DNA from: an uncultured Bacteroidota bacterium | Lineage (GTDB): Bacteria > Bacteroidota > Bacteroidia > Flavobacteriales_F > PHOS-HE28 | Assembly: GCA_902826215.1 (NCBI GenBank) | Contig: CADEDY010000009.1 | Span: 52,304-116,303 of the forward strand | Direction of reading: 5' to 3' | Length of the DNA stretch: 64,000 nt | Part shown: positions 1 to 64,000 of the stretch, piece by piece | Layout: the number at the start of each line of letters is the position of its first letter | Position numbering within the stretch: the stretch's first letter is position 1 | Notes under the pieces: generated by a model | Told to the model about the DNA's origin: nothing | The model's input: the letters and a program-made list of their open reading frames with translations, nothing else | Database searches by the model: none | Translations under genes and position numbers: made by a program

Positions 1-475
1 GACGCATCCATTGGAAGTTACCGTCCAGGTCGTACTTGACCAGGAAGGCATGCAGGCTGTTGCCGTTGTAGGTGAACGAATCGGTGCCGAAGTACACCGT
101 GGGATTCGCGAACTGGGTGCGCATAAGGCCGCAGGCGTATACCGCGTTATCGGCCGTCGAGACTTTCACTGCGGTCTCCTGGATGTCCACGAAGCCCGGC
201 CCACCGAAGGTGCGTACCCATTGCACCGCGCCTGACATGTCGTACTTCGCTATGCACCCATCCTGGTGCGCCTGCACGGGAAGTCCCGAGAACTGGCTGT
301 CGATGGTGAGGTGGCCGAGCACGTATGAGTTGCCGTCCGTGTCCACATCCACGGCTTGGCCGTGCTCGCTGGCGGAGAACGGTGTGGAGCCCGCATCGCG
401 CATCCATGCAATGGATTGGGCGTTAGACCGGGAGATGAGGAAGGGAATTGCGAGAGCGAGGAAAGTGGGTCTCAT
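1..475 (-). CDS. Secreted beta-propeller (SBBP-like) repeat protein, partial; 3' end lies beyond the left edge of the window
   Basis: This gene is not in the ORF track because no stop falls inside the window. The reverse-complement translation from the ATG at 475-473 gives MRPTFLALAIPFLISRSNAQ, a signal peptide, followed by repeats of the form D-x-D-G-N...Y...G and YDLDGNFQWMR. Third codon positions are GC-rich in this frame. The listed plus-strand ORFs 11-235 and 72-599 are shadows of this gene. Confidence 0.6.
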   Translation of the reverse strand, partial: MRPTFLALAIPFLISRSNAQSIAWMRDAGSTPFSASEHGQAVDVDTDGNSYVLGHLTIDSQFSGLPVQAHQDGCIAKYDMSGAVQWVRTFGGPGFVDIQETAVKVSTADNAVYACGLMRTQFANPTVYFGTDSFTYNGNSLHAFLVKYDLDGNFQWMR

Positions 476-479
476 GGTT

Positions 480-2078
480 TCAATGTTGGACCGTGAACCG
501 CGTGGTGTGGACCTCACTACCATTATCGGTCCGGACGAAGTAGACACCTTCGTTCCATCGCCCGACATCGATCGCCTGGGGCGACCGGGTCGCGAATAGG
601 CGTTCACCTAGGGCGCTGAACACCTCGATGGATGTGCCGGGATCGATGTCTCTGATGTTCAGACGGGACGCAACCGGGTTCGGGAACACGATGGGGCCAC
701 CCTTCCCCGCAGGATCCTCTTCCATCCCCACCGCATTCCCGAATTGTACCGTTACATAGCGCGAGTCGGTCGTGCTCGTGTATGAGGTTCCGCTCACCAC
801 CACATCGCCGTATGGGTTCACCCCGATCGCATTGAACCGGTCGTCCATGCTTGATCCACCATCATAGGGTATGCTCCATTCCAACGTTCCCGAAGGAGCG
901 TACTTCAACACCACGGCATCGGTGGTGGTATTGCCCGGCGCTACCATGTATCCACTGATGAAGATGTTGTCGTTCGCATCGATCGTCATGGCCGTCGGCC
1001 AGGCCCCAAGACCGGAAGGGCCTTCGTAGTGCATGGTCCAGAGCACAGTGCCATCGTCGATGAGCAGGGTGGTGATGGAATGGCGCAAACTGCCGCTCAC
1101 CAGCTCGCGGCTGTGGATGACGGCAACGATCTTCCCATCGCTCAACTCACGCACGTCCACCGCGTCGTCATCCACGTTGCCGCTGCCGGCGTACAGCACG
1201 TTCCAGAGTTCCGCACCCGAGGCATTGCGCGCCACCACCACGGCATCGGTTGTTGTTGTCGTGGCACTGCCACAGGCGATCACACCATCGTTTGCCGTAG
1301 CAATGATGCGAGCCAGCTTGTCGGTCCAGCCGCTCACCTCAAATCCTTCATCCCACAGGCGCGTGCCATCAGCGGTGAACCGCACAGTGCCCATATCGAT
1401 ACCGCCACCGCCGCCCAGGTTCCACCAGTCGCCGCCCACGTAGATGTTCCCCGACGGCGATATGGCCACATCGCGCGCCACATCGTCCGAACTGCTCAGA
1501 GAGAAGGCGTCGTGCCACAGCTCGGTCCCTGCCGAATCCACCTTCAAAGTGTAACTGTCGAGGCCCATGCCAGCCGTGCTCGTGATGTATCCCGCCACAT
1601 ACGCATGGCCTTGCGCATCCACGACGATGCCCAAGGCCTGGTCGTATACATCGGCCATCGGGTATTGCTCATAGTTCTCCCGCCAGATCCTGCCGCCGCT
1701 GTTGTACTTGATCACCGCGAGATCTCCACCGCTGGCAGAGAAGTCGCCGCAGACGAACACGTTCCCCCAGGGATCCAGCGCCATGTCGGTGCCCTTGTTC
1801 GGAGTGTCCTGCGAAGGCCCGTACACATGGTCTGCCCAGAGCTGTGCTCCTGCTGCAGAATAGCGGATGGTCGTGATGGTGCCCTGCGGTGCGAGGTTCG
1901 TACTGGCTCCGGTCACGTAGATGCTGTTGTCCGGTGCGATGACCAGAGCGTTGGCTTCGTCTGTTCCCGGCAGCGATCCGTTGAAGAACGCTTCCCATGC
2001 CATTGCGGGTGGCTGCGCATGTGCGATCAGGTTGAGGACGACCAATGCGGCGAAGAGCAGGGGGTATCGGTGCTTCAT
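480..2078 (-). CDS. T9SS type A sorting-domain protein with SBBP-like beta-propeller repeats
   Basis: The N-terminus has a signal peptide, MKHRYPLLFAALVVLNLIAHAQ. The body carries repeated YVTG/YVAG...D..G-containing units. The C-terminal roughly 80 aa (PIVFPNPVASRLNIRDIDPGTSIEVFSALGERLF...GVYFVRT...) match the Por secretion tail pattern. The gene lies 4 nt downstream of the partial paralog on the same strand. Confidence 0.75.
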   Translation of the reverse strand: MKHRYPLLFAALVVLNLIAHAQPPAMAWEAFFNGSLPGTDEANALVIAPDNSIYVTGASTNLAPQGTITTIRYSAAGAQLWADHVYGPSQDTPNKGTDMALDPWGNVFVCGDFSASGGDLAVIKYNSGGRIWRENYEQYPMADVYDQALGIVVDAQGHAYVAGYITSTAGMGLDSYTLKVDSAGTELWHDAFSLSSSDDVARDVAISPSGNIYVGGDWWNLGGGGGIDMGTVRFTADGTRLWDEGFEVSGWTDKLARIIATANDGVIACGSATTTTTDAVVVARNASGAELWNVLYAGSGNVDDDAVDVRELSDGKIVAVIHSRELVSGSLRHSITTLLIDDGTVLWTMHYEGPSGLGAWPTAMTIDANDNIFISGYMVAPGNTTTDAVVLKYAPSGTLEWSIPYDGGSSMDDRFNAIGVNPYGDVVVSGTSYTSTTDSRYVTVQFGNAVGMEEDPAGKGGPIVFPNPVASRLNIRDIDPGTSIEVFSALGERLFATRSPQAIDVGRWNEGVYFVRTDNGSEVHTTRFTVQH

Positions 2079-2079
2079 G

Positions 2080-3702
2080 TCAATGCTGGTTGTTCAGTAC
2101 GGTAAGGTGCCCCGTGAGTGGATCCTGCTGCCCATCGACACGGACCTCGTAGTAGTAGGTACCATCGCTCACCCCGCCGGCCATCCAATCGTTGCGGTAG
2201 TTGACCGCCTCGAAGACCACTTGTCCCCAACGGTTGTAGATGCTGACGTGGTTGCTCTGGTACTCGATACCGACGATCACGAACGCGTCGTTCGAACCAT
2301 CGTTGTTCGGTGTGATCACGTTCGGCACCACGACTCCGCAGGGTGCCGTAACCGACACACTTGTGGTCGCTTGCACCCCGCAATCATCCGTAACGGTCAC
2401 GGTGTACAAGGCAGCATGGTCGGGAACGATGATGAAGGATTGCTCCGATCCCGTGTTCCACGCATAGCTCAGTGTGCCAGTACCACCCGTCGCGATGACT
2501 TCGAGATCGATGGATGCCCCGCTGCAATCGGAGACCGCATCAACCGACTCAAGCACAATGGGCGGCGCATCGGTGATGGTGACGCTCGCGCAAGCAGCCG
2601 CGCTCCCTCCGCACCCCCCGGGGATCGTGGCGCATATGGTAAGCACCTCCGGTCCTTCGGTCTCTCCGTCCGCCAAGAAGGAGATGGGGAAGCTCACGCT
2701 CATCTGTCCTTCGGCGAACGACACGCTAGTTGGTACGCCGCTCACATCCGCAGGCGCGAACGCATCACCGCTGATCTGGATGGGCACCGAGATGGCACCA
2801 GTGCTTCCGCTGCGTGTAAGCGTCACCGTCGCCTCATCGCACCCCTCCAATACGTTTGCGCCGCCCGTGGACGTGGTGATGGTGAGGTCCGCACCACTCG
2901 TGGATGTGAAACTGCCGCCGAGGATGAAGACACCGCTGTCCCAATTGGGATCGCCCACATCGCCGATGGCCAGCTTGATGTGGTAGGTCTGTCCGCACTG
3001 CACCTGCGCGCGTGCGCTCAGCCCGCGCGTGAAACCATCGAACTGTATGTAATAGTTGCTGTTGACGTACGGCGCGCTGAAGCCGTTGCCGTTGTCCTGG
3101 TAGTACAGCGCATTGCTCCCCGGGTGCACGGAGTTCACGCTCACATAGCTGAACGTGCCAGGCACCACGGCTAGGTTCACCGCATCGTTGTCGAAGGGCC
3201 CGAAGATGCCGGGGCCGCTAAGAAAGAAGCCGAAGGCGTCGTTGTACCCGGCGTTCACGTACTCCAGGTACTCTTCACTGGCGAAGGTGTACTCGAAGGA
3301 GATCGAGTCGCCGCTGGGAACGAAGTCGAATTCGATGATGGCGTTGTCCATGCACCAGTCACCGGCCACGTTGTTGAGGTCCTCGTCCCAGAGATCGTCA
3401 GTGAAGAGTTCAGAGAACCCGCTGCCGGTGTTGTTGGGGCCGAGGGCGACGTCGATACCTCCGGTGCACATCAGTAGTCCGCTGTCCAATTGCAGCACGC
3501 AGTCCGCGCCATCGAAACGCCCAACCTGGACGTTCGGTGAAGTGGCGGGCAGCCCATTGAAGGTGACGTTGCTCACCGTGACCCCGGGGCCGAGCAGCGT
3601 GTTCTGGACCACCTGTTCCGGGCTGAGGTTGCCGCTCAGCACCAATTGTGCGCGGCCGAGGATGGCGGCGCACAGTGAGACGACAAGGAGCATCAGGCGC
3701 AT
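2080..3702 (-). CDS. T9SS type B (gliding-motility-associated C-terminal domain) cell-surface protein, adhesin-like
   Basis: The N-terminus has a signal peptide, MRLMLLVVSLCAAILGRAQ. The N-terminal domain resembles a choice-of-anchor-type domain. The middle region looks Calx-beta/Ig-like. The C-terminus (CGVVVPNVITPNNDGSNDAFVIV...YNRWGQVVFEAVNYRNDW...GTYYYEVRV) is the characteristic type B / CHU_C sorting domain. There is a 1 nt gap to the upstream gene. Confidence 0.75.
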   Translation of the reverse strand: MRLMLLVVSLCAAILGRAQLVLSGNLSPEQVVQNTLLGPGVTVSNVTFNGLPATSPNVQVGRFDGADCVLQLDSGLLMCTGGIDVALGPNNTGSGFSELFTDDLWDEDLNNVAGDWCMDNAIIEFDFVPSGDSISFEYTFASEEYLEYVNAGYNDAFGFFLSGPGIFGPFDNDAVNLAVVPGTFSYVSVNSVHPGSNALYYQDNGNGFSAPYVNSNYYIQFDGFTRGLSARAQVQCGQTYHIKLAIGDVGDPNWDSGVFILGGSFTSTSGADLTITTSTGGANVLEGCDEATVTLTRSGSTGAISVPIQISGDAFAPADVSGVPTSVSFAEGQMSVSFPISFLADGETEGPEVLTICATIPGGCGGSAAACASVTITDAPPIVLESVDAVSDCSGASIDLEVIATGGTGTLSYAWNTGSEQSFIIVPDHAALYTVTVTDDCGVQATTSVSVTAPCGVVVPNVITPNNDGSNDAFVIVGIEYQSNHVSIYNRWGQVVFEAVNYRNDWMAGGVSDGTYYYEVRVDGQQDPLTGHLTVLNNQH

Positions 3703-4307
3703 GGTGGTGTTCTTCGAGAACGAAATTCACTGGATACCACAGGTCTACACCCTCCATGCTGCCGGGGCGGACAACGCCTGTGACGAATCGGGCAATACGA
3801 GGGAAGAACTGTTCGTCAAGGGGCGGATCGCACGCAACGTCCGCATTGGCTCCGGCAGCGTGGCCGGTATCCGTCGACACGCGCCGTGCATTCGGTGTGC
3901 GCGATTCCATTGCACCCGATGCTCGAAGCTCGTGCTCTTCGACATGTGATGGTCACGCCCAGTCCACTATACGTTGCTCTGATCTCGATGGGACATCAAG
4001 GTGTATCACAATAGTAATACCAGCGCATCGGTATCCCTGCGATGCGATAGGTCGGGCACGCGGTACTGGTCGCGAGGTCGCCGCGATCGGTCAGATCTTC
4101 GACCTCGCTAAGCCAGTTGATGAACATCCTTGGCTGTGATATCATGTTCATGAAGCGGTTGGCATAAGACAATCTGACGGAGCACGAACTGATGAAGTGG
4201 TCGAACGAGTACTTCGAGCTGATTTGAATCGTGCCAATGGCCACGTCGCGTCCACCTTGCAGCATCGTTTGGTGGAGGACCTTGGGTTGCTACGAACGCG
4301 TTGAATA

Positions 4308-6401
4308 TTACATCCGTACCATCACTTTCACCTGTGATCTTCTGCCGATCGTAAGTCGAATGAGATAGGGTGCCGCAGGCAACTTGCGCAGATCCAATTT
4401 TTGCACCACCTGCCCGCTATACTGGCTCGTCCAGGATGCGGTATGTAGCACGCGGCCGATGGCATCACACACTTCCATCGTGTGCAGTTCACCGAGTTCC
4501 GCGAAGTAGGAAATGTTCACCTCATCAGCGAACGGATTTGGCCAGATACTCAACGAATCGATCGGATCGGACGGCATACCGGGGCGCGCACAGCCATTCA
4601 CCAAAGCCGGTAGATGCTCATCCATCCATAAGGCGCGCGCCAAGATCCAATCCTTCACCTCCTCCACTTCACCCGCCCAAGTGCCCGGTGCGGGCGAAGG
4701 TTCGGGCCAGATCGCACGTCCGAGTGTTGGCCAGCGCTGGAAGTTGACTTCCTGTGCTGCCGCAATGGATGATGCAATGCTATCCACAATGGCCAGCAAA
4801 GCCTGCGTGGCGAGCACGTCGTTGCGCAGCTCGTCCCATCGACACCGCAGGCTATCGCGGTAGGAGACATCCTCAAGGAGCCTGGCCCACCAGAATGGTA
4901 CCTGCCTTCGGTCCTCCGGACAGGAGAAGCCGAATTCATAGGCCCATCCGGTCATATCGGTGGCACCGCAGAAATCTGCGTGGCCCCACGCGAGGTCCAT
5001 GTCCCAGAGCGGGCCAGCAAGCAGTTTCCCACCGTCCGCAGCGGCTTGTTTGTGCAGGAAGGCGCTGCGCCGGTAGCCATCCACGTTGCGGCCGAGCTCG
5101 GTGATGATGAAGTAGTCGATGAACGAGCGCATATCGATGTAGCGCTTGTAGCCGATGGCAGGATCCGTAAAGGTCGATGCGGCAAGTCCGTCTTCGAATT
5201 GGTCCATGAAGTCCTCGATGAAGTCGGCTTGCGCAGCATGCGGCGCCGAGGGGTACTCGAAAAGGAACCTGATCTCTTGGTCGCTGCTGGCATGCGGTGG
5301 CGGATGGCCGGAGATCCAGTGCGGAACGGGTGGTCGGTCCTGCCGGTCGATCTTCACGATGTAGCCGCCGCTCACCCCGGGCATCAACGTGTCACCATAG
5401 TTCAGCTTCGCGATGTCCACACGTTCGGTGCCGCGCTTGATCTTCTCGGTGAGCACGTACACACCTTGGTGTTCGCCATTGAGGACCAGGTCCACATGGC
5501 GGGTGCGCGGAGCGTATTGCCCCATGCGCCGGGCCAATTCGTAGCTGAACGCATTCCGCACAGCAGACTTGTCGAGGTAAACGGCATCGAGCACCCAGTC
5601 ACTCTCGGCAGGCATGCCCAGCAATGGTGCGTTGAGGTCCTCGCCAAGTGGATCGCGCAGTTCAATGGAATACGGTCGTTTCGGCTGATCCTGTGAACTA
5701 TGGCCGCGCCGCTCGATACCCACCGCACCGTGATAAACGTTCGCTTCGTCACTGACGTGATTGAGCATCCCCGGACCGTTGTCGATGATGCGCAAGCTCC
5801 CGGTCACCTTGCCGGTGTCGGGCACATGTGCTTGCGGCGTCTTGATCTCCACGAGTGGAAGCGTACTGCTGGTGAAGGGTTGATAGGTGGCAGGTGCATC
5901 ACCAAGGCGAATGGTCCAGTTCAATACGGCGCCACTGTCCGCGTACGGATCGGTGTCTTCCACCCGCAACCACCAGGTACCAGCAGCGAGCTGACCGTTG
6001 TTCATGCGGCCCAACTGACCGATGGAGGTGTGCGGTCCGGTGAACGGCGGTTCTCCGAACGGCACCCACGTCGCAGCCTCCGCCCGAAGGCATGTGTTCG
6101 TGAAGTGATCGGTATCATATCCCACCGCCGTGATCAACTGCACGGCTGTGCTGTCGGGTGCCACGAGCCAGATGTCGAGATCGCCGATCCACGTGTGTTC
6201 AACCGAAAGGCAGACTTCTTCAAGACCGAAGTTCACCGTGTCCATGGTGCCGGCATCCGTCGCGGCCACTTCGAGGGGGAACCACCCCAATGCACCGTTC
6301 CAGGGGATCGGTCCGCCAGCGCCTAGGTAGGTCTGTGCGCGTGTAGTGGTGGCACTGCTGATCGCAACAAGGATCGGGAACCAATGGCGTGCGCAGAACA
6401 T
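4308..6401 (-). CDS. CotH-kinase-family protein with a proprotein-convertase P-domain and a T9SS type A C-terminal sorting domain
   Basis: The N-terminus has a signal peptide. A P-domain-like segment is present (EHTWIGDLDIWLVAPDSTAVQL...GTWWLRVEDTDPYADSGAVLNWTIRLG). The central region is CotH-like (VLDAVYLDKSAVRNAFSYELARRMGQYAPRTRHVDLVLNGEHQGVYVLTEKIKRG...GGYIVKIDR). The C-terminus has a Por_Secre_tail (LSIWPNPFADEVNISYF...PYLIRLTIG...VKVMV). Its start lies 3 nt after the GT2 stop. Confidence 0.7.
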   Translation of the reverse strand: MFCARHWFPILVAISSATTTRAQTYLGAGGPIPWNGALGWFPLEVAATDAGTMDTVNFGLEEVCLSVEHTWIGDLDIWLVAPDSTAVQLITAVGYDTDHFTNTCLRAEAATWVPFGEPPFTGPHTSIGQLGRMNNGQLAAGTWWLRVEDTDPYADSGAVLNWTIRLGDAPATYQPFTSSTLPLVEIKTPQAHVPDTGKVTGSLRIIDNGPGMLNHVSDEANVYHGAVGIERRGHSSQDQPKRPYSIELRDPLGEDLNAPLLGMPAESDWVLDAVYLDKSAVRNAFSYELARRMGQYAPRTRHVDLVLNGEHQGVYVLTEKIKRGTERVDIAKLNYGDTLMPGVSGGYIVKIDRQDRPPVPHWISGHPPPHASSDQEIRFLFEYPSAPHAAQADFIEDFMDQFEDGLAASTFTDPAIGYKRYIDMRSFIDYFIITELGRNVDGYRRSAFLHKQAAADGGKLLAGPLWDMDLAWGHADFCGATDMTGWAYEFGFSCPEDRRQVPFWWARLLEDVSYRDSLRCRWDELRNDVLATQALLAIVDSIASSIAAAQEVNFQRWPTLGRAIWPEPSPAPGTWAGEVEEVKDWILARALWMDEHLPALVNGCARPGMPSDPIDSLSIWPNPFADEVNISYFAELGELHTMEVCDAIGRVLHTASWTSQYSGQVVQKLDLRKLPAAPYLIRLTIGRRSQVKVMVRM

Positions 6402-6404
6402 GGT

Positions 6405-8225
6405 TCAGAAGTGGAAGCCGTAACCGAAGAAGGTGCTTTGCATGCCGAAGAGGCTGAGCGAACCGAGTGCAAGCCCGAAGACCACAAGTAGGAAGATGAC
6501 ATAGCGGCCGATGCGCATCGCCATGTTGTCCCAGCCGAGCAAGCGCATGGTGGGCAACATGAGGAAGGCGAGGCACAGGCCCATGAACGATGGTTGGAAC
6601 GAAACGGCAGCCAGGTACGCGAAGCCCAAGCCGATGCACATTTCGATGAGGATCACCGCAGCACTGTCCGGATGGCTGCGGTCGATGAAACGCCTCCACC
6701 CGGCCTTGATGCCGCCGTTGGTGGTGGTGCGCTGGCGAGCACCCACGTCGCCCGTAACGAGGAACTGTGCCTTTCCGCTGAACAGGTAGGCCGCCACGCC
6801 GATGCTGCTCAGCGTCCCTAGCGCCGCGTACAAGGCCGTGCTCTGCGCAAGGAATTTCACAAGACGCAACGGGCGGCTCGCCAGCCCGATGATGAAGCAT
6901 AGGATAGGCGCGATGAGCGTGAGCAGCGTGATCAGGAAGAAATCGACGCTGTAGAGCGCGTTGAACGCGTTGAAGAGGCCCACGGTGTGGAAGGTGGTGG
7001 CGGTGCTCCCGAGCTCGAAAGTCACCACACGGTCCACACCGAAGTAGTAGGGCAGCGCGAGGTTGGCGTTCAACATGAACAGAAAGTAGAGCAAGGTGAG
7101 CGGTAGGTTGAGCGTTGGGAAGAGGATGTCGAGCTTTTCCGTGCGCGTGATGTTCTTGGAATCGATCAGCTCGCGGCCCATGCGATGAAGGAATTCGCAG
7201 GTACCGCGGGTCCATTTCATATGCCGGATGCGAAAGGCACGCACCGTTTCAGGGAACTGTTCGAAGCAGGTGACATCGGACACGAAGCGCCCACGGTAGC
7301 CCAGCTCCCTCGCCCGGATGGCGAAGCCGAGGTCCTCGCTCACGATCTCAGGAAAACCGCCGATCGCCTCCCAGGCCTTGTGCCGCAAGAGGGCACCGTG
7401 GCCGAGGAACATCACGAAACCATAGTCGTTGCGCAGCGGTTGGTACCATTCCCAATGCAGGTCGATACCGATCCCCATGTCGCGGGCGAGTTTGGTGGGT
7501 GCCTCCGGATCGGCCTTGTGGTTCGCCTGTGTGAAGCCGCAATGTGGGTCGGCTTCCATGATGGGTACGAGCTTGCTGAGGAAGTCGCGCGGCAGGATCT
7601 CGTCCGCATCGGCGATGGCGAAGTACTTCTCCCGCACCACCGTGGCCAGTGCGTGGTTCAAATTCCCGGCCTTGAAGGCGCGCCGGTCGATGCGGCGCAC
7701 GACACGCACTTGCGCAGCGTGCTTGGCGGCGAAGGCGTCCACACGCGCTTTGCATGCCGGATCACTGCTATCATCAAGGATATAGACCAGGTACGCCGGA
7801 TAGTCCTGTTCCACACAGCTCTGCAAGCTGCGTTCGCTGATGTCGTTGCAGGTGGTGTATAGGATCGCGACAGCTTCCTGGCACGTGGGAGCGAGCGCTG
7901 CGGTGGCGCGAATGCCGGCGATGTTGTCGCGCCGGGTGCGACGGTACCACCAGGCGAAACCCACGACGCACAGGTTGTAAATGCCGTACAGCCAAGCGAA
8001 ACAGATGAAGCCTGTGTAGAAGAGGAGCACCAGACGCATCGGCCAGTCGTAGCCGTAGTTGGTGAGGTGGAGCAGGCGCGGACCGAACCAGAGGAGCGAT
8101 AGGCCCCAGACGGAGAACACAGTAATGAAGAGATGGGGTTTCGGTCCTGCGGTGCGTGCTGTTATCTCGGTGTTCGCCGGGGCCAGTGTTGCTTCCGCGG
8201 TGAGGTCTTGTAAATGGTGTCGCAT
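6405..8225 (-). CDS. Polytopic family-2 processive beta-glycosyltransferase (synthase-type GT2)
   Basis: The catalytic core carries DDSSD, DAD and a Q/RxxRW-like motif (FRIRHMKWTRG). It is flanked by two N-terminal and at least four C-terminal transmembrane helices. No PilZ domain is present. Confidence 0.75.
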   Translation of the reverse strand: MRHHLQDLTAEATLAPANTEITARTAGPKPHLFITVFSVWGLSLLWFGPRLLHLTNYGYDWPMRLVLLFYTGFICFAWLYGIYNLCVVGFAWWYRRTRRDNIAGIRATAALAPTCQEAVAILYTTCNDISERSLQSCVEQDYPAYLVYILDDSSDPACKARVDAFAAKHAAQVRVVRRIDRRAFKAGNLNHALATVVREKYFAIADADEILPRDFLSKLVPIMEADPHCGFTQANHKADPEAPTKLARDMGIGIDLHWEWYQPLRNDYGFVMFLGHGALLRHKAWEAIGGFPEIVSEDLGFAIRARELGYRGRFVSDVTCFEQFPETVRAFRIRHMKWTRGTCEFLHRMGRELIDSKNITRTEKLDILFPTLNLPLTLLYFLFMLNANLALPYYFGVDRVVTFELGSTATTFHTVGLFNAFNALYSVDFFLITLLTLIAPILCFIIGLASRPLRLVKFLAQSTALYAALGTLSSIGVAAYLFSGKAQFLVTGDVGARQRTTTNGGIKAGWRRFIDRSHPDSAAVILIEMCIGLGFAYLAAVSFQPSFMGLCLAFLMLPTMRLLGWDNMAMRIGRYVIFLLVVFGLALGSLSLFGMQSTFFGYGFHF

Positions 8226-8234
8226 GGCCCGGGA

Positions 8235-9614
8235 TCAATTGGTGTGGTGGTGATGCTGGAGGGCGCTGAACCGCAAGCGTGCGCCGAAGGCAACGGAAGT
8301 GAGTTCGTTGAAGAAGCCGTTCTCGTAGCGTACCGATGCCATCAACCATACCGGTCGGCTCACCGGGAACAAGCCAGTGACAAAGGCGCCGCTCATGCGC
8401 TTGCGTTGCTGCACACCGCCGTCAGGGTTGATGCGTGATGACCCGATCACATAGCCGGCATTCACTTCGTACCCTCGTCCTGGCGTGATCTTCGTCGCAA
8501 GCACAAGACGCCGCTCGCTCACTTCGCGTTGGGGTGATGCGAACAGCAGCATCGGTTCCAGCGCAACGGATCGTCCAACGCGGTAGCTGCCGCCCAGGTA
8601 GTACAACCAGTCGCCGGGCAAGCCGCTGCCCTTGGCCAACTGCACGCCGCCTTTTACCGACAGGTCACGGCGGAAGAAGAGGACATGCTCGGCGCGCAAG
8701 GCCCGTTGCGTCGGTGCATCGTCGAGCAATCGGAACGCGCCTTCGAGCAGGGTGCCATGATGTTTATTCCACTTGTGGTAGGCACCGAACGAGACCACTT
8801 GTCCATTGGCACTGCGGCGCAGCAGGTCCGTGTTCTCGATGCTGAGGGAGCGGTCGTACCGAGCGTGTGCCCGCCATCGGTCGCCGAACATGCGTGTGAT
8901 CTGGATGAGTCGCAGGCCGTTGCCCCGCAGTCCGTCCACGTTCGATGGTCCGGCCCACACATCGAGCTCCATTTCCGAGGCCTCGCGACGTAACGCATCC
9001 AGACGCTCCCGTGGCAATGATTCGTTCGGGAATCGTGCGGCAGCTTCTTCATAGTACTTTGCAGCTTGGCGATGATCGCCCCTGCACTTCGCTGCGTCGC
9101 CCATGCCGACCCATGGTTCCAAAAGCTCCGGATGCTCTGCGTGCAATGCTGCGAAGCGCTGGCCAGCATCGGCGCACATGCCCGCCCAGAGCGTCGCGTA
9201 TGCCATACCCATCCGCGCGTCGAGGTTGGTACTATCGAGCACGAGCGCGGCCAGGAAACGTTCACGTGCCTTGCTGTGCTCGCCCGCCCATGCGTACGTA
9301 TAGCCGAGGCCGTTCAGCGCTGCGACATTCCCGGGGTCGGTGCGGAGCAGGATGGTGTAAGCGCCCACGGCATCATCCGTGCGACCGAGCCACGCGTTCA
9401 CCTCCGCGAACTCGCGCAACGCGACCCTGTCGTCCTGATGTTCCAACAACCATCGTCTGAAATCGTCGACCGCATGGGTCAGATCTCCCCTGTCCCGGTG
9501 TTGGCGTGCGGCATCAAGCGTATTGGTCTGGGCCAATAGTGCAACGGCAAGCGCCATGGCGAACAAGGCCAAGGCCAAGCGGAGCGAGATCGTGGTGGTC
9601 CTGTAGGGTCGCAT
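8235..9614 (-). CDS. TPR-repeat protein with a C-terminal outer-membrane beta-barrel-like domain (YaiO/PgaA/BcsC-like exporter candidate)
   Basis: A signal-like region is present (MRPYRTTTISLRLALALFAMALAVALLAQT). TPR-like helical repeats follow (LGRTDDAVGAYTILLRTDPGNVAALNGLGYTYAWAGEH...). The C-terminal half has the alternating beta-strand character of a porin and ends ...VAFGARLRF. The gene lies 9 nt upstream of the GT2 gene. The start is placed at an internal Met; the track ORF extends to 9662. Confidence 0.6.
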   Translation of the reverse strand: MRPYRTTTISLRLALALFAMALAVALLAQTNTLDAARQHRDRGDLTHAVDDFRRWLLEHQDDRVALREFAEVNAWLGRTDDAVGAYTILLRTDPGNVAALNGLGYTYAWAGEHSKARERFLAALVLDSTNLDARMGMAYATLWAGMCADAGQRFAALHAEHPELLEPWVGMGDAAKCRGDHRQAAKYYEEAAARFPNESLPRERLDALRREASEMELDVWAGPSNVDGLRGNGLRLIQITRMFGDRWRAHARYDRSLSIENTDLLRRSANGQVVSFGAYHKWNKHHGTLLEGAFRLLDDAPTQRALRAEHVLFFRRDLSVKGGVQLAKGSGLPGDWLYYLGGSYRVGRSVALEPMLLFASPQREVSERRLVLATKITPGRGYEVNAGYVIGSSRINPDGGVQQRKRMSGAFVTGLFPVSRPVWLMASVRYENGFFNELTSVAFGARLRFSALQHHHHTN

Positions 9615-9855
9615 GCTCGTGAGTTGAGCATGCAAGTGAGTGGATCGTCGTATCAGGCCCACTGTCGAGGATGCCGGAACGGTTGGCGGAGCGGACCAAA
9701 CGGGCGATCCATTGGATGAACTCTTCAGGCCCGAGCGAACATCTACGAAGCACTGTGATGAAGTGGGATCCGGCGTTGCGTGCGGCCCCTCGACCTTCTT
9801 TACAAGGCCCGTCCGAAGTAGTGACGTGGGCTTGCTTGCTGCTCTATCGTTGTGA

Positions 9856-10446
9856 TCACCGCGCCAGCCGCCCGAAGTACAACGAGTCCAGGAAGGTGCC
9901 GTTCCAGAAGATGTTCTCCTTGAAGTGACCCTCCTGCACGAAGCCGTTCTTGACTAGAGCACGGATCGAGGCGGTGTTCTCGGGTCGTGTGATCGCCTCG
10001 ATACGATGCAAGCCTAGCGTGCTGAAGCCACAATCGACCGCAGCTGCGATCGCTTCGCTGATGAGGCCCTTTCCCCAGTGGTCGTGGGAGAGCATGTACC
10101 CAAGCTCGGCATAGTGATGGTCCTTTATGAAGCGCCAAAAACCGATGAGGCCGATGAAGGTATCGTCGCCCTTCTGCGTGATGGCCCACTGCACGGCATC
10201 GTTCGCGGCCACCGTGTTGGTGATCAGTTCGATCAAGGCCTCCGCATCTGCCTTGGACGTCGCCAAGGGTCGGTTCACATGCTGCATCACGTGTGGGTCT
10301 GAACGCAAGGCGAAGACCTCCGCAACATCCGATGGACGAAGCTCGCGCAGAACCAGCCGTTCGGTGGTGAGCACGGGGAAGGTCTGGAGGTCGAGGGTGA
10401 GCATGGGTGGTTCAGCAAAGGTCGATACGGAAACACGATGTAGCAT
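9856..10446 (-). CDS. GNAT family N-acetyltransferase (RimJ/RimL-like)
   Basis: The N-terminus reads LTTERLVLRELRPSDVAEVFALRSDPHVMQHV. A coenzyme-A-binding region HRIEAITRPENTASIRALVKNGF is present. Confidence 0.8.
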   Translation of the reverse strand: MLHRVSVSTFAEPPMLTLDLQTFPVLTTERLVLRELRPSDVAEVFALRSDPHVMQHVNRPLATSKADAEALIELITNTVAANDAVQWAITQKGDDTFIGLIGFWRFIKDHHYAELGYMLSHDHWGKGLISEAIAAAVDCGFSTLGLHRIEAITRPENTASIRALVKNGFVQEGHFKENIFWNGTFLDSLYFGRLAR

Positions 10447-10524
10447 TCACATTTCCGTTGCAGCCCATGTGGGTTCTTCAGCCACTGCTTGCAGAATCCA
10501 CCTTTCACAACCTACATTCACCGG

Positions 10525-10710
10525 ATGCTAACCCCTACCCGGCTGCGCACGTTGTTGGTAGTGCTGATCGTATTCATCATGCTCAGCTGCACGGCATCAG
10601 CTATTCTCGGTCTGCGTGGTGGCCACACCGCGCGAGCGGCGAGCACCTTCTTCGCTGGACTGACCTTCTCGATCCTGTTCTGGATGCGCTTGCCGAAGAA
10701 GAACGCCTAG
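10525..10710 (+). CDS. Possible small two-helix membrane protein (61 aa)
   Basis: This is the internal Met of track ORF 10489-10710 and encodes MLTPTRLRTLLVVLIVFIMLSCTASAILG...TFFAGLTFSILFWMRLPKKNA. Third codon positions are GC-rich. It sits in the divergent GNAT/VOC intergenic region. No similarity-based support is available. Confidence 0.3.
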   Translation: MLTPTRLRTLLVVLIVFIMLSCTASAILGLRGGHTARAASTFFAGLTFSILFWMRLPKKNA

Positions 10711-10815
10711 CCAACTGTCTTTTCCAACGTCCGCTGCAGGGGCTCATGACCGTTCCCGGTTCTGATCTTGCGGGTTCCGAATGCATCATTCATCTTTGGG
10801 CGATTCTCTACTTCC

Positions 10816-11172
10816 ATGCTCACCGCCGTCCACCCGAAACTTCCCATGCGCGATAGGGCCAGGACCAAGGTCTACTACACGGAGCAGCTCGGCTTCACGG
10901 TCTTCGGCAATGCCGACCACGATGGCTATTTGATGCTCGAACGGGACGGCCTTCAGATCCATTTCTTCGAGCACAGGGACCTCGATCCGAAGGAGAACTA
11001 CGGGCAAGTGTACCTGCGCACCGACGACATCGAGGTGTTGTACCGATCGTTGGTGGAACGCGGGGTGGCGATCCACCCGAACGGAGTACTCAGCACCAGA
11101 CCATGGGGCCAGAAGGAATTCGCGCTGCTCGACCCGGATCACAATCTGTTGACCTTCGGGCAAACAGCGTGA
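10816..11172 (+). CDS. VOC family protein (glyoxalase / bleomycin-resistance fold)
   Basis: The sequence KVYYTEQLGFTVFGNADHDGYLMLERDGLQIHFFEH...ALLDPDHNLLTFGQ is typical of a VOC beta-alpha-beta-beta-beta module. An internal Met was chosen as the start; the track ORF begins at 10768. Confidence 0.7.
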   Translation: MLTAVHPKLPMRDRARTKVYYTEQLGFTVFGNADHDGYLMLERDGLQIHFFEHRDLDPKENYGQVYLRTDDIEVLYRSLVERGVAIHPNGVLSTRPWGQKEFALLDPDHNLLTFGQTA

Positions 11173-11179
11173 TGGTGCC

Positions 11180-11554
11180 GTGGCGTCGCGCAATAGAACG
11201 GATGCATACACGTTGGATCGAGCAATGCGCTTCCTCCAATTCCTGCAGGTCCTCTTTTCGATCGCACTGCTAAGCGGGTTCACGCTTTGGTATATCCTGG
11301 ACCATACGCTGCACGGGTACGCGCCTGAGAGCCCCTTTCTGCGCTGGTGGCACGACCTTCCGGATCAACCGGAGTTCGACCTGATGCTTGCTCAATTGGC
11401 CTACCCGCCGCTGTGGTGGATCAGCCGGGGTCTGCCATGGAGCACCTTCTGGCGAAGATGGCGTTGGGTGCATCTAGCCTTGGTCCTTCTGCTCATCGTG
11501 GCCACAGGGCTCCTCTACTTGGCCACTCCCGATCTTGGCGGCCATTGGGGCTGA
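11180..11554 (+). CDS. Hypothetical membrane protein (Trp-rich, 2-3 transmembrane helices)
   Basis: The ORF has coding-like GC3. Hydrophobic helices are present (FLQVLFSIALLSGFTLWYIL and VHLALVLLLIVATGLLYLA). The start could instead be the Met at 11225. Confidence 0.45.
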   Translation: MASRNRTDAYTLDRAMRFLQFLQVLFSIALLSGFTLWYILDHTLHGYAPESPFLRWWHDLPDQPEFDLMLAQLAYPPLWWISRGLPWSTFWRRWRWVHLALVLLLIVATGLLYLATPDLGGHWG

Positions 11555-11666
11555 GGGTGATCGAAACTGCCGGACGGCATGTGCCAGTGACCGAGCAGCA
11601 TGCAATGAGCGGAGGAGGGCAATATCCGCACTGAAATACCGTCAATAGCCTAGAACACGACGAACC

Positions 11667-12329
11667 ATGAAACCCACCACCCTCGTATTGCCCGCCATAC
11701 TGTTGGTGACGATCACTTCCTGCAAGAAAGAAAACGACGAGGTCAGCGCGCCGATCATCCCTACCCCTGACCCGATCGCCATCACAGCGTTCAGCCAGCT
11801 ACAGGCCGGCAACTACTGGGTGTACGAACGACGCCAGGTGGACTCGATGGACGTGGACCAAGGGACATCGGTGTTGGTGGATAGCATCTTCGTGACCGAT
11901 GAAACGATCGAGGAACTGGGCGTGAACTACACGGTACTACGCAAGGCTTCCAACGGAGTGGTGACAGCGGCGTACTACCTCTGGCGTGATTCGGCCAACT
12001 GCATCGTGAATGATCTTCACCGTATCCAGTTCTGCTCGTCGCCATTGGATGAAGTGGTGGAGACCACCTTCTCCGGGGGACCCAATGGTGTACAGATCGA
12101 CGTGTCCGTTAGCTCCGCAATGGAGGGGCTGACCGTTCCTGCTGGCAGCTTCTCCACATACAAGCTCACCGGTACGGTCACCAGTTATGGCACCTTCCCG
12201 TTCCAGCCTTCGTGGAAGCACCCCCGTTCCTATTGGGCTCCCGGTGTGGGTAGGGTGAAATGGTATGATCATTACGCCGCCGGGGACCTGGGATACCGGT
12301 TCGAATTGGTTCGCTACAACGTGCAGTGA
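11667..12329 (+). CDS. Hypothetical lipoprotein
   Basis: A lipoprotein signal is present (MKPTTLVLPAILLVTITSCKKEN, lipobox ITSC). The ORF has coding-like GC3. Confidence 0.6.
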   Translation: MKPTTLVLPAILLVTITSCKKENDEVSAPIIPTPDPIAITAFSQLQAGNYWVYERRQVDSMDVDQGTSVLVDSIFVTDETIEELGVNYTVLRKASNGVVTAAYYLWRDSANCIVNDLHRIQFCSSPLDEVVETTFSGGPNGVQIDVSVSSAMEGLTVPAGSFSTYKLTGTVTSYGTFPFQPSWKHPRSYWAPGVGRVKWYDHYAAGDLGYRFELVRYNVQ

Positions 12330-12537
12330 ACGAAGTCCGGAGCATGTCGATACTCGTTCGAACACACTCCCACCCAGACCACTTACCACACCATCTGGTC
12401 TTGACGTGGTAGCCCTATAACCGCTGTAAGCGCCGGACCTTCACCTCGTTGTCAGCACCCAACCGTATGAGCTACAACCCGGGACTACACCTTCCAGATC
12501 GATCACGGTTTCGCGTCCGTCCGTCCCGGTCGAGCCC

Positions 12538-12957
12538 CTAATCAACTTCCCGCTCGATCTCCGCCAGTTGCGACTTCAACCACCTGCGCGCTTTGGCCTC
12601 CTTGTCTGTCACCAATACCCGATGCGGCTGCGGATAGTACTTGAAGTAGATCTCCAGTAGTTGTTCGATCATGTTCGCCTTGGCCACGATGGCCGTTGCC
12701 AACACCAGCCCCATGGATCGATCCTCGGCCAGGTAATCCTTTTCCATGGCGTTGAGGCTGAAATCCACATCTTTTGGGATGATGGTGAGCATCGCGTACT
12801 GCTGGTCGCCCATGATGCGCCGCCGTGTCTCCTGCACCTCGGTCAAGTGCTCGGGGGTCAACAGGCAACCCTTGTTGTAGTGGACCTCCAACAGATCCGG
12901 TTGCACACGAACCAGCGTCGCGATGGTGGTCCGGACTTCAGGCGACTCGACGGTCAT
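12538..12957 (-). CDS. Hypothetical protein (conserved small domain, possibly STAS/SpoIIAA-like)
   Basis: Internal Met of track ORF 12538-13137, encoding MTVESPEVRTTIATLVRVQPDLLEVHYNKG... Confidence 0.45.
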   Translation of the reverse strand: MTVESPEVRTTIATLVRVQPDLLEVHYNKGCLLTPEHLTEVQETRRRIMGDQQYAMLTIIPKDVDFSLNAMEKDYLAEDRSMGLVLATAIVAKANMIEQLLEIYFKYYPQPHRVLVTDKEAKARRWLKSQLAEIEREVD

Positions 12958-13076
12958 GCAGCGAAAATACGATCCTCCTTGTTCACTTGGCCGGTTGACT
13001 GCGTGCCGGAACACAAGCGGGCGATCCACGGGGATCTCCCCCCTTTCCCGTCCACCACACGAGGCAACATTTCGCG

Positions 13077-13415
13077 CTAAGCTTTCTTCACGAATTCGCT
13101 CTTCAGCGCCATGGCACCGAAGCCCTCGATCCGGCAATCGATGTTGTGGTCGCCTTCCACGAGTTTGATGCCACGGACCTTGGTGCCTGCCTTCAAGGCC
13201 TTGGGTGCTCCTTTCACCGCGAGGTCCTTCACCATCACCACGTCGTCGCCATCCTGGAGGATGTTACCGTTCGCATCCTTCACCACTGACGGTGCATTCT
13301 CCGCATCGATCTCGTCCTGGTTCCACTCGTGGCCGCATTCGCCGCACATCCACGAGGTGCCTGTTGGGTAGGTGATGCTGGATCGACAGTTGGGACAGGT
13401 GGGTTGGTTGCTCAT
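13077..13415 (-). CDS. phnA: PhnA/YjdC-family zinc-ribbon protein
   Basis: MSNQPTCPNCRSSITYPTGTSWMCGECGHEWN...VVKDANGNILQDGDDVVMVKDLAVKG...IKLVEGDHNIDCRIEGFGAMALKSEFVKKA matches the PhnA family across nearly its full length. The start is an internal Met of track ORF 13077-13703. Confidence 0.8.
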   Translation of the reverse strand: MSNQPTCPNCRSSITYPTGTSWMCGECGHEWNQDEIDAENAPSVVKDANGNILQDGDDVVMVKDLAVKGAPKALKAGTKVRGIKLVEGDHNIDCRIEGFGAMALKSEFVKKA

Positions 13416-13702
13416 GGGTGGTGGTGCTTTGCGTGGCCGCGAAAGTACCTCGTTCCATTCTAGCGCTCCGTGGATGTGCCATTCTGCTTTTCGAGCCATT
13501 CGGCGCGGCAAACAAAAGGCGTTCTTCTGTTGTTCGTACTTTAGCAATTGGTGAGGCGCCATGGAGCGTCCACGATCAGCCCACCTTGCATCGGGTCGTA
13601 TATCGGCGCTGAAGCGCTTGGTCCTTTCGCCTCTCTTGAGCTGATCCCGGGCCGCACTGTAACGGAATCCGTACGTGACCATGAATCTGGTGGTCGCTGC
13701 CA

Positions 13703-14542
13703 TTGAACTACCATGAACCTGTGAACATGAACAAAGCCGAAGACCTCACTCAGAAAGGAATTGACCTGTTGATCACCCACGGACCGCGCGTCCTCATGGC
13801 CATCGTGGTCCTCATCGTTGGCTTGTGGCTCATTCGCTTGGCGATGCGTGGCATGACCCAAGTGATGCAGAAGCAGGACATGGACCCTTCCTTGATCCCC
13901 TTCCTGCGCAGCACCGCCTCCGTGGTATTGAAAGTGATGCTCGTGATCAGCGTGGTGCAGATGGTCGGCGTTGAGACGACCTCGTTCGTTGCCGTACTGG
14001 CCTCCGCCGGCCTTGCTGTTGGACTGGCCCTCAGCGGCACCCTGCAGAACTTCGCCGGTGGCGTGATGATCCTGCTCTTCAAGCCCTTCAAGGTGGGCGA
14101 TTTCATCGAGGCACAAGGCCACAGCGGCACGGTGAAGAGCATCCGCATCTTCAACACCATATTGGCCACACCCGATAACCGGACAGTGATCCTGCCGAAC
14201 GCCCCCGTGAGCTCCGATGCACTCGTGAACTTCAGCACCGAGCCACAGCGTCGTGTCGATCTGCTGTTCGGCATCGGCTACAACGACGATATCGATAGCG
14301 CGCGCATGGCGATACAGGGCGTGATCGACGGCGATGAACGCATTCGGAAGGAACCCGCACCCCTGATCGTGGTGAGCGAATTGGCGGATAGCTCGGTGAA
14401 CTTCACAGTGCGCGTTTGGGTGAACACTTCCGACTACTGGCCCGTGAACTTCCACCTCACGGAGACGGTGAAGAAGGAGTTCGACAAAGCGGGCATCAGC
14501 ATTCCATTCCCGCAGATGGATGTGCATACGCACGCCGCTTGA
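13703..14542 (+). CDS. Mechanosensitive ion channel, MscS family
   Basis: Three transmembrane helices are followed by an MscS beta-domain (LAVGLALSGTLQNFAGGVMILLFKPFKVGDFIEAQGHSGTVKSIRIFNTILATPDNRTVILPN). The start may instead be the Met at 13727. Confidence 0.8.
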   Translation: MNYHEPVNMNKAEDLTQKGIDLLITHGPRVLMAIVVLIVGLWLIRLAMRGMTQVMQKQDMDPSLIPFLRSTASVVLKVMLVISVVQMVGVETTSFVAVLASAGLAVGLALSGTLQNFAGGVMILLFKPFKVGDFIEAQGHSGTVKSIRIFNTILATPDNRTVILPNAPVSSDALVNFSTEPQRRVDLLFGIGYNDDIDSARMAIQGVIDGDERIRKEPAPLIVVSELADSSVNFTVRVWVNTSDYWPVNFHLTETVKKEFDKAGISIPFPQMDVHTHAA

Positions 14543-14592
14543 TCCAGCGAGGTGAACAGCCGCATACACTGATCCGGTCCGTTCGTCGTTGG

Positions 14593-15315
14593 ATGAACAG
14601 CCGATCGATGCATTGCGTGCCCCACTCCTCTTTTCGTTGCCTGCTGTTGATGTTCAGCTGCGCCATGCTGGCAGATCACGCTAGCGCGCAAGGCTTCTCC
14701 TTGTTGGGCGGCGCCAACTACACTTGGATGCGCGACCCTTTGGGCGTGGACCATGGTCCAAAGGCCGGGCACAGTGTGAGCGGGGCCGGCTATTCCTTGG
14801 AAGTGGATCACGAGCCGGGACACAGCGGTCCGTTCGGCCTATGCTACGGGCTGGCCTTTGCGCAGCGTTCGGTAGGCTATCAATTCGACGAGATTCAAAC
14901 AGGCTATCCCGCAAGTGCGTTGGACGATGGATCGGATCGTGGGACGCGCAATATGCAGTGCCGTGTGATCGAGTTGCCTGTGATGCTCGCGTACAGAGGT
15001 CGGCAGGGTTTGCGCTTGGAAGGGGGCTTGTACGTGAGTCGGTTGCTCAGCGCCGTGGACCTGAAAAAAGGAACGCGACTGGTCGACAACATGAGCGAGA
15101 TGGACCTGCACGAACGGATCGACCGCACCGCTTCACTCGCGCCGTGGGAGGTCGGAGGCATCGTGGGTGCGTTGATCGAAGGACCGCGGCACTTCCACAT
15201 GAGCATCCGGTACAAGAAGGGTTTCACCAATTTGGATCGTGCGATCGGCTCCTCCCCGAGCTATACCGATCAATTGCAGGTGTGCGTGGTGTATGCGTTC
15301 CATACGGCACCGTGA
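14593..15315 (+). CDS. Outer-membrane beta-barrel protein (porin/OmpA-like barrel family)
   Basis: Internal Met of track ORF 14416-15315. A signal peptide is present (MNSRSMHCVPHSSFRCLLLMFSCAMLADHASAQ). The body has alternating amphipathic strands and ends VCVVYAF; no terminal aromatic/F residue is seen. Confidence 0.55.
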   Translation: MNSRSMHCVPHSSFRCLLLMFSCAMLADHASAQGFSLLGGANYTWMRDPLGVDHGPKAGHSVSGAGYSLEVDHEPGHSGPFGLCYGLAFAQRSVGYQFDEIQTGYPASALDDGSDRGTRNMQCRVIELPVMLAYRGRQGLRLEGGLYVSRLLSAVDLKKGTRLVDNMSEMDLHERIDRTASLAPWEVGGIVGALIEGPRHFHMSIRYKKGFTNLDRAIGSSPSYTDQLQVCVVYAFHTAP

Positions 15316-15374
15316 GGGGTGATCGTTCACATCCGGCGAATGCGCCGATGTATGGTTGAACCAACACCAATACC

Positions 15375-16532
15375 ATGCGTCCCTCATCCCCCCTCTCACT
15401 CCTCCCCGCCTTGTTGTTCTTGGCCTGCAGCACTGGACAAGCCAACAACGACGACCGAAGTATGAGTGGCCCGGAAGCCTTCAGCGAAGCGATCGCGATG
15501 AATAATGATGCACAAAGCAGTTCGCCGAACGAGCAGCAGCCCGACGACGGGCAAGGAGCCGGTGGAATGCGGACGTACACCATCCAGAGCCCGCAGTTCG
15601 GCATGGCCATGTCGCAGATGGAACTGCCTGCCGACTGGCAATTGACCCAGGATCCGAGGAACGGTAATTGGAGCGTGAAAGGCCCCGGTGTGAAGGTGGA
15701 GAACTCGGGCACGTTGATGTTCAGCCACAGCCAGGATCCATCAGCGAACAAGATGGCGCAATACAGCGGCCAAAAGGTGCGCCCCTTCGTGCCTGCGGAG
15801 CACGTGGTGCAACAGGACCTGATCCCTTGGATGACCCAGCAGGGCTGCACCTTCGTGGGACAGCAGGACGCACCCGCCGTGGCCAGCGCTGATCAACGGG
15901 GCATGGACCCATTGTACTCCGTTGCGCCTACCCGTAGGACCTGCTACGCCAACGCCTCCGAGTGGAACAAGTCGGACGGGACCAAGGTCTTCGTCGTGAT
16001 GCACCAATGTTCCTTCGAAGGGCAGGGCTCGATCAACTGGGGCTATCAGTTGACCATTCTGGACTGCACAAAGGCCAACTTCGGAACCGCGAAAGCTGGG
16101 CTGATGCACGGCTTGGCCAGCGTGCGCTACAACCCGCAGTACTTCGCGGCGTACAACGCGAACGAACAACGCCAAATGCAACAGAGCTGGTCCCAGCACA
16201 ACGCCCGTATGCAGAACAACCAAGCGGCCTTCGACGCTAGCCAGCGCGCGTATCGGGAGAATGCCAACGCCACCAACGAAGCGATCAAGGGCACCTACCG
16301 CAACCAGCGCGACGCGAGCGATCGGGGCCAGGACCAGTTCATCAACTACGTGCGCGACGAGCAGAACGCCGTGGACCCGAACACCGGCCAGCCCATCAAG
16401 ATCGAGAGCGGATACAACCAGTACTGGATGAACCAGAACGGCCAGTACTACGGCACCGACGACGTGCTCACCGATCCGAACGTGGGCAATACCACGAACG
16501 ACGTTTGGCAGCAGGTGCCAACGGAGGAGTGA
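15375..16532 (+). CDS. Hypothetical secreted lipoprotein with a Q/N/Y-rich C-terminal half
   Basis: A lipobox is present (MRPSSPLSLLPALLFLACSTGQ). From about residue 250 onward the composition is dominated by Q, N, Y, A and D (QQSWSQHNARMQNNQAAFDASQRAYRENANATNEA...NQYWMNQNGQYYGTDD). Confidence 0.55.
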   Translation: MRPSSPLSLLPALLFLACSTGQANNDDRSMSGPEAFSEAIAMNNDAQSSSPNEQQPDDGQGAGGMRTYTIQSPQFGMAMSQMELPADWQLTQDPRNGNWSVKGPGVKVENSGTLMFSHSQDPSANKMAQYSGQKVRPFVPAEHVVQQDLIPWMTQQGCTFVGQQDAPAVASADQRGMDPLYSVAPTRRTCYANASEWNKSDGTKVFVVMHQCSFEGQGSINWGYQLTILDCTKANFGTAKAGLMHGLASVRYNPQYFAAYNANEQRQMQQSWSQHNARMQNNQAAFDASQRAYRENANATNEAIKGTYRNQRDASDRGQDQFINYVRDEQNAVDPNTGQPIKIESGYNQYWMNQNGQYYGTDDVLTDPNVGNTTNDVWQQVPTEE

Positions 16533-16665
16533 TGTGCGCCGGGACTGCGACGCTCTACACGAGGTGACCACCTCGCTGGAGGTCCATTGGCGCTGGCTTC
16601 TACCTTCGAACAAGAAGGGATCGAAGAGGTCCTGCCGCTCCGCACCCCGAACTCGTCCGCATCGA

Positions 16666-17214
16666 ATGCCAAGCTTGACCGATGATGGAGCAGTTTTCCG
16701 TGCTCTGCTGCTGACCCTGGTTCTGTTCAGCGGCCGCCTGCTGCACGCGCAGGACACGGCCTCAACGGTACTGCGGTACCGTGCCCTCGAGATCCACGAT
16801 GAGCTCACCTGGCTGGTCGGGTATCACCAAGGAGCGTTCGGATACGGTGAGCTGGGCATCGGGCGCAACAGGACCGTGATCGGTCATTTCCCCGTGGGCT
16901 GGGGCTATTATGCCGGTGCCGAAATGCGCGTGGACCAACCCGAGATCGTGGGCTTGAAGGTCGGGGCCTATGTGACGAGCGCCTTTGCCATGGGCCTGCA
17001 AATGATCCAGTATGTCAACGGACCGCAAAGCAGCACGGTGCTCCGGCCGGAAATTGGCATCGGGGTCTTGAAGGGCAAGATGACCTATGCGTACAACATC
17101 GGCCTTTCCGCAGAGCGCCTCGCTGGCATCAACTCGCACATGATCAGCTTCACGTACGCCTTCCGGGTAGCGCGCTTCAGAGGCGATGATCGGCATCGTT
17201 CCAAGAACAAGTGA
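16666..17214 (+). CDS. Hypothetical secreted/outer-membrane protein (possible small beta-barrel)
   Basis: Internal Met of track ORF 16534-17214. A signal peptide is present (MPSLTDDGAVFRALLLTLVLFSGRLLHAQD). The protein is glycine/aromatic-rich with alternating residues and ends with the FRVARF motif. Confidence 0.45.
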   Translation: MPSLTDDGAVFRALLLTLVLFSGRLLHAQDTASTVLRYRALEIHDELTWLVGYHQGAFGYGELGIGRNRTVIGHFPVGWGYYAGAEMRVDQPEIVGLKVGAYVTSAFAMGLQMIQYVNGPQSSTVLRPEIGIGVLKGKMTYAYNIGLSAERLAGINSHMISFTYAFRVARFRGDDRHRSKNK

Positions 17215-17260
17215 TCGCGAACATCGGCACGTCCTTGGGTCCAGCAACGACCTTTGTGCA

Positions 17261-18301
17261 ATGGAATTCGGCCTCTACACCTTCGTGGACCATACGCCCG
17301 ACCCGGTATCCGGCGAACGCATCAGCGCCCAACAACGGCATAGCAACCTGCTCGAAGAAGCTGAACTGGCGGACCGCTTGGGACTGGATGTGTTCGCGAT
17401 CGGCGAGCATCACCGTTCCGACTTCATCGCCAGCGCGCCGGCTGTTCTTCTGGCCGCCATTGCAGCGCGCACGAAGCGCATTCGGTTGAGCAGTGCGGTG
17501 ACCGTGCTCAGCAGCGACGATCCGGTGCGTGTGTTCCAGCAATACGCCAGCTTGGATCTGGTGAGCAACGGCCGGGCCGAGATCATGGCCGGCCGGGGTT
17601 CCTTCACCGAGAGCTTCCCCTTGTTCGGTCATGACCTGCAGGACTACAACGCGCTCTTCAGTGAGAAACTGGCGATGCTCTTGGAGATCCGCAAGGGCGA
17701 GGTACTGAATTGGAAAGGCACGCACACACCGACGATCGAAGGTCGAGGCGTGTACCCGCGCCCGGTCCAGGAACAGCTACCGGTCTGGATCGCCGTGGGA
17801 GGCACCCCGGAAAGTGTGGTGCGCGCCGCCACCCTGGGCCTGCCCATGATGTTGGCCATCATCGGTGGTGAGCCCGCACGTTTCAAGGCCTTCACGGACC
17901 TGTACCTCAGAGCGTGGAAGGAAACAGGTCAGGATGCGTCGACGTTCCAACTCGGCATCGGCTCGCACGGCTTCATCGCCGACACGTTCGAAGAAGCCGC
18001 AGAACTGATGTGGCCGCGGTATGCCATGCAGATGGGGCGCATCGGCAAGGAGCGCGGGTGGGGACCCGTGGGCCGACCGCAATTCGACTTCGAGATCTCG
18101 CCGAACGGTGCCATGTTGCTCGGCGATCCGGAAACCGTGGCGAAGAAGATCATCCACGAGCATGAACTCTTCGGTTTCACGCGTTACAGTCTCCAATTCA
18201 GCGTGGGCAGTTTGCCGCACGACAAGATGCTGCGGTGCATCGAATTGTATGCGACGGAGGTGGTACCTCAAGTGAAGAAGGCATTGGGTGTGTCCCAGTG
18301 A
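17261..18301 (+). CDS. LLM-class flavin-dependent oxidoreductase (luciferase-like monooxygenase family)
   Basis: MEFGLYTFVDHTPDPVSGERISAQQRHSNLLEEAELADRLGLDVFAIGEHHRSDF...VLSSDDPVRVFQQYASLDLVSNGRAEIMAGRGSF. The start is the internal Met of track ORF 17186-18301. Confidence 0.8.
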   Translation: MEFGLYTFVDHTPDPVSGERISAQQRHSNLLEEAELADRLGLDVFAIGEHHRSDFIASAPAVLLAAIAARTKRIRLSSAVTVLSSDDPVRVFQQYASLDLVSNGRAEIMAGRGSFTESFPLFGHDLQDYNALFSEKLAMLLEIRKGEVLNWKGTHTPTIEGRGVYPRPVQEQLPVWIAVGGTPESVVRAATLGLPMMLAIIGGEPARFKAFTDLYLRAWKETGQDASTFQLGIGSHGFIADTFEEAAELMWPRYAMQMGRIGKERGWGPVGRPQFDFEISPNGAMLLGDPETVAKKIIHEHELFGFTRYSLQFSVGSLPHDKMLRCIELYATEVVPQVKKALGVSQ

Positions 18302-18306
18302 TCCAG

Positions 18307-19071
18307 CTACTTCCGGAAAGGCCGCTGCATGCCCCACCAGATGCGCTTGTAGAGCGGTGGCTTGGTTGCAGACACGGAGAAGACGATCAGGCTCTTTTCC
18401 GCATTCGTCACGCGGAACAGCACCTCTTTCGGGTCCACAAGCGAGACCTCTTGCTCCATGCGCTGGAAGCCGATGAAGCTCATCACCAGCACCACCTGTT
18501 CCGTGGAGTCGGCCATTGCGGTGAGGTCGAGTGTGAAATATCCATCGAAGTCCGTGAGAGCGCCCAGTGCGGTGCCTTTGACCATGACGTTGACGAAGGG
18601 CACTGGTTCGTCTTCTGAGCCGACCACCTCTACGACGCGGCCGCGGACGATCACACTATCAAGTCGAAGGTGATCTTCTTGATCGACCCGTTGCGCGGCG
18701 CGATCATCAGCGACCGGGGGCTGTGCTACCTCTACGTCAGGTGTTCGAGGACTTGCCTCACTTGTGGTCGGTTCCAGCAAGAGCATGGACACTAGGCTGA
18801 GCATCATCGGGTGCGATCTCCAGCCCGTTTCTTTCCATATCGGTCGTTCAGGCGGGCGCAGTTGCTCGTCGCGGTACATGCCGCATACAGGCGCCTCGCT
18901 GTCCATGTGCGTACGGGCGATCTCCACCGCGTTCATGCGCGTGAAGTCCACGATGCGCTTGTCGCATTGCTGGCACAAGCGCCCACCCGGGATCACCGGC
19001 ATGGTCTCCCACAGTTGATCGCAGCGTTGCAGCTTCGATAGGTTCACACGTATTCCTTCACCAGCGTTCAT
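18307..19071 (-). CDS. Hypothetical membrane protein: N-terminal Cys-rich zinc-ribbon-like segment, one transmembrane helix, periplasmic CarboxypepD_reg-like beta-sandwich
   Basis: A zinc-ribbon-like segment is present (CQQCDKRIVDF...PVCGMY). A hydrophobic helix follows (MMLSLVSMLLL). Further on, IVRGRVVEVVGSEDEPVPFVNVMVKGTALGALTDFDGYFTLDL resembles the carboxypeptidase regulatory domain. The true start is uncertain. Confidence 0.45.
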   Translation of the reverse strand: MNAGEGIRVNLSKLQRCDQLWETMPVIPGGRLCQQCDKRIVDFTRMNAVEIARTHMDSEAPVCGMYRDEQLRPPERPIWKETGWRSHPMMLSLVSMLLLEPTTSEASPRTPDVEVAQPPVADDRAAQRVDQEDHLRLDSVIVRGRVVEVVGSEDEPVPFVNVMVKGTALGALTDFDGYFTLDLTAMADSTEQVVLVMSFIGFQRMEQEVSLVDPKEVLFRVTNAEKSLIVFSVSATKPPLYKRIWWGMQRPFRK

Positions 19072-19271
19072 AACGGTAGTTTGGATCCTTGCGACAGCTT
19101 CTCGGACGCCTTGGCGGGATCGTTGTGACCATTTGCAAAGCGATACGAGGCATGTTCTTCAACGATGCAAGGATCTCGCCGATCGCATAACGGGTTGAGC
19201 GATCCACGACGTTGCCGATCCGTTCGACCGATCGCGTACCCTGCTAAATTCACCTCCTTAACCCACCCCGC

Positions 19272-19691
19272 ATGCATCCTATTCTCCGCAACATACTCGC
19301 CTTCATCGCCGGCATGGTCGTCGGCGGCATGGTCAACATGGGCATCATCATCTTCGGCTCGAACCTCCTACCGCCGCCGCCCGGGGTTGATGTCAGTGAT
19401 GTGGCCAGCATCAACGCGCACATCCACGAATACTCGACGATCCAGATCCTGGTGCCGTTCTTCGCTCATGCACTGGGCACGCTCATCGGTGCGTTCATCG
19501 TGGCTCGCCTCGCTGTTTCGCGGCAAATGATCCTCGCTCTGGTGATCGGTGCTTTCAATCTGCTGGGTGGCATCATGGCCGTGCGCATGATACCGGATGC
19601 ACCCATGTGGTTCAACGGCCTGGATCTGGTCGTGGCCTACCTGCCGATGGCATGGCTTGGCGGGAAGTTGGGAATGCGAGGAACTGCGTGA
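19272..19691 (+). CDS. Hypothetical small membrane protein (4 predicted transmembrane helices)
   Basis: GC3 is strongly coding across the whole ORF. Glycine-rich hydrophobic helices are present (ILRNILAFIAGMVVGGMVNMGIIIFG...). Confidence 0.5.
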   Translation: MHPILRNILAFIAGMVVGGMVNMGIIIFGSNLLPPPPGVDVSDVASINAHIHEYSTIQILVPFFAHALGTLIGAFIVARLAVSRQMILALVIGAFNLLGGIMAVRMIPDAPMWFNGLDLVVAYLPMAWLGGKLGMRGTA

Positions 19692-19802
19692 AACCGGAAC
19701 GATCCTGTCGCGCTAACAACAATGATCAGTGCTCACACCGTAACTGATCCTAGTGCGTACCTGCAGATCTCTACGATGAAGTGGACAGGCGGTCGGATCC
19801 GA

Positions 19803-20402
19803 TCAGGCAGCAACGCGCTGCACTAACGCTTTGCACCATGCCGCGCTGGTAACCCGCACGGAGTGTGGGACGTGAAGCGGAATGGTGATGACTTCTCCAG
19901 GAATCATGGAGATCACTTCGTTGCCCAAATGAATGTCACACGTGCCCTCTAGGACAAGGATGCGTTCAACGAAATCGGTATGGATCTCTTCGGGATGAAC
20001 CGTCCTCAACCAGACCAGCACGGTTTCCCGGTCGCTCGTCCGCTCCACCTCGATCATGTGACTATCCTCTGCATCGGCGGGGAGAACGAGATCCTCTCGG
20101 TCCAACAACGGGACCATATCAACGAGGCGAATGTCATCGTGCAATAGGGGAAAGCGTTCGTTCTTCCGGTCGTTCTGAATGTCCATTTCGACTGCCGCTA
20201 GGATAGCACGCTTCAGGTCCACGGGTGGCGGCTGCGCTTGTTGCAACGCCAAGCTGACAAGCGTTTCCTGTGCTTCTTCGATCCGTGCCCTGAGTACAGG
20301 GTCATTCGCGCTGGCGGCCTCGATCCGCTGCTCTTCTCGGCGGTCCAACATGTGGAGCACGTATAGCGCAAGGGTGCCTTCGTCCAGATCCGGTTCGTTC
20401 AT
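19803..20402 (-). CDS. Anti-sigma factor with a C-terminal cupin domain (ChrR-like)
   Basis: The N-terminal region is anti-sigma-like (LALYVLHMLDRREEQRIEAASANDPVLRARIEEAQETLVSLA). The C-terminus is a cupin (ILVLEGTCDIHLGNEVISMIPGEVITIPLHVPH). The start overlaps the stop of the upstream sigma gene by 4 nt. Confidence 0.65.
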   Translation of the reverse strand: MNEPDLDEGTLALYVLHMLDRREEQRIEAASANDPVLRARIEEAQETLVSLALQQAQPPPVDLKRAILAAVEMDIQNDRKNERFPLLHDDIRLVDMVPLLDREDLVLPADAEDSHMIEVERTSDRETVLVWLRTVHPEEIHTDFVERILVLEGTCDIHLGNEVISMIPGEVITIPLHVPHSVRVTSAAWCKALVQRVAA

Positions 20403-20881
20403 GACCGCGCGTGTTGCAGAAGTTCGTGAAGCACCTTGCCTATCCTATCCTCAACTTCGGTCGTGGTAGCGCCAAGCACTTCAGACGCCTCCGCAACGGA
20501 AAGACCTTTCGAGTATATCGTCTCAAAAACGGTGTGATCAGCCGGACACAAGTGCTGGGCCCAATTCTGTAGGCCGAATGCCGTGATCAAGGTGGTTCGG
20601 TCGACAGGGATCGACAACACACGCGCTTCTCGGATCATGATGCCCAACAGATACGTGAAAGAACCACCTTTGGATCGATCCCAACCAGCCACCTGCCTCC
20701 ATAAGGTCAAAAAGGTGCGTTCCACCACTTGCTCGGCACCATACTGGTCGGTCCACCGCAACGCAATGCCGAACAAGGTCGGACTGTACTGATCGTAAAG
20801 CTCCTCCAATGCGCTGACATCCCGCTGAGCGAGACGGACCAACAACATGTCGAATGCTTCTTCGACCACTAGGGAACCCAT
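20399..20881 (-). CDS. RNA polymerase sigma-70 factor, ECF subfamily
   Basis: A region-2-like segment is present (LEELYDQYSPTLFGIALRWTDQYGAEQVVERTFLTLWRQVAGWD). Region 4 is present (LSVAEASEVLGATTTEVEDRIGKVLHEL). The start was taken at the internal Met; the track ORF extends to 20944. Confidence 0.7.
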   Translation of the reverse strand: MGSLVVEEAFDMLLVRLAQRDVSALEELYDQYSPTLFGIALRWTDQYGAEQVVERTFLTLWRQVAGWDRSKGGSFTYLLGIMIREARVLSIPVDRTTLITAFGLQNWAQHLCPADHTVFETIYSKGLSVAEASEVLGATTTEVEDRIGKVLHELLQHARS

Positions 20882-21001
20882 TCGGGGTGAAGGTACCGCC
20901 AAGCATGCGTTCGAACGCAGACCGGGATCAAGCACCCGTATCATTGCAGTGGAACGTTCCGCATCCTGCCACAGGATCCTTTACCGAACGTCATTTACTG
21001 C

Positions 21002-21790
21002 ATGGCCTACACCAGTTACAACACCATCGGTGCACCCTACGATCGCACCAGATCGGCGGATCCCTACTTGAGTGATCGCCTCGTCGACCTTTTGTCGATA
21101 CCGACCGGAGCAGCGCTGCTCGATGTCGGCTGTGGCACAGGCAACTATGCAGTAATGCTGTCGAACCGAGGTTATCAGGTGACCGGAGTGGATCCCTCGG
21201 AACGTATGCTGGAGCAGGCGAGGAAGAAATCCGACGGGATCACTTGGCTTCAGGGTAAAGCGGAAGCACTCCCCCTTCCCGATGCTTCGTTCGATGGTGC
21301 TATGGGCACCCTTACTACGCACCATTGGACCGACCTCGCAGCTGGCTTCCGAGAAGTGCATAGGACCCTCCGACCCGGAGGGCGGTTGGTGTTGCTTACG
21401 TCCACTCCAGAGCAGATGCAGCGCTATTGGCTTTGCCATTACTTCCCGCAGATGATGGCCCGATCGTGCAGTGTGATGCCGACCGCAGCAGCCACCTTGG
21501 CGGCACTGCATGCGGCTGGTTTCAGCCACTTTGAGCAAGAAGCCTATGATGTGCGCCCTGACCTGAAGGATCATTTCCTGTATGCTGCCAAGACCGACCC
21601 TGCCCGATATCTCGACCCCGACTTCCGCAAGGGCATATCCTCCTTCGCGGCGCTGGCGAACGCGGATGAAGTAGAGACCGGGCTGCTGGAGTTGGCCAAG
21701 GATATCGAACGCGGCACGTGGGGATCCATCGAAGCATCCTACCACCATCAAGGTGGAGATTACCTGTTCGTGGTCAGCACAAAGGCATAG
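21002..21790 (+). CDS. Class I SAM-dependent methyltransferase (small-molecule type, UbiE/Methyltransf_11-like)
   Basis: Motif I is present (LLDVGCGTGNYAVMLSNRGYQVTGVDPSERMLEQA). The post-I motif LPLPDASFDGAM is also present. Confidence 0.8.
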   Translation: MAYTSYNTIGAPYDRTRSADPYLSDRLVDLLSIPTGAALLDVGCGTGNYAVMLSNRGYQVTGVDPSERMLEQARKKSDGITWLQGKAEALPLPDASFDGAMGTLTTHHWTDLAAGFREVHRTLRPGGRLVLLTSTPEQMQRYWLCHYFPQMMARSCSVMPTAAATLAALHAAGFSHFEQEAYDVRPDLKDHFLYAAKTDPARYLDPDFRKGISSFAALANADEVETGLLELAKDIERGTWGSIEASYHHQGGDYLFVVSTKA

Positions 21791-21841
21791 ATCCCTTTGT
21801 CCTGAGATAGGATCAGCTTTCCATCCGAGATCGAACGGAAC

Positions 21842-22240
21842 ATGAACCGCGCAATTTTCGCCTTGGTTTCTCTGGGTATCGCCCTTGCAACTTCGGCGCA
21901 GGATGCTCCGGTCGTCCCGGATCCGGTGCGCGAGATCGAGCCGGCTGAATTGGTATTGAAGCTCGGTGAACCACGTCTCTATGTATTCGATTGCAACGAG
22001 GCGGATATGTTCCAAGAGGCCCACGTGCCCGGTGCGCTGCTGACCATCTACGACCAAGTGAGTACCAGCATACTCCCGGACGACAAGGGTGCCGATCTGG
22101 TGTTCTACTGCTACAGTCCGCAATGCCCGGCCGGTGCTACTGCAGCCAGGACAGCGGTGTCTTTAGGCTACACGCATGTCTATTGCATGACCGCCGGCAT
22201 CACGGGTTGGATGGACGCCCAGTTGCGGACGGAGCCTTGA
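21842..22240 (+). CDS. Rhodanese-like domain protein (secreted)
   Basis: A signal peptide is present (MNRAIFALVSLGIALATSAQ). The active-site loop context reads FYCYSPQCPAGATAARTAVSLGYTHVY, with a catalytic Cys in a CxxG-type loop. Confidence 0.75.
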   Translation: MNRAIFALVSLGIALATSAQDAPVVPDPVREIEPAELVLKLGEPRLYVFDCNEADMFQEAHVPGALLTIYDQVSTSILPDDKGADLVFYCYSPQCPAGATAARTAVSLGYTHVYCMTAGITGWMDAQLRTEP

Positions 22241-22269
22241 TCACACCTCCACCCTGTACCTTTCGGCCA

Positions 22270-23106
22270 ATGATCCACACCGGCCGCATGCAGGACTTGA
22301 CCGTGCTACGACGAACCAGCGAGGGCTTGGTGCTCGGCGATGACGATGCCGTGGAGATCGTGCTACCCAACAGCGAATGCCCAAAGGGTACCGAGGAAGG
22401 CGCTGTGGTGAAAGTCTTCGTATTCCGCGATAAAGATGGCAAGCACGTTGTGACCACCCGCAAGCCGAAGGCGCAGGTCGGCGAATTCGCGATGATGCGC
22501 ATGGTTGCAACACGAGGCGCCGGAGCTACCATGGATTGGGGCATGGAGCCCGACCTTCTCATTCCGCATGAGGAACAGAAGCGCGATCTGGATGTGGACC
22601 GCTGGTATGTCGTTCGTGTGGCACTTGACGCAGAGACCGACCGACTGTACGGTAGTACCAGGATCGAAGCGTTCCTGGACAACACCGTGCTTACGGTGAA
22701 GCAAGGCGATGAGGTGTCACTCATGGTCTTCGGTCGCAGTGACCTCGGGATTTCCGTGATCGTCAACGACATCCATCAAGGACTCGTGCACAACAGCGAG
22801 GTGTTCAAGCAAGTGTCCATCGGCGACCGCATCGCAGGTTACGTGAAGACCGTGCGCGAGGACAACAAATTGGACATCGTGCTGCAGCCCATCGGCTATC
22901 GGCAGTACATCGATGCGAACACCGCCATGCTGGCCAAACGGATCCAAAGCCGTGGTGGTTTCCTGCCTTTGACGGACAAGAGTTCGGCCGAGGAGATCTA
23001 CAGCGAATTCGGGATCAGCAAGAAAGCCTTCAAGAAAGCGCTGGGCGCCTTGTACAAGGATCGCTTGGTGCGCTTGGAAGAAGCCGGTGTGGTGTGGGTG
23101 GGCTGA
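22270..23106 (+). CDS. S1-domain RNA-binding protein, CvfB/YitL family
   Basis: Two S1-like OB folds are followed by a winged-helix C-terminus (GISKKAFKKALGALYKDRLVRLEEAGVVWV). The start is the internal Met of track ORF 21991-23106, whose 5' part overlaps the rhodanese gene. Confidence 0.7.
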   Translation: MIHTGRMQDLTVLRRTSEGLVLGDDDAVEIVLPNSECPKGTEEGAVVKVFVFRDKDGKHVVTTRKPKAQVGEFAMMRMVATRGAGATMDWGMEPDLLIPHEEQKRDLDVDRWYVVRVALDAETDRLYGSTRIEAFLDNTVLTVKQGDEVSLMVFGRSDLGISVIVNDIHQGLVHNSEVFKQVSIGDRIAGYVKTVREDNKLDIVLQPIGYRQYIDANTAMLAKRIQSRGGFLPLTDKSSAEEIYSEFGISKKAFKKALGALYKDRLVRLEEAGVVWVG

Positions 23107-23120
23107 TCGCCCACCGCCGC

Positions 23121-23312
23121 TCAGTTGCGTTCGTTCGCAGCCTTCACAACGAGGTTGGCTCCCTCGAACCGAGCGCCATCCAACTTCGTGATCGCGATAT
23201 GGGCATCATAGGGATCCTTCCTTCGCACGGATCCGAATTCGCTGAATTCGCCGATCTCCAGGTCCTTGAAATCGTTCACGCGTTCCTCTTCAACGAAATG
23301 TCCGAAGAGCAA
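23121..23312 (-). pseudogene. Degenerate tandem paralog of the adjacent RRM RNA-binding protein gene (N-terminal RNP-2 region and ATG start lost)
   Basis: The frame reads ...SFQAPLHLELLFGHFVEEERVN...ITKLDGARFEGANLVVKAANERN. The upstream gene reads ...TELHLELLFGHFGNVERVTVV...ISKLNGAPLEGERLMVKPAQNDRPN. The DNA is also similar between the two. There is no in-frame ATG (the track starts at a TTG codon) and an in-frame stop lies about 20 codons upstream. The RNP-1 core (R/KGFGFVEM) is replaced by VNDFKDLEIGEF. Confidence 0.4.
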
Positions 23313-23375
23313 CTCGAGATGAAGGGGAGCTTGGAATGAGCCGGTCCGCCGACGAGAACAGTCGAATGCGAGGGA

Positions 23376-23627
23376 TCAGTTCGGCCGATCGTTCTGCGCA
23401 GGCTTCACCATCAGGCGTTCGCCTTCGAGCGGTGCACCATTCAATTTGGAGATCGCCTCGCGTGCGGCACGGTCGTCCTCCATCTCCACGAAACCGAACT
23501 GTCGGGACACTCCGGTGGCCTTATCACGTACCACGGTCACGCGTTCCACATTTCCGAAATGCCCGAAGAGCAGTTCAAGGTGGAGTTCAGTAACGGCATG
23601 GCTTAACCGGCTCACGAAAATATTCAT
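23376..23627 (-). CDS. RNA-binding protein with a single RRM (RNP-1/RNP-2) domain
   Basis: MNIFVSRLSHAVTELHLELLFGHFGNVERVTVVRDKATGVSRQFGFVEMEDDRAAREAISKLNGAPLEGERLMVKPA carries RNP-2 (IFVSRL) and RNP-1 (RQFGFVEM). The start is the internal Met of track ORF 23376-23705. Confidence 0.8.
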   Translation of the reverse strand: MNIFVSRLSHAVTELHLELLFGHFGNVERVTVVRDKATGVSRQFGFVEMEDDRAAREAISKLNGAPLEGERLMVKPAQNDRPN

Positions 23628-23858
23628 GTGCATTGGGTTAAAGGGTTGAACGGATGCGCCACTGACCAGGATCGGCCGGACCACTTCGGGCCCCAAGAGC
23701 GACACAGTGAATTATGGCTAAGGTAATCATTTCTGCATGGTCACTTTATCAAAGTCGATGGCGCCGTCCACCATCCATTGTCCACAACGCATCAAGGAAG
23801 TTGGTCCATTTGTTGCTGCTTGCGCCACACTACTTTCATCGCGCACGTTCTGCTTCAC

Positions 23859-24974
23859 ATGATAGTTCCACATCGTTCACAGGCCCTCACCTTTCTTTTC
23901 ATCGTTGCGTCCGTTGCTGCATGGCCGCAGACAGGAAGCGATGCGAACACTGCACGGAGCACAGCGGATGGTCTACTTGACAAGGCGGTCGAAGACGGGA
24001 AGGTCGTTGGTGTGATCGCAGGCACTTCAAGTGATGGACACATCACATGGACGCATGCCGCAGGATACGCGGATCGCGCGACCGAGAGGGCTTTCGATTC
24101 CAATACACCTACCCGACTGGCTTCCATAAGTAAACCGATGACCGCGGTGGCGATCATGCAATTGGTGGAACAGGGCAAAGTGGATCTCGATGCAACGATC
24201 CAGACCTACCTACCAGACTTTCCGATCAAAAAGGAAGGATCGATCACTGTGCGTCAATTGCTGCAGCATACAGCGGGTATCCCCGAGTATGCCTCGAACA
24301 GCGAGCGGGAGAACATGAAGCACTACGCCGCATTGAGCGATGCGGTCGCCATCTTCAAGGACCGCGATCTGACCAATATCCCAGGCGAAGCCTTCCACTA
24401 TACGAGCTACGGCTATGTGGTTCTTGGGCGCGTGATCGAGCAGGTTTCGGGAGAGGAATATGGGGCCTATATGAAGAAGCGTATCTGGGATGTCGTGGGT
24501 ATGCCGAATACGGGGATCGAACGGGCAGCCGACCCGGTGGCCTCCCATGCAGCACTGTATCACATCACGGAGAAAGGAAAGATCTCCGAACCCAAGCGCA
24601 CCGACCTTAGCGATCGCGTGCCGGGCGGCGGCATCTACAGTTGCCTCGATGACCTCTTGAAGTTCGGCAACGCAGTGATGGATGGAACTCTATTGAGACC
24701 CGGAACGGTTCAGCAGATGTGGAAGGATCCTGGGGTGAAGATGACGGGCAACGGCTATGGACTTGGTTGGTACCTATATGGAGAGAATCCGAATTACGGA
24801 CCGGTGTACGGTCACAACGGATCACAGACCGGATCGACCACCTACCTCATGCTTCTTCCTGAACAACGGACCGCCGTGGTCGTGCTCTCCAACACTTCCG
24901 GTGCTATGCAGACGGTTACCAATTTGACCATTGCACTGTTCGATACGGCGGCGGCAATTCGTTCAGAACGTTGA
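23859..24974 (+). CDS. Serine hydrolase of the beta-lactamase / penicillin-binding-protein family (class C-like)
   Basis: A signal peptide is followed by the S-x-x-K motif in LASISKPMTAVAIMQLVEQGKVDLD, then YTSYGY and a later H-x-G-type region. The start is the internal Met of track ORF 23778-24974. Confidence 0.75.
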   Translation: MIVPHRSQALTFLFIVASVAAWPQTGSDANTARSTADGLLDKAVEDGKVVGVIAGTSSDGHITWTHAAGYADRATERAFDSNTPTRLASISKPMTAVAIMQLVEQGKVDLDATIQTYLPDFPIKKEGSITVRQLLQHTAGIPEYASNSERENMKHYAALSDAVAIFKDRDLTNIPGEAFHYTSYGYVVLGRVIEQVSGEEYGAYMKKRIWDVVGMPNTGIERAADPVASHAALYHITEKGKISEPKRTDLSDRVPGGGIYSCLDDLLKFGNAVMDGTLLRPGTVQQMWKDPGVKMTGNGYGLGWYLYGENPNYGPVYGHNGSQTGSTTYLMLLPEQRTAVVVLSNTSGAMQTVTNLTIALFDTAAAIRSER

Positions 24975-25929
24975 GCATTCAGGTGCCGCTGGCATTCCGG
25001 AACTTGGGTCCCGAAGAAGATCGATCGGCCCAAGCAGCGAACTGCCAATAGAACGCATCTACATCCACGTGAGCCATTCTGCAATACCCACCCATCGACT
25101 TCCGGATCGCCCGGGAATTCCAACACGCGTGGAGCATATCCTTCCAGCGGATGGGCCCGTTGTGAACGATGTGCACCGCCACGATTTCCACGAGTTGTTC
25201 TTCTTCACGGAGGGTACAGGTGAACACATGATCGACCTGCAACAATGGAGTATCGCAGCGCCCTGCATGCACCTTGTGGCGCCCGGACAGGTGCATCGTT
25301 TGGATCGATCGGCCGACATGCAAGGCTCGGTCGTGATGTTCGCAACCGATGCACAACTCGGGCAAGGTCATGCTGCACGTATCGAGCTCTTCAATGCGCC
25401 GGACCGCGCTTGTACAGTTGCTCTTGATGAGCAACGCTTGGCCGAAGCAAGAATGCTGGTGAGGCAGATGGAGGAGGAACTCGCTAGAACCAGTGGCCCG
25501 GTTGCGGAGGTCGTAGAAGGCTATCTGGGCATCCTCTTGATCAAATGCGCCCACTGGGCACGTTCGAACGCGACGGTTTCGCGTGAACAAGAGACCATCG
25601 ATCCGGTCCGTCGTTTCACGGAACTCGTGGAACTACAGTACCTCCAGGAACGACAAGTAGCCCATTACGCCGACCTCTTGGCCATGACTGCGGATCACTT
25701 GAACACCTGTGTGAAGAAGCGGACAGGCCGAACCGCAAGCAGCGTGATCCACGACCGCCTCCTGCTCGAAGCCAAGCGCCTGCTCCTGCATGCGGACCTT
25801 TCCATCAAGGAGGTCGGCTTTGCATTGGGTATGCAGGATCCAGCTTACTTCACACGATGGTTCCACAAAGCAGCCGCCGTGACTCCAGCAGCCTTTCGCG
25901 CCAGTATCCGGGAAAAGTACCAGAACTAG
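24931..25929 (+). CDS. AraC-family transcriptional regulator (N-terminal cupin-like sensor, C-terminal dual HTH)
   Basis: The C-terminus reads RFTELVELQYLQERQVAHYADLLAMTADHLNTCVKKRTGRTASSVIHDRLLLEAKRLLLHADLSIKEVGFALGMQDPAYFTRWF. The N-terminal segment HRHDFHELFFFTEGTGEHMIDL is cupin-like. The start is uncertain because it overlaps the upstream gene by 44 nt. Confidence 0.7.
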   Translation: MHCSIRRRQFVQNVEHSGAAGIPELGSRRRSIGPSSELPIERIYIHVSHSAIPTHRLPDRPGIPTRVEHILPADGPVVNDVHRHDFHELFFFTEGTGEHMIDLQQWSIAAPCMHLVAPGQVHRLDRSADMQGSVVMFATDAQLGQGHAARIELFNAPDRACTVALDEQRLAEARMLVRQMEEELARTSGPVAEVVEGYLGILLIKCAHWARSNATVSREQETIDPVRRFTELVELQYLQERQVAHYADLLAMTADHLNTCVKKRTGRTASSVIHDRLLLEAKRLLLHADLSIKEVGFALGMQDPAYFTRWFHKAAAVTPAAFRASIREKYQN

Positions 25930-25986
25930 CAGGGTTCGTCCATTGGTACCTGCTTTGGCCTACTGGACCTTTGTGATCAAAGGATC

Positions 25987-26973
25987 ATGGTCATGCGAAA
26001 ACAACTCCTAACAACACTGCTACTTGGTTCAACACTGCTGAACCACGTCAAGGCCCAAGAGGTCTGCGATCCCATCGTCATCGAGCGGGTGCAGTACAGC
26101 GCGGTGTATTCGAACTACATCGAGGTGCTCGCATACGTCACCAACTCCGACTGTATCGATTACCCCTCTTTCATTCTGCTGAACGACCAAGGCGATACGC
26201 TTGCGGTGGAGGCCACGGACTCCTTCTGCTTGAACTTCGGAACGGCTTCGGCGCACTACTTGGCCGTTCGACCCGAAGCGCAGATCCCAACAGGTTCCTT
26301 CAACACTCGATTGGATCTGTACTCGGGGTTCGGGGCATCCTTGGTCTGTTCGTGGGACCTGAGCGATGTTGCCTTATGTCCGACGGAACCGTGTACGCAA
26401 GCGGAAGTCTACCTGACCAACACCGGTCAACTGGAGACCTTCGAGGCCTACTGGTGGATCTATGATAGTGGAACAAGTGAGCAGATCGCGAACGGGAACT
26501 TCCTCGCTGGTGAAACCGCCACGAACTTCGATACCACCTGCTTGGCACCGGGCCATTATGTGATCGAGTTCTCTCCCTTTTCCCCCATCGACGAGGAGTA
26601 CGTGCTCGGCATCACCAACAATTGGCAGTACTCCATCGGAACCAACGTTGCGCAGCAAGGGGACACTACACCGCTCGATCTGGTCTTCTCTTGGTACGAA
26701 GCTTGTATCGACCTCGGAAACTCGATGAATGAACCATCATCGGAGAATATCCGCATCACCCTACCGAACGACATGATCCAATTGAATGCCCTCAATGGGC
26801 GAGCACTCGGTAGGATATCGGTGCATACGCTGGATGGTCGGCTCGTTGAACAACGATCCTCCTCTTCCAGCAGCGCTTCGCTTTCAACGGACGGGCTCGC
26901 CGCTGGTATCTTCATCATTCAAGCGGTCAATACTTCGGGTGATTCCTTCGTGCAACGCATCTTCATCCCCTGA
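25987..26973 (+). CDS. Hypothetical T9SS type A sorting-domain protein
   Basis: A signal peptide is present (MVMRKQLLTTLLLGSTLLNHVKAQ). A C-terminal Por tail is present (ITLPNDMIQLNALNGRALGRISVHTLDGRLV...GIFIIQAVNTSGDSFVQRIFI). Confidence 0.65.
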   Translation: MVMRKQLLTTLLLGSTLLNHVKAQEVCDPIVIERVQYSAVYSNYIEVLAYVTNSDCIDYPSFILLNDQGDTLAVEATDSFCLNFGTASAHYLAVRPEAQIPTGSFNTRLDLYSGFGASLVCSWDLSDVALCPTEPCTQAEVYLTNTGQLETFEAYWWIYDSGTSEQIANGNFLAGETATNFDTTCLAPGHYVIEFSPFSPIDEEYVLGITNNWQYSIGTNVAQQGDTTPLDLVFSWYEACIDLGNSMNEPSSENIRITLPNDMIQLNALNGRALGRISVHTLDGRLVEQRSSSSSSASLSTDGLAAGIFIIQAVNTSGDSFVQRIFIP

Positions 26974-26976
26974 ACC

Positions 26977-27924
26977 ATGAGCGAGAACAAGAAGCGAGTG
27001 GATGCCGCAGGAAAGTTGGATAGGAGGCACTTCCTCCAGGCTGGATCGCTTTTGGGGCTAGGTTCCTTGCTATTGACCAACAAAGTCTTGGCTGGCACTG
27101 CGGACACCAAAGGTGATTGTGCACCGACCACGGATGACATCCTTGGCCCCTACTATCTCCCTGGATCGCCGAATACCTCCATGGTCGCGCAGGAAAGCGA
27201 AGTGGGTACACGCTTGTTCCTGAGCGGTACGATCCTCAGCAACGATTGCCTCACGCCGGTTGCCGGTGCCAAGATCGAAGTGTGGCAAGCGAACGATGCG
27301 GCGGTGTACGATACCTCGCAGAACTTCAACCTGCGTGGCACGATGTACTCCGATGAGAACGGCCTCTATGCTTTCGAGAGCATTGTTCCAGGCGCCTACC
27401 TCAATGGCAGTCAATACCGACCGAAACACATCCACTACAAGGTGACCAAACCGGGCTTCCCGGATCTTGTGACGCAGCTCTACTTCGAGGGAGACCCGTA
27501 CATCGCTGCCGACCCGTGGGCATCTCAAGCAGATGCTGCCTTGCGCATCATTCCCTTGGCGAGCATCGGCGATGAAGCAATTGAAGGTCAGTTCGACATC
27601 GTGCTAGATGGCTTCACGTCGATCAAGCCGAACCGCTTCGGCTTGGATGGCGATGTACTGCCGATCCATCCCAACCCGATGCGCGATCTGGCCAGCATCC
27701 ACTTCAACGTCTTCCGGGAAGCACGGGTGGAAGTGGTGATCACCGATACCGATGGACGGGAGATCGTGACCTTGATCAACGCCACCAAACCGCAAGGCAG
27801 ATACACCGTGCAGTGGGATGGTCAAGCCGGAGGGTATGGCGGGGCAGTGGCATCAGGCACCTATCTCGTTCATCTGCGCATGAACGGCCAAGTGGTCAAA
27901 AGCCAGCGGATCGTGCGGCAATGA
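26977..27924 (+). CDS. Intradiol ring-cleavage dioxygenase-like protein with an N-terminal Tat signal and a C-terminal T9SS sorting domain
   Basis: A twin-arginine motif is present (DRRHFLQAGSLLGLGSLLL). The dioxygenase core reads ILGPYYLPGSP...AGAKIEVWQANDAAVYD...RPKHIHYKVTKPGFPDLVTQLYFEGDPY. The C-terminal Por tail reads LPIHPNPMRDLASIHFNV...GTYLVHLRMNGQVVKSQRIV. The gene lies 3 nt after the preceding T9SS gene. Confidence 0.65.
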   Translation: MSENKKRVDAAGKLDRRHFLQAGSLLGLGSLLLTNKVLAGTADTKGDCAPTTDDILGPYYLPGSPNTSMVAQESEVGTRLFLSGTILSNDCLTPVAGAKIEVWQANDAAVYDTSQNFNLRGTMYSDENGLYAFESIVPGAYLNGSQYRPKHIHYKVTKPGFPDLVTQLYFEGDPYIAADPWASQADAALRIIPLASIGDEAIEGQFDIVLDGFTSIKPNRFGLDGDVLPIHPNPMRDLASIHFNVFREARVEVVITDTDGREIVTLINATKPQGRYTVQWDGQAGGYGGAVASGTYLVHLRMNGQVVKSQRIVRQ

Positions 27925-27930
27925 TCCCGA

Positions 27931-28332
27931 TCACTTCGCCCGCATCCGGTTGTTCTTCGGATCGTGCGTGAGTTCTGCTAGCCCTAAGGCTTCCATCAGC
28001 GGCGGTACATAGACGCCGAACCGTCCGCGCAAGCCCTTCTTCGTACCGTACCAGCCTTTCACCGGATTGTTCTCGCTCCTGCCCCAGGCCTCTACCGTAC
28101 CGTCCTTGGCTGGCTTTTGTTCATCGGCTCCACCCAGATCCATCCAATCGCCGTGCTTCTTCAGCATGGCGTGCAGGTCACTGATGCATCGGATGTCGTA
28201 GAGCAACACCGTCTTGCCTACCGTACATACCAATACTTCCTTGCCGTCCTTCTCGTCCACGTGCATCGTGTAAGCCGAAGTACCGGGCGGGGTCGTCAAC
28301 TTCCAAGGGGTGTCCTTCGTGCGCTTTTCCAT
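27931..28332 (-). CDS. Hypothetical conserved protein (133 aa)
   Basis: The full ORF has good GC3 and encodes MEKRTKDTPWKLTTPPGTSAYTMHVDEKDGKEVLVCTVGKTVLLYD... It lies downstream of the TetR gene on the same strand. Confidence 0.5.
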   Translation of the reverse strand: MEKRTKDTPWKLTTPPGTSAYTMHVDEKDGKEVLVCTVGKTVLLYDIRCISDLHAMLKKHGDWMDLGGADEQKPAKDGTVEAWGRSENNPVKGWYGTKKGLRGRFGVYVPPLMEALGLAELTHDPKNNRMRAK

Positions 28333-28433
28333 GTTATCGCTTGTGAATGGAGTGGAACGATACGAAGATCATCATTCGCCACGAATAGCGTACGACGACC
28401 ATGGTCACCAAGACAAGGAAGTACCTCGAACTA

Positions 28434-29120
28434 CTAGCCAAGCGTAGCTCGATCCGAACCGATGTACCGGTCGCTCATTTCCATCAGGAAGGCGGCCAGC
28501 TTCCGCGGATCCTTCCTGGTGCTCAGTTCGGTAAGAGCGGGCAAGTGGTGCATGGCGAACTCCAAGGAATGCGACATCTCCACGAGCGTTGTCGCAAACG
28601 AACGTGACGACTTCATCTTCGGCGAGCACGCCTTCAATTCCGAAGCAATGTGCGCACAAAGATCCTTGTACGGTTTGAACAGCTTCAACTCGTTGTCCGA
28701 GTCGACATTCTTGTGCATGAAGGACTTCGAGCCTTCGTTGATCACCAACTCTCGCAGATCAGCGGGGTCCAGTCGACCGGCTAGGGCATCCTTTGGCCAT
28801 AGCCCGCAAAGCACATGAATATCCCCGTGCAGGCGTTCCAAAGGATCCTTCAGCGATTTCCCCTCTTGCCGACAGTGCGTTCCGAGCCATAGCCAATAGA
28901 CCTGGAAATAGTACTGCAGCAAACGCTGCTTGTTGGCGAAGTAGTGGTATACCGTCACTTCCGTACAACCGATGTGTTCGGCGAGTTTCTTGAAGGTGAA
29001 GGCTTCCAGCCCCAATTCGTTGAGCAGTTCCAGCCCTTCGTGAACGATCCGCACACCCATGGTACTGGTCGTATCGCGCAATACAAGTCCGGGGTCGGGT
29101 TCGATCAGGTATCGGGGCAT
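28434..29120 (-). CDS. TetR/AcrR-family transcriptional regulator
   Basis: An N-terminal HTH is present (GVRIVHEGLELLNELGLEAFTFKKLAEHIGCTEVTVYHYFANKQRLL). The gene is divergent from the ABC/HlyD/TolC operon. The start is the internal Met of track ORF 28434-29144. Confidence 0.7.
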   Translation of the reverse strand: MPRYLIEPDPGLVLRDTTSTMGVRIVHEGLELLNELGLEAFTFKKLAEHIGCTEVTVYHYFANKQRLLQYYFQVYWLWLGTHCRQEGKSLKDPLERLHGDIHVLCGLWPKDALAGRLDPADLRELVINEGSKSFMHKNVDSDNELKLFKPYKDLCAHIASELKACSPKMKSSRSFATTLVEMSHSLEFAMHHLPALTELSTRKDPRKLAAFLMEMSDRYIGSDRATLG

Positions 29121-29197
29121 GGCACAAATGTAGGATAACATCATTTGTGTTTTGTGTTACACCATTTATTTATAGCATTACTATATTTGCGGTCATC

Positions 29198-30859
29198 ATG
29201 CATGCGATCACTCCTTGGCAGCGGCTCGTGAACCTTCTTCGCTTGGACAAGCGGGAACTTGGGCACATCTACCTATACGCCCTTGTTGGCGGTGCCATCA
29301 GCCTCAGTGTACCTCTTGGCATCCAGGCCATCATCAATCTGATCAGTGGAGGTCAAGTGGCGACAAGCTGGGGAGTGCTCATCGCCTTCGTCACCATCGG
29401 CGTGGGGTTCACCGGTGCCATGCAGATCATGCAGATCGCCTTGGCGGAGATCATCCAACAGCGGCTATTTGCGCGCAGTGCCTTCGAATTCGCTTATCGG
29501 ATGCCACGGATAAAGGCCGATGCCGTGAGTGGTCGTTACCTACCCGAGTTGGTGAACCGCTTCTTCGATACCATCACCGTTCAGAAGGCATTGAGCAAGC
29601 TGCTCCTGGATATTCCTCTCGCCGCATTGACTATTGTGCTCTGCCTCGTGCTGTTGACCCTCTATCATCCATTCTTCATCGCCTTCGGACTTCTGCTGGT
29701 GGTCGTTCTGTACCTCATTTTCCGCTTGACCGGTAAGCGGGGTCTAAGCACCAGCATGGAAGAAAGCTCCTACAAGTACCAGGTCGCGCATTGGCTGGAG
29801 GAGTTGGGACGTAGCGCGAACACCTTCAAGCTCGTCGGCGAAACAACCTTGCCGGGCACCCGCACCGATGAATTGGTGGACGGCTACATCAAAGCCCGTC
29901 GATCACACTTCAAGGTGCTGCTCGGGCAGTATTCCGCCATGGTACTCTTCAAGGTCCTGATCACCTTGAGCTTGTTGGCACTGGGCGGCATGTTGGTGAT
30001 GCAGGAGCAGATGAACCTTGGCCAGTTCGTGGCTGCGGAGATCGTCATTCTGCTCTTGATCGGTGCCGTGGAGAAGATCGTCATGAGCATTGAGAGCATC
30101 TACGATGTGCTCACCGCCTTGGAGAAGATCGGCGCGGTCACAGACCTTGAATTGGAGCGCTCGGCGGGCTTGCGGGTATTGGACCCCAATGCACCTTCGG
30201 GTCTGGAGGTGCGTGTATCCGGGCTGGGTTTCCGCTCACAATGGAACGAAAGCCCGGTGCTGGATGGAGTGGATCTTCACCTTCGACCGGGTGAGAAGGT
30301 GTGCTTGAACGGTCCGAACGGCTCTGGTAAGACCACCCTGCTGCGCATACTTGGAGGTGCGGTCGAGGCGCATGCCGGGAACGTTCAGTACGACGGTCAT
30401 CCACTGAACAGCTTGGATCTTGATCAGGTACGTTCGATCATCGGTGATAGTTTGAACGACGAAGATGTGTTTGCTGGAACGGTGCTGGAGAACATCGTCG
30501 TCGGCCGCTCTTGGGTCAGCGAGGCGGATGTGACACAAGCCTGCAAGGTCACCGGTCTATTCGATCATCTCGCGAAGTTGCCGAATGGGTTGCTGACGCG
30601 CTTGGATCCGCAAGGATCACACTTGCCGAAGAGCCTTGTGAAGCGCATCATCCAGGCCCGCTGCATCGCTGGAAGGCCCCGGTTCATTCTAATGGAGGAC
30701 AGCCTGCAGAATTGGGACCGTGCCGACCGTGAGCAACTGTTGGGTTGGATCAGTGCACCTGAGCGACCGTGGACCTTACTGGCCGTGAGCAACGACCCGT
30801 GGCTGCAACAACGCTGCGCGCGCACCATCGAACTCCGTGATGGACGACTGACCCCTTGA
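29198..30859 (+). CDS. ABC transporter, fused permease/ATP-binding exporter (type I-secretion-like, no N-terminal C39 peptidase domain)
   Basis: Six transmembrane helices are followed by an NBD carrying Walker A (LNGPNGSGKTTLLRILGG), a signature-like segment and Walker B (FILMEDSLQ). The start is the internal Met (MHAITPWQRLVNLLRL). Confidence 0.8.
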   Translation: MHAITPWQRLVNLLRLDKRELGHIYLYALVGGAISLSVPLGIQAIINLISGGQVATSWGVLIAFVTIGVGFTGAMQIMQIALAEIIQQRLFARSAFEFAYRMPRIKADAVSGRYLPELVNRFFDTITVQKALSKLLLDIPLAALTIVLCLVLLTLYHPFFIAFGLLLVVVLYLIFRLTGKRGLSTSMEESSYKYQVAHWLEELGRSANTFKLVGETTLPGTRTDELVDGYIKARRSHFKVLLGQYSAMVLFKVLITLSLLALGGMLVMQEQMNLGQFVAAEIVILLLIGAVEKIVMSIESIYDVLTALEKIGAVTDLELERSAGLRVLDPNAPSGLEVRVSGLGFRSQWNESPVLDGVDLHLRPGEKVCLNGPNGSGKTTLLRILGGAVEAHAGNVQYDGHPLNSLDLDQVRSIIGDSLNDEDVFAGTVLENIVVGRSWVSEADVTQACKVTGLFDHLAKLPNGLLTRLDPQGSHLPKSLVKRIIQARCIAGRPRFILMEDSLQNWDRADREQLLGWISAPERPWTLLAVSNDPWLQQRCARTIELRDGRLTP

Positions 30860-30863
30860 CCCG

Positions 30864-32198
30864 ATGCTGAACATCAGTCCACATAACCGCGTGCCCGAAC
30901 AGGGGCGCTTCCATTCGCAAGCCTTCAGGACCATTGGTGAAGCACAAGCCGATCGCCTCTTCGCCCGATGGGTGATCGCGATCAGCGCCGTCATGCTCAT
31001 CGGCCTGTTCCTTCCTTGGACACAGAACATCCGTGCGCGTGGAACGCTTACCAGCCTCTCGCCCGATCAGCGCCCACAGACCATACACGCTATCATTCCC
31101 GGCCGATTGGAGGAGTGGTTCGTGCAGGAAGGCCAACGGGTCCAGAAAGGCGACACCATCCTTCGCCTGAGCGAGGTGAAGCCGGAGTATTTCGATCCAT
31201 TGCTACTTGATCGCACCCAGGATCAGATCACGGCGAAGGAACTCACCGCAAAGAGCTACGACGAGAAGGTGCATTCGCTTGACGCACAGATCGATGCGCT
31301 CAATGCCGGGTTGCGGATCAAGTTGGAGCAAGCCCAGAACAAGATCATCCAAGCGGGTCTGAAACTGCAGAGCGACAGCATCCGTGTCATCGCGGCACGC
31401 ACCGAGATCAAGGTAGCCGACGATCAATACGCCCGTGGCGATCAACAGTTCAAGGAGGGTTTGGTGAGCAAGGTGGAACTCGAAAGGCGACAGGTGGCCC
31501 AGCAACGGGCGAACGCAACCTTGATCGATGCCGAGAACAAGCTGCTCGATGCGCGGAACGAATTGCTGAACGCTCGTCTGGAGATCTCCGGTATTCGCAA
31601 TGACTATCGCGACAAGTTGAGCAAGGCCGAAAGCGAGAAGTTCGCGAGCATGAGCCAGATGTACACCACCGAAGGCGAAGTGAGCAAGATGCAAGTGGAT
31701 CTCGCGAACTACACGGTGCGAGCAGGCAACTACTATGTAACGGCACCTCAGGAAGGCTTCATCACCAAAGCGGTCGTGACCGGTCTTGGTGAAACGGTGA
31801 AGGAAGGCGATCCCTTGGTGAGCGTGATGCCCGCGCGCTTCGACCTTGCTGTGGAATTGTACGTGCGACCCATGGACATGCCACTCATTGCTACGGGCCA
31901 GAAAGTCCGCTTCATGTTCGATGGTTGGCCCAGCGTGGTCTTCAGTGGTTGGCCGAACAGCAGCTTCGGAACCTTCGGAGGAACCGTTGTGGCGATCGAC
32001 AACTTCATCAGCCCGAACGGGAAGTACCGGATCCTTGTTGGACCTAGCAGCGACGAACAGGCGTGGCCGGAAGCGTTGCGTGTGGGAGGTGGTGCGGTGG
32101 GGTTCGCACTCATGAGCGATGTGCCGATCTGGTACGAATTGTGGCGGCAGATCAACGGGTTCCCGCCCGACATGTACGCCGAACCCAGTGCCAAATGA
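30864..32198 (+). CDS. HlyD-family membrane-fusion (periplasmic adaptor) protein
   Basis: An N-terminal transmembrane anchor is present (WVIAISAVMLIGLFLPW). A long coiled-coil follows, then a C-terminal beta-barrel domain. The gene lies 4 nt after the ABC gene. Confidence 0.8.
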   Translation: MLNISPHNRVPEQGRFHSQAFRTIGEAQADRLFARWVIAISAVMLIGLFLPWTQNIRARGTLTSLSPDQRPQTIHAIIPGRLEEWFVQEGQRVQKGDTILRLSEVKPEYFDPLLLDRTQDQITAKELTAKSYDEKVHSLDAQIDALNAGLRIKLEQAQNKIIQAGLKLQSDSIRVIAARTEIKVADDQYARGDQQFKEGLVSKVELERRQVAQQRANATLIDAENKLLDARNELLNARLEISGIRNDYRDKLSKAESEKFASMSQMYTTEGEVSKMQVDLANYTVRAGNYYVTAPQEGFITKAVVTGLGETVKEGDPLVSVMPARFDLAVELYVRPMDMPLIATGQKVRFMFDGWPSVVFSGWPNSSFGTFGGTVVAIDNFISPNGKYRILVGPSSDEQAWPEALRVGGGAVGFALMSDVPIWYELWRQINGFPPDMYAEPSAK

Positions 32199-33655
32199 GG
32201 GTCCTCTTCCCACTTGGTCGGACTTCAGGCATGCTCGCGCACAGGTTCCTGGCTTTCGCTACGAGCCTGACCGGTTTGTTCATGGTCGCATCGTCTGCCG
32301 CACAGGACTCGACCTTACTGACCCGGGAGGCCTTCGTCCAAGTTGTACTGAACAACCACCCGGTAGCACGACAGGCTGCGCTTCGCCCGGAATTGGGCGA
32401 GGCCTCCGTGCGCAGCGCACGAGGTGGATTCGACCCGATGGCGATCGCTACGTATGATGAAAAGCGTTTCGACGAGAAGAGCTACTTCCGGTTGTTCGAT
32501 GCCGGATTGAAGGTTCCTACGTGGTATGGTGTGGAACTCTTCGCAGGTGTACAACAGAACAGCGGTGACTTCCTGGATCCGCAGGCGACCACACCCGGTG
32601 ATGGATTGCTCAAGCTCGGAGGTCAAGTGAGCGTGGGCCAAGGCCTCTTCATCGACCAGCGCCGCGCAACCCTGCGGAAGTCGCAAGCCTATCTACGTGC
32701 CACACGCGCGGAACAAGAACAGATGCTCAACGACCTGTTGTTGCTGGCCTTGAGCGACCACACCGACTGGGTGGCCGCCTACCTCGCGTTGCAGGTGAGC
32801 AATTCGGCGGTCGGTCTGGCTTCGGAGCGGCTAGCGGCCGTGCGAGGCAGTTGGCGTGGTGGTGATCGGCCAGCGATCGATACGCTCGAGGCCTTCCTCC
32901 AGGTCCAGGATCGACAAATGCGTCAACAGCAGGCGACGCTCGCTTTCCGGAACGCGAGCCTTCGTTTGAGCAACCACCTTTGGGACGATGTGCAACAGCC
33001 GGTGGAGATCCAACCCAATGTGGTCCCCGACCCTATGGATCTTCGCTCTCCGGGTGCGTTCGCGCTAGCCGATACCTCCATACAGCATGTCGTGACCAAC
33101 CACCCCTTCCTGCTGCAAGCCGGTGCGCGTATCGATCAATTGGAGATCGATCGCAGGCTTCGAGGAGAGCTCCTGAAACCTGAACTCGATCTGAAATACC
33201 AGTGGCTCGGGAACGGGGCCGCCGTGAACGATGAAGGCGGAACGCTATTGGGCGATGGTCATCAGTTCGGCGTCGGTTTCCAAATGCCACTCTTCCTTCG
33301 ACGAGAACGCGGCGAACTTTCACTGGCCCAACTGCGGCAGCAGGATGCTTCGCTGGCCCTGGAACGCGATCGCTTACGCATACGGAACCGCATTCGGGAG
33401 CGGGCGAATGACATCGAGGTCTTCGGTAGCCAAGTGCGACTGGGTGCGGAAATGGTCGTGAACTACGAACGGATGCTCTCCGGAGAGAACCAGCGCTTCA
33501 TGGCAGGCGAGAGTTCCCTGTTCCTGATGAATGGACGTGAGGTGCCCCTGATCGATGCCCGCATTCGACAAGTCGAATTGGAGGCCCGCCTCCGCAAGTC
33601 CTACTTCAGTCTCGACCATGAAGCCGGCACGCTCTGGCGAAGCTGGCAACGATGA
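32195..33655 (+). CDS. TolC-family outer-membrane efflux protein
   Basis: Internal Met of track ORF 32063-33655 with ATGA overlap onto the HlyD stop. A signal peptide is present (MRVLFPLGRTSGMLAHRFLAFATSLTGLFMVASSAAQD). Two OEP-type repeats with coiled-coil segments follow. Confidence 0.75.
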   Translation: MRVLFPLGRTSGMLAHRFLAFATSLTGLFMVASSAAQDSTLLTREAFVQVVLNNHPVARQAALRPELGEASVRSARGGFDPMAIATYDEKRFDEKSYFRLFDAGLKVPTWYGVELFAGVQQNSGDFLDPQATTPGDGLLKLGGQVSVGQGLFIDQRRATLRKSQAYLRATRAEQEQMLNDLLLLALSDHTDWVAAYLALQVSNSAVGLASERLAAVRGSWRGGDRPAIDTLEAFLQVQDRQMRQQQATLAFRNASLRLSNHLWDDVQQPVEIQPNVVPDPMDLRSPGAFALADTSIQHVVTNHPFLLQAGARIDQLEIDRRLRGELLKPELDLKYQWLGNGAAVNDEGGTLLGDGHQFGVGFQMPLFLRRERGELSLAQLRQQDASLALERDRLRIRNRIRERANDIEVFGSQVRLGAEMVVNYERMLSGENQRFMAGESSLFLMNGREVPLIDARIRQVELEARLRKSYFSLDHEAGTLWRSWQR

Positions 33656-33665
33656 TCCCTACGCC

Positions 33666-33980
33666 ATGATCCACGTGACCTTCCAGACCCGCACCGTTGA
33701 CGCTGCCGAGCGCTTGGCCGTTCAGCTCATGCAACGCAAGCTCTTGCTCTTTCCCACCATGGATACCGATCACGAAGAACTGCTCTTCGCGGATGGTGTG
33801 CTCACACGCACGAGCCAACTCCTCCTGCAGGGCATGAGCAAGGCGCTGCTCTATCGTGAACTGGAACGGAACGCGATGGAATTGCTCGGTGATGACCTGG
33901 TGCGCATGCACGCCGTCCCGATCACCAACATGGACCCGGAGGCGCAACGTCAATTGCTCGAGCAGACCGTTCAGCCTTGA
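33666..33980 (+). CDS. CutA1-like divalent-cation-tolerance family protein (tentative)
   Basis: The roughly 104 aa product, MIHVTFQTRTVDAAERLAVQLMQRKLL...ALLYRELERNAMELLGDDLVRMHAVPI, follows the CutA pattern loosely. It lies 10 nt after TolC. Confidence 0.45.
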   Translation: MIHVTFQTRTVDAAERLAVQLMQRKLLLFPTMDTDHEELLFADGVLTRTSQLLLQGMSKALLYRELERNAMELLGDDLVRMHAVPITNMDPEAQRQLLEQTVQP

Positions 33981-34150
33981 CCGAGCGGATCCGCCCCTGC
34001 GCGCCGTTGAATGCGCCATGGGAGCAACCTTCTTCCGCCGGGCCCAACGGGGCTTCACATACAAGCGAATGTCGGCCCCAGCTTCTTGTGCGGATCCTTC
34101 ACACCTTCCGGCGTTCCGTCCTTGGCGGCTTGGAAGTATCTTGCGGTCCC

Positions 34151-34537
34151 ATGAAACGCCTGTGTTCGCTCTTCTTGCTCGCACCATTCCTGCTTCCTTC
34201 CTGCAAGACCGAGGTGAAGGAATACACCGCTACGCTGGATGCGCGTTGTTACGACTGCATCGTGCAGTACGCAGCGGGTGCGGATCGCGGTATTCGCGAT
34301 ACCCTTACCGGAAGCGTGAACGCAGCCACGGGCGACACCTTCACGGAAGCTGGTCAATACCGCTTGGTGATGCGTGAGGGTGAAGAGATCTTCTTCAGGG
34401 CCTGTCGGATGCGTCCGGATTCCGCGGCATTCGGCGATATCGTCCTGAACGTATCGGGCGATGTGCAACCTCTATCCACGACGGTGGACCGCAATACGGA
34501 GTGCGCCGTGATCAGCCAGCCGGTACAATTCAAGTAG
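34151..34537 (+). CDS. Hypothetical lipoprotein
   Basis: Internal Met of track ORF 33977-34537. A lipobox is present (MKRLCSLFLLAPFLLPSCKTE). Confidence 0.5.
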   Translation: MKRLCSLFLLAPFLLPSCKTEVKEYTATLDARCYDCIVQYAAGADRGIRDTLTGSVNAATGDTFTEAGQYRLVMREGEEIFFRACRMRPDSAAFGDIVLNVSGDVQPLSTTVDRNTECAVISQPVQFK

Positions 34538-34542
34538 ACGAT

Positions 34543-35547
34543 CTATTCGTGGTCGCGTCCGTAGCCCTTTCGGCTTTCATCGAACAACTCCTGCTCGGCC
34601 TTGAGCACCAGTTTGAGGCTATCGCTCACATCCTTGTCCTCGAAGCGCTCCAGATCCGGTGATCCGGCCGCCACCCAGGCGCTGTACCACATGTTGCCCA
34701 AGGAAAGTATGGATTGGTTCATGCGTCGTTCCACCATGCCACCCATCGCGTCTTCGTAAGACTTGGCGAATTCGCGTGAATACATACGCATGCCACCGCG
34801 CCCGCGATCCTCGAATACGTACTTCTGATCCTCGGGGAAGGTCTCGCTGAGCCGCTTCTCGATGGCCAGCACACTGTCCAGTTCCATGTGGCTATCGTGC
34901 ACGGCTTCCCAGGCCGCATCCAGCGGACGGTCGATGTAGGTCGCACGCCCGACAAGGTGATCGTAACTATCGGCGCTCAGCTCGGGGATCCGGCTTTCCC
35001 AAAAGGCATGGATGCCGTACTGGTTCGTCAACTGCCCGTTGTAGTTCTCCGTGGTGTGAAGAGGCACGTGTGCATCAGCCACGTAGTGACCCAGATCCGC
35101 ACTGTTCGTGAGTATCCGGTCCACATCGCCGCGTGCAAAGGCCTTCACCAACCGACCGAACATGACATCGATGTGCCACGGCACGATACCGTAGGCTTGC
35201 AAGGTATCCTCGCTGTACTTGCTCACCGCATCGTTCCACTTCCGAGGCATCTCGCGGAAGACATCCGTCCCTCCTTCCGCATAATGGTCGATGTCGATGT
35301 AATGCCGTTGCGCTTCGCCTTCCACCGCATACCGTCGGCGATCCGGATCCACGGCGTGGTCGCTGATGAAATCGATGTGGCGCTTGTAGAAACCGAACAT
35401 CTCCGGCGGTAGTGTGAAGCAGGCCATGCGGTTGATGCGTTTGTGACCGTAGAAGCCCCATGCATGCGCTGGTTCAATCACCTCCACCGGCAACAGGATC
35501 AACAGCCCGATAAGGCCGACCAGGACGATGAGGGTTCGGCGGATCAT
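34543..35547 (-). CDS. S1/P1 nuclease-like / zinc-dependent phospholipase C-family protein (secreted)
   Basis: A signal/anchor helix is followed by the family-defining N-terminal WGFYGHKRINRMA. His/Asp-rich metal ligands are present (DPDRRRY...HYIDIDHY, HVPLHTTENYNG). Confidence 0.65.
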   Translation of the reverse strand: MIRRTLIVLVGLIGLLILLPVEVIEPAHAWGFYGHKRINRMACFTLPPEMFGFYKRHIDFISDHAVDPDRRRYAVEGEAQRHYIDIDHYAEGGTDVFREMPRKWNDAVSKYSEDTLQAYGIVPWHIDVMFGRLVKAFARGDVDRILTNSADLGHYVADAHVPLHTTENYNGQLTNQYGIHAFWESRIPELSADSYDHLVGRATYIDRPLDAAWEAVHDSHMELDSVLAIEKRLSETFPEDQKYVFEDRGRGGMRMYSREFAKSYEDAMGGMVERRMNQSILSLGNMWYSAWVAAGSPDLERFEDKDVSDSLKLVLKAEQELFDESRKGYGRDHE

Positions 35548-36302
35548 TCAACAGTGGTATCGAGCAACACCAATTCGCCGTTGCGCAGCACGGGGATCAT
35601 GGTGCTTTGGTCCGGTGTCAGGCAATACTTCACATCGGGCAACAGCTGCAACTGTTCGATCCTTCGGCGACGTGGTGCCGCTTTCAGGATGCTCATATAG
35701 TTATCGCGACCGCTCATGAACATGTACTTGGCAGCGATGCTGCTGTCCTCCTCCACGCCGAATTTACCACTCTCGAGCAGGCGTTCCATCACGGCACCGG
35801 CGAACATGGAATCCTCCAGGTTGAATTTGTCCTTCCAGCCGGAACAGAGCAGCAGGATGTTGTCGTTCTGTTTCACCAGCCACTCGCTCAAGGCGGAAAG
35901 GTTGAGGAACGAGCCGATCACTAGCATTCGCGCATCCTTCGCCAAGCTGATGGCGCGGGTACCGTTGGTGGTGGTCATGACGATGGTCTTGCCACGGAGG
36001 TCTTCACCCACGTAGGCCAATGGGGAGTTGCCATACGCGAATCCCTCCACGACCTCTCCGTTCCGCTCGGCAGCTGCAATGAAGCCTTCGCGACCGATGT
36101 ACGGCCGCGCTTCTTCCACCGTGGCCACGGGGATGATGCGATCGATGCCGTTCTCGAATGCCGCTACCATGGCACTCGTGGCACGCAGCACATCGATCAC
36201 CACCACGATGCCCATGTCCTGTGCATACAAGGGATACTGCCCCGGCATGAAACAGACCTCCACGCGGTATTGATAGTCGACAGCTCTGTGGGTGATCTCC
36301 AT
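35544..36302 (-). CDS. comB: 2-Phosphosulfolactate phosphatase (ComB) family protein
   Basis: MEITHRAVDYQYRVEVCF...VVVIDVLRATSAMVAAFENGIDRIIPVATVEEARPY...FAYGNSPLAYVGEDLRGKTIVMTTTNGTRAISL matches ComB throughout. The start is an internal Met that overlaps the gcvT stop by 1 nt. Confidence 0.7.
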   Translation of the reverse strand: MEITHRAVDYQYRVEVCFMPGQYPLYAQDMGIVVVIDVLRATSAMVAAFENGIDRIIPVATVEEARPYIGREGFIAAAERNGEVVEGFAYGNSPLAYVGEDLRGKTIVMTTTNGTRAISLAKDARMLVIGSFLNLSALSEWLVKQNDNILLLCSGWKDKFNLEDSMFAGAVMERLLESGKFGVEEDSSIAAKYMFMSGRDNYMSILKAAPRRRRIEQLQLLPDVKYCLTPDQSTMIPVLRNGELVLLDTTVE

Positions 36303-37414
36303 CAGGGCTTGGTGAGGAAAGGCAGTTTCACCACCACCCCTTTCAAGGCTTTGCCGCGGATATCGATCCACAGTTCGCTGCCCGGCTTGGACATCTCTGT
36401 CGGCACATAGGCCATCCCGATCGGTTTTTGCAGCGTCGGGCTCATGGTGCCACTGGTGACCTTACCGATCACCTTGCCCGCTGCATCCAACACCGGATGA
36501 TCGTGCCGGGGAATGCCCCGATCGAGCAGCTCGAAACCGACGAGCTTGCGCGCAACACCGGCTTCCTTTTGCGCCTTCAACATCGGTCCGTCGATGAAAT
36601 CCTTGGTGAACTTCGTGATCCAGCCCAATCCCGCTTCGATCGGCGATGTCGTGTCGTCGATGTCGTTTCCATACAAGCAGAAGCCCATCTCCAATCGCAG
36701 TGTGTCGCGTGAGGCCAAGCCTGCCGGTTTGATCCCGTGCGGTTCGCCTGCTGCGAAGACCGCATTCCAAGCTGCTTCCGCGAGGTTGTTCGGTACATAG
36801 ATCTCGTATCCGCCAGCGCCGGTATAGCCTGTTGCAGAGATCAACACGGTGCCCACGCCTTGCATCTCGGCATATTGGGCGGTATAGTACGCCATCGCTC
36901 CAATATCCACGCTGAACAAGCTCTTGAGCGTATCCGTGGCCTTTGGACCTTGCACGGCCAGCAGGCTCATGTGGTCGCTGATATCCGACAGTTGAGCGTC
37001 GAAGGTGTTGTTCTTCTGGATCCAGACCCAGTCCTTGGCCATGTTGCTGGCGTTCACCACGAGTACATAGTGCCTGTCGTCCCCGTGCTCCATGCGATAA
37101 ACGAGCAGGTCGTCCACGATACCACCCTTGCCGTTGGGCATGCAGCTATACTGCACCTTACCTACCTCCAGTTTACTGGCGTCGTTGCTCGTGATGTGCT
37201 GGATGAGGTCCAAAGCCTGCGGACCACGCACGAGGAATTCGCCCATGTGGCTCACATCGAACACGCCCACGCTATTGCGCACGGCTTGGTGCTCATCGAT
37301 CACGCCAGTGTATTGCACAGGCATGAGGTAGCCTGCGAAGGGTACCATCTTGGCGCCAAGCTTCTCGTGGACGTGGCTGAGTGCGGTACGCTTGAGTTCA
37401 GTAGCGGTCTCCAT
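36302..37414 (-). CDS. gcvT: Glycine cleavage system T protein (aminomethyltransferase)
   Basis: METATELKRTALSHVHEKLGAKMVPFAGYLMPVQYTGVIDEHQAVRNSVGVFDVSHMGEFLVRG... is near-canonical GcvT across 370 aa. Confidence 0.9.
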   Translation of the reverse strand: METATELKRTALSHVHEKLGAKMVPFAGYLMPVQYTGVIDEHQAVRNSVGVFDVSHMGEFLVRGPQALDLIQHITSNDASKLEVGKVQYSCMPNGKGGIVDDLLVYRMEHGDDRHYVLVVNASNMAKDWVWIQKNNTFDAQLSDISDHMSLLAVQGPKATDTLKSLFSVDIGAMAYYTAQYAEMQGVGTVLISATGYTGAGGYEIYVPNNLAEAAWNAVFAAGEPHGIKPAGLASRDTLRLEMGFCLYGNDIDDTTSPIEAGLGWITKFTKDFIDGPMLKAQKEAGVARKLVGFELLDRGIPRHDHPVLDAAGKVIGKVTSGTMSPTLQKPIGMAYVPTEMSKPGSELWIDIRGKALKGVVVKLPFLTKP

Positions 37415-37452
37415 GTTCGGAAATAAGGTTCTTGTTCTGTCGGTTCAGGGCT

Positions 37453-38550
37453 TCAAGCGCGCTTGGTAGCGATCAAGGTATGGAACAGTTCCAGGTAGCG
37501 ATCGCGCCAGCCCGGAACGGAATACTGTTCCTCCACTGTTCGCCGCGCAGCCTGCCCCATGCGATCGCGAAGGTCGGCATCGGCGATCAGTTGGCCCAGT
37601 TTCGTGATCCATTCGTCGGTGGTTCCGGCCAGAAAGCCGTTCTGGCCCTCCTTCACGATGACCTTATTCACCCCTACTCGACTGAGCACCACAGGTTTGG
37701 CCATGCCCATGTATTGCAATCCTTTAAAGCCGCACTTCCCCCTGCTCCATTCGTCGTCGGGCAAGGGCATGATGCCGATGTCGATCCCAGCGAGGTCTTC
37801 CGCCTCTGTTGCACTGTTCCAACGGATGTTCTCGATGGGAAGTCCCGGCACCACCAGATCGCGGTCGCTGATGACCCGAAGAACGATGCGATCACCCCAT
37901 TGCGCGTGCAGTGCCCTTAACATGGGCAACTCCTGCACCAGATGGGCCATGCTCGTATGGCTTCCTGTCCAACCGATGACCACCGGGCCGGTTCTTGGTG
38001 CTGTGCGCATTTGTGGTCGGTAGCGCTCCGTGTCGATCACCGTGGGGATCACTTCGACATTCGCATTGTACCGTCGTGCGAAATCGGCGAGGTAATCGTT
38101 GCCACCAATGACCAGGTCGGCCAGTTCAATGATGCGCGCGGTCTTGCTGGGATCCTTCAGCCAGCGCAGCTTGCGGTTGCCCTCACTGACGTCCATGTGC
38201 CAGATCGCGTCGTCGAAGTCGAAGATCAATGGTACGCCGCAGGCTGCCAAGGCTCGCTCGAATCGGATACTGCCCGTCATGAAGGCCTCACGCTGAACAA
38301 GGATGAGGTCGTAGTCCTTCGCCGAGCGAACCTGCTCTGTGCGGCGGCGCCAGCTCTTCAGGAAGATGCCCGCCTTTGCACTGAGGTTACCGGGCGAGTA
38401 GAACTTCTTATCGTCCTCCGCATCGATCAGCGAGGCGTATACGTGCGTGAAGCCATGCTGCTCCCAGTACGGCGCGAACTGTTCGAACCGGTAGCGCTGG
38501 CTAGGCGAGCGACCGGGCCGGTGGGCGGCCACGAAGAGGATGCGGGGCAT
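37453..38550 (-). CDS. Glycosyltransferase (GT4/GT1-type GT-B fold)
   Basis: The C-terminal half resembles the GT-B nucleotide-sugar-binding Rossmann fold (VVIGWTGSHTSMAHL...GIMPLPDDEWSRGKCGFKGLQYMGMAKPVVLSRVGVNKVIVKEGQNGFLAGT). The start was taken at MPRILFVAAH. Confidence 0.65.
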   Translation of the reverse strand: MPRILFVAAHRPGRSPSQRYRFEQFAPYWEQHGFTHVYASLIDAEDDKKFYSPGNLSAKAGIFLKSWRRRTEQVRSAKDYDLILVQREAFMTGSIRFERALAACGVPLIFDFDDAIWHMDVSEGNRKLRWLKDPSKTARIIELADLVIGGNDYLADFARRYNANVEVIPTVIDTERYRPQMRTAPRTGPVVIGWTGSHTSMAHLVQELPMLRALHAQWGDRIVLRVISDRDLVVPGLPIENIRWNSATEAEDLAGIDIGIMPLPDDEWSRGKCGFKGLQYMGMAKPVVLSRVGVNKVIVKEGQNGFLAGTTDEWITKLGQLIADADLRDRMGQAARRTVEEQYSVPGWRDRYLELFHTLIATKRA

Positions 38551-38615
38551 GGTGGTGCCTGCAAAGAAAGGCGGCTTCGGCCAACGGCGCACAGGCGGCT
38601 ATCTTTCGCGCTTCG

Positions 38616-40532
38616 ATGAAGCAACAAAGGCTCTTCCCGAGGTGGGGTATCGTGGTGCTGGATCTGGCCTTGTGCCTGATCGCACTTTCGGCCGCCTATC
38701 TGTTGCGTTTCAATTTCCACGTGCCGAACGTTGAGGTGGACCTGCTCCTACCCGTGCTGCCGATCTTCCTGCTCCTTCGCGGGGCTTCCTTCTTGATCGC
38801 CGGACTGCCCCGTATGATGGTGCGGCATACGAACACGGATGATGCCAAACGGATCTTTCTGACCGTGCTTGGCGGAACGCTGGTATTCGGGTTCATCAGC
38901 GTTCTGCGCTTCCTCTTCTTCGACGGCTATTACTTCTTGCCCATATCCGTCATCATCATTGATTTCATGGGCACCGCGATCCTGTTGATCAGTTCGCGCA
39001 TCCTGTTCAAGCTCCTGCACCTTCGATCCCGCGGTGCTGGCAAGGACACGGTACGCGTGATCATCCACGGTGCCGGCGAGGCGGGCCTGATCACCAAGCG
39101 AACCCTGGAACGCGAAGGCTCGGTGAAGTACAGCGTGGAAGCGTTCGTGGATGATGACGCTGCAAAAACCGGCAAGCGGCTCGAAGGAAGCCTGGTCTAC
39201 CCGACCTCGAAGTTGCCTGAATTGTTGAAGGATGGGCCTATCGATGAAGTGATCATCGCGATACAACGGCCGGATCCAGAGCATCGACGCCGCGTGGTGG
39301 ATGCGTGTATCGCCGCGAAGGTGAAAGTGCTGACCATCCCACCGGTCACCGATTGGATCAATGGTCAACTGAGTGCTGGACAGATCCAAGAAGTCCGCAT
39401 CGAGGATCTGCTCGGCCGCGCAGTGATACAATTGGATGATGTCGAGCTGCGCTCCCAATTCACCGGACGTCGCGTGCTCGTTACCGGTGCAGCAGGTTCC
39501 ATCGGTAGCGAACTGGTGCGGCAATTGGCGCGGCTCGGGGTGAGCAAGCTGATCCTCGTGGACATTGCCGAATCCGGGTTGTACGACGTCGAGAACGAGG
39601 TGCTGCGTTCAGGTGGTGCGCCTTTGGTGGCACGCGTTGCCGATGTGCGCGATCGCGTCTCCATGGAAGCGGTATTCGCCGAGCAACAACCGCAGGTGGT
39701 GTTCCACGCGGCAGCATATAAGCATGTGCCACTGATGGAAGCCCAACCGTCGGAGGCCGTGCACACCAACATCGGTGGAAGCATTACCGTGGCGGAACTG
39801 GCTTGTGCGCATGGTGTGGAACAATTCGTCCTCATCAGTACCGACAAAGCCGTGAATCCCACCAGCGTGATGGGTGCATCGAAACGCATCGCCGAGATGG
39901 TCGTGAACAGCCTCTCCCGCACTCGACCAAAGGCACCGCGCTTTGTTACCACCCGCTTCGGCAACGTGCTTGGGTCCAGCGGCTCGGTGATCCCCCTCTT
40001 CCGCAAACAGATCGCGGCGGGTGGGCCGGTGACCGTAACGCACCCGGAGGTGAACCGTTTCTTCATGACCATTCCCGAAGCCTGCCGATTGGTGCTGGAA
40101 GCTGCCACCATGGGCAAAGGCGGCGAGATCTTCGTCTTCGACATGGGTGAGCCCGTCCGCATTGCGGAGCTTGCGGAGAAGATGATCCGTCTGAGCGGTC
40201 TGGATCCCGGTACCGACATCGCCATCACCTATACCGGACTACGACCCGGTGAAAAGCTGTACGAGGAATTGCTTGCGACCAGTGAGAACACGCTGCCCAC
40301 GCACCATCCGCGCATCCTCATCGGACAAGTGCGCAGCGATGATCCGGAGCACGTGCTGCGCGATGTGCAACATCTTGTGGCCTTGCGCGATGCTGCCGAT
40401 CAGGTGCGCCGCATGAAGCAGCTTGTGCCTGAATACCGCAGCCACAATTCGGTGTACAGTAATTTCGATGCCCCGTTGACGAAAAGCTCCGCTGAGGCGC
40501 TTGATAACGGTGGCCAAGAACCAAGGACATGA
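38616..40532 (+). CDS. Membrane-anchored nucleotide-sugar 4,6-dehydratase/epimerase (polysaccharide biosynthesis protein CapD / WbpM / PglF family)
   Basis: Four N-terminal transmembrane helices are followed by an SDR-type NAD-binding motif (VLVTGAAGSIGSELVRQLARLG). The catalytic YxxxK lies in AAAYKHVPLMEAQPSEAVHTNIGGSITV. Confidence 0.85.
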   Translation: MKQQRLFPRWGIVVLDLALCLIALSAAYLLRFNFHVPNVEVDLLLPVLPIFLLLRGASFLIAGLPRMMVRHTNTDDAKRIFLTVLGGTLVFGFISVLRFLFFDGYYFLPISVIIIDFMGTAILLISSRILFKLLHLRSRGAGKDTVRVIIHGAGEAGLITKRTLEREGSVKYSVEAFVDDDAAKTGKRLEGSLVYPTSKLPELLKDGPIDEVIIAIQRPDPEHRRRVVDACIAAKVKVLTIPPVTDWINGQLSAGQIQEVRIEDLLGRAVIQLDDVELRSQFTGRRVLVTGAAGSIGSELVRQLARLGVSKLILVDIAESGLYDVENEVLRSGGAPLVARVADVRDRVSMEAVFAEQQPQVVFHAAAYKHVPLMEAQPSEAVHTNIGGSITVAELACAHGVEQFVLISTDKAVNPTSVMGASKRIAEMVVNSLSRTRPKAPRFVTTRFGNVLGSSGSVIPLFRKQIAAGGPVTVTHPEVNRFFMTIPEACRLVLEAATMGKGGEIFVFDMGEPVRIAELAEKMIRLSGLDPGTDIAITYTGLRPGEKLYEELLATSENTLPTHHPRILIGQVRSDDPEHVLRDVQHLVALRDAADQVRRMKQLVPEYRSHNSVYSNFDAPLTKSSAEALDNGGQEPRT

Positions 40533-40933
40533 CAAGGGACAAGAACCTGGAGATCGCCCGCCTGCAGAAGGAGGTCAGTGATTATGTCGGTATGGGCGCC
40601 GACAGCCTCGTGTTCAACTACGAAGAGTTACCCAACGGGGGGGTCAATCTTTTCGTGATCACCTTGAACCAACGGCACAACCAGTCCTTCCTCTTCCACC
40701 AAGCGAACGGCAGCGATAAGGTGGATGCGCTCAACCACATGCTCGAATACGTGCGCACCTACAAGGAGCGGACGAGTAGCTATACGATCCAATGGAGCGC
40801 ACGCGGTGATAACGACCTTGAGACGTCCTACTTCCGGGCGAAGAATGTGATGGAGGCCTTGGACAAGTTGTTCTACGATCGCGACCCGAACAGCATCATC
40901 GTCTTCAGCGTTATGTTGAACCCGATCTCTTGA
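40529..40933 (+). CDS. Hypothetical protein (134 aa)
   Basis: The ORF is complete with coding GC3 and a start that overlaps the CapD stop by 4 nt (MTRDKNLEIARLQKEVSDYVGMGADSLVFNYEELPNGG...). Confidence 0.45.
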   Translation: MTRDKNLEIARLQKEVSDYVGMGADSLVFNYEELPNGGVNLFVITLNQRHNQSFLFHQANGSDKVDALNHMLEYVRTYKERTSSYTIQWSARGDNDLETSYFRAKNVMEALDKLFYDRDPNSIIVFSVMLNPIS

Positions 40934-40943
40934 GCGTGCAACG

Positions 40944-41357
40944 ATGAAGGCCGTCAATGTCCCCATTCAGATCCGCTTCGGCGATGTCGACATGGCCCGG
41001 CACGTCCACAATGCGGTGTACCTGCATTGGTTCGAGGCCGCACGCATGGCCTTGTTGCAGCAGTTCATTGCACCGAACCACGATTGGCGCAGCGAAGGTT
41101 TGATCCTGGCCCGAAACGAGGTGGACTACCGCATGCCGGTGCACTTGAACGACCTCATCGAAGCGCGCGCTTGGTGCGGCACGGTCGGCAACAAGAGCTT
41201 CGACCTGCTTTACGCCATTCACCGGCTCGATGGCGATGCACCTGGCATTTGTGCCGAAGGTCGCAGCGTGATGGTCTGCTTCGACTACAACGCGGGCAAG
41301 TCCATTTCCCTGCCCGGCGCTTGGCGCGACGCTTTGAGCCGACTTTCCGAACAGTAG
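40944..41357 (+). CDS. Acyl-CoA thioesterase of the 4HBT/YbgC (hotdog-fold) family
   Basis: IQIRFGDVDMARHVHNAVYLHWFEAARMALL...LARNEVDYRMPVHLNDLIEARAWCG is a typical hotdog thioesterase signature. Confidence 0.75.
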   Translation: MKAVNVPIQIRFGDVDMARHVHNAVYLHWFEAARMALLQQFIAPNHDWRSEGLILARNEVDYRMPVHLNDLIEARAWCGTVGNKSFDLLYAIHRLDGDAPGICAEGRSVMVCFDYNAGKSISLPGAWRDALSRLSEQ

Positions 41358-41414
41358 GTCTTATCCATTTCCGATCGACCCTTCCAACGAGGCGTCGATC
41401 CCATCCATTTCACC

Positions 41415-42134
41415 ATGCGCATCGCTCCACTGACCTTTCTTCCGCTCACCTTTCTGTTCTTCGGTTGCTCGCCGCAGGACCTTCAGAACGTGCTGGGTTC
41501 GTTCCCGGACTCCTCACCCTTGAGCAATGACGAAGTGGTGAGCGGCTTGAAAGAAGCCCTGCGCCTCGGCACCGAACGCAGCGTGCAGAAAGCGAGCATC
41601 GCAGATGGTTTCTGGAACGACGCTCGCATCCGTATCCCCTTCCCTGCTGAAGCCATCAAGGTGAAGAACACACTGCTCGACCTCGGGATCAAGAAGCCTG
41701 TGGAGGATTTCGAACACACGTTGAACACCGCCGCCGAAGCAGCCGCTAAAGAAGCCGTGCCCGTATTCGTGGATGCCATCACCAGCATGAGCATCCAGGA
41801 CGGTTTCAACCTGCTGCGGGGTGGCGAGAACGCTGCGACCAACTTCCTGCGCGAAAAGACCAGTGCTGCATTGCGGGCCAAGTTCACCCCTGTTGTGGAG
41901 CAAGCCACAGCGCAAGTGCAGTTGACCAGCTATTGGCAGCCCGTGGCCAGTGCATATAACACCGCCACTCTGCTCACGGGTGGCAAAGCCGTGGATCCCG
42001 ACTTGAACGCCTACGTGACCACCAAGGCCATGGACGGACTATTCCTTCTGCTCGCCGATGAGGAGAAGAAGATCAGGCAAGACCCCGCCGCACGCGCCAG
42101 TGCGCTCCTTCAAAAGGTCTTCGCCCAACAGTAA
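41415..42134 (+). CDS. DUF4197-family secreted lipoprotein
   Basis: A signal/lipobox is present (LTFLPLTFLFFGCSPQ). The characteristic LKEALRLGTERSVQKASIADGFWNDARIRIPFP and FLREKTSAALRAKFTPVV segments are present. Confidence 0.6.
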   Translation: MRIAPLTFLPLTFLFFGCSPQDLQNVLGSFPDSSPLSNDEVVSGLKEALRLGTERSVQKASIADGFWNDARIRIPFPAEAIKVKNTLLDLGIKKPVEDFEHTLNTAAEAAAKEAVPVFVDAITSMSIQDGFNLLRGGENAATNFLREKTSAALRAKFTPVVEQATAQVQLTSYWQPVASAYNTATLLTGGKAVDPDLNAYVTTKAMDGLFLLLADEEKKIRQDPAARASALLQKVFAQQ

Positions 42135-42210
42135 CCTCACCGAAGAATGATCCAGAGGCCAGCGGCGACCAGTCCTTGGCCGCATTGGCATTCTGTATTC
42201 CTTTGCAACC

Positions 42211-43110
42211 ATGCACGCCATCACGCTCTCCGCACCAGGCACCATCATCGCCCCTAGCGAACTCATCCTCAATCCGGACGGCTCGGTCTATCACATCGCG
42301 CTTCGGCCCGAACAACTCGGCGACCTCGTCCTCATCGTGGGCGATCAGAACCGCGTGGAGCTTATCAGTCGCCACTTCTCCACCATCGAGCACAAGGTGC
42401 AGAACCGCGAATTCGTGGCCCATACCGGCGTGTACAATGGAACGCACATCACGGCCCTCAGCACGGGCATCGGCACCGACAACATCGACATCGTTGTGAA
42501 CGAACTCGATGCCTTGGTGAACGTCGATCTCGAGGCGCGCACACCGAAAGCGAAGACGCGCTCCTTGCGCATCATCCGTTTGGGGACGTGCGGTGCCCTG
42601 CAGGAGGACATCCCGGTGGATACACGCATCATCAGTGCCTACGGCGTGGGGCTGGACAATGTGCTGCACTACTACGCCTACGAGAACACCGACGCTGAGT
42701 CGCGCTTGCTGAACGAGCTGTTGGAACAGACCGAATGGCCCGATAACCTACCCGTGCCGTACGTGGCCGCCGGCGATGCCGAACTGATCGAGCGACTGGG
42801 CTACGGCAACGTGGTGGGCATCACGCTGACCTCCGGCGGCTTCTATGGGCCGCAAGGGCGACAGCTCCGTGGTGTGCCTTCCATCGATGGCCTGAACGAG
42901 CGCTTCACCGCTTTCGCGCACGAGGATCTGCGCGCCACCAATTTCGAAATGGAGACCAGCGCGCTCTACGGTCTCGGCGGCATGTTCGGTCACCGCGTGT
43001 GTACGGTGTGTACTGTTGTGGCCAATCGCCTGCGCAAGGAATACAGCAAGGATCACCACGGTGCCATCGACCGCATGATCACCGAGGTGCTGGAGCGGGC
43101 TACGGCCTGA
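42211..43110 (+). CDS. Nucleoside phosphorylase (PNP/UDP phosphorylase family 1)
   Basis: LRPEQLGDLVLIVGDQNRV, STGIGTDNIDIVVNEL and the C-terminal FEMETSALYGL are family-1 phosphorylase hallmarks. Confidence 0.7.
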   Translation: MHAITLSAPGTIIAPSELILNPDGSVYHIALRPEQLGDLVLIVGDQNRVELISRHFSTIEHKVQNREFVAHTGVYNGTHITALSTGIGTDNIDIVVNELDALVNVDLEARTPKAKTRSLRIIRLGTCGALQEDIPVDTRIISAYGVGLDNVLHYYAYENTDAESRLLNELLEQTEWPDNLPVPYVAAGDAELIERLGYGNVVGITLTSGGFYGPQGRQLRGVPSIDGLNERFTAFAHEDLRATNFEMETSALYGLGGMFGHRVCTVCTVVANRLRKEYSKDHHGAIDRMITEVLERATA

Positions 43111-43264
43111 TATACAGGGCAAGGTTTCCACACCCCGTTGTTCGCGGATCACCTCCACATTCCTTCAACCCTCGCCGGTTGAAACATGGGTGTGCGAAGC
43201 ATTACCTTACACAAGAGGCTGGGATAGTTTCGCCCAACCACCGTGCTGAAGGATGGTAACGCCC

Positions 43265-44158
43265 ATGAGTGAAACCGAGATCCGTGCCCTGATCACCTTG
43301 ATCGACGACCCCGATGAGGTGGTGTACACGCAGGTAAGGAGCCGCATCGTGGAACTGGGCGACCATGTGGTGCCCGTGTTGGAGCGTGCGTGGGAGTATG
43401 ATGATCTCGGTGACCTCTTCCGCAACCGCATCGAGGACATCCTGCAGACCATTCACCTCGCGGCCGTTACCGACCGCTTGATCGAGTGGAAAGCGACCGG
43501 CGGCGACGACCTGCTGGAAGGTGCGCTCATCATCAGCCGGTACCGCTATCCCGATATGGACGAGCAGAAGGTGAAAGCCCGCCTCGCCTCCATCCGACAG
43601 GACATCTGGCTGGAACTGAACGACCACCTTACCGCCTTCGAGAAGGTGCGCGTGTTCAATCACATCTTCTTCCAGATCCACGGCTTCAAGGGCAACAAGC
43701 GAAACTACCACGCGCCACAGAACTCGTACATCAACGAGGTGCTCGACAGTCGCACCGGCAATCCGCTCTCGTTGGCCATCATCTACCAAGTTTTGGCCGA
43801 GGATCTGGGGCTCCCCATGCGTGGTGTCAACCTGCCCAACCACTTCGTGCTGGCCTACTTGGACGAGGATAGCATCGGTGGTGCCGATAGCGGGCAGCAG
43901 GGCGAAGAGAGTATCCTCTTTTACGTGAACGCCTTCAGCCAAGGCGACATCCTCGGTCGCAATGAGATCAACGAGTTCCTGGACAAGCTGAAGGTCGAGC
44001 ACAAGCCTTCGTTCTACACGCCGTGCACCAACATGGACATCATTCGCCGCCAGTTGAACAACCTGGCGAACAGCTACAAAAAGCTGGGCGACCCCGAGCG
44101 CTGCCAGGATCTGGAGAAGCTCCGCGACCTGCTTGGGCCATCGGACATGGAGGCGTGA
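43265..44158 (+). CDS. Transglutaminase-like / SirB1 (YchA, UPF0162) family protein
   Basis: The sequence ...GNPLSLAIIYQVLAEDLGLPMRGVNLPNHFVLAYLDE... carries the conserved transglutaminase-like core of SirB1/YchA. TPR-like helices follow at the C-terminus. Confidence 0.6.
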   Translation: MSETEIRALITLIDDPDEVVYTQVRSRIVELGDHVVPVLERAWEYDDLGDLFRNRIEDILQTIHLAAVTDRLIEWKATGGDDLLEGALIISRYRYPDMDEQKVKARLASIRQDIWLELNDHLTAFEKVRVFNHIFFQIHGFKGNKRNYHAPQNSYINEVLDSRTGNPLSLAIIYQVLAEDLGLPMRGVNLPNHFVLAYLDEDSIGGADSGQQGEESILFYVNAFSQGDILGRNEINEFLDKLKVEHKPSFYTPCTNMDIIRRQLNNLANSYKKLGDPERCQDLEKLRDLLGPSDMEA

Positions 44159-44292
44159 GAAAAGCTCCCCACGAGCGCACGAAAAGCCGAGAAGTGGCCG
44201 CATTGCGGGTGCAGAATGTGCCCCGCAGGGCTGAAGTGCCTAACAGCTCAATTACCGCGCGCGGAGTCAGAACCTGCCCTTAAGGCGGCTGT

Positions 44293-46479
44293 TCACTTCC
44301 CAGCCGGATCCTCGAACACCGGTTGCGCTAACGTTGGTGTGCCACCGATGTAGCGCGAAAGCCAATTCTGAACTTCCCAATTCCAATGGATGGAGTTCTG
44401 CGGGCTGAGGATCCAGTGGTTCTCATTGGGATAGACCACCAAACGCGATGGAATGCTCATGGCTTGGAGGATTGCATAGAGGGCGGTTCCATTCACGTAA
44501 GGCACGCGATAATCGAGCTCTCCATGCAGGATGAGCATGGGCGTCTTGAAGTTCTTCGCGTAGGTCATCGGATTGTTCTTCTGCATGCCCTCAGGGTTGT
44601 CCCACGGCGTGCCGCCCAACACCTGGGTGAAGCCGAAGGGCGTAACGTCCGCGCCGTACTGGGTGATGAAATCGTTCACGCCCGCGTGGTCGATGAGGCA
44701 AGCGAAGCGATCCGTGTGGCCCTCGGCCCAAGCTGCCATGTAGCCGCCGTAACTGCCCCCGGCCGCTGCCACGCGCTTCGGATCGATGTTGGGGAAACGG
44801 GCGAGCAGGTGGTCGGTGGCGCGAAGGATATCCTCCATGGGCTTGTCGCCCCACTCGTTCAGGATGCTCTGTGAGAACGATTTGCCGAAACCGGTGGATC
44901 CGTGACGATTCACCCAAGCGACCACGTACCCAGGCGCAGCGAACACGTGCCCGTTCCAGCGGTAACTCCAACTGTCGCCCACCATCGTGTGCGGGCCACC
45001 ATGCATCAACTGCACCATCGGGTAGGTCTTCGCCGCATCGAAACCGGGAGGCAGGATCAACCAGCCTTGAACCTGATCACCCGCCGCCCCTTCGAACCAA
45101 TAGCTCTCCACTTTGCCGAGGTCCAGTTGCGCCACGAGCGCATCGTTGAAATGGGTAAGCTGTTGCACGGCACCGCTTTTCGGATCAAGCGTGAACAGTT
45201 CGTTCGGACGACTCATGTTGTCGTTGAGGAATACGATGCGTCCACCCTTTGCGTGAAGCTCGCTGCTGGTGCCTTGGGCATGCACCGAGGTGAGCCCAGT
45301 ACCATCGGCTTTCAGCTTGAATACCGGTACCACACCCTTGTCCTCGGCAGTGAACCAGAGTGACGCACCATCGGCCGAGAACTGCACACCGGAAATGGCA
45401 TGGTCGATGGACTCAGTGAGTGGCTGGTTCGTTCCCGAGGCAAGATCATGGCGCCACAATTTGCCGAAGTCGCCGTTGTAGTATGGCGTCTTCGATCGGG
45501 TGAATATGATCGAACGGCCATCCGGAGAAAAGACCGGATCGCTATCGTTACCCACGTTGTCCATGGTGATATTGCGCAAGGTGCCTGAGCCATCGGTGGG
45601 CAGCAGGTGCATATCCACGTTGAGGAACCCGGTGTATGGTGGTGGGGTGATATTGATGCACAAGGCGATCTGCTTGCCGTCGGGGGAGAGGTCGTAGTCG
45701 ACTGCACCGCTTGTTTGGAACATACGCCCCCAGCTAGGTGTGAGGTCTTTGAGGTCCTTGGTGGCGAGGTCCACACGCAGTAACCTGCTTGCCACGGTGT
45801 CGGTGATCCAATGGTCGAAGTAGCGGTACTGCCGGTCCTCGGTGACCTTGGCCGTCATCTTGGTGTCCTTCCGACGCTTATTGGCTTTCTCCATGGCAGC
45901 GATGTCCTCTTTTGTCCAGCTGCCCACGAGCGCGGGTATGCAGGTAGTGGCCACGATCACGCTCTTCCCATCGGGCAACCAGCGCGGGTTGGACATCCCG
46001 AAGGGCAGCTCAAGGATCTTCTCGGCCTCGCCACCATCGATGCGGATCACATACAAACCGGCCGCTTGATCCTCGCCGCGTTTGGATACGAAAGCGATGC
46101 GCGTTCCGTCCGGGCTCCATACCGGTGCACCATCGCTGGCTTGCGCCGTGGTCAGCTTGCGGGGCTCGCCACCGGCCGTTGGCGCCAGCCAGATATTCGA
46201 CGTGCTCTTGTTCTTATCGATGGACCATTCCTGCACCACGAAGGCCGCAGCACGGCCGTCCGGAGAGAGTTCCAGGCTGCTCAAGCGCTTCATACCCCAC
46301 AGGTCTTGTGGAGTGATGAGTCGCTTGCTTGTGGTCTGGGCGCCTAGGCCCGCCGGAAGCAAGGCCACGCCAAAAGCGGCGATCGATAGCGCCATGCTGC
46401 TAAGGCGCAGGAGTTTGCCAAGTATGCTCTGTGCCGAACCACTTCTCGAGAGCTGTGAGTCTGGTTGTCCCATGATCAT
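44293..46479 (-). CDS. S9-family serine peptidase (prolyl oligopeptidase / DPP-type) with an N-terminal TolB-like beta-propeller
   Basis: Multiple ...SPDG...W..DG repeats are present. The C-terminal alpha/beta hydrolase carries GGSYGGYMAAW (nucleophile elbow GxSxG) with later Asp/His residues. The start is uncertain: the Met at 46479 or at 46395, which gives MALSIAAFGVALLPAGLGAQ. Confidence 0.8.
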   Translation of the reverse strand: MIMGQPDSQLSRSGSAQSILGKLLRLSSMALSIAAFGVALLPAGLGAQTTSKRLITPQDLWGMKRLSSLELSPDGRAAAFVVQEWSIDKNKSTSNIWLAPTAGGEPRKLTTAQASDGAPVWSPDGTRIAFVSKRGEDQAAGLYVIRIDGGEAEKILELPFGMSNPRWLPDGKSVIVATTCIPALVGSWTKEDIAAMEKANKRRKDTKMTAKVTEDRQYRYFDHWITDTVASRLLRVDLATKDLKDLTPSWGRMFQTSGAVDYDLSPDGKQIALCINITPPPYTGFLNVDMHLLPTDGSGTLRNITMDNVGNDSDPVFSPDGRSIIFTRSKTPYYNGDFGKLWRHDLASGTNQPLTESIDHAISGVQFSADGASLWFTAEDKGVVPVFKLKADGTGLTSVHAQGTSSELHAKGGRIVFLNDNMSRPNELFTLDPKSGAVQQLTHFNDALVAQLDLGKVESYWFEGAAGDQVQGWLILPPGFDAAKTYPMVQLMHGGPHTMVGDSWSYRWNGHVFAAPGYVVAWVNRHGSTGFGKSFSQSILNEWGDKPMEDILRATDHLLARFPNIDPKRVAAAGGSYGGYMAAWAEGHTDRFACLIDHAGVNDFITQYGADVTPFGFTQVLGGTPWDNPEGMQKNNPMTYAKNFKTPMLILHGELDYRVPYVNGTALYAILQAMSIPSRLVVYPNENHWILSPQNSIHWNWEVQNWLSRYIGGTPTLAQPVFEDPAGK

Positions 46480-46757
46480 TCTTCTGTGTTCAATATCGCC
46501 CAGCGCTCTTGACACGATGCACTCGTGTCTGCGCCACCGGGTTCGCCGAAAGTAGCGTTCGCTGCAATTGGCAACTATTCTCCGCTTCATTGACTGGTTC
46601 CAGGTGGACGACCGATACCAGCTCAGATCATTCGAACCGCCCTTGTACCGGACATTCAAAAGCCTAAGCTTCGAGCATCTGCTAAAAAGCAGGTACTCGT
46701 TCGAGCGCTCAGATCGATCGAGTGTCATGCGGTCCGCCACACTTCTTCGAGGACATT

Positions 46758-46776
46758 GGTTAACTGTAGGTTAACT
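46758..46776 (+). promoter_or_regulatory. Candidate operator: direct repeat of GGTTAACT (each containing the palindrome GTTAAC) spaced 11 bp
   Basis: TTGGTTAACTGTAGGTTAACTTGG lies about 70 bp upstream of the PhyH-family gene start, in the 366 bp divergent region shared with the S9 peptidase gene. Confidence 0.3.
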
Positions 46777-46845
46777 TGGTGGCGTGAAATGGTATGGGCT
46801 TTGCCCTTCCGTGGACCTACGTACGAACACCAAGAGGAGCGCCGT

Positions 46846-47652
46846 ATGCTGATCATTGATGCGAGCACTGCGCTCGAACCGGAGCTTACCTCCCACCAAC
46901 GCGCCCTCTTCGCGCGGGATGGCGCCTTGCATTTCAAGCAATTCCTGCAGCCACGAACGGTGACGGACATCATCCTTGCCATGCACGAAGTGGAGCAGCG
47001 ATGGCTGCGCGATGGTGTGACCACAGTGCGCGGCACCCCGCTCAAATTCGGGCATGACCTGGACGGAAGTCCCATGGTGCAGCGCTTCGCCTTTGCCTCG
47101 CTGTACCACCCAATGCTCGAGGAACTGTTACGCGATCCGCGGCTGAATGCGTTGCTACAACTCGTGGGTGACGGCGCGCGCATGGGTACCGAAGAGAAAG
47201 ATGGACTGGTGATCAACCATTATTTGAACACCGAAAGCAGCGGCTTCACCGAGATGGGCTGGCACACCGATTCCATCCGCGATGTCTTCTTGGGCAAGCG
47301 CGTTGGGCCCATGTTGAACGTGGGCTTCCACTTGGATGATCAGGACCCGGCGAACGGCGGGCTGCGGTTCCTGCCCGGTACGCACCGCCAAGGATTCGGC
47401 GGTATGCTGTTCCGCAAACGCTATTTCATGGACAAGCACGCCGATCCGCGCGAGGCGGCATTTGCCATTCAAGCTGGTGACCTCACCGTTCACGATGGCC
47501 GCATGTGGCACCGCGTGCAACGCTCGGCGTTAGTAGGCGAAGCTAGTCGTCGCCGTGTGATGTACATACCGGTCATCAACGGCACCTATTCACCCAAGAC
47601 GGCCCACAGTTCTACCCCATTCTACCACCGGTTCCAGTATCTGGTGAAATGA
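46846..47652 (+). CDS. Phytanoyl-CoA dioxygenase (PhyH) family Fe(II)/2-oxoglutarate oxygenase
   Basis: GWHTDSIRD is an HxD facial-triad motif, and the distal His lies in HDGRMWHRV. The family-typical N-terminus is present. The start is the internal Met of track ORF 46756-47652. Confidence 0.7.
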   Translation: MLIIDASTALEPELTSHQRALFARDGALHFKQFLQPRTVTDIILAMHEVEQRWLRDGVTTVRGTPLKFGHDLDGSPMVQRFAFASLYHPMLEELLRDPRLNALLQLVGDGARMGTEEKDGLVINHYLNTESSGFTEMGWHTDSIRDVFLGKRVGPMLNVGFHLDDQDPANGGLRFLPGTHRQGFGGMLFRKRYFMDKHADPREAAFAIQAGDLTVHDGRMWHRVQRSALVGEASRRRVMYIPVINGTYSPKTAHSSTPFYHRFQYLVK

Positions 47653-48467
47653 GCGTATCGGACAAGGGTCTTGCCGTTGTCACAGGAGCCAGCCAAGGTT
47701 TAGGTGCAGCCATTGCACATGAACTGGCTCGCGAGGGTTTCGCCGTTTTGCTCGTAGCCCGCACAGCGCAGGCCTTGGAAGGTGTGCGCGCCAGCGTGGG
47801 CGAGCTGAATGGCGCTCGTGCGCATGTGTTGGCACTGGACCTAATGGTGCCGGATGCCGTGGATCAGGTGCGTACCACTATTCAAGCCATCGGCGTGCCT
47901 CTGACCTGCTTGGTGAACAATGCGGGCTATGGCCTCTACGGCCTTTTCGATCAACGACCGATGGAAGAGCAGTTGCGTATGATGCGACTCAATATGGATG
48001 TGCCTGTGATTCTGACACACGCCTTGCTTCCTCAACTGAAAGCCGCGAAGCGCGCGTACATCCTGAACATTTCCAGCATGACCGCTTATGGTTCCATCGC
48101 CACTTTGGCCACGTATGGTGGCAGCAAGGCATTCGTGCTGCGTTGGTCGCGGGCCTTGGGTGTTGAATTGAAAGGTACCGGTGTTACAGTGACCTGCGCC
48201 TGCCCGGGCAGCATCATCACCGGTTTCACCGAACGCGCCGGTATGCTGGTGATGGACGATCTGGCCAAGAAGTTCGGCACCGGTCCCCTTCCCGTTGCCC
48301 GCACCGCTGTGCATGCCCTGTTGAAAGGTCGCGCCGAAGTGGTGCCCGGTCTTTTGAACCGCATCACTGCCTTGCTGCAGCAGGTGCTGCCTGCCGGTCC
48401 GGTGGAACGCACCGCAAGCGGTATCTACTTGAAGCGGTTGCCTGCTCAACCGATGAAGAAGCACTAG
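47649..48467 (+). CDS. SDR-family short-chain dehydrogenase/reductase
   Basis: The NAD(P)-binding motif reads VVTGASQGLGAAIAHELAREG. A catalytic SxnYxxxK is present (ISSMTAYGSIATLATYGGSKAF). The start overlaps the PhyH stop by 4 nt. Confidence 0.85.
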   Translation: MSVSDKGLAVVTGASQGLGAAIAHELAREGFAVLLVARTAQALEGVRASVGELNGARAHVLALDLMVPDAVDQVRTTIQAIGVPLTCLVNNAGYGLYGLFDQRPMEEQLRMMRLNMDVPVILTHALLPQLKAAKRAYILNISSMTAYGSIATLATYGGSKAFVLRWSRALGVELKGTGVTVTCACPGSIITGFTERAGMLVMDDLAKKFGTGPLPVARTAVHALLKGRAEVVPGLLNRITALLQQVLPAGPVERTASGIYLKRLPAQPMKKH

Positions 48468-48571
48468 TTCTTCGGAGTTCCCTTCCCACTTCCCGCCGAA
48501 AGGATGACCTCAGCAGGAGAGCTTGGCGACGTACCATTCGAGCCATCTCGAACCGCCCCACCTGCAACGCA

Positions 48572-48604
48572 CGAAGGGGTGCAGGTCTCCCCTGCACCCC
48601 TTCG
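48572..48604. terminator. Bidirectional intrinsic-terminator-like hairpin between convergent genes
   Basis: There is a perfect 14 bp inverted repeat, CGAAGGGGTGCAGG (48572-48585), a TCTCC loop, and CCTGCACCCCTTCG (48591-48604). It lies between the 3' ends of the SDR gene and the T9SS PA-domain gene. No strong T-tract follows. Confidence 0.5.
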
Positions 48605-48624
48605 CCGTTGAAGGTTCAGATCTC

Positions 48625-50322
48625 CTACTCCAGGATCAAGCGCGCAACCGCACGTCCCTTCTCGCTCTGGATGCTGAGCAGGTACATACCGGGTGCTTCG
48701 CCGCGCAGGTCAAGCACATACTGCGCGTTGTTGGTGCGGTAGGTATCGAGCACGCGACCCGATGCATCCGTCAAGCTCATCACCGTGCTGCCATGGCCTT
48801 CAAGACCGATCCGGAAGACGCCCACACTCGGGTTCGGTGAAGCGTTGAGTTCGGTGGTGCCGTTCTCGCGGATGCCGATGGTGGACGCATCGATCATTTG
48901 GATACCCAGACTGGAAACGGCACCTCCGACAAAGCCCAGGAACCAACCGGTATCACCTTGGTGTGGATCCACGGGTTGGTCGTAGATCTCTTCGTGGGTG
49001 CTGTAGTTGATGTCTTCGTTGTGACCGAAGAAGACCCCGGTGTTCAAAGTGTTGACGCAGATCAAATAGCGCAAACCATCCTCCAACACCACGGGCTCAT
49101 CGAAGGCGACATAGGTGGTCACGAAGTTCCCGGTATCGGCAATGAAGTGTTCTTGGGAGTGGATCTGCAGCAAACTGGCGAAGGCGAAACCCGGATCGGA
49201 GACCACATCGAAGGCATCTTCCCACTGATACACATGGCTGATCATGAGTTCGTCCTCCAAGTCGCCTGGATCCTGGATGGAGGCGTAGAAGTGAATGCCA
49301 TCCACGGCGGTTCGGCTGCCGTTGTCGTTGCGGAAATGCAAGCAGGTCTCGTAGCTCGTGGACGCTGGTGAAGGCTGTATGCCGATGGTGGTGATGGGGA
49401 TACCCGTTACCGCGTCGCGAGGAACCGCGGCGTAGATGGAATCGGAGGCGAAGTTCACCGTGAAGGAGTTGTCGGGCGAGTGCTGCTCAGTACCGTCGAA
49501 CAGCGTATTGTAGGTGAGCGTGTAGTTGCCGCTCCAAGAAGCTTGATCCAGCGGTGGCAGTTCGATGAAGGCACTGTCACCCGGCTGAATGGCGAGCGGA
49601 TCGGACACTTCGCTGTAGAGCGATGTACTGCCGTTCAATACGGTAGCACTGAGCACTGCGCCGGTCTGCAGCTCGGTGCCGAAGTTGTGCACGTACGCAC
49701 CAATGCGCACACTGTACTCACCGGGGTTGGCGGCCAACCAGGTGGGCATGGACATGGAAGGTGGTAATAGGATGCCGAGCTTGTTGAAGCCGAGGTCGGC
49801 GGCATAGTATCCGTTCTTATTCCCAAGTAGCACTGTGACCGGGCCATCGGCCATGCCAGCGCGGATCAGTGCACCATCCACATCGCTGATCTGGAATACG
49901 GGTATGGTGACCTGCGGGCCGGTCGTACCACTGCCCATTTCAGCCGGTGCACCAGGCACATTGTTGATGATGAGCACTGCGATGGCTCCAGCGTTCTGGC
50001 AATTCAATGCCTTCAACGAGTAGTTGCATTCTCCACGATAGATCAAGGCCACCTTGCCGCTCACGGTGCTGGAGTTGATCACGGCTTCGCAACACAGGCT
50101 GTCCATATCGGTGGTGGCATCCACCGCAAGCGCGAGTTCACCGATCACCCGGTTCTCCACCAAGGTCATGTCCGGCGTGGCCCAGCCGGCAGGAGGATCG
50201 GGGTCAGCCCACGTGTGTGCGTAGGCACCTGCAAGATCCGTTGGTGAGAGTACGTCCATGGTCACTTGGGCGTACGTGAAGCTGCCGAGCAGCACGGCGA
50301 ATAGTGTTGTTGTTTTCCTCAT
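48625..50322 (-). CDS. T9SS type A sorting-domain protein with a PA (protease-associated) domain
   Basis: A signal peptide is present (MRKTTTLFAVLLGSFTYAQ). A PA-like segment is present (GKVALIYRGECNYSLKALNCQNAGAIAVLIINN). The C-terminal Por tail reads LNASPNPSVGVFRIGLE...GMYLLSIQSEKGRAVARLIL. The start is the internal Met of the track ORF. Confidence 0.7.
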   Translation of the reverse strand: MRKTTTLFAVLLGSFTYAQVTMDVLSPTDLAGAYAHTWADPDPPAGWATPDMTLVENRVIGELALAVDATTDMDSLCCEAVINSSTVSGKVALIYRGECNYSLKALNCQNAGAIAVLIINNVPGAPAEMGSGTTGPQVTIPVFQISDVDGALIRAGMADGPVTVLLGNKNGYYAADLGFNKLGILLPPSMSMPTWLAANPGEYSVRIGAYVHNFGTELQTGAVLSATVLNGSTSLYSEVSDPLAIQPGDSAFIELPPLDQASWSGNYTLTYNTLFDGTEQHSPDNSFTVNFASDSIYAAVPRDAVTGIPITTIGIQPSPASTSYETCLHFRNDNGSRTAVDGIHFYASIQDPGDLEDELMISHVYQWEDAFDVVSDPGFAFASLLQIHSQEHFIADTGNFVTTYVAFDEPVVLEDGLRYLICVNTLNTGVFFGHNEDINYSTHEEIYDQPVDPHQGDTGWFLGFVGGAVSSLGIQMIDASTIGIRENGTTELNASPNPSVGVFRIGLEGHGSTVMSLTDASGRVLDTYRTNNAQYVLDLRGEAPGMYLLSIQSEKGRAVARLILE

Positions 50323-50508
50323 GGGAGTTGGTCGATCGAGTTCATCTGCGAATTGACCACACACAGGGATGAACTGTGCTACCTCGGGTGATGGGCCGTT
50401 ATGGTGGTGATGGGTCGTGCGGATCTTCCGAATGGAACAGCTCATCACAGGAGGCCGAGCCTGTAACGCGATCGGATGCTGTCGCCCACTAAGAACCGTG
50501 GCACCGCT

Positions 50509-51108
50509 TCACCGACCGCCCCCCAGGAGCTTGCCCAAGGTCCGCAGGATGATATGCAGATCCTTGAAGGCGCGGCGATCGGCCACATATTGCAGGTCCA
50601 GCGCGAGTTTGGCAGGCATCACCTCTTCCACATAGGTCTTTCGTGGATCGATACTACGGCCGAGAAGTTCGTTCTCCTCCATGTATGCGATGCTCGCCAA
50701 GCTGGTGATGCCCGGCCGGACGCTGAGCACTTCGCGCTGTTCTGTGGTGTACAACTCGACGTACTCGGGGACTTCGGGTCGAGGCCCCACGAGGCTCATG
50801 TCGCCTAAGAGCACATTGATCAACTGGGGCAATTCGTCGAGTTTGCTCTTGCGAATGAAGTAGCCGATGGGTGTGATGCGCGGATCACGGCCACCCACGG
50901 TGATCTTCAGGTCGGCATCGCTGCCCGGTCGCATGCTCCGGAATTTCAACAACCGGAACGGACGCCCCTTCAAACCGATGCGCGTTTGACCGTAGAAGGC
51001 ACCACCGGGTGAAGATAGAAGTACCACCAGAGCGATGCCGAGCAGTAATGGCGAAAGAACGATCAACCCGATCGCTGCGGCGACGCTATCGAACAAACGT
51101 TTCATCAT
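50509..51108 (-). CDS. Sugar transferase (undecaprenyl-phosphate hexose/HexNAc-1-phosphate transferase, small WbaP/PglC type)
   Basis: MMKRLFDSVAAAIGLIVLSPLLLGIALVVLLSSPGGAFYGQTRIGLKGRPFRLLKFRSM...KLDELPQLINVLLGDMSLVGPRP is the canonical bacterial sugar-transferase C-terminal domain. Confidence 0.85.
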   Translation of the reverse strand: MMKRLFDSVAAAIGLIVLSPLLLGIALVVLLSSPGGAFYGQTRIGLKGRPFRLLKFRSMRPGSDADLKITVGGRDPRITPIGYFIRKSKLDELPQLINVLLGDMSLVGPRPEVPEYVELYTTEQREVLSVRPGITSLASIAYMEENELLGRSIDPRKTYVEEVMPAKLALDLQYVADRRAFKDLHIILRTLGKLLGGGR

Positions 51109-52334
51109 GCGCCCAGCACCTGGGTCACTGCGGCTTTCACAGCGCCGACCACCTCATCCACTTGGGCATCGGAGAGGTCGTAGTACACCGGCAAGCTGAT
51201 CTCGCGCGCATAATGCCGGTAGGCGTTCGGGTAGTCGTCCATCCGATACCCCTGCCCCTTGTAATAGCTGAGCAGCGGAAGTGGAATGAAGTGGACGTTG
51301 ACGCTCACCTCCCGCTCAGCGATCGCCGTGATGATGGCATCGCGCTGCTCCTCCGTGGCCTTCGCTAAGCGCAGCATGAAAAGGTGGTAGCTCGTCTCAC
51401 GGTGTTCATCCTTCAGCACCGGAAGTTCGAACCGTGCATCGTTGCTGAACGCGGCCATGTACCGCTCGCAGATGGCCTTCCGACGCGGCTCGGTCTCGCT
51501 TTCGTAGCGATCCAACTCCACCAGACCGATGGCGGCCTGCAGGTCGGTCATGTTGCATTTCCAACCGGGGAATTCGACATCGTAACGCCAGGCGCCGGGT
51601 TGGGTCTTCGCCAAGGCATCCTTGCTTTGGCCGTGCAGGCTCATGGTGTTCAAGTACTTGTACAACTCGGCCGTGTCGAAGGGTTCCGGCAGGTTGAAGG
51701 CCAGCGCACCACCCTCGGCTGTGGTGAGATTCTTCACAGCATGGAAGCTGAAGCCGGTGATATCCGCTTGCCCGCCGACGGGCTTACCCTCGATCCGTGC
51801 ACCGAAAGAATGGGCTGCATCACAAAGGACCAACGCACGCCCCAAGCGCATTTGCGGGTTGCTGCCCGCCACGCGCAGGTTGACGGCCGGTGTAAAGAGG
51901 TGGCAGGTCTCCACGGCCACACGCATGATCTCCTGCATCCGGCAGGGCAAGCCACCGATATCCACCGGAATGATGCACTTCGTGCGCGGCGTAATGGCTT
52001 TGCGCAAGGCATCGGGATCCATGGTGAAGTCGTCCAGCACATCCACCATCACGGGCTTGGCACCCACATGCATCACGATGTTCGCGGTGGCGCAATACGT
52101 GTAGGCCGGGACGATCACTTCGTCACCCGGCCCAATGCCATACCACCGCAAGACCAGCTCACAGGCATTGGTCCAGCTGTTCAGCGCGATCACCTTGTCC
52201 ACGCCACAGTATGCGGCGAGGCGCCGCTCGAACTCCTTGGTGCGTGGCCCGGTGGTGATCCAGCCGCTGCGCAAGGCTTCTTCCACGGCTTTCACCGTGA
52301 GGTCATCGATACGGGGTGGGGAGAAGGGGATCAT
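51105..52334 (-). CDS. DegT/DnrJ/EryC1/StrS-family PLP-dependent sugar aminotransferase
   Basis: MIPFSPPRIDDLTVKAVEEALRSGWITTGPRTKEFERRLAAYCG...SFHAVKNLTTAEGGALAF contains the lysine region SFHAVKN. Confidence 0.85.
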   Translation of the reverse strand: MIPFSPPRIDDLTVKAVEEALRSGWITTGPRTKEFERRLAAYCGVDKVIALNSWTNACELVLRWYGIGPGDEVIVPAYTYCATANIVMHVGAKPVMVDVLDDFTMDPDALRKAITPRTKCIIPVDIGGLPCRMQEIMRVAVETCHLFTPAVNLRVAGSNPQMRLGRALVLCDAAHSFGARIEGKPVGGQADITGFSFHAVKNLTTAEGGALAFNLPEPFDTAELYKYLNTMSLHGQSKDALAKTQPGAWRYDVEFPGWKCNMTDLQAAIGLVELDRYESETEPRRKAICERYMAAFSNDARFELPVLKDEHRETSYHLFMLRLAKATEEQRDAIITAIAEREVSVNVHFIPLPLLSYYKGQGYRMDDYPNAYRHYAREISLPVYYDLSDAQVDEVVGAVKAAVTQVLGA

Positions 52335-52349
52335 GGGTGGCGAAGTTCG

Positions 52350-53606
52350 CTACTCGGATGCGTTGCTCCCTCCTTTGGCCAGCAAGCCGAGGAAGAGCCC
52401 CACGAAGACCACGCCTGCCTGGACCTCCAAAACCGATTCGATCGCCGCGTTCATCAGGAAAAGAGCTGCAAACAGCACGAGGAGGGTTTGCTTGCGGCCG
52501 GATCCGATCCACAGCGGCACCAGCGCTACTGACAAGGCCAGCACCAGACCTATCCACCCCAGCGCTACCCCACCCTGCAAGACTTGGCTATGGCTATTGA
52601 GCCTGCGCTCTGCGGCATCATGGGCGCCTCGTGCTTCGTAGCAGGCGACAAGCGCGTGCTTAACATCGCCGGTCCCGGCACCCAGCGGATCCGCACCCAG
52701 CAGTTCGGCACTGCAGGACCAAGCTACCAACCGTTCCTCGTTCCCTTCTGAAGACGCATAAATACTGGCTTGGTCGGTCATCGCCATGCGCACGGCATCG
52801 ACCGCTGCCCCCATCCGCACCTGCACGATCGGACCGACAAACCACACTCCTAGCAACACGGCCATGGCTCCACCTGCAAGGACGCCGGTGCGTGTGCGGA
52901 CTTCCAAACGCCTCACGGAAAGGAACAAGAGGTGCGCCAACACGAGGCCCAAGCCCAGCAAGCCGCTCTTGCTCGCCAACAGCACCGTGAAGACCAGCAG
53001 CACCGGCACTGTGGCTAGGAGCACATTGCGCATCTTTCCTTGGCCACAGCGGCCCAAGATCAACTCCCGTCCCCAATACAGTATCGCCCAACAGGTGTAC
53101 CAAGCCGCGTAGCTGGGGTGCAGATCGAAGCTGAGATAGCTCTGTGTCCAACACTCCTTCCAGCCGAATTCACCGAAGCACACGGATGCCTTCCAGAGGC
53201 TGAGAATGATGGCCACCACCGAACCGGCGGTGAATGCCAGCATGCTTTTGCGCAAGGCCGCCGGGTCGCGCTGGACAAGGACTGCGGCTGCGATAGGAAG
53301 CAAGACCAGTCCCAATTTGATCTGCAGATCGAAGAGACCGAAAGCGATATCGGTGCTCCACGCCATGCCCACCACATGCCACAGGTAGAAGGCGAACAAG
53401 GGCCAGAGCATGGCACGGTCATAGCGCAAGGGCTTGCCGATCGCGGATAGCAAGACCAGCACAATGGACAGGACAAGAACCAACGGTACTGCACGACCAC
53501 TGATCGGCAGGAGGAAGCATAGCAGCAACCACGACCATTGTCCGGCTTGGGGGAGCCGGTCCCGCCATAGTTCGTTCCTCTTCGCTGCACCGTGCATCTG
53601 GATCAA
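52350..53606 (-). CDS. O-antigen ligase / Wzy-type polymerase family membrane protein
   Basis: The protein has 10-12 transmembrane helices and a central periplasmic loop, and sits inside the glycan operon. The family assignment comes from topology only. Confidence 0.5.
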   Translation of the reverse strand: MIQMHGAAKRNELWRDRLPQAGQWSWLLLCFLLPISGRAVPLVLVLSIVLVLLSAIGKPLRYDRAMLWPLFAFYLWHVVGMAWSTDIAFGLFDLQIKLGLVLLPIAAAVLVQRDPAALRKSMLAFTAGSVVAIILSLWKASVCFGEFGWKECWTQSYLSFDLHPSYAAWYTCWAILYWGRELILGRCGQGKMRNVLLATVPVLLVFTVLLASKSGLLGLGLVLAHLLFLSVRRLEVRTRTGVLAGGAMAVLLGVWFVGPIVQVRMGAAVDAVRMAMTDQASIYASSEGNEERLVAWSCSAELLGADPLGAGTGDVKHALVACYEARGAHDAAERRLNSHSQVLQGGVALGWIGLVLALSVALVPLWIGSGRKQTLLVLFAALFLMNAAIESVLEVQAGVVFVGLFLGLLAKGGSNASE

Positions 53607-54844
53607 CGCTGTTGGGGCATCAATGCTTGCAAAGCGACCATCAGCTTGGCACTGATGGCATCACGATCGAAATGTGTGCGGACGTATTCCGCGCCGCTAT
53701 CACCGTGCAGCGATACAGAAGCCCTATCGTCCGCATACCGAACGGCAGCATCGGCGAGCGACTGCGCGTTCTCCGGTATGAACACGGTCCCGGCACGCCC
53801 TTGATCGATGAAGAGGTCCTTCGCTTCTCCTTCCACTCCGAGCAACAAGGGCTTGTGCAGTGCAAGCGCCTCGAAGATCTTGCTTGGGATCGCGCCTTTG
53901 AAAAGGTCGTTCCGGCGCAAGGGCACTACCACCGCATCGGCGGCGCGTAGACTTCCCAGTAGTTCGTTGCGTGGCATGCGGTCCACGAAATGGACATTGA
54001 TCGGATCGAGCGTGCGCTTCTGGTCGATCAACTTCTCCTTCTCCGGACCGTCACCGAGGATGATGAAATGGATGTCCTTTCGTGGGCGCAATAAAGCTGC
54101 CGCTTGAAGCACCACCTCCAGCCCTTGCGCATGGCCGATGATCCCTGCGTAGGCGATCACCAAATCGTTCGCACCGATGCCGAGACGCGAACGGATATCC
54201 GACGGTGCCATGGCCCTCGCCGAAGTGATCGATGCAAGGTCCACGCCGTTGGGTACCCACAATACGTTCTTGTCCGGGCAACGTGCTTGAATATCCTTGA
54301 CGATGCCTTGTGTTTGTCCCGTGATCAGCGCTGCGCGATGGTAACAGCGCATCTCCAGCCATGTACTCAGTTTGATCAATGTGGGGTTGGTGACCAAGCC
54401 GAGTTGCACGGCACTTTCGGGCCATAGGTCGCTCACGTTGAATACCAGCTTCGCCCCCTTCGCGCGCGCCAACCACATGGCGGTGATCCCCAGGAACAGT
54501 GGCGGCGATTCCACGAGCAGGATGTCCGAACGCTTCAATTTGAAGAGACCGACGATCAAGGCGGTGAAGACGAAGGAGAAGTAATTGAACAAGCGCGCTA
54601 TGATCCCGCGTCCTTTCGAGACGAAGATCCACGCGCGGTGTACGTCCATACCATCCATGCGCTCGCGTCGATAGAACGTCCCGCGGTATGCCTCCTGGAT
54701 CCGGTTGTCCGGATAGTTCGGCATCGCCGTGAGGATGGTAACCTCGGCACCCCGTCGTTGCAATGCACTGGCCGTAGCGAACAACCGGTTCTGCGGTGCG
54801 CCAGTTTCAGGTGGAAAGTACTGTGTGAGGACGACGATCTTCAT
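53603..54844 (-). CDS. Glycosyltransferase family 4 (WbuB/WcaI-like)
   Basis: MKIVVLTQYFPPETGAPQNRLFATASALQRRGAEVTILTAMPNYPDNRI... is a hallmark N-terminus of WbuB-like GT4 enzymes. The start is the internal Met of the track ORF. Confidence 0.75.
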   Translation of the reverse strand: MKIVVLTQYFPPETGAPQNRLFATASALQRRGAEVTILTAMPNYPDNRIQEAYRGTFYRRERMDGMDVHRAWIFVSKGRGIIARLFNYFSFVFTALIVGLFKLKRSDILLVESPPLFLGITAMWLARAKGAKLVFNVSDLWPESAVQLGLVTNPTLIKLSTWLEMRCYHRAALITGQTQGIVKDIQARCPDKNVLWVPNGVDLASITSARAMAPSDIRSRLGIGANDLVIAYAGIIGHAQGLEVVLQAAALLRPRKDIHFIILGDGPEKEKLIDQKRTLDPINVHFVDRMPRNELLGSLRAADAVVVPLRRNDLFKGAIPSKIFEALALHKPLLLGVEGEAKDLFIDQGRAGTVFIPENAQSLADAAVRYADDRASVSLHGDSGAEYVRTHFDRDAISAKLMVALQALMPQQR

Positions 54845-55650
54845 GCGCCCCGTTCCAATTGATCGATGGCTTCGGCATGCGTCACCATGCGATGACCACG
54901 TGCCATGAGCTCTTTCACCATGGCCTCGTACCACGCCATCCAGGTGGCAAAGGCGGGCGTGTAGTAGCGATCGTGGAAGAGCAGGTTGAAGTACGGCAGA
55001 CCCGCGCTTTCAGCAGCTTCCACCTTCGACATGGTGTGCGCAATGGCTCCCTTCAGGTCCCGGGATTGGTAGCGCTTGGAACCGTCCATCGCCCAGCCAT
55101 CCATCTCTTGCAATGGGAACTCCCACATGCGGCCGATACGGTGCGGTGCGCGGATCCCTTGCTCCGTGGCATCGAACCGATAACCGATGCGTTCCATTCG
55201 CTCGAAGGTGTGCGCATCCTGCCGTAGGTAGTGCATGCGGATCCCGAACCGATCCAACCCGCTGATCCGCTTGAACGCCTCATACTCGGATCGCATGGCA
55301 CTCTCATCATCGAACGCAATGCCGTGCACGCCGGCTTCGAAGCCGCGGGCGATCACTTTCGGGATCCATTCCTCCGCGTAGCGCATGGGATAGCTCAAAC
55401 CTTTGCCATTCGCCAAGCCGAAGAAGAAACAGGACCGGATGCCAAGGCGATCATGGAAGTCCATCACCTCGGAGATGTTCTGCCATTTGTTGCGCACCAG
55501 ATCGGCCCACCGCAGTGCGTATTCGCGCCCACTGATGATACCCTTCCCCAACTCCAGCGTATTGCGCACATAAAACTTGGGCACGATGGGATCCTTCCAA
55601 TGTTCCCACACGGTCATGTGGTCCACGTCGTGGCTGAGGATCACCTGCAT
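54841..55650 (-). CDS. Polysaccharide deacetylase-like (CE4-related) protein
   Basis: The N-terminus MQVILSHDVDHM (Asp/His metal-binding start) and its position inside the glycan operon support the call. Confidence is moderate. Confidence 0.5.
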   Translation of the reverse strand: MQVILSHDVDHMTVWEHWKDPIVPKFYVRNTLELGKGIISGREYALRWADLVRNKWQNISEVMDFHDRLGIRSCFFFGLANGKGLSYPMRYAEEWIPKVIARGFEAGVHGIAFDDESAMRSEYEAFKRISGLDRFGIRMHYLRQDAHTFERMERIGYRFDATEQGIRAPHRIGRMWEFPLQEMDGWAMDGSKRYQSRDLKGAIAHTMSKVEAAESAGLPYFNLLFHDRYYTPAFATWMAWYEAMVKELMARGHRMVTHAEAIDQLERGA

Positions 55651-55653
55651 GGT

Positions 55654-56610
55654 TCAGAACTGGTGGCGCCACTTGCGCTTGAGCATCATTTCCAGCAGGA
55701 ACGACGCACGGTTCACGGTGAAATACGGTGTTAGCTGCGCTCCAAAGCCACGGAAGAACCGTTCGATCTCCGGGATCATGGAGCCTTCGAGATCGAACTG
55801 TGGAATACCTCGTTGTGCTGCTTCGGCGATGCAGCGATCCACCGTCATGGCACCTGCTCCTGCATGGCCTCCTGACTTCACATGACCGCCGAGCAGGTAG
55901 TAGGCCCTATGACCATCCACCGCACAGAACGCACCAGCAATGGGTGTTCCTTTCAACTCGGTGAGGAATGCATATCCATGGCCACCATCAAGGAACGCTT
56001 GAAGGATCCGATCCACTTTGGCATGATCCAACGCCTTTCCCTTGCGATCGAAGGTGGCTTGGATCAATGGCAGCACCTCAGCGCGCGAAGCGGTACGAAC
56101 GGTAACACCATCGGTTTCCGCCTTCTTGATCGCGTTGCGGGTCTCGGTCGCATAGTCCTGCCGCAACGCATCGATGCCCGGAGCGAGATCGATGCGGTAT
56201 GTGTACGATGGCACCACCTTACACCCCGCCCAGATGTAGGGCTGCATGTCCACCACTTCCGGTGGGAATGCCACCATCACCACGCCCGGCAAGCCGTTCA
56301 AGAACGTTGCGATAGCCGTGTGCACTTTCTTGCCTTCGCCGATCCGCTTGGCGGGGTTCTTCGCCCGAATGGTTGCGATGAACCCGCAGTTCTGGTTGAA
56401 GGGTGGATGGCTCCACAACGTGAGCCCGCTCCGCTTGGACCGGACCAACTGGAATCCCGCCAGAACAATTCCCTTTTCATCGGCAACTCCGAATCGCTGA
56501 AGGTCTACACCCTGCACTGCCCGCCAACCCGGAAGTTGCATCAGACCAGCATCGGGCGAGGACGCGCCTAATGCAGCCCAGGCCTCATCGGTGATCGGTA
56601 TTACTTGCAT
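55654..56610 (-). CDS. FemAB-like GNAT acyltransferase (Acetyltransf_6-type) of glycan clusters
   Basis: The protein is about 318 aa with a GNAT-like C-terminal fold and lies inside the glycan operon. Assignment is by architecture. Confidence 0.5.
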   Translation of the reverse strand: MQVIPITDEAWAALGASSPDAGLMQLPGWRAVQGVDLQRFGVADEKGIVLAGFQLVRSKRSGLTLWSHPPFNQNCGFIATIRAKNPAKRIGEGKKVHTAIATFLNGLPGVVMVAFPPEVVDMQPYIWAGCKVVPSYTYRIDLAPGIDALRQDYATETRNAIKKAETDGVTVRTASRAEVLPLIQATFDRKGKALDHAKVDRILQAFLDGGHGYAFLTELKGTPIAGAFCAVDGHRAYYLLGGHVKSGGHAGAGAMTVDRCIAEAAQRGIPQFDLEGSMIPEIERFFRGFGAQLTPYFTVNRASFLLEMMLKRKWRHQF

Positions 56611-57728
56611 CAGCGTGCCGCTAGCGCGCGGTAAAGGTCGATGAGAACATGTTGCTCCGCTTCCCAGGAATACCGTTCCAACACTTCGGACCGAGCAGTC
56701 TCCCCCATGCGTTCACGTCCGTCCGGGTCATCACGCAAGTTGGTGATCGCAGCGGCAATGGCATCCACATCCTGTGCAGAAGCGAACCGCGCCGATGTTC
56801 CGAAGGTCTGTTGCCAGAATGGAAAATCGCTCATCAGCATTGGTTTCCGGCAGGCCATGTATTCAAATGCCTTGATGGGCAGGCTGAGCATGTAGTTGTG
56901 CAGCGGATAGAGCAGACAAACGCCCACATGCGCCGCCCGGATGTGGTCATAGACGGCATCCATTCGAACTTGACCGAGGTCATCGACGCGTTCCCACCCC
57001 AGGGTGTTGCGGCACTCCACATGGAATGCTTCATCGCTCCATGGCCCCAACAACTTCAGGCGCACTGCGGGGACCTGGGGCAACGCACTGATGAGCTCCT
57101 TTATCCCACGCACACGTGACAGGCCACCGACATAGATCAGGGTGAACTCTACTGGCGTGGGTAGCGGGGACAGGACCCGATCGATGAGTTGGATCACGGG
57201 TAGGTTGCGCACCACGTGCACCTTGTGCGCTTGACCGGGCATGGCGTGTTGCAATTCCGTGCGCATCTGTTCCACCACCACCAGAACTGCATCCACGCGC
57301 CTTACAACGGTATCTTCCAGCCACGCGTAGCACCAAGAACCGATCTTCCTCAGCCAAACGGGGCCGAGCCAGGTCTTGGTGAGGATGTGCGCCCGCATGG
57401 ACTCGTGCATATCGTACACCACATGGTTCTTGCGTCCCTTCAGTAGCCACGCGACCCACAGCAATTCAGGGTCATGGATCTGGTAGATATCCGCCTGTTG
57501 TGCCTTTGCCGTGCGATAGGCGCGCCACGCGCCTAGTGTCGCCCGCAACAACCTTGATGAGGGGACCTTTACGGGTATGATGCGTACGCCATCCTCAGAG
57601 GCTGTCAGCGCGATGGGCGCCACCAACACCGTGTCGAAACCCGCAGCGGCAAGTGATCGGCACTGCTTGAAGAAGATGCGGTCGTCGTACGGTCCATGTA
57701 CGGTGGTGATATGACAAACCTGTGTCAT
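56610..57728 (-). CDS. Glycosyltransferase family 4
   Basis: A GT-B fold is present, with C-terminal ...VYVGGLSRVRGIKELISA...GVCLLYPLHNYMLSLPIKAFEYMACRKPMLMSDF carrying the conserved E-x7-E-like region. Confidence 0.7.
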   Translation of the reverse strand: MTQVCHITTVHGPYDDRIFFKQCRSLAAAGFDTVLVAPIALTASEDGVRIIPVKVPSSRLLRATLGAWRAYRTAKAQQADIYQIHDPELLWVAWLLKGRKNHVVYDMHESMRAHILTKTWLGPVWLRKIGSWCYAWLEDTVVRRVDAVLVVVEQMRTELQHAMPGQAHKVHVVRNLPVIQLIDRVLSPLPTPVEFTLIYVGGLSRVRGIKELISALPQVPAVRLKLLGPWSDEAFHVECRNTLGWERVDDLGQVRMDAVYDHIRAAHVGVCLLYPLHNYMLSLPIKAFEYMACRKPMLMSDFPFWQQTFGTSARFASAQDVDAIAAAITNLRDDPDGRERMGETARSEVLERYSWEAEQHVLIDLYRALAAR

Positions 57729-58921
57729 GCCGCCGGTTCGTGATCAGGTCGAATAATCAGGAACAACAGTAGCGCGAGCGCCCAGCCGTGTGTGAGCAGG
57801 ACGGTGGGCAATGCCCCACCAGTAAGACTGAGCAGTGGAAAGACACTCAGCACAAGCGCCCATCGCCAGCGCGGCCCGAAGCACAAGCGGGCAACGGTCA
57901 GCATCAGCGCGGTGATGACCCCAGAGCCTAAAAGCCCCCATCGACCGAAGTTCGCGTAGCCGTACATGAACGAGGCTGTGCCCATGGTACCGGGTACATT
58001 CTTCTCGGCCATTTCCGGATACTCCAGTGCATAGATACTTTCTGAAAGATCCTGGTATGGTTGACCAAGCACTACAGCCAGTGGGCGAACCGCTGCGCCT
58101 TCTGCGAACGGAATGTCGGAAGGGATATGCTGGAACCATGCTGCAACGGTATGACCAGGCATCAGGACAAGACGCTTTCCGACACCGAGAAAAGCATCCC
58201 CCAACAAACCGTGTTCACGAACACCTTCATCTTCCGGGATCGAAACCGAGGGTTGGCCGGTGGGCGTTGCATCAATGGATCGGAACTTCTGCGGGTTCGC
58301 TGCCCAGGACAAAGTCACCGTGAGAGCCAAGAAAATTCCGGTCAAGGTCAACAACGGCTTCCAGTTCCTCTTGATCAGCAGTGCGAACCAGAGCGGTATG
58401 AAGAGTGTGATGACGAAACTCTTGGCGAGCAACGAAACTGCGAAGACACCAGCACAAACCGCAAGCGACCAGAACAACCTGCGATCAGCGGTCCATGCCA
58501 ACAGCAGCGCCATGGGGGCCAGCGCCTTTATCTGCAAATGCCCCGCATAATTGAGCCACATCGGTACACCATCCCCTGCCTCCCGGCGGATAGTGACGAT
58601 GCGCAGGTCATCAGCCTCGTGCAATGCGGTCCACAAGGGCACATTGCCCAATGCGGCCCAATAGACGGGTAGTAGCACGATCTGGAACAACAGGACCGCT
58701 ATGATGAAGTGCCGAATGGAAAGGCGGGGCCAGCTCGGCAACGCCAGTTCCTGCGGCGCCACTTTGAGCAGGACCAAATGGGTGATCACCAATGCCAGCA
58801 AATAGATGCACATATCGATGAGGTAGAGCGACCCGGTGCGTTCGATCAAGCCCACAAGGAGAAGCGCCAGAATGAGGCCATGCAGCAAGATCAGAAGATG
58901 GCGGGTGGCGATCGTCCTCAT
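57725..58921 (-). CDS. Polytopic membrane protein of the glycan operon (second Wzy-like polymerase candidate)
   Basis: The protein has about 11 hydrophobic helices, no soluble domains, and overlaps both neighbours by 4 nt. Confidence 0.4.
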   Translation of the reverse strand: MRTIATRHLLILLHGLILALLLVGLIERTGSLYLIDMCIYLLALVITHLVLLKVAPQELALPSWPRLSIRHFIIAVLLFQIVLLPVYWAALGNVPLWTALHEADDLRIVTIRREAGDGVPMWLNYAGHLQIKALAPMALLLAWTADRRLFWSLAVCAGVFAVSLLAKSFVITLFIPLWFALLIKRNWKPLLTLTGIFLALTVTLSWAANPQKFRSIDATPTGQPSVSIPEDEGVREHGLLGDAFLGVGKRLVLMPGHTVAAWFQHIPSDIPFAEGAAVRPLAVVLGQPYQDLSESIYALEYPEMAEKNVPGTMGTASFMYGYANFGRWGLLGSGVITALMLTVARLCFGPRWRWALVLSVFPLLSLTGGALPTVLLTHGWALALLLFLIIRPDHEPAA

Positions 58922-60192
58922 ACCGCTGGAGATCTCAGGTTCCTGTCATAGCGTGACACATGGTACCACACCCAGCCTAGGTATGCTCCATACGCCAATA
59001 CCTCCACCGCACTGAGCAGCATCATGAACTGCAGTGCTGGCAATTCATTGAACAGGGGTAACACCGCGAGCAACCCAGCGAAAAGAAGCGGGAACGCCAT
59101 GGTCGATTTCACCTTGCCCAACGCAAGTAGCTGAGTGCTGAGGGCCCCGCCGACGAATTGAAAGGCGTATCCCCAGATCAGAATAGTGGAAGCCTGTCCA
59201 GAAAAACGCCATTGCTCACCGAAAATGACAATGAAAAGTTGTTCACCGAAAAATGACACCACCAAGCATGCAAAAAGTGCCATACCGGAAAGCAACAAGA
59301 GAGCGCGCTTGAGTTCTTCACCAATAGGCCGATCCTCCCGAACCGCCGAAGCGGTCCGTTCAAACAAGAGTTGTCCGACCACGACACCGATCATCGAACT
59401 AGGAGCGAGGAGGTATTGGCGTGCGAAATTGTGTTGACCAGCCACCTCCGGTGGATAATAAAGTGTCATGTACATCACCGCCACTCCCGACGCAATGGCC
59501 CCCACCAATGCAGGCCATGCGTTGTGCAATGGGAACTCCTTGTACTTCTCCAGCATGGCCAACGACCGGGATCGGTCCCATGAACCTTCAACGGGCGCCA
59601 CCCGCGATACGAACCACCAGGTGCATAGAAGATAGCCCCCCCAACCAACGAAATAGCCCAACAACAGGCCTTGTGCATGCGCGAAATACCCCAGCAGGAT
59701 GGTCACGACAGTGATCACAACCGCCTGGAGCACCTTTAACCGGGCCATCGCCACGAAAGCACGCTCCCGGAGCATCCACTGCTGATAAAAGGACTGGATA
59801 CCGGCGAAAACAGCCAGTGCTACGATAACCGACAGAGCACCGTTGGACAGAGGCCGACCCAGTTGTTCCGCCAGTGGTCCACGAAAAAGCAGGAGCACAC
59901 CGAAGACGACCAGCCCTCCCATCAGGGTGAACGCTACCCCTCCGCGCAGTAGATCGCCTGCAGCTCCACGCTCACGTGGCGCAGCCAAGGCCAATTCATA
60001 CCGTCCGGTGATGATCACATTGATCACATTGAACACCACCAGCGCAGCCCCGAAAAGGGCGAATTGGGGGGCATCGTACAATCGGGCAATGAGCGGCGCC
60101 GCAAGGAATGGTATGACCTGGGCCAGAAGCGTGCCGGTGAACAGGGTCGCCAAAGAACGTTTGAAGGAGGTCTGCGGGTACGCCTTTGGCAT
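58918..60192 (-). CDS. Wzx-type oligosaccharide flippase (polysaccharide biosynthesis protein, MOP superfamily)
   Basis: Twelve to fourteen transmembrane helices are present, with an N-terminus KRSLATLFTGTLLAQVIPFLAAPLIARLY typical of Wzx. It is the first gene of the operon. Confidence 0.65.
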   Translation of the reverse strand: MPKAYPQTSFKRSLATLFTGTLLAQVIPFLAAPLIARLYDAPQFALFGAALVVFNVINVIITGRYELALAAPRERGAAGDLLRGGVAFTLMGGLVVFGVLLLFRGPLAEQLGRPLSNGALSVIVALAVFAGIQSFYQQWMLRERAFVAMARLKVLQAVVITVVTILLGYFAHAQGLLLGYFVGWGGYLLCTWWFVSRVAPVEGSWDRSRSLAMLEKYKEFPLHNAWPALVGAIASGVAVMYMTLYYPPEVAGQHNFARQYLLAPSSMIGVVVGQLLFERTASAVREDRPIGEELKRALLLLSGMALFACLVVSFFGEQLFIVIFGEQWRFSGQASTILIWGYAFQFVGGALSTQLLALGKVKSTMAFPLLFAGLLAVLPLFNELPALQFMMLLSAVEVLAYGAYLGWVWYHVSRYDRNLRSPAV

Positions 60193-60346
60193 GGGAAACG
60201 CGTGCAAAGTAAGAACCGTTGGAGCGGCACTCCCGGTCGCCTCCGCTGCGCACGACATCCACTCCTACGGTCTGTCCACCGCTCATCCTGTAATTGGAAG
60301 CTGGGGTGCGGGGTTCCGCTATCTTCAGCCCATCGAAACGGAACAC

Positions 60347-60784
60347 ATGGACTTCTTTCAGTGGCATTGGTGGGCCGGACTTGCCATCATCCTTTTCATC
60401 GCGGAGATCTTCGTGCCTGGCTTCTTTTTGGTATGCCTTGGCATCGGCTGCATCGGTGGTAGTCTACTCGCCGCGGCCGGTTTCGGGGCCAGCGTGCAGC
60501 TGATCGCCTTCTCGGCCTTCTCCCTGATCGCCTTCTTCACGATCCGTCCGGTGTTGATGAAGCGCATGTTCAAGGACAACAACGTGCGCACCAATATGGA
60601 CGCACTCATTGGCCAGCACGGCAAGGTGACCCAGGACTTCGAGCCCGGCCTGCGTTTGGGTCGTGTGGCCGTGGGTGGTGATGATTGGCGCGCCGAAAGC
60701 ACGACCGACCATCCGCTCCATGTAGGCGATGTCGTGAAGATCGTCCGTGTGGACAGCAATACCGTGATCGTTAAACCCCTGTGA
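60347..60784 (+). CDS. NfeD-family membrane protein (stomatin-operon partner)
   Basis: Internal Met of track ORF 59843-60784 (MDFFQWHWWAGLAIILFIAEIFVPGFFLVCLGIG...), with a C-terminal OB-fold beta domain (GKVTQDFEPGLRLGRVAVGGDDWRAES...VKIVRVDSNTVIVKP). The 5' 500 nt of the track ORF is antisense to the Wzx gene. Confidence 0.7.
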   Translation: MDFFQWHWWAGLAIILFIAEIFVPGFFLVCLGIGCIGGSLLAAAGFGASVQLIAFSAFSLIAFFTIRPVLMKRMFKDNNVRTNMDALIGQHGKVTQDFEPGLRLGRVAVGGDDWRAESTTDHPLHVGDVVKIVRVDSNTVIVKPL

Positions 60785-60929
60785 TAAGCTACAAGCCTTA
60801 TGCTCTAAGCTTCAAGCTCCAAAATGCAGTTTACCTCAGTCAATTGATCCTTGGACCTTTGCGATTGAGTTTTGATGCTTGGAACTTGTGACTTGAAGCT
60901 TTGAGCTTTACACTTTTACACCAACCCCC

Positions 60930-61925
60930 ATGACCCCAGGACTATTCATCCTCTTACTAGTCGCCGTCTTCGTCGTTTTCCTTGTCGCCAAAGGCGTGCG
61001 CATCGTGCAACAGAGCGAAGCCATGGTGATCGAGCGTTTCGGTAAGTATCGTACCACGCTCGTCGCCGGTTTCAACATCATCATCCCGGTGTTCGACAAG
61101 CCACGCGAGATCATCTCCCGCCTCACGCGTGATCTGCCCGACGGCAACAAGTACATTCAGTTCATGAAGAAAGAGCGCATCGACCTGCGTGAATCGGTGT
61201 TCGATTTCCCGAAGCAGAACGTGATCACCAAGGACAACGTGATGACCGAGATCAACGCTTTGCTCTATTTCCAGGTAATGGATCCGGTGAAGGCGATGTA
61301 CGAGATCGAGAACCTACCGATGGCGATCGAGAAGCTCACACAGACCACCTTGCGTAACGTGATCGGCGAAATGGACCTGGATGAGTGCCTCACCAGCCGC
61401 GACACGATCAACGGCAAGTTGCGCGCGATCCTGGACGAGGCCAGCCACAAGTGGGGCGTGAAGGTGAACCGCGTGGAATTGCAGGACATCAACCCACCGC
61501 GCGACATCCGCGAGGCCATGGAGAAGCAGATGCGTGCCGAACGTGATAAGCGCGCACAGATCATCGACGCCGAGGGTAGCAAGCGTGCCGCTGTGTTGCA
61601 AGCAGAAGGTATCCAACAAGCACAGATCACTACTGCCGAAGGCCAGAAGCAAGGCCAGATCCTGGAAGCGGAAGGTGATGCACAATCACGCATCCGTCGC
61701 GCACAAGGTGAAGCCGAAGCGATCCGCTTGGTGACCGATGCGATCAAAGGCGCCAACGCCGATCCGGCCAACTACCTGATCGCGATGAAGTACTTGGAAA
61801 CGCTGGAAGCCATGACCAGCGGCAAGGACAACAAGGTGGTGTACATTCCGTTCGAGGCCACGGGCGTGCTGAGCAGCTTGGGTGGTATCAAGGATATGCT
61901 GGCCGGGACACAGGTGAAGAACTGA
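60930..61925 (+). CDS. SPFH/Band-7 (stomatin-like, slipin) family protein
   Basis: An N-terminal membrane anchor is followed by the SPFH core (VRIVQQSEAMVIERFGKYRTTL...TKDNVMTEINALLYFQVMDP...IEKLTQTTLRNVIGEMDLDE) and a coiled-coil C-terminus. Confidence 0.9.
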   Translation: MTPGLFILLLVAVFVVFLVAKGVRIVQQSEAMVIERFGKYRTTLVAGFNIIIPVFDKPREIISRLTRDLPDGNKYIQFMKKERIDLRESVFDFPKQNVITKDNVMTEINALLYFQVMDPVKAMYEIENLPMAIEKLTQTTLRNVIGEMDLDECLTSRDTINGKLRAILDEASHKWGVKVNRVELQDINPPRDIREAMEKQMRAERDKRAQIIDAEGSKRAAVLQAEGIQQAQITTAEGQKQGQILEAEGDAQSRIRRAQGEAEAIRLVTDAIKGANADPANYLIAMKYLETLEAMTSGKDNKVVYIPFEATGVLSSLGGIKDMLAGTQVKN

Positions 61926-61942
61926 ACCGAACCAAATGCATG

Positions 61943-61977
61943 AAGCCCCGCTGATGATAGCATCAGCGGGGCTTTTT
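61943..61977 (+). terminator. Rho-independent terminator of the SPFH gene
   Basis: The 14 bp stem AAGCCCCGCTGATG / CATCAGCGGGGCTT encloses a 4-nt loop and is followed by TTTTT. It lies 18 nt after the stop codon. Confidence 0.75.
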
Positions 61978-62004
61978 CATCCCAAGCATACCTACCTTCA
62001 ACCC

Positions 62005-62316
62005 ATGCCCGCCTACTCCACCCTCTCCGAAGCCGTGAACGATCTACAAAAGCGCGGCTACACTGATGACCTGGTGCTTGCCGAGAAATGCCTCGTCTGC
62101 GATGCGCGCGGCCTGAGCTTGGATCCCGCACAATTCGAGATCGACGAGTTCCACCGCTTCGAGGGCAACAGCGACCCCGAGGACCAGAGCATCGTCTACG
62201 CCATCAGCTCAAAGGACCATGCGGTCCAAGGCATACTGGTGAGCGCCTACGGCATGGACGCATCGAGCCTCGCGCAGGAGATGGTGCGCAAACTGGCCAC
62301 GCATCCGCAGAGTTGA
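62005..62316 (+). CDS. Hypothetical protein (about 103 aa)
   Basis: The start is the internal Met (MPAYSTLSEAVNDLQKRGYTDD...) downstream of the terminator; the track ORF start at 61936 lies inside the terminator hairpin. GC3 is coding-like. Confidence 0.4.
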   Translation: MPAYSTLSEAVNDLQKRGYTDDLVLAEKCLVCDARGLSLDPAQFEIDEFHRFEGNSDPEDQSIVYAISSKDHAVQGILVSAYGMDASSLAQEMVRKLATHPQS

Positions 62317-62320
62317 AGGA

Positions 62321-62453
62321 GATCTGTCCGCAGATAGCGCAGATGAGTACCTCCTTTGCAATAAGTGGCATTGTCGGTCTCTCTGGTACCCTCCCTGCAT
62401 AAAGCCTTGTATTTGATCTGCGCTCATCTGCGTAATCTGCGAAATCTGCGGAC
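62321..62453. repeat. Cluster of phased heptamer repeats ATCTGCG / CGCAGAT forming nested long-range inverted repeats
   Basis: CGCAGAT occurs at 62329-62335 and 62338-62344. ATCTGCG occurs at 62416, 62426, 62435 and 62444. The arm TCCGCAGAT (62327-62335) pairs with ATCTGCGGA (62445-62453), and CGCAGATGAG (62338-62347) pairs with CTCATCTGCG (62423-62432). Confidence 0.5.
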
Positions 62454-62717
62454 CGCATTTCCCGGCGCTTTGCGCCTCATCTCGAACCTTCCCGAACTTT
62501 CCACGTATCTTTGGCCCGTTCGTCTACTTGATGAACAAAGCCCCCAGCGCCCAGCTTTCGCTTCACCGCAACTGTCCAGGCGCAATTCCCAGCGGATCAT
62601 TGCACGCCGGACCCGATAGACGGGGCTTCCACAACAACACTTGAAAAGGTGTGTTCAGGGACAATGGCCTGAACGCACCGCACACAACCCGCGCTGGGGT
62701 TATCCAGCGTACGCAGT

Positions 62718-64000
62718 ATGGAACGCAAAACGTTCAACGACCTCGGGCTCATCGAGCCCATTTTGAAAGCCCTCAACGAAGAAGGCTACACCCACCCTAC
62801 GCCGATCCAGGAACAAGCGATACCGCACCTGATCCAAGGCCGTGACCTCTTGGGTTGCGCGCAGACCGGCACCGGCAAGACCGCAGCCTTCGCGATCCCG
62901 ATCCTACAGGAACTGACGGCGCAAGCACCGCAAGCGAAGCGTGCCATCCGCACGTTGATCCTTACTCCTACAAGGGAATTGGCGATCCAGATCGGTGAGA
63001 GCTTCACGGCATACGGCCGCAACCTGCAAGTGAAACACACCGTGATCTTCGGTGGTGTAGGCCAGAAGCCACAAACCGATGCATTGCACCGTGGTGTGGA
63101 CATCGTAGTGGCCACGCCCGGTCGCCTCCTGGACCTGATGGGCCAAGGCTTCGTTCACCTGAACGGGCTGGAGATCTTCGTACTCGACGAAGCCGACCGC
63201 ATGTTGGACATGGGCTTCATCCATGATGTGAAGAAGGTGATCGCCAAGCTTCCCGCGAAGCGCCAGACCTTGTTCTTCAGCGCGACGATGCCGCCGGAGA
63301 TCGCCAAGCTGGCCAACAGCATCCTCACCAACCCGGTGAAGGTGGAAGTGGCGCCGCAGAGCACCACGGCCGAGACCATCGACCAGCACCTGTACATGGT
63401 GGACCGCACCGACAAGAACAAGCTGTTGGTGGAACTGATGAAGGGTGATACGATCCGCGAAGCCTTGATCTTTACACGCACCAAGCACGGCGCGAACAAA
63501 GTGGTGAAGATCCTGGAGCAGGCGGGTGTCGGCGCAGAAGCCATCCACGGCAACAAGAGCCAGACCGCTCGCCAGAACGCCTTGAAGAACTTCAAGGAAG
63601 GGAAGATCCGCGCTTTGGTGGCAACCGACATCGCTGCACGCGGCATCGACATCGATGGCCTCACCCACGTGATCAACTTCGACATCCCGAACATCCCGGA
63701 GACCTACGTACACCGCATCGGCCGCACGGGTCGTGCCGGCGCATCGGGACGCGCCCTCTCCTTCTGCGATCATGAAGAGAAGGAGTTCCTGCGCGACATC
63801 CTGCGCTTGATCAAACGTGATATCCCGGTCGTTGCCGAGCATCCGTTCGTGATGACAGGTGGCCCGAAGAAGGCTGAACCCGAGGTGCGCGAACCGCGCC
63901 AACCTCGTGGCCCCGGCCGTGGGCAAGGACAACGCAGCGGCCAAGGCCAACGCAATGCACCTCGTGCGGCAGGTGAAGGCAACCGCCATGGGGGCGAGCG
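62718..64000 (+). CDS. DEAD-box ATP-dependent RNA helicase (RhlE-like), 3' end beyond the window
   Basis: From the ATG at 62718 the product carries a Q-motif ([14 protein letters not shown]), motif I ([11 protein letters not shown]), Ia (PTRELA), DEAD (VLDEADRM), [13 protein letters not shown] and a C-terminal RG/GQ-rich tail. It is not in the ORF track because no stop lies inside the window. Confidence 0.9.

Follow-up and report, generated by a model that had tools for sequence, protein, structure and literature searches.

A predicted two-gene polysaccharide synthase and export module of the Bacteroidota, followed by a CotH-family gene in one Flavobacteriales lineage

We analysed three minus-strand genes in a 64-kb stretch of DNA (the window), and we conclude that the first two probably form a self-contained polysaccharide module of the synthase-dependent type, the third being an add-on of one Flavobacteriales lineage. 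The pair, which encodes a GT2 glycosyltransferase and a TPR/beta-barrel protein, is a distinct, uncharacterised family that is spread through the Bacteroidota and lies outside the Bcs, Pga, Nfr and Opg systems. A first-pass annotation of this DNA had described the three genes as spaced by 9 nt and 3 nt. The ORF coordinates (Table 1) and the junction sequences agreed with this: the gap is 9 nt between the TPR-barrel and GT2 genes (...AAT TGA tcccgggcc ATG...) and 3 nt between the GT2 and CotH genes (...TTC TGA acc ATG...). Gene 1 starts with the ATG at 9614, giving 459 aa, while an alternative longer GTG ORF reaches 9662. We took the 459-aa version, since an identical annotated protein (P0121) has 459 aa.

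Table 1. Positions of the three genes and their domains in the window
Feature	Position	Strand	Details
Gene 1, outer-membrane export protein (predicted)	8235..9614	-	459 aa; signal peptide, TPR and 14-stranded beta-barrel
Gene 1 signal peptide	9531..9614	-	residues ~1-28, MRPYRTTTISLRLALALFAMALAVALLAQ; from the translation; hydrophobic segment at residues 9-27
Gene 1 periplasmic TPR domain (predicted)	8982..9521	-	residues 32-211; 11 helices, ~5.5 TPRs
Gene 1 beta-barrel domain (predicted)	8265..8975	-	residues 214-450; 14 strands; in no Pfam/NCBIfam family in these copies
Gene 2, inner-membrane processive GT2 synthase/translocase (predicted)	6405..8225	-	606 aa; 2 N-terminal TM helices, GT-A, C-terminal TM bundle
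Gene 2 GT-A catalytic domain	7260..7871	-	residues ~119-322; DD151-152, DAD206-208, SED296-298; from alignment to BcsA
Gene 3, P-domain and CotH kinase-fold protein, T9SS-secreted (predicted)	4308..6401	-	697 aa; lineage-specific third cistron
Gene 3 P-domain, proprotein-convertase type	5907..6215	-	residues 63-165; P_proprotein PF01483, E=8e-8, 32.7 bits (cut-off 21)
Gene 3 CotH domain	4623..5717	-	residues 229-593; PF08757, E=6e-59
Gene 3 type A T9SS C-terminal sorting domain	4323..4547	-	residues 619-693; Por_Secre_tail PF18962, E=7.6e-7

In Pfam, the gene 2 product matched Glyco_trans_2_3 (E=1.5e-22), further GT2 models of this kind, and Glyco_transf_21. The D and DxD motifs expected from the annotation were found, together with ED, and all of these columns were invariant in 49 GT2 homologues. 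The QxxRW-like motif that it had also listed was recovered only in part, as RHMKW334-338. This stands where QxxRW is expected, on the interface helix just downstream of the GT-A domain coordinates; four of its five positions were invariant in the 49 homologues and M336 was nearly so, with the tryptophan and a basic residue kept and the glutamine not. Neither PilZ (whose absence the annotation had noted) nor MshEN was matched by Pfam in this protein. In an AlphaFold2 model (pLDDT 83, pTM 0.83), the two N-terminal TM helices and the C-terminal TM bundle were evident. The top Foldseek matches of this model, over ~600 columns, were BcsA (E=5e-16, TMq 0.5), hyaluronan synthases, the cyclic glucan synthase Cgs and plant CesA; the best structural matches were all membrane-integrated processive synthases. 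At the level of fold, gene 2 is predicted to encode a processive synthase embedded in the membrane, of the BcsA/hyaluronan-synthase type.

The gene 1 product had been described as a signal-peptide TPR protein with a porin-like C-terminal half, and the predictions agreed with this. The Pfam TPR matches were confined to residues ~76-204, and the 14 strands come from an AlphaFold2 model made with a 6-sequence alignment as input (barrel pLDDT 47-85, pTM 0.49). The EPS porins already known have 16-18 strands. The C-terminal half had no sequence-family match. When 18 barrel domains were compared with Pfam and NCBIfam at E<=10, only scattered single-member matches to unrelated families appeared (E>=0.013); ten distant members had no barrel-domain match at E<=0.01, and the barrel profile found nothing in the PDB. 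We also evaluated the YaiO, Slam (DUF560), PgaA and BcsC families as candidates for the barrel, and there was no sequence-profile match to any of them (hhalign against E. coli YaiO, 0.7%; profile probability for PgaA, 1.3%).

When we examined related loci, a barrel-domain ORF was present immediately upstream of the GT2 gene, on the same strand, in all 72 loci with enough DNA. The GT2 homologues (80 loci) were 52-60% identical, and the pairing was seen in at least five families (Saprospiraceae, Lewinellaceae, Chitinophagaceae, Cyclobacteriaceae and Flavobacteriaceae). The Flavobacteriaceae partner proteins have ~300 aa and are missing most TPRs, which indicates that the barrel is the obligate partner. 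The first-pass reading of a TPR-barrel protein with a polytopic GT2 as the minimal pair of a synthase-dependent type was supported. The module is defined by its domain content, predicted folds and strict gene pairing; from fold and synteny we infer that it polymerises, translocates and exports a polysaccharide. No co-polymerase or modifying enzyme was conserved beside it, and the flanking genes of the related loci varied on both sides. There was no BcsB-like neighbour in any locus, there were no PgaB or PgaD neighbours, and no OpgG-like neighbour was seen at the locus. The conserved unit is genes 1 and 2 only, and CotH is not required for the export system. No c-di-GMP receptor, co-polymerase or riboswitch (for riboswitches, Rfam over positions 3500-11000) was found that could account for its regulation.

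The CotH, P-domain and T9SS sorting-domain assignments of gene 3 were correct, with HMM matches above the gathering scores. The PF08757 match, at 200.6 bits (cut-off 23.8), spanned the whole profile (positions 1-322 of 322), and the sorting domain scored 29.8 bits against 27 for PF18962 and 25.2 against 23 for TIGR04183. The N-terminus, MFCARHWFPILVAISSATTTRAQ, is signal-peptide-like as judged from sequence; with this and the Por_Secre_tail, the product has the features of a type A cargo of the type IX system and is probably exported as such. N439-x-D441 and W466-D467 were invariant in 28 CotH homologues. D441 corresponds to D228 of Bacillus subtilis CotH and D467 to D251, mapped via B. cereus CotH 5JD9, in which D224 and D247 have the same 23-residue spacing as the B. 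subtilis pair. A metal-binding role for D251 was reportedly assigned by Nguyen et al. in 2016. D228 and D251 of B. subtilis CotH have a catalytic role (PMC7821199), and the predicted catalytic aspartates of gene 3 are intact.

The first-pass annotation had treated CotH as an integral part of the system. This was not borne out, and CotH-GT2 synteny in related genomes, a check set beforehand, failed for the family at large. The only contigs with CotH directly after GT2 are five from the Flavobacteriales clade to which the window belongs (the window, L081, L082, L099 and L166). Among the other 80 module loci just one (L034) had a CotH homologue within 8 kb, on the opposite strand, and the module was missing from 78 of 80 CotH-homologue loci. 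Within the clade, GT2 identity in the trio contigs is 74-95% and the 3-nt spacer is retained down to 74%; the trio stays together even though the DNA on either side is not the same in the window, L081 and L166. With such a spacer, CotH is almost certainly co-transcribed with GT2. Since the block and its spacer are kept in the clade with differing flanks, a lineage-specific functional link between CotH and the module is possible, although we put a functional tie at somewhat below an even chance.

We give even odds to a neutral operon capture, in which CotH landed behind the synthase pair in the clade ancestor and is expressed by promoter read-through, unrelated to the glycan. This would fit two findings: of 80 species-level genomes, 79 have no CotH beside the module, and the CotH-homologue loci are mostly without the module. 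T9SS cargo is also dense here: six genes of the 64-kb window, ~10% of its genes, encode such cargo (five other CTD proteins besides CotH), so that a cargo gene beside the synthase could be there by chance. CotH is moreover the faster-diverging gene, at 56% identity in L082 against 74% for GT2. The maintenance of the trio and its spacer amid differing flanks argues against this explanation, as does the independent appearance of CotH next to EPS synthases in Gram-positive Pel loci and sfz clusters. L093/L094 (one metagenome population) show such adjacency as well: 770 nt separate a CotH homologue from a GT2-GH2 fusion downstream of it.

The view of the first-pass annotation, that all three genes make up a single integrated and novel secreted-glycan system, in which CotH is a dedicated polymer modifier or anchor, seems rather unlikely to us. 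The tight spacing and common orientation, the conservation of the trio in the five clade contigs and the intact catalytic aspartates are all consistent with it. It is also favoured by the slot downstream of GT2 in other lineages, where T9SS cargo occurs in 20 of 72 loci, the background being ~4% (counted by downstream gene family, 5 of 41, p ~0.03). The cargo there is of five unrelated families, and includes GSDH-Ig-PA14, choice-of-anchor-I/phytase-like and M4 peptidase proteins and an unknown protein. However, all other lineages keep the module without CotH, Pfam revealed no carbohydrate-binding module in the CotH protein, and the papers searched report no glycan-kinase activity of CotH. A broader proposal is that the synthase/barrel module and type IX secretion are functionally coupled, with the downstream-slot cargo binding, modifying or being retained by the glycan, and with CotH as an extracellular kinase acting on the polysaccharide or on matrix proteins. 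We regard this as quite unlikely; if true, it would give CotH kinases their first defined role outside spores and fungi.

That the pair is not an EPS exporter at all, with the product of GT2 being a glycolipid or an OpgH-like periplasmic glucan, or with the TPR-barrel protein acting as a Slam-like translocon for surface proteins, is improbable: the NCBIfam MdoH models do align over GT2 residues 73-479, TM helices included, the first-position arginine of the motif matches OpgH RDRRW, Glyco_transf_21 is matched, and TPRs with a 14-stranded barrel are the Slam architecture (weak TPR_Slam matches in 28 of 37 homologues), but the scores of MdoH and the like are far under the family cut-offs, the DUF560/Slam barrel is unmatched even at E<=10, the closest structures are polymer-translocating synthases, and the obligate pairing of an inner-membrane synthase with an outer-membrane barrel (72/72) is a defining trait of export systems.

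In the two-gene export module that we favour, GT2 in the inner membrane would polymerise the sugar from a cytoplasmic nucleotide-sugar and thread the chain via its own transmembrane channel, like BcsA and hyaluronan synthase. The periplasmic TPR domain of the gene 1 protein would take up the chain, and the 14-stranded barrel would carry it over the outer membrane. Points that weigh against this model are the strand number of the barrel and the limited confidence of its predicted structure, the altered QxxRW motif, and the lack of a c-di-GMP receptor, co-polymerase or riboswitch. The likely substrate is a housekeeping UDP-sugar, because sugar-nucleotide and modifying genes are not linked. The CotH protein would leave the cell by a route of its own, through the type IX system, and end up on the surface or in the medium; if tied to the module, it would most plausibly phosphorylate or bind a component of a glycan-based extracellular matrix. 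Two points count against such a role: an extracellular CotH kinase would need an ATP source, and the polyphosphate-polymerase and DUF4956 genes found with CotH in Gram-positive Pel loci are missing here.

To our knowledge, almost all known examples of synthase-dependent EPS systems (cellulose, PNAG, alginate, Pel, Nfr) are proteobacterial. With its two genes, the present module is a compact form of such a system. It occurs widely in Bacteroidota, above all in Saprospiraceae and Lewinellaceae, which are common in activated sludge, and it has a smaller, unannotated barrel (predicted) and no recognisable regulator or co-polymerase. If its polymer were identified, a phylum of ecological importance would gain a matrix component, and the barrel domain could be defined as a family. 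The CotH trio offers a simple three-gene setting for the role of secreted CotH kinases beside EPS loci; this trio occurs solely in an uncultured lineage, of which CotH may be a specific accessory.

The misfit to cellulose, PNAG, alginate and Pel systems that the annotation had claimed was confirmed by NCBIfam scores far under the cut-offs. GT2 is nearest to BcsA by fold and also matches it by sequence (E=1e-9, residues 182-368), and its TPR and barrel partner is analogous to BcsC; however, the module is without PilZ and BcsB, its barrel is 14- and not 16-stranded, and it has RHMKW instead of QxxRW. Bcs was rejected at 65.5 against 699 bits for TIGR03030 (CelA), 44 against 992 for NF008558 and 21.5 against 858 for BcsC NF008520. 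PgaABCD likewise has a TPR-porin (PgaA) and a GT2 synthase (PgaC; hhalign 97% over 243 columns), whereas the PgaB deacetylase and PgaD have no counterpart here; the PNAG models scored 51 against 422 (PgaC TIGR03937) and 28 against 367 (PgaA TIGR03939). OpgH/MdoH was rejected as well (best MdoH model 47.8 against 328 bits; hhalign 95%, GT domain only).

NfrB/NfrA/YbcH of E. coli is a small EPS system of a GT2 and a TPR-barrel protein (PMC8669469, PMC8669472). It resembles our pair in having an inner-membrane GT2 with processive-GT signatures, an outer-membrane protein with signal peptide, TPRs and C-terminal pore, and adjacent or overlapping genes. It differs in that the order is reversed (nfrB before nfrA), NfrA has 990 aa, its GT2 carries at the C-terminus an MshEN c-di-GMP domain that ours lacks, and there is no YbcH homologue at the present locus. 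By hhalign the match to NfrB was 70% over 101 columns, GT-A only, and that to NfrA 0.1%.

The CotH protein shares with the Bacillus spore-coat Ser/Thr kinase (PDB 5JD9/5JDA) its Pfam family and the two conserved aspartates, but it is only ~20-25% similar locally (PDB E=4e-4). The Bacillus kinase acts in the mother cell, while here T9SS export is predicted, a P-domain and CTD are added, and there is no CotB or CotG to serve as substrate. The claim of the annotation that the arrangement is undescribed was too strong. CotH genes are contiguous with synthase-dependent Gram-positive pelDEADAFG operons (PMC7112168), a CotH-like mutant of S. intermedius makes less Pel and aggregates less (PMC12345266), and in Zetaproteobacteria the sfz EPS cluster includes an SH3-CotH gene, Sfz6 (PMC8250860). 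Along with CotH, the Gram-positive Pel loci have genes for a polyphosphate polymerase and DUF4956 (PMC7112168), neither of which is present at our locus. As here, these bacteria do not sporulate, and a secreted CotH-domain protein is encoded contiguously with a GT-based EPS synthase cluster; the phyla, the synthases (PelF GT4; BcsB-like with MshEN-GT2) and the fused domains (FN3 and SH3 there, P-domain and T9SS CTD here) are different.

The three close-set minus-strand genes of the first-pass annotation were confirmed when the ORFs were mapped and the gaps between them read. The gene for the TPR and beta-barrel protein (gene 1, the barrel partner) and the GT2 synthase gene (gene 2) are joined by TGA-tcccgggcc-ATG (9 nt), and gene 2 and the CotH gene (gene 3) by TGA-acc-ATG (3 nt). 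The ATG at 9614 was taken as the start of gene 1, since an identical database protein of 459 aa supports it. The domain calls for gene 3 (CotH, P-domain and T9SS sorting domain) also held in HMM searches (see the table). Gene 2 matched membrane GT2 models (Pfam Glyco_trans_2_3, E=1.5e-22), and the Pfam TPR matches of gene 1 were confined to its N-terminal half. An Rfam scan of 3500-11000 revealed no riboswitch or other RNA. Scanning 3600-10000 for sigma-70 promoters and terminators gave no more hits than expected from shuffled sequence, and such a scan is uninformative for a Bacteroidota genome.

The window lineage is an uncultured Flavobacteriales bacterium, with CP064979.1 as a close relative. 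As operon members, we rejected four neighbours because they were not conserved in L081 or L166 (L-numbers denote related genome or metagenome loci): the GNAT gene upstream, and the 89-aa ORF, CHU_C gene and SBBP gene downstream. The putative 89-aa ORF, which lies between the CotH and CHU_C genes, was identical in the metagenome contig L153.

Features of the window and of the related loci (L-numbers)
Feature	Position	Strand	Basis or remark
Gene 1 (TPR and barrel)	8235..9614	-	ORF call
Gene 2 (GT2)	6405..8225	-	ORF call
Gene 3 (CotH)	4308..6401	-	ORF call
P-domain (proprotein convertase), gene 3	residues 63-165		Pfam E=8e-8, above gathering score
CotH domain, gene 3	residues 229-593		Pfam E=6e-59, above gathering score
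Type A T9SS sorting domain, gene 3	residues 619-693		Pfam E=7.6e-7, above gathering score; TIGR04183 concurs
FFGYGFHF, gene 2	6405-6431		C-terminal motif
SALQHHHHTN, gene 1	8235-8270		C-terminal extension
Putative 89-aa ORF	3996-4265	-	no family match
Calx-beta protein, type B CHU_C sorting domain	2080-3702	-	
SBBP beta-propeller protein, type A domain	480-2078	-	
Three further type A sorting-domain ORFs	25930-26970, 26974-27921, 48628-50508		CTD profile from CotH homologues
Short Flavobacteriaceae partners	L001:6840-7958, L027:5137-6042, L029:7009-7935, L038:7049-7960, L044:7049-7960		
Histidine kinase and LytTR regulator	L010:751-4394		also L023, L037, L045, L047 and two more loci
T9SS cargo downstream of GT2	L010:7785-10781, L023:7993-11055, L056:9764-13279, L019:4833-10520, L030:3822-7028, L076:1842-5915		examples

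We compared 80 species-level genome loci with a GT2 52-60% identical to gene 2, spanning Saprospiraceae, Lewinellaceae, Chitinophagaceae, Cyclobacteriaceae and Flavobacteriaceae. Wherever the locus extended far enough upstream (72 loci), the GT2 gene was directly preceded by a barrel-domain ORF in the same orientation. The conserved unit is thus two genes, the barrel partner and the GT2. A conserved third gene was sought on either side of the pair and rejected, since the upstream and downstream neighbours were spread over many families (41 for the first genes downstream of GT2). No sugar-nucleotide, deacetylase, hydrolase or co-polymerase gene was consistently linked to the module in the related loci. 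Genes for a LytTR response regulator and a Reg_prop/Y_Y_Y histidine kinase, co-oriented with the barrel gene, directly preceded it in 7 of 52 loci and may control the module in those lineages. The pair (GT2 54-60%) was also seen on two short contigs from MAGs outside Bacteroidota, L078 (assigned to Thermoanaerobaculia) and L080 (assigned to Myxococcales); either the contigs were mis-binned or the genes were transferred horizontally.

Conservation within the GT2 family is very strong. Identities of the 120 best homologues listed lay at 55-93% (nearly all 55-61%), and the mean column identity in an alignment of the window protein with 48 homologues was 66%. DD151-152, DAD206-208 and SED296-298 were invariant. 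So was RHMKW334-338, apart from a nearly invariant M336; this motif aligns with QRGRW of BcsA and RDRRW of OpgH. Following the final TM helix, the protein ends in the motif FFGYGFHF, in which all residues but one were invariant (F599-F600-G601, G603, F604-H605-F606); the exception, Y602, was nearly so. The AlphaFold2 model was confident (pLDDT 83, pTM 0.83) and contained two TM helices at the N-terminus, a GT-A domain, interface helices and, at the C-terminus, a TM bundle that includes a periplasmic beta-hairpin. When this model was compared with the PDB using Foldseek, the best matches were all polymer-translocating synthases: BcsA (E=5e-16, TMq ~0.5), the Chlorella virus and Xenopus hyaluronan synthases, cyclic beta-1,2-glucan synthase and plant CesA. 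The curated-model scores were below their cut-offs (CelA 65 against 699, PgaC 51 against 422, best MdoH 48 against 328), placing the protein in none of the named synthase families. Alignment with E. coli PgaC, OpgH and NfrB using hhalign indicated shared GT-A superfamily similarity only. Neither a PilZ nor an MshEN domain was found in the GT2, and the first-pass view that the module lacks PilZ and fits neither the cellulose nor the PNAG system was borne out.

Word-indexed protein searches with the barrel partner gave only 5 and 2 matches, as TPR words saturated the candidate list, and it was therefore modelled with AlphaFold2 from a shallow 6-sequence alignment. The model (mean pLDDT 78; TPR part >90, barrel part 47-85) contained a signal helix, then 11 TPR helices (residues 32-211) and finally 14 beta strands (214-450), so that the C-terminal barrel proposed earlier is also predicted here, from six sequences. 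Omp33, PorV and CymA are named alongside this barrel model. Exhaustive searching of 1.84 billion representatives with phmmer returned 119 clusters only, most of them of 410-460 aa with a C-terminal barrel.

The partner had also been described as PgaA/BcsC/YaiO-like. The architecture agrees with this description, but we rejected the label at the sequence level as a wrong family assignment, since the barrel profile searches were empty and hhalign comparison with YaiO, PgaA and NfrA of E. coli showed no relationship. Eighteen barrel domains searched against Pfam and NCBIfam (E<=10) matched no barrel family, giving scattered single-member matches to unrelated families (E>=0.013); ten distant partner relatives gave no barrel-region match at E<=0.01 in these databases, and the barrel-domain profile matched no PDB sequence. 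Flavobacteriaceae partners measure only ~300-370 aa and have few TPRs or none, indicating that the barrel is the obligate element and that the TPR domain is dispensable in some lineages. Two of these Flavobacteriaceae loci come from cultured carriers, L038 from Hyunsoonleella flava T58 and L001 from Flavobacteriaceae SZ-1-7. The window partner ends in a clade-specific extension, SALQHHHHTN, which holds four histidines and lies beyond the ...LRF strand at which the protein normally terminates; in homologues from other clades the end is RF(R/E)(K/R).

The first-pass annotation read CotH as part of one glycan system with the GT2, a reading that it said missing synteny in related genomes would refute. 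For the family as a whole such synteny was missing: only one of the 80 genome loci had a CotH homologue within 8 kb of GT2, and in that locus, L034, it lay 4.4 kb away on the opposite strand. In the converse search, among 80 metagenome loci with a CotH protein (32-46% identity), the module was found only in the window's lineage (L099, L153). Within this lineage the trio was seen in L081 (GT2 93%), L099 (95%), L166/CP064979.1 and L082 (GT2 74%, CotH 56%), with the 3-nt spacer kept and flanks on both sides unlike the window's. The trio is a real, conserved operon in one clade.

N439-x-D441 and W466-D467 of CotH were invariant in 28 homologues. D441 and D467 align with D224 and D247 of B. cereus CotH, whose 23-residue spacing equals that of D228 and D251 in B. 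subtilis, where mutation of D228 and D251 inactivates the kinase (PMC7821199). Judged by these residues, the CotH domain looks catalytically competent. At L093 (7001-13678; L094 is alike), a gap of 770 nt separates a P-domain-CotH-CTD homologue (36% identity) from a downstream gene for a 1294-aa protein in which a GH2-type TIM barrel is fused to a membrane GT2 synthase domain that matches Cellulose_synt weakly. These loci, from one metagenome population, represent an independent CotH-synthase adjacency.

In 20 of 72 genome loci, GT2 was followed directly, and often after a gap of 9-14 nt, by a co-oriented gene for a large type A T9SS cargo; in the flanks such cargo made up ~4% of genes. One family, GSDH-Ig-PA14-SdrD_B-CTD, accounts for most of the 20. 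Unrelated to it are the remaining ones (choice-of-anchor-I/phytase-like, M4 peptidase, an unknown 1357-aa protein), and CotH is one more. Counted by family to lessen the effect of shared ancestry, same-strand cargo made up 5 of the 41 downstream families, against a background of ~4% of genes in the flanks (binomial p ~0.03), and either-strand cargo 8 of 41. This fits, weakly, with cargo in this slot acting on or with the exported glycan. The window has two more T9SS cargo genes, 1 nt apart (480-3702, minus strand) and unconserved beside the trio in L081 or L166; such cargo makes up ~10% of its genes.

Together, these observations make it fairly probable that genes 1 and 2 form an uncharacterised, minimal polysaccharide synthesis and export module of the synthase-dependent type in Bacteroidota; we infer polymerisation, translocation, export and phosphorylation from fold, motifs and synteny. 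Gene 3 is outside the core machinery. Its sequence predicts a T9SS-exported CotH protein, co-transcribed with the pair and apparently gained by a single Flavobacteriales lineage. That gene 3 is functionally tied to the glycan is possible, though somewhat less likely than not.

Our literature search turned up no publication on CotH proteins exported by the T9SS or on the Bacteroidota barrel and GT2 module, and nothing relevant on CotH with T9SS, Bacteroidetes or glycan kinase. The first-pass statement that CotH in an EPS synthase operon was undescribed has to be withdrawn. CotH-like genes adjoin pelDEADAFG in streptococci, clostridia and bifidobacteria (PMC7112168), loss of the secreted CotH-like SIR_1594 in S. 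intermedius leads to less Pel and less aggregation (PMC12345266), and the Zetaproteobacteria stalk EPS cluster includes Sfz6, an SH3-CotH protein (PMC8250860). In its logic, the module is most like E. coli NfrB/NfrA/YbcH, in which a GT2 synthase and a TPR/pore outer-membrane protein are encoded in one small operon (PMC8669469). The Nfr system is c-di-GMP-gated through MshEN, which the GT2 of the module lacks, and homology between the two goes no further than the GT-A fold. The module differs from known systems in its predicted 14-stranded barrel and its altered QxxRW motif, and in having neither a nucleotide second-messenger domain nor accessory enzymes.
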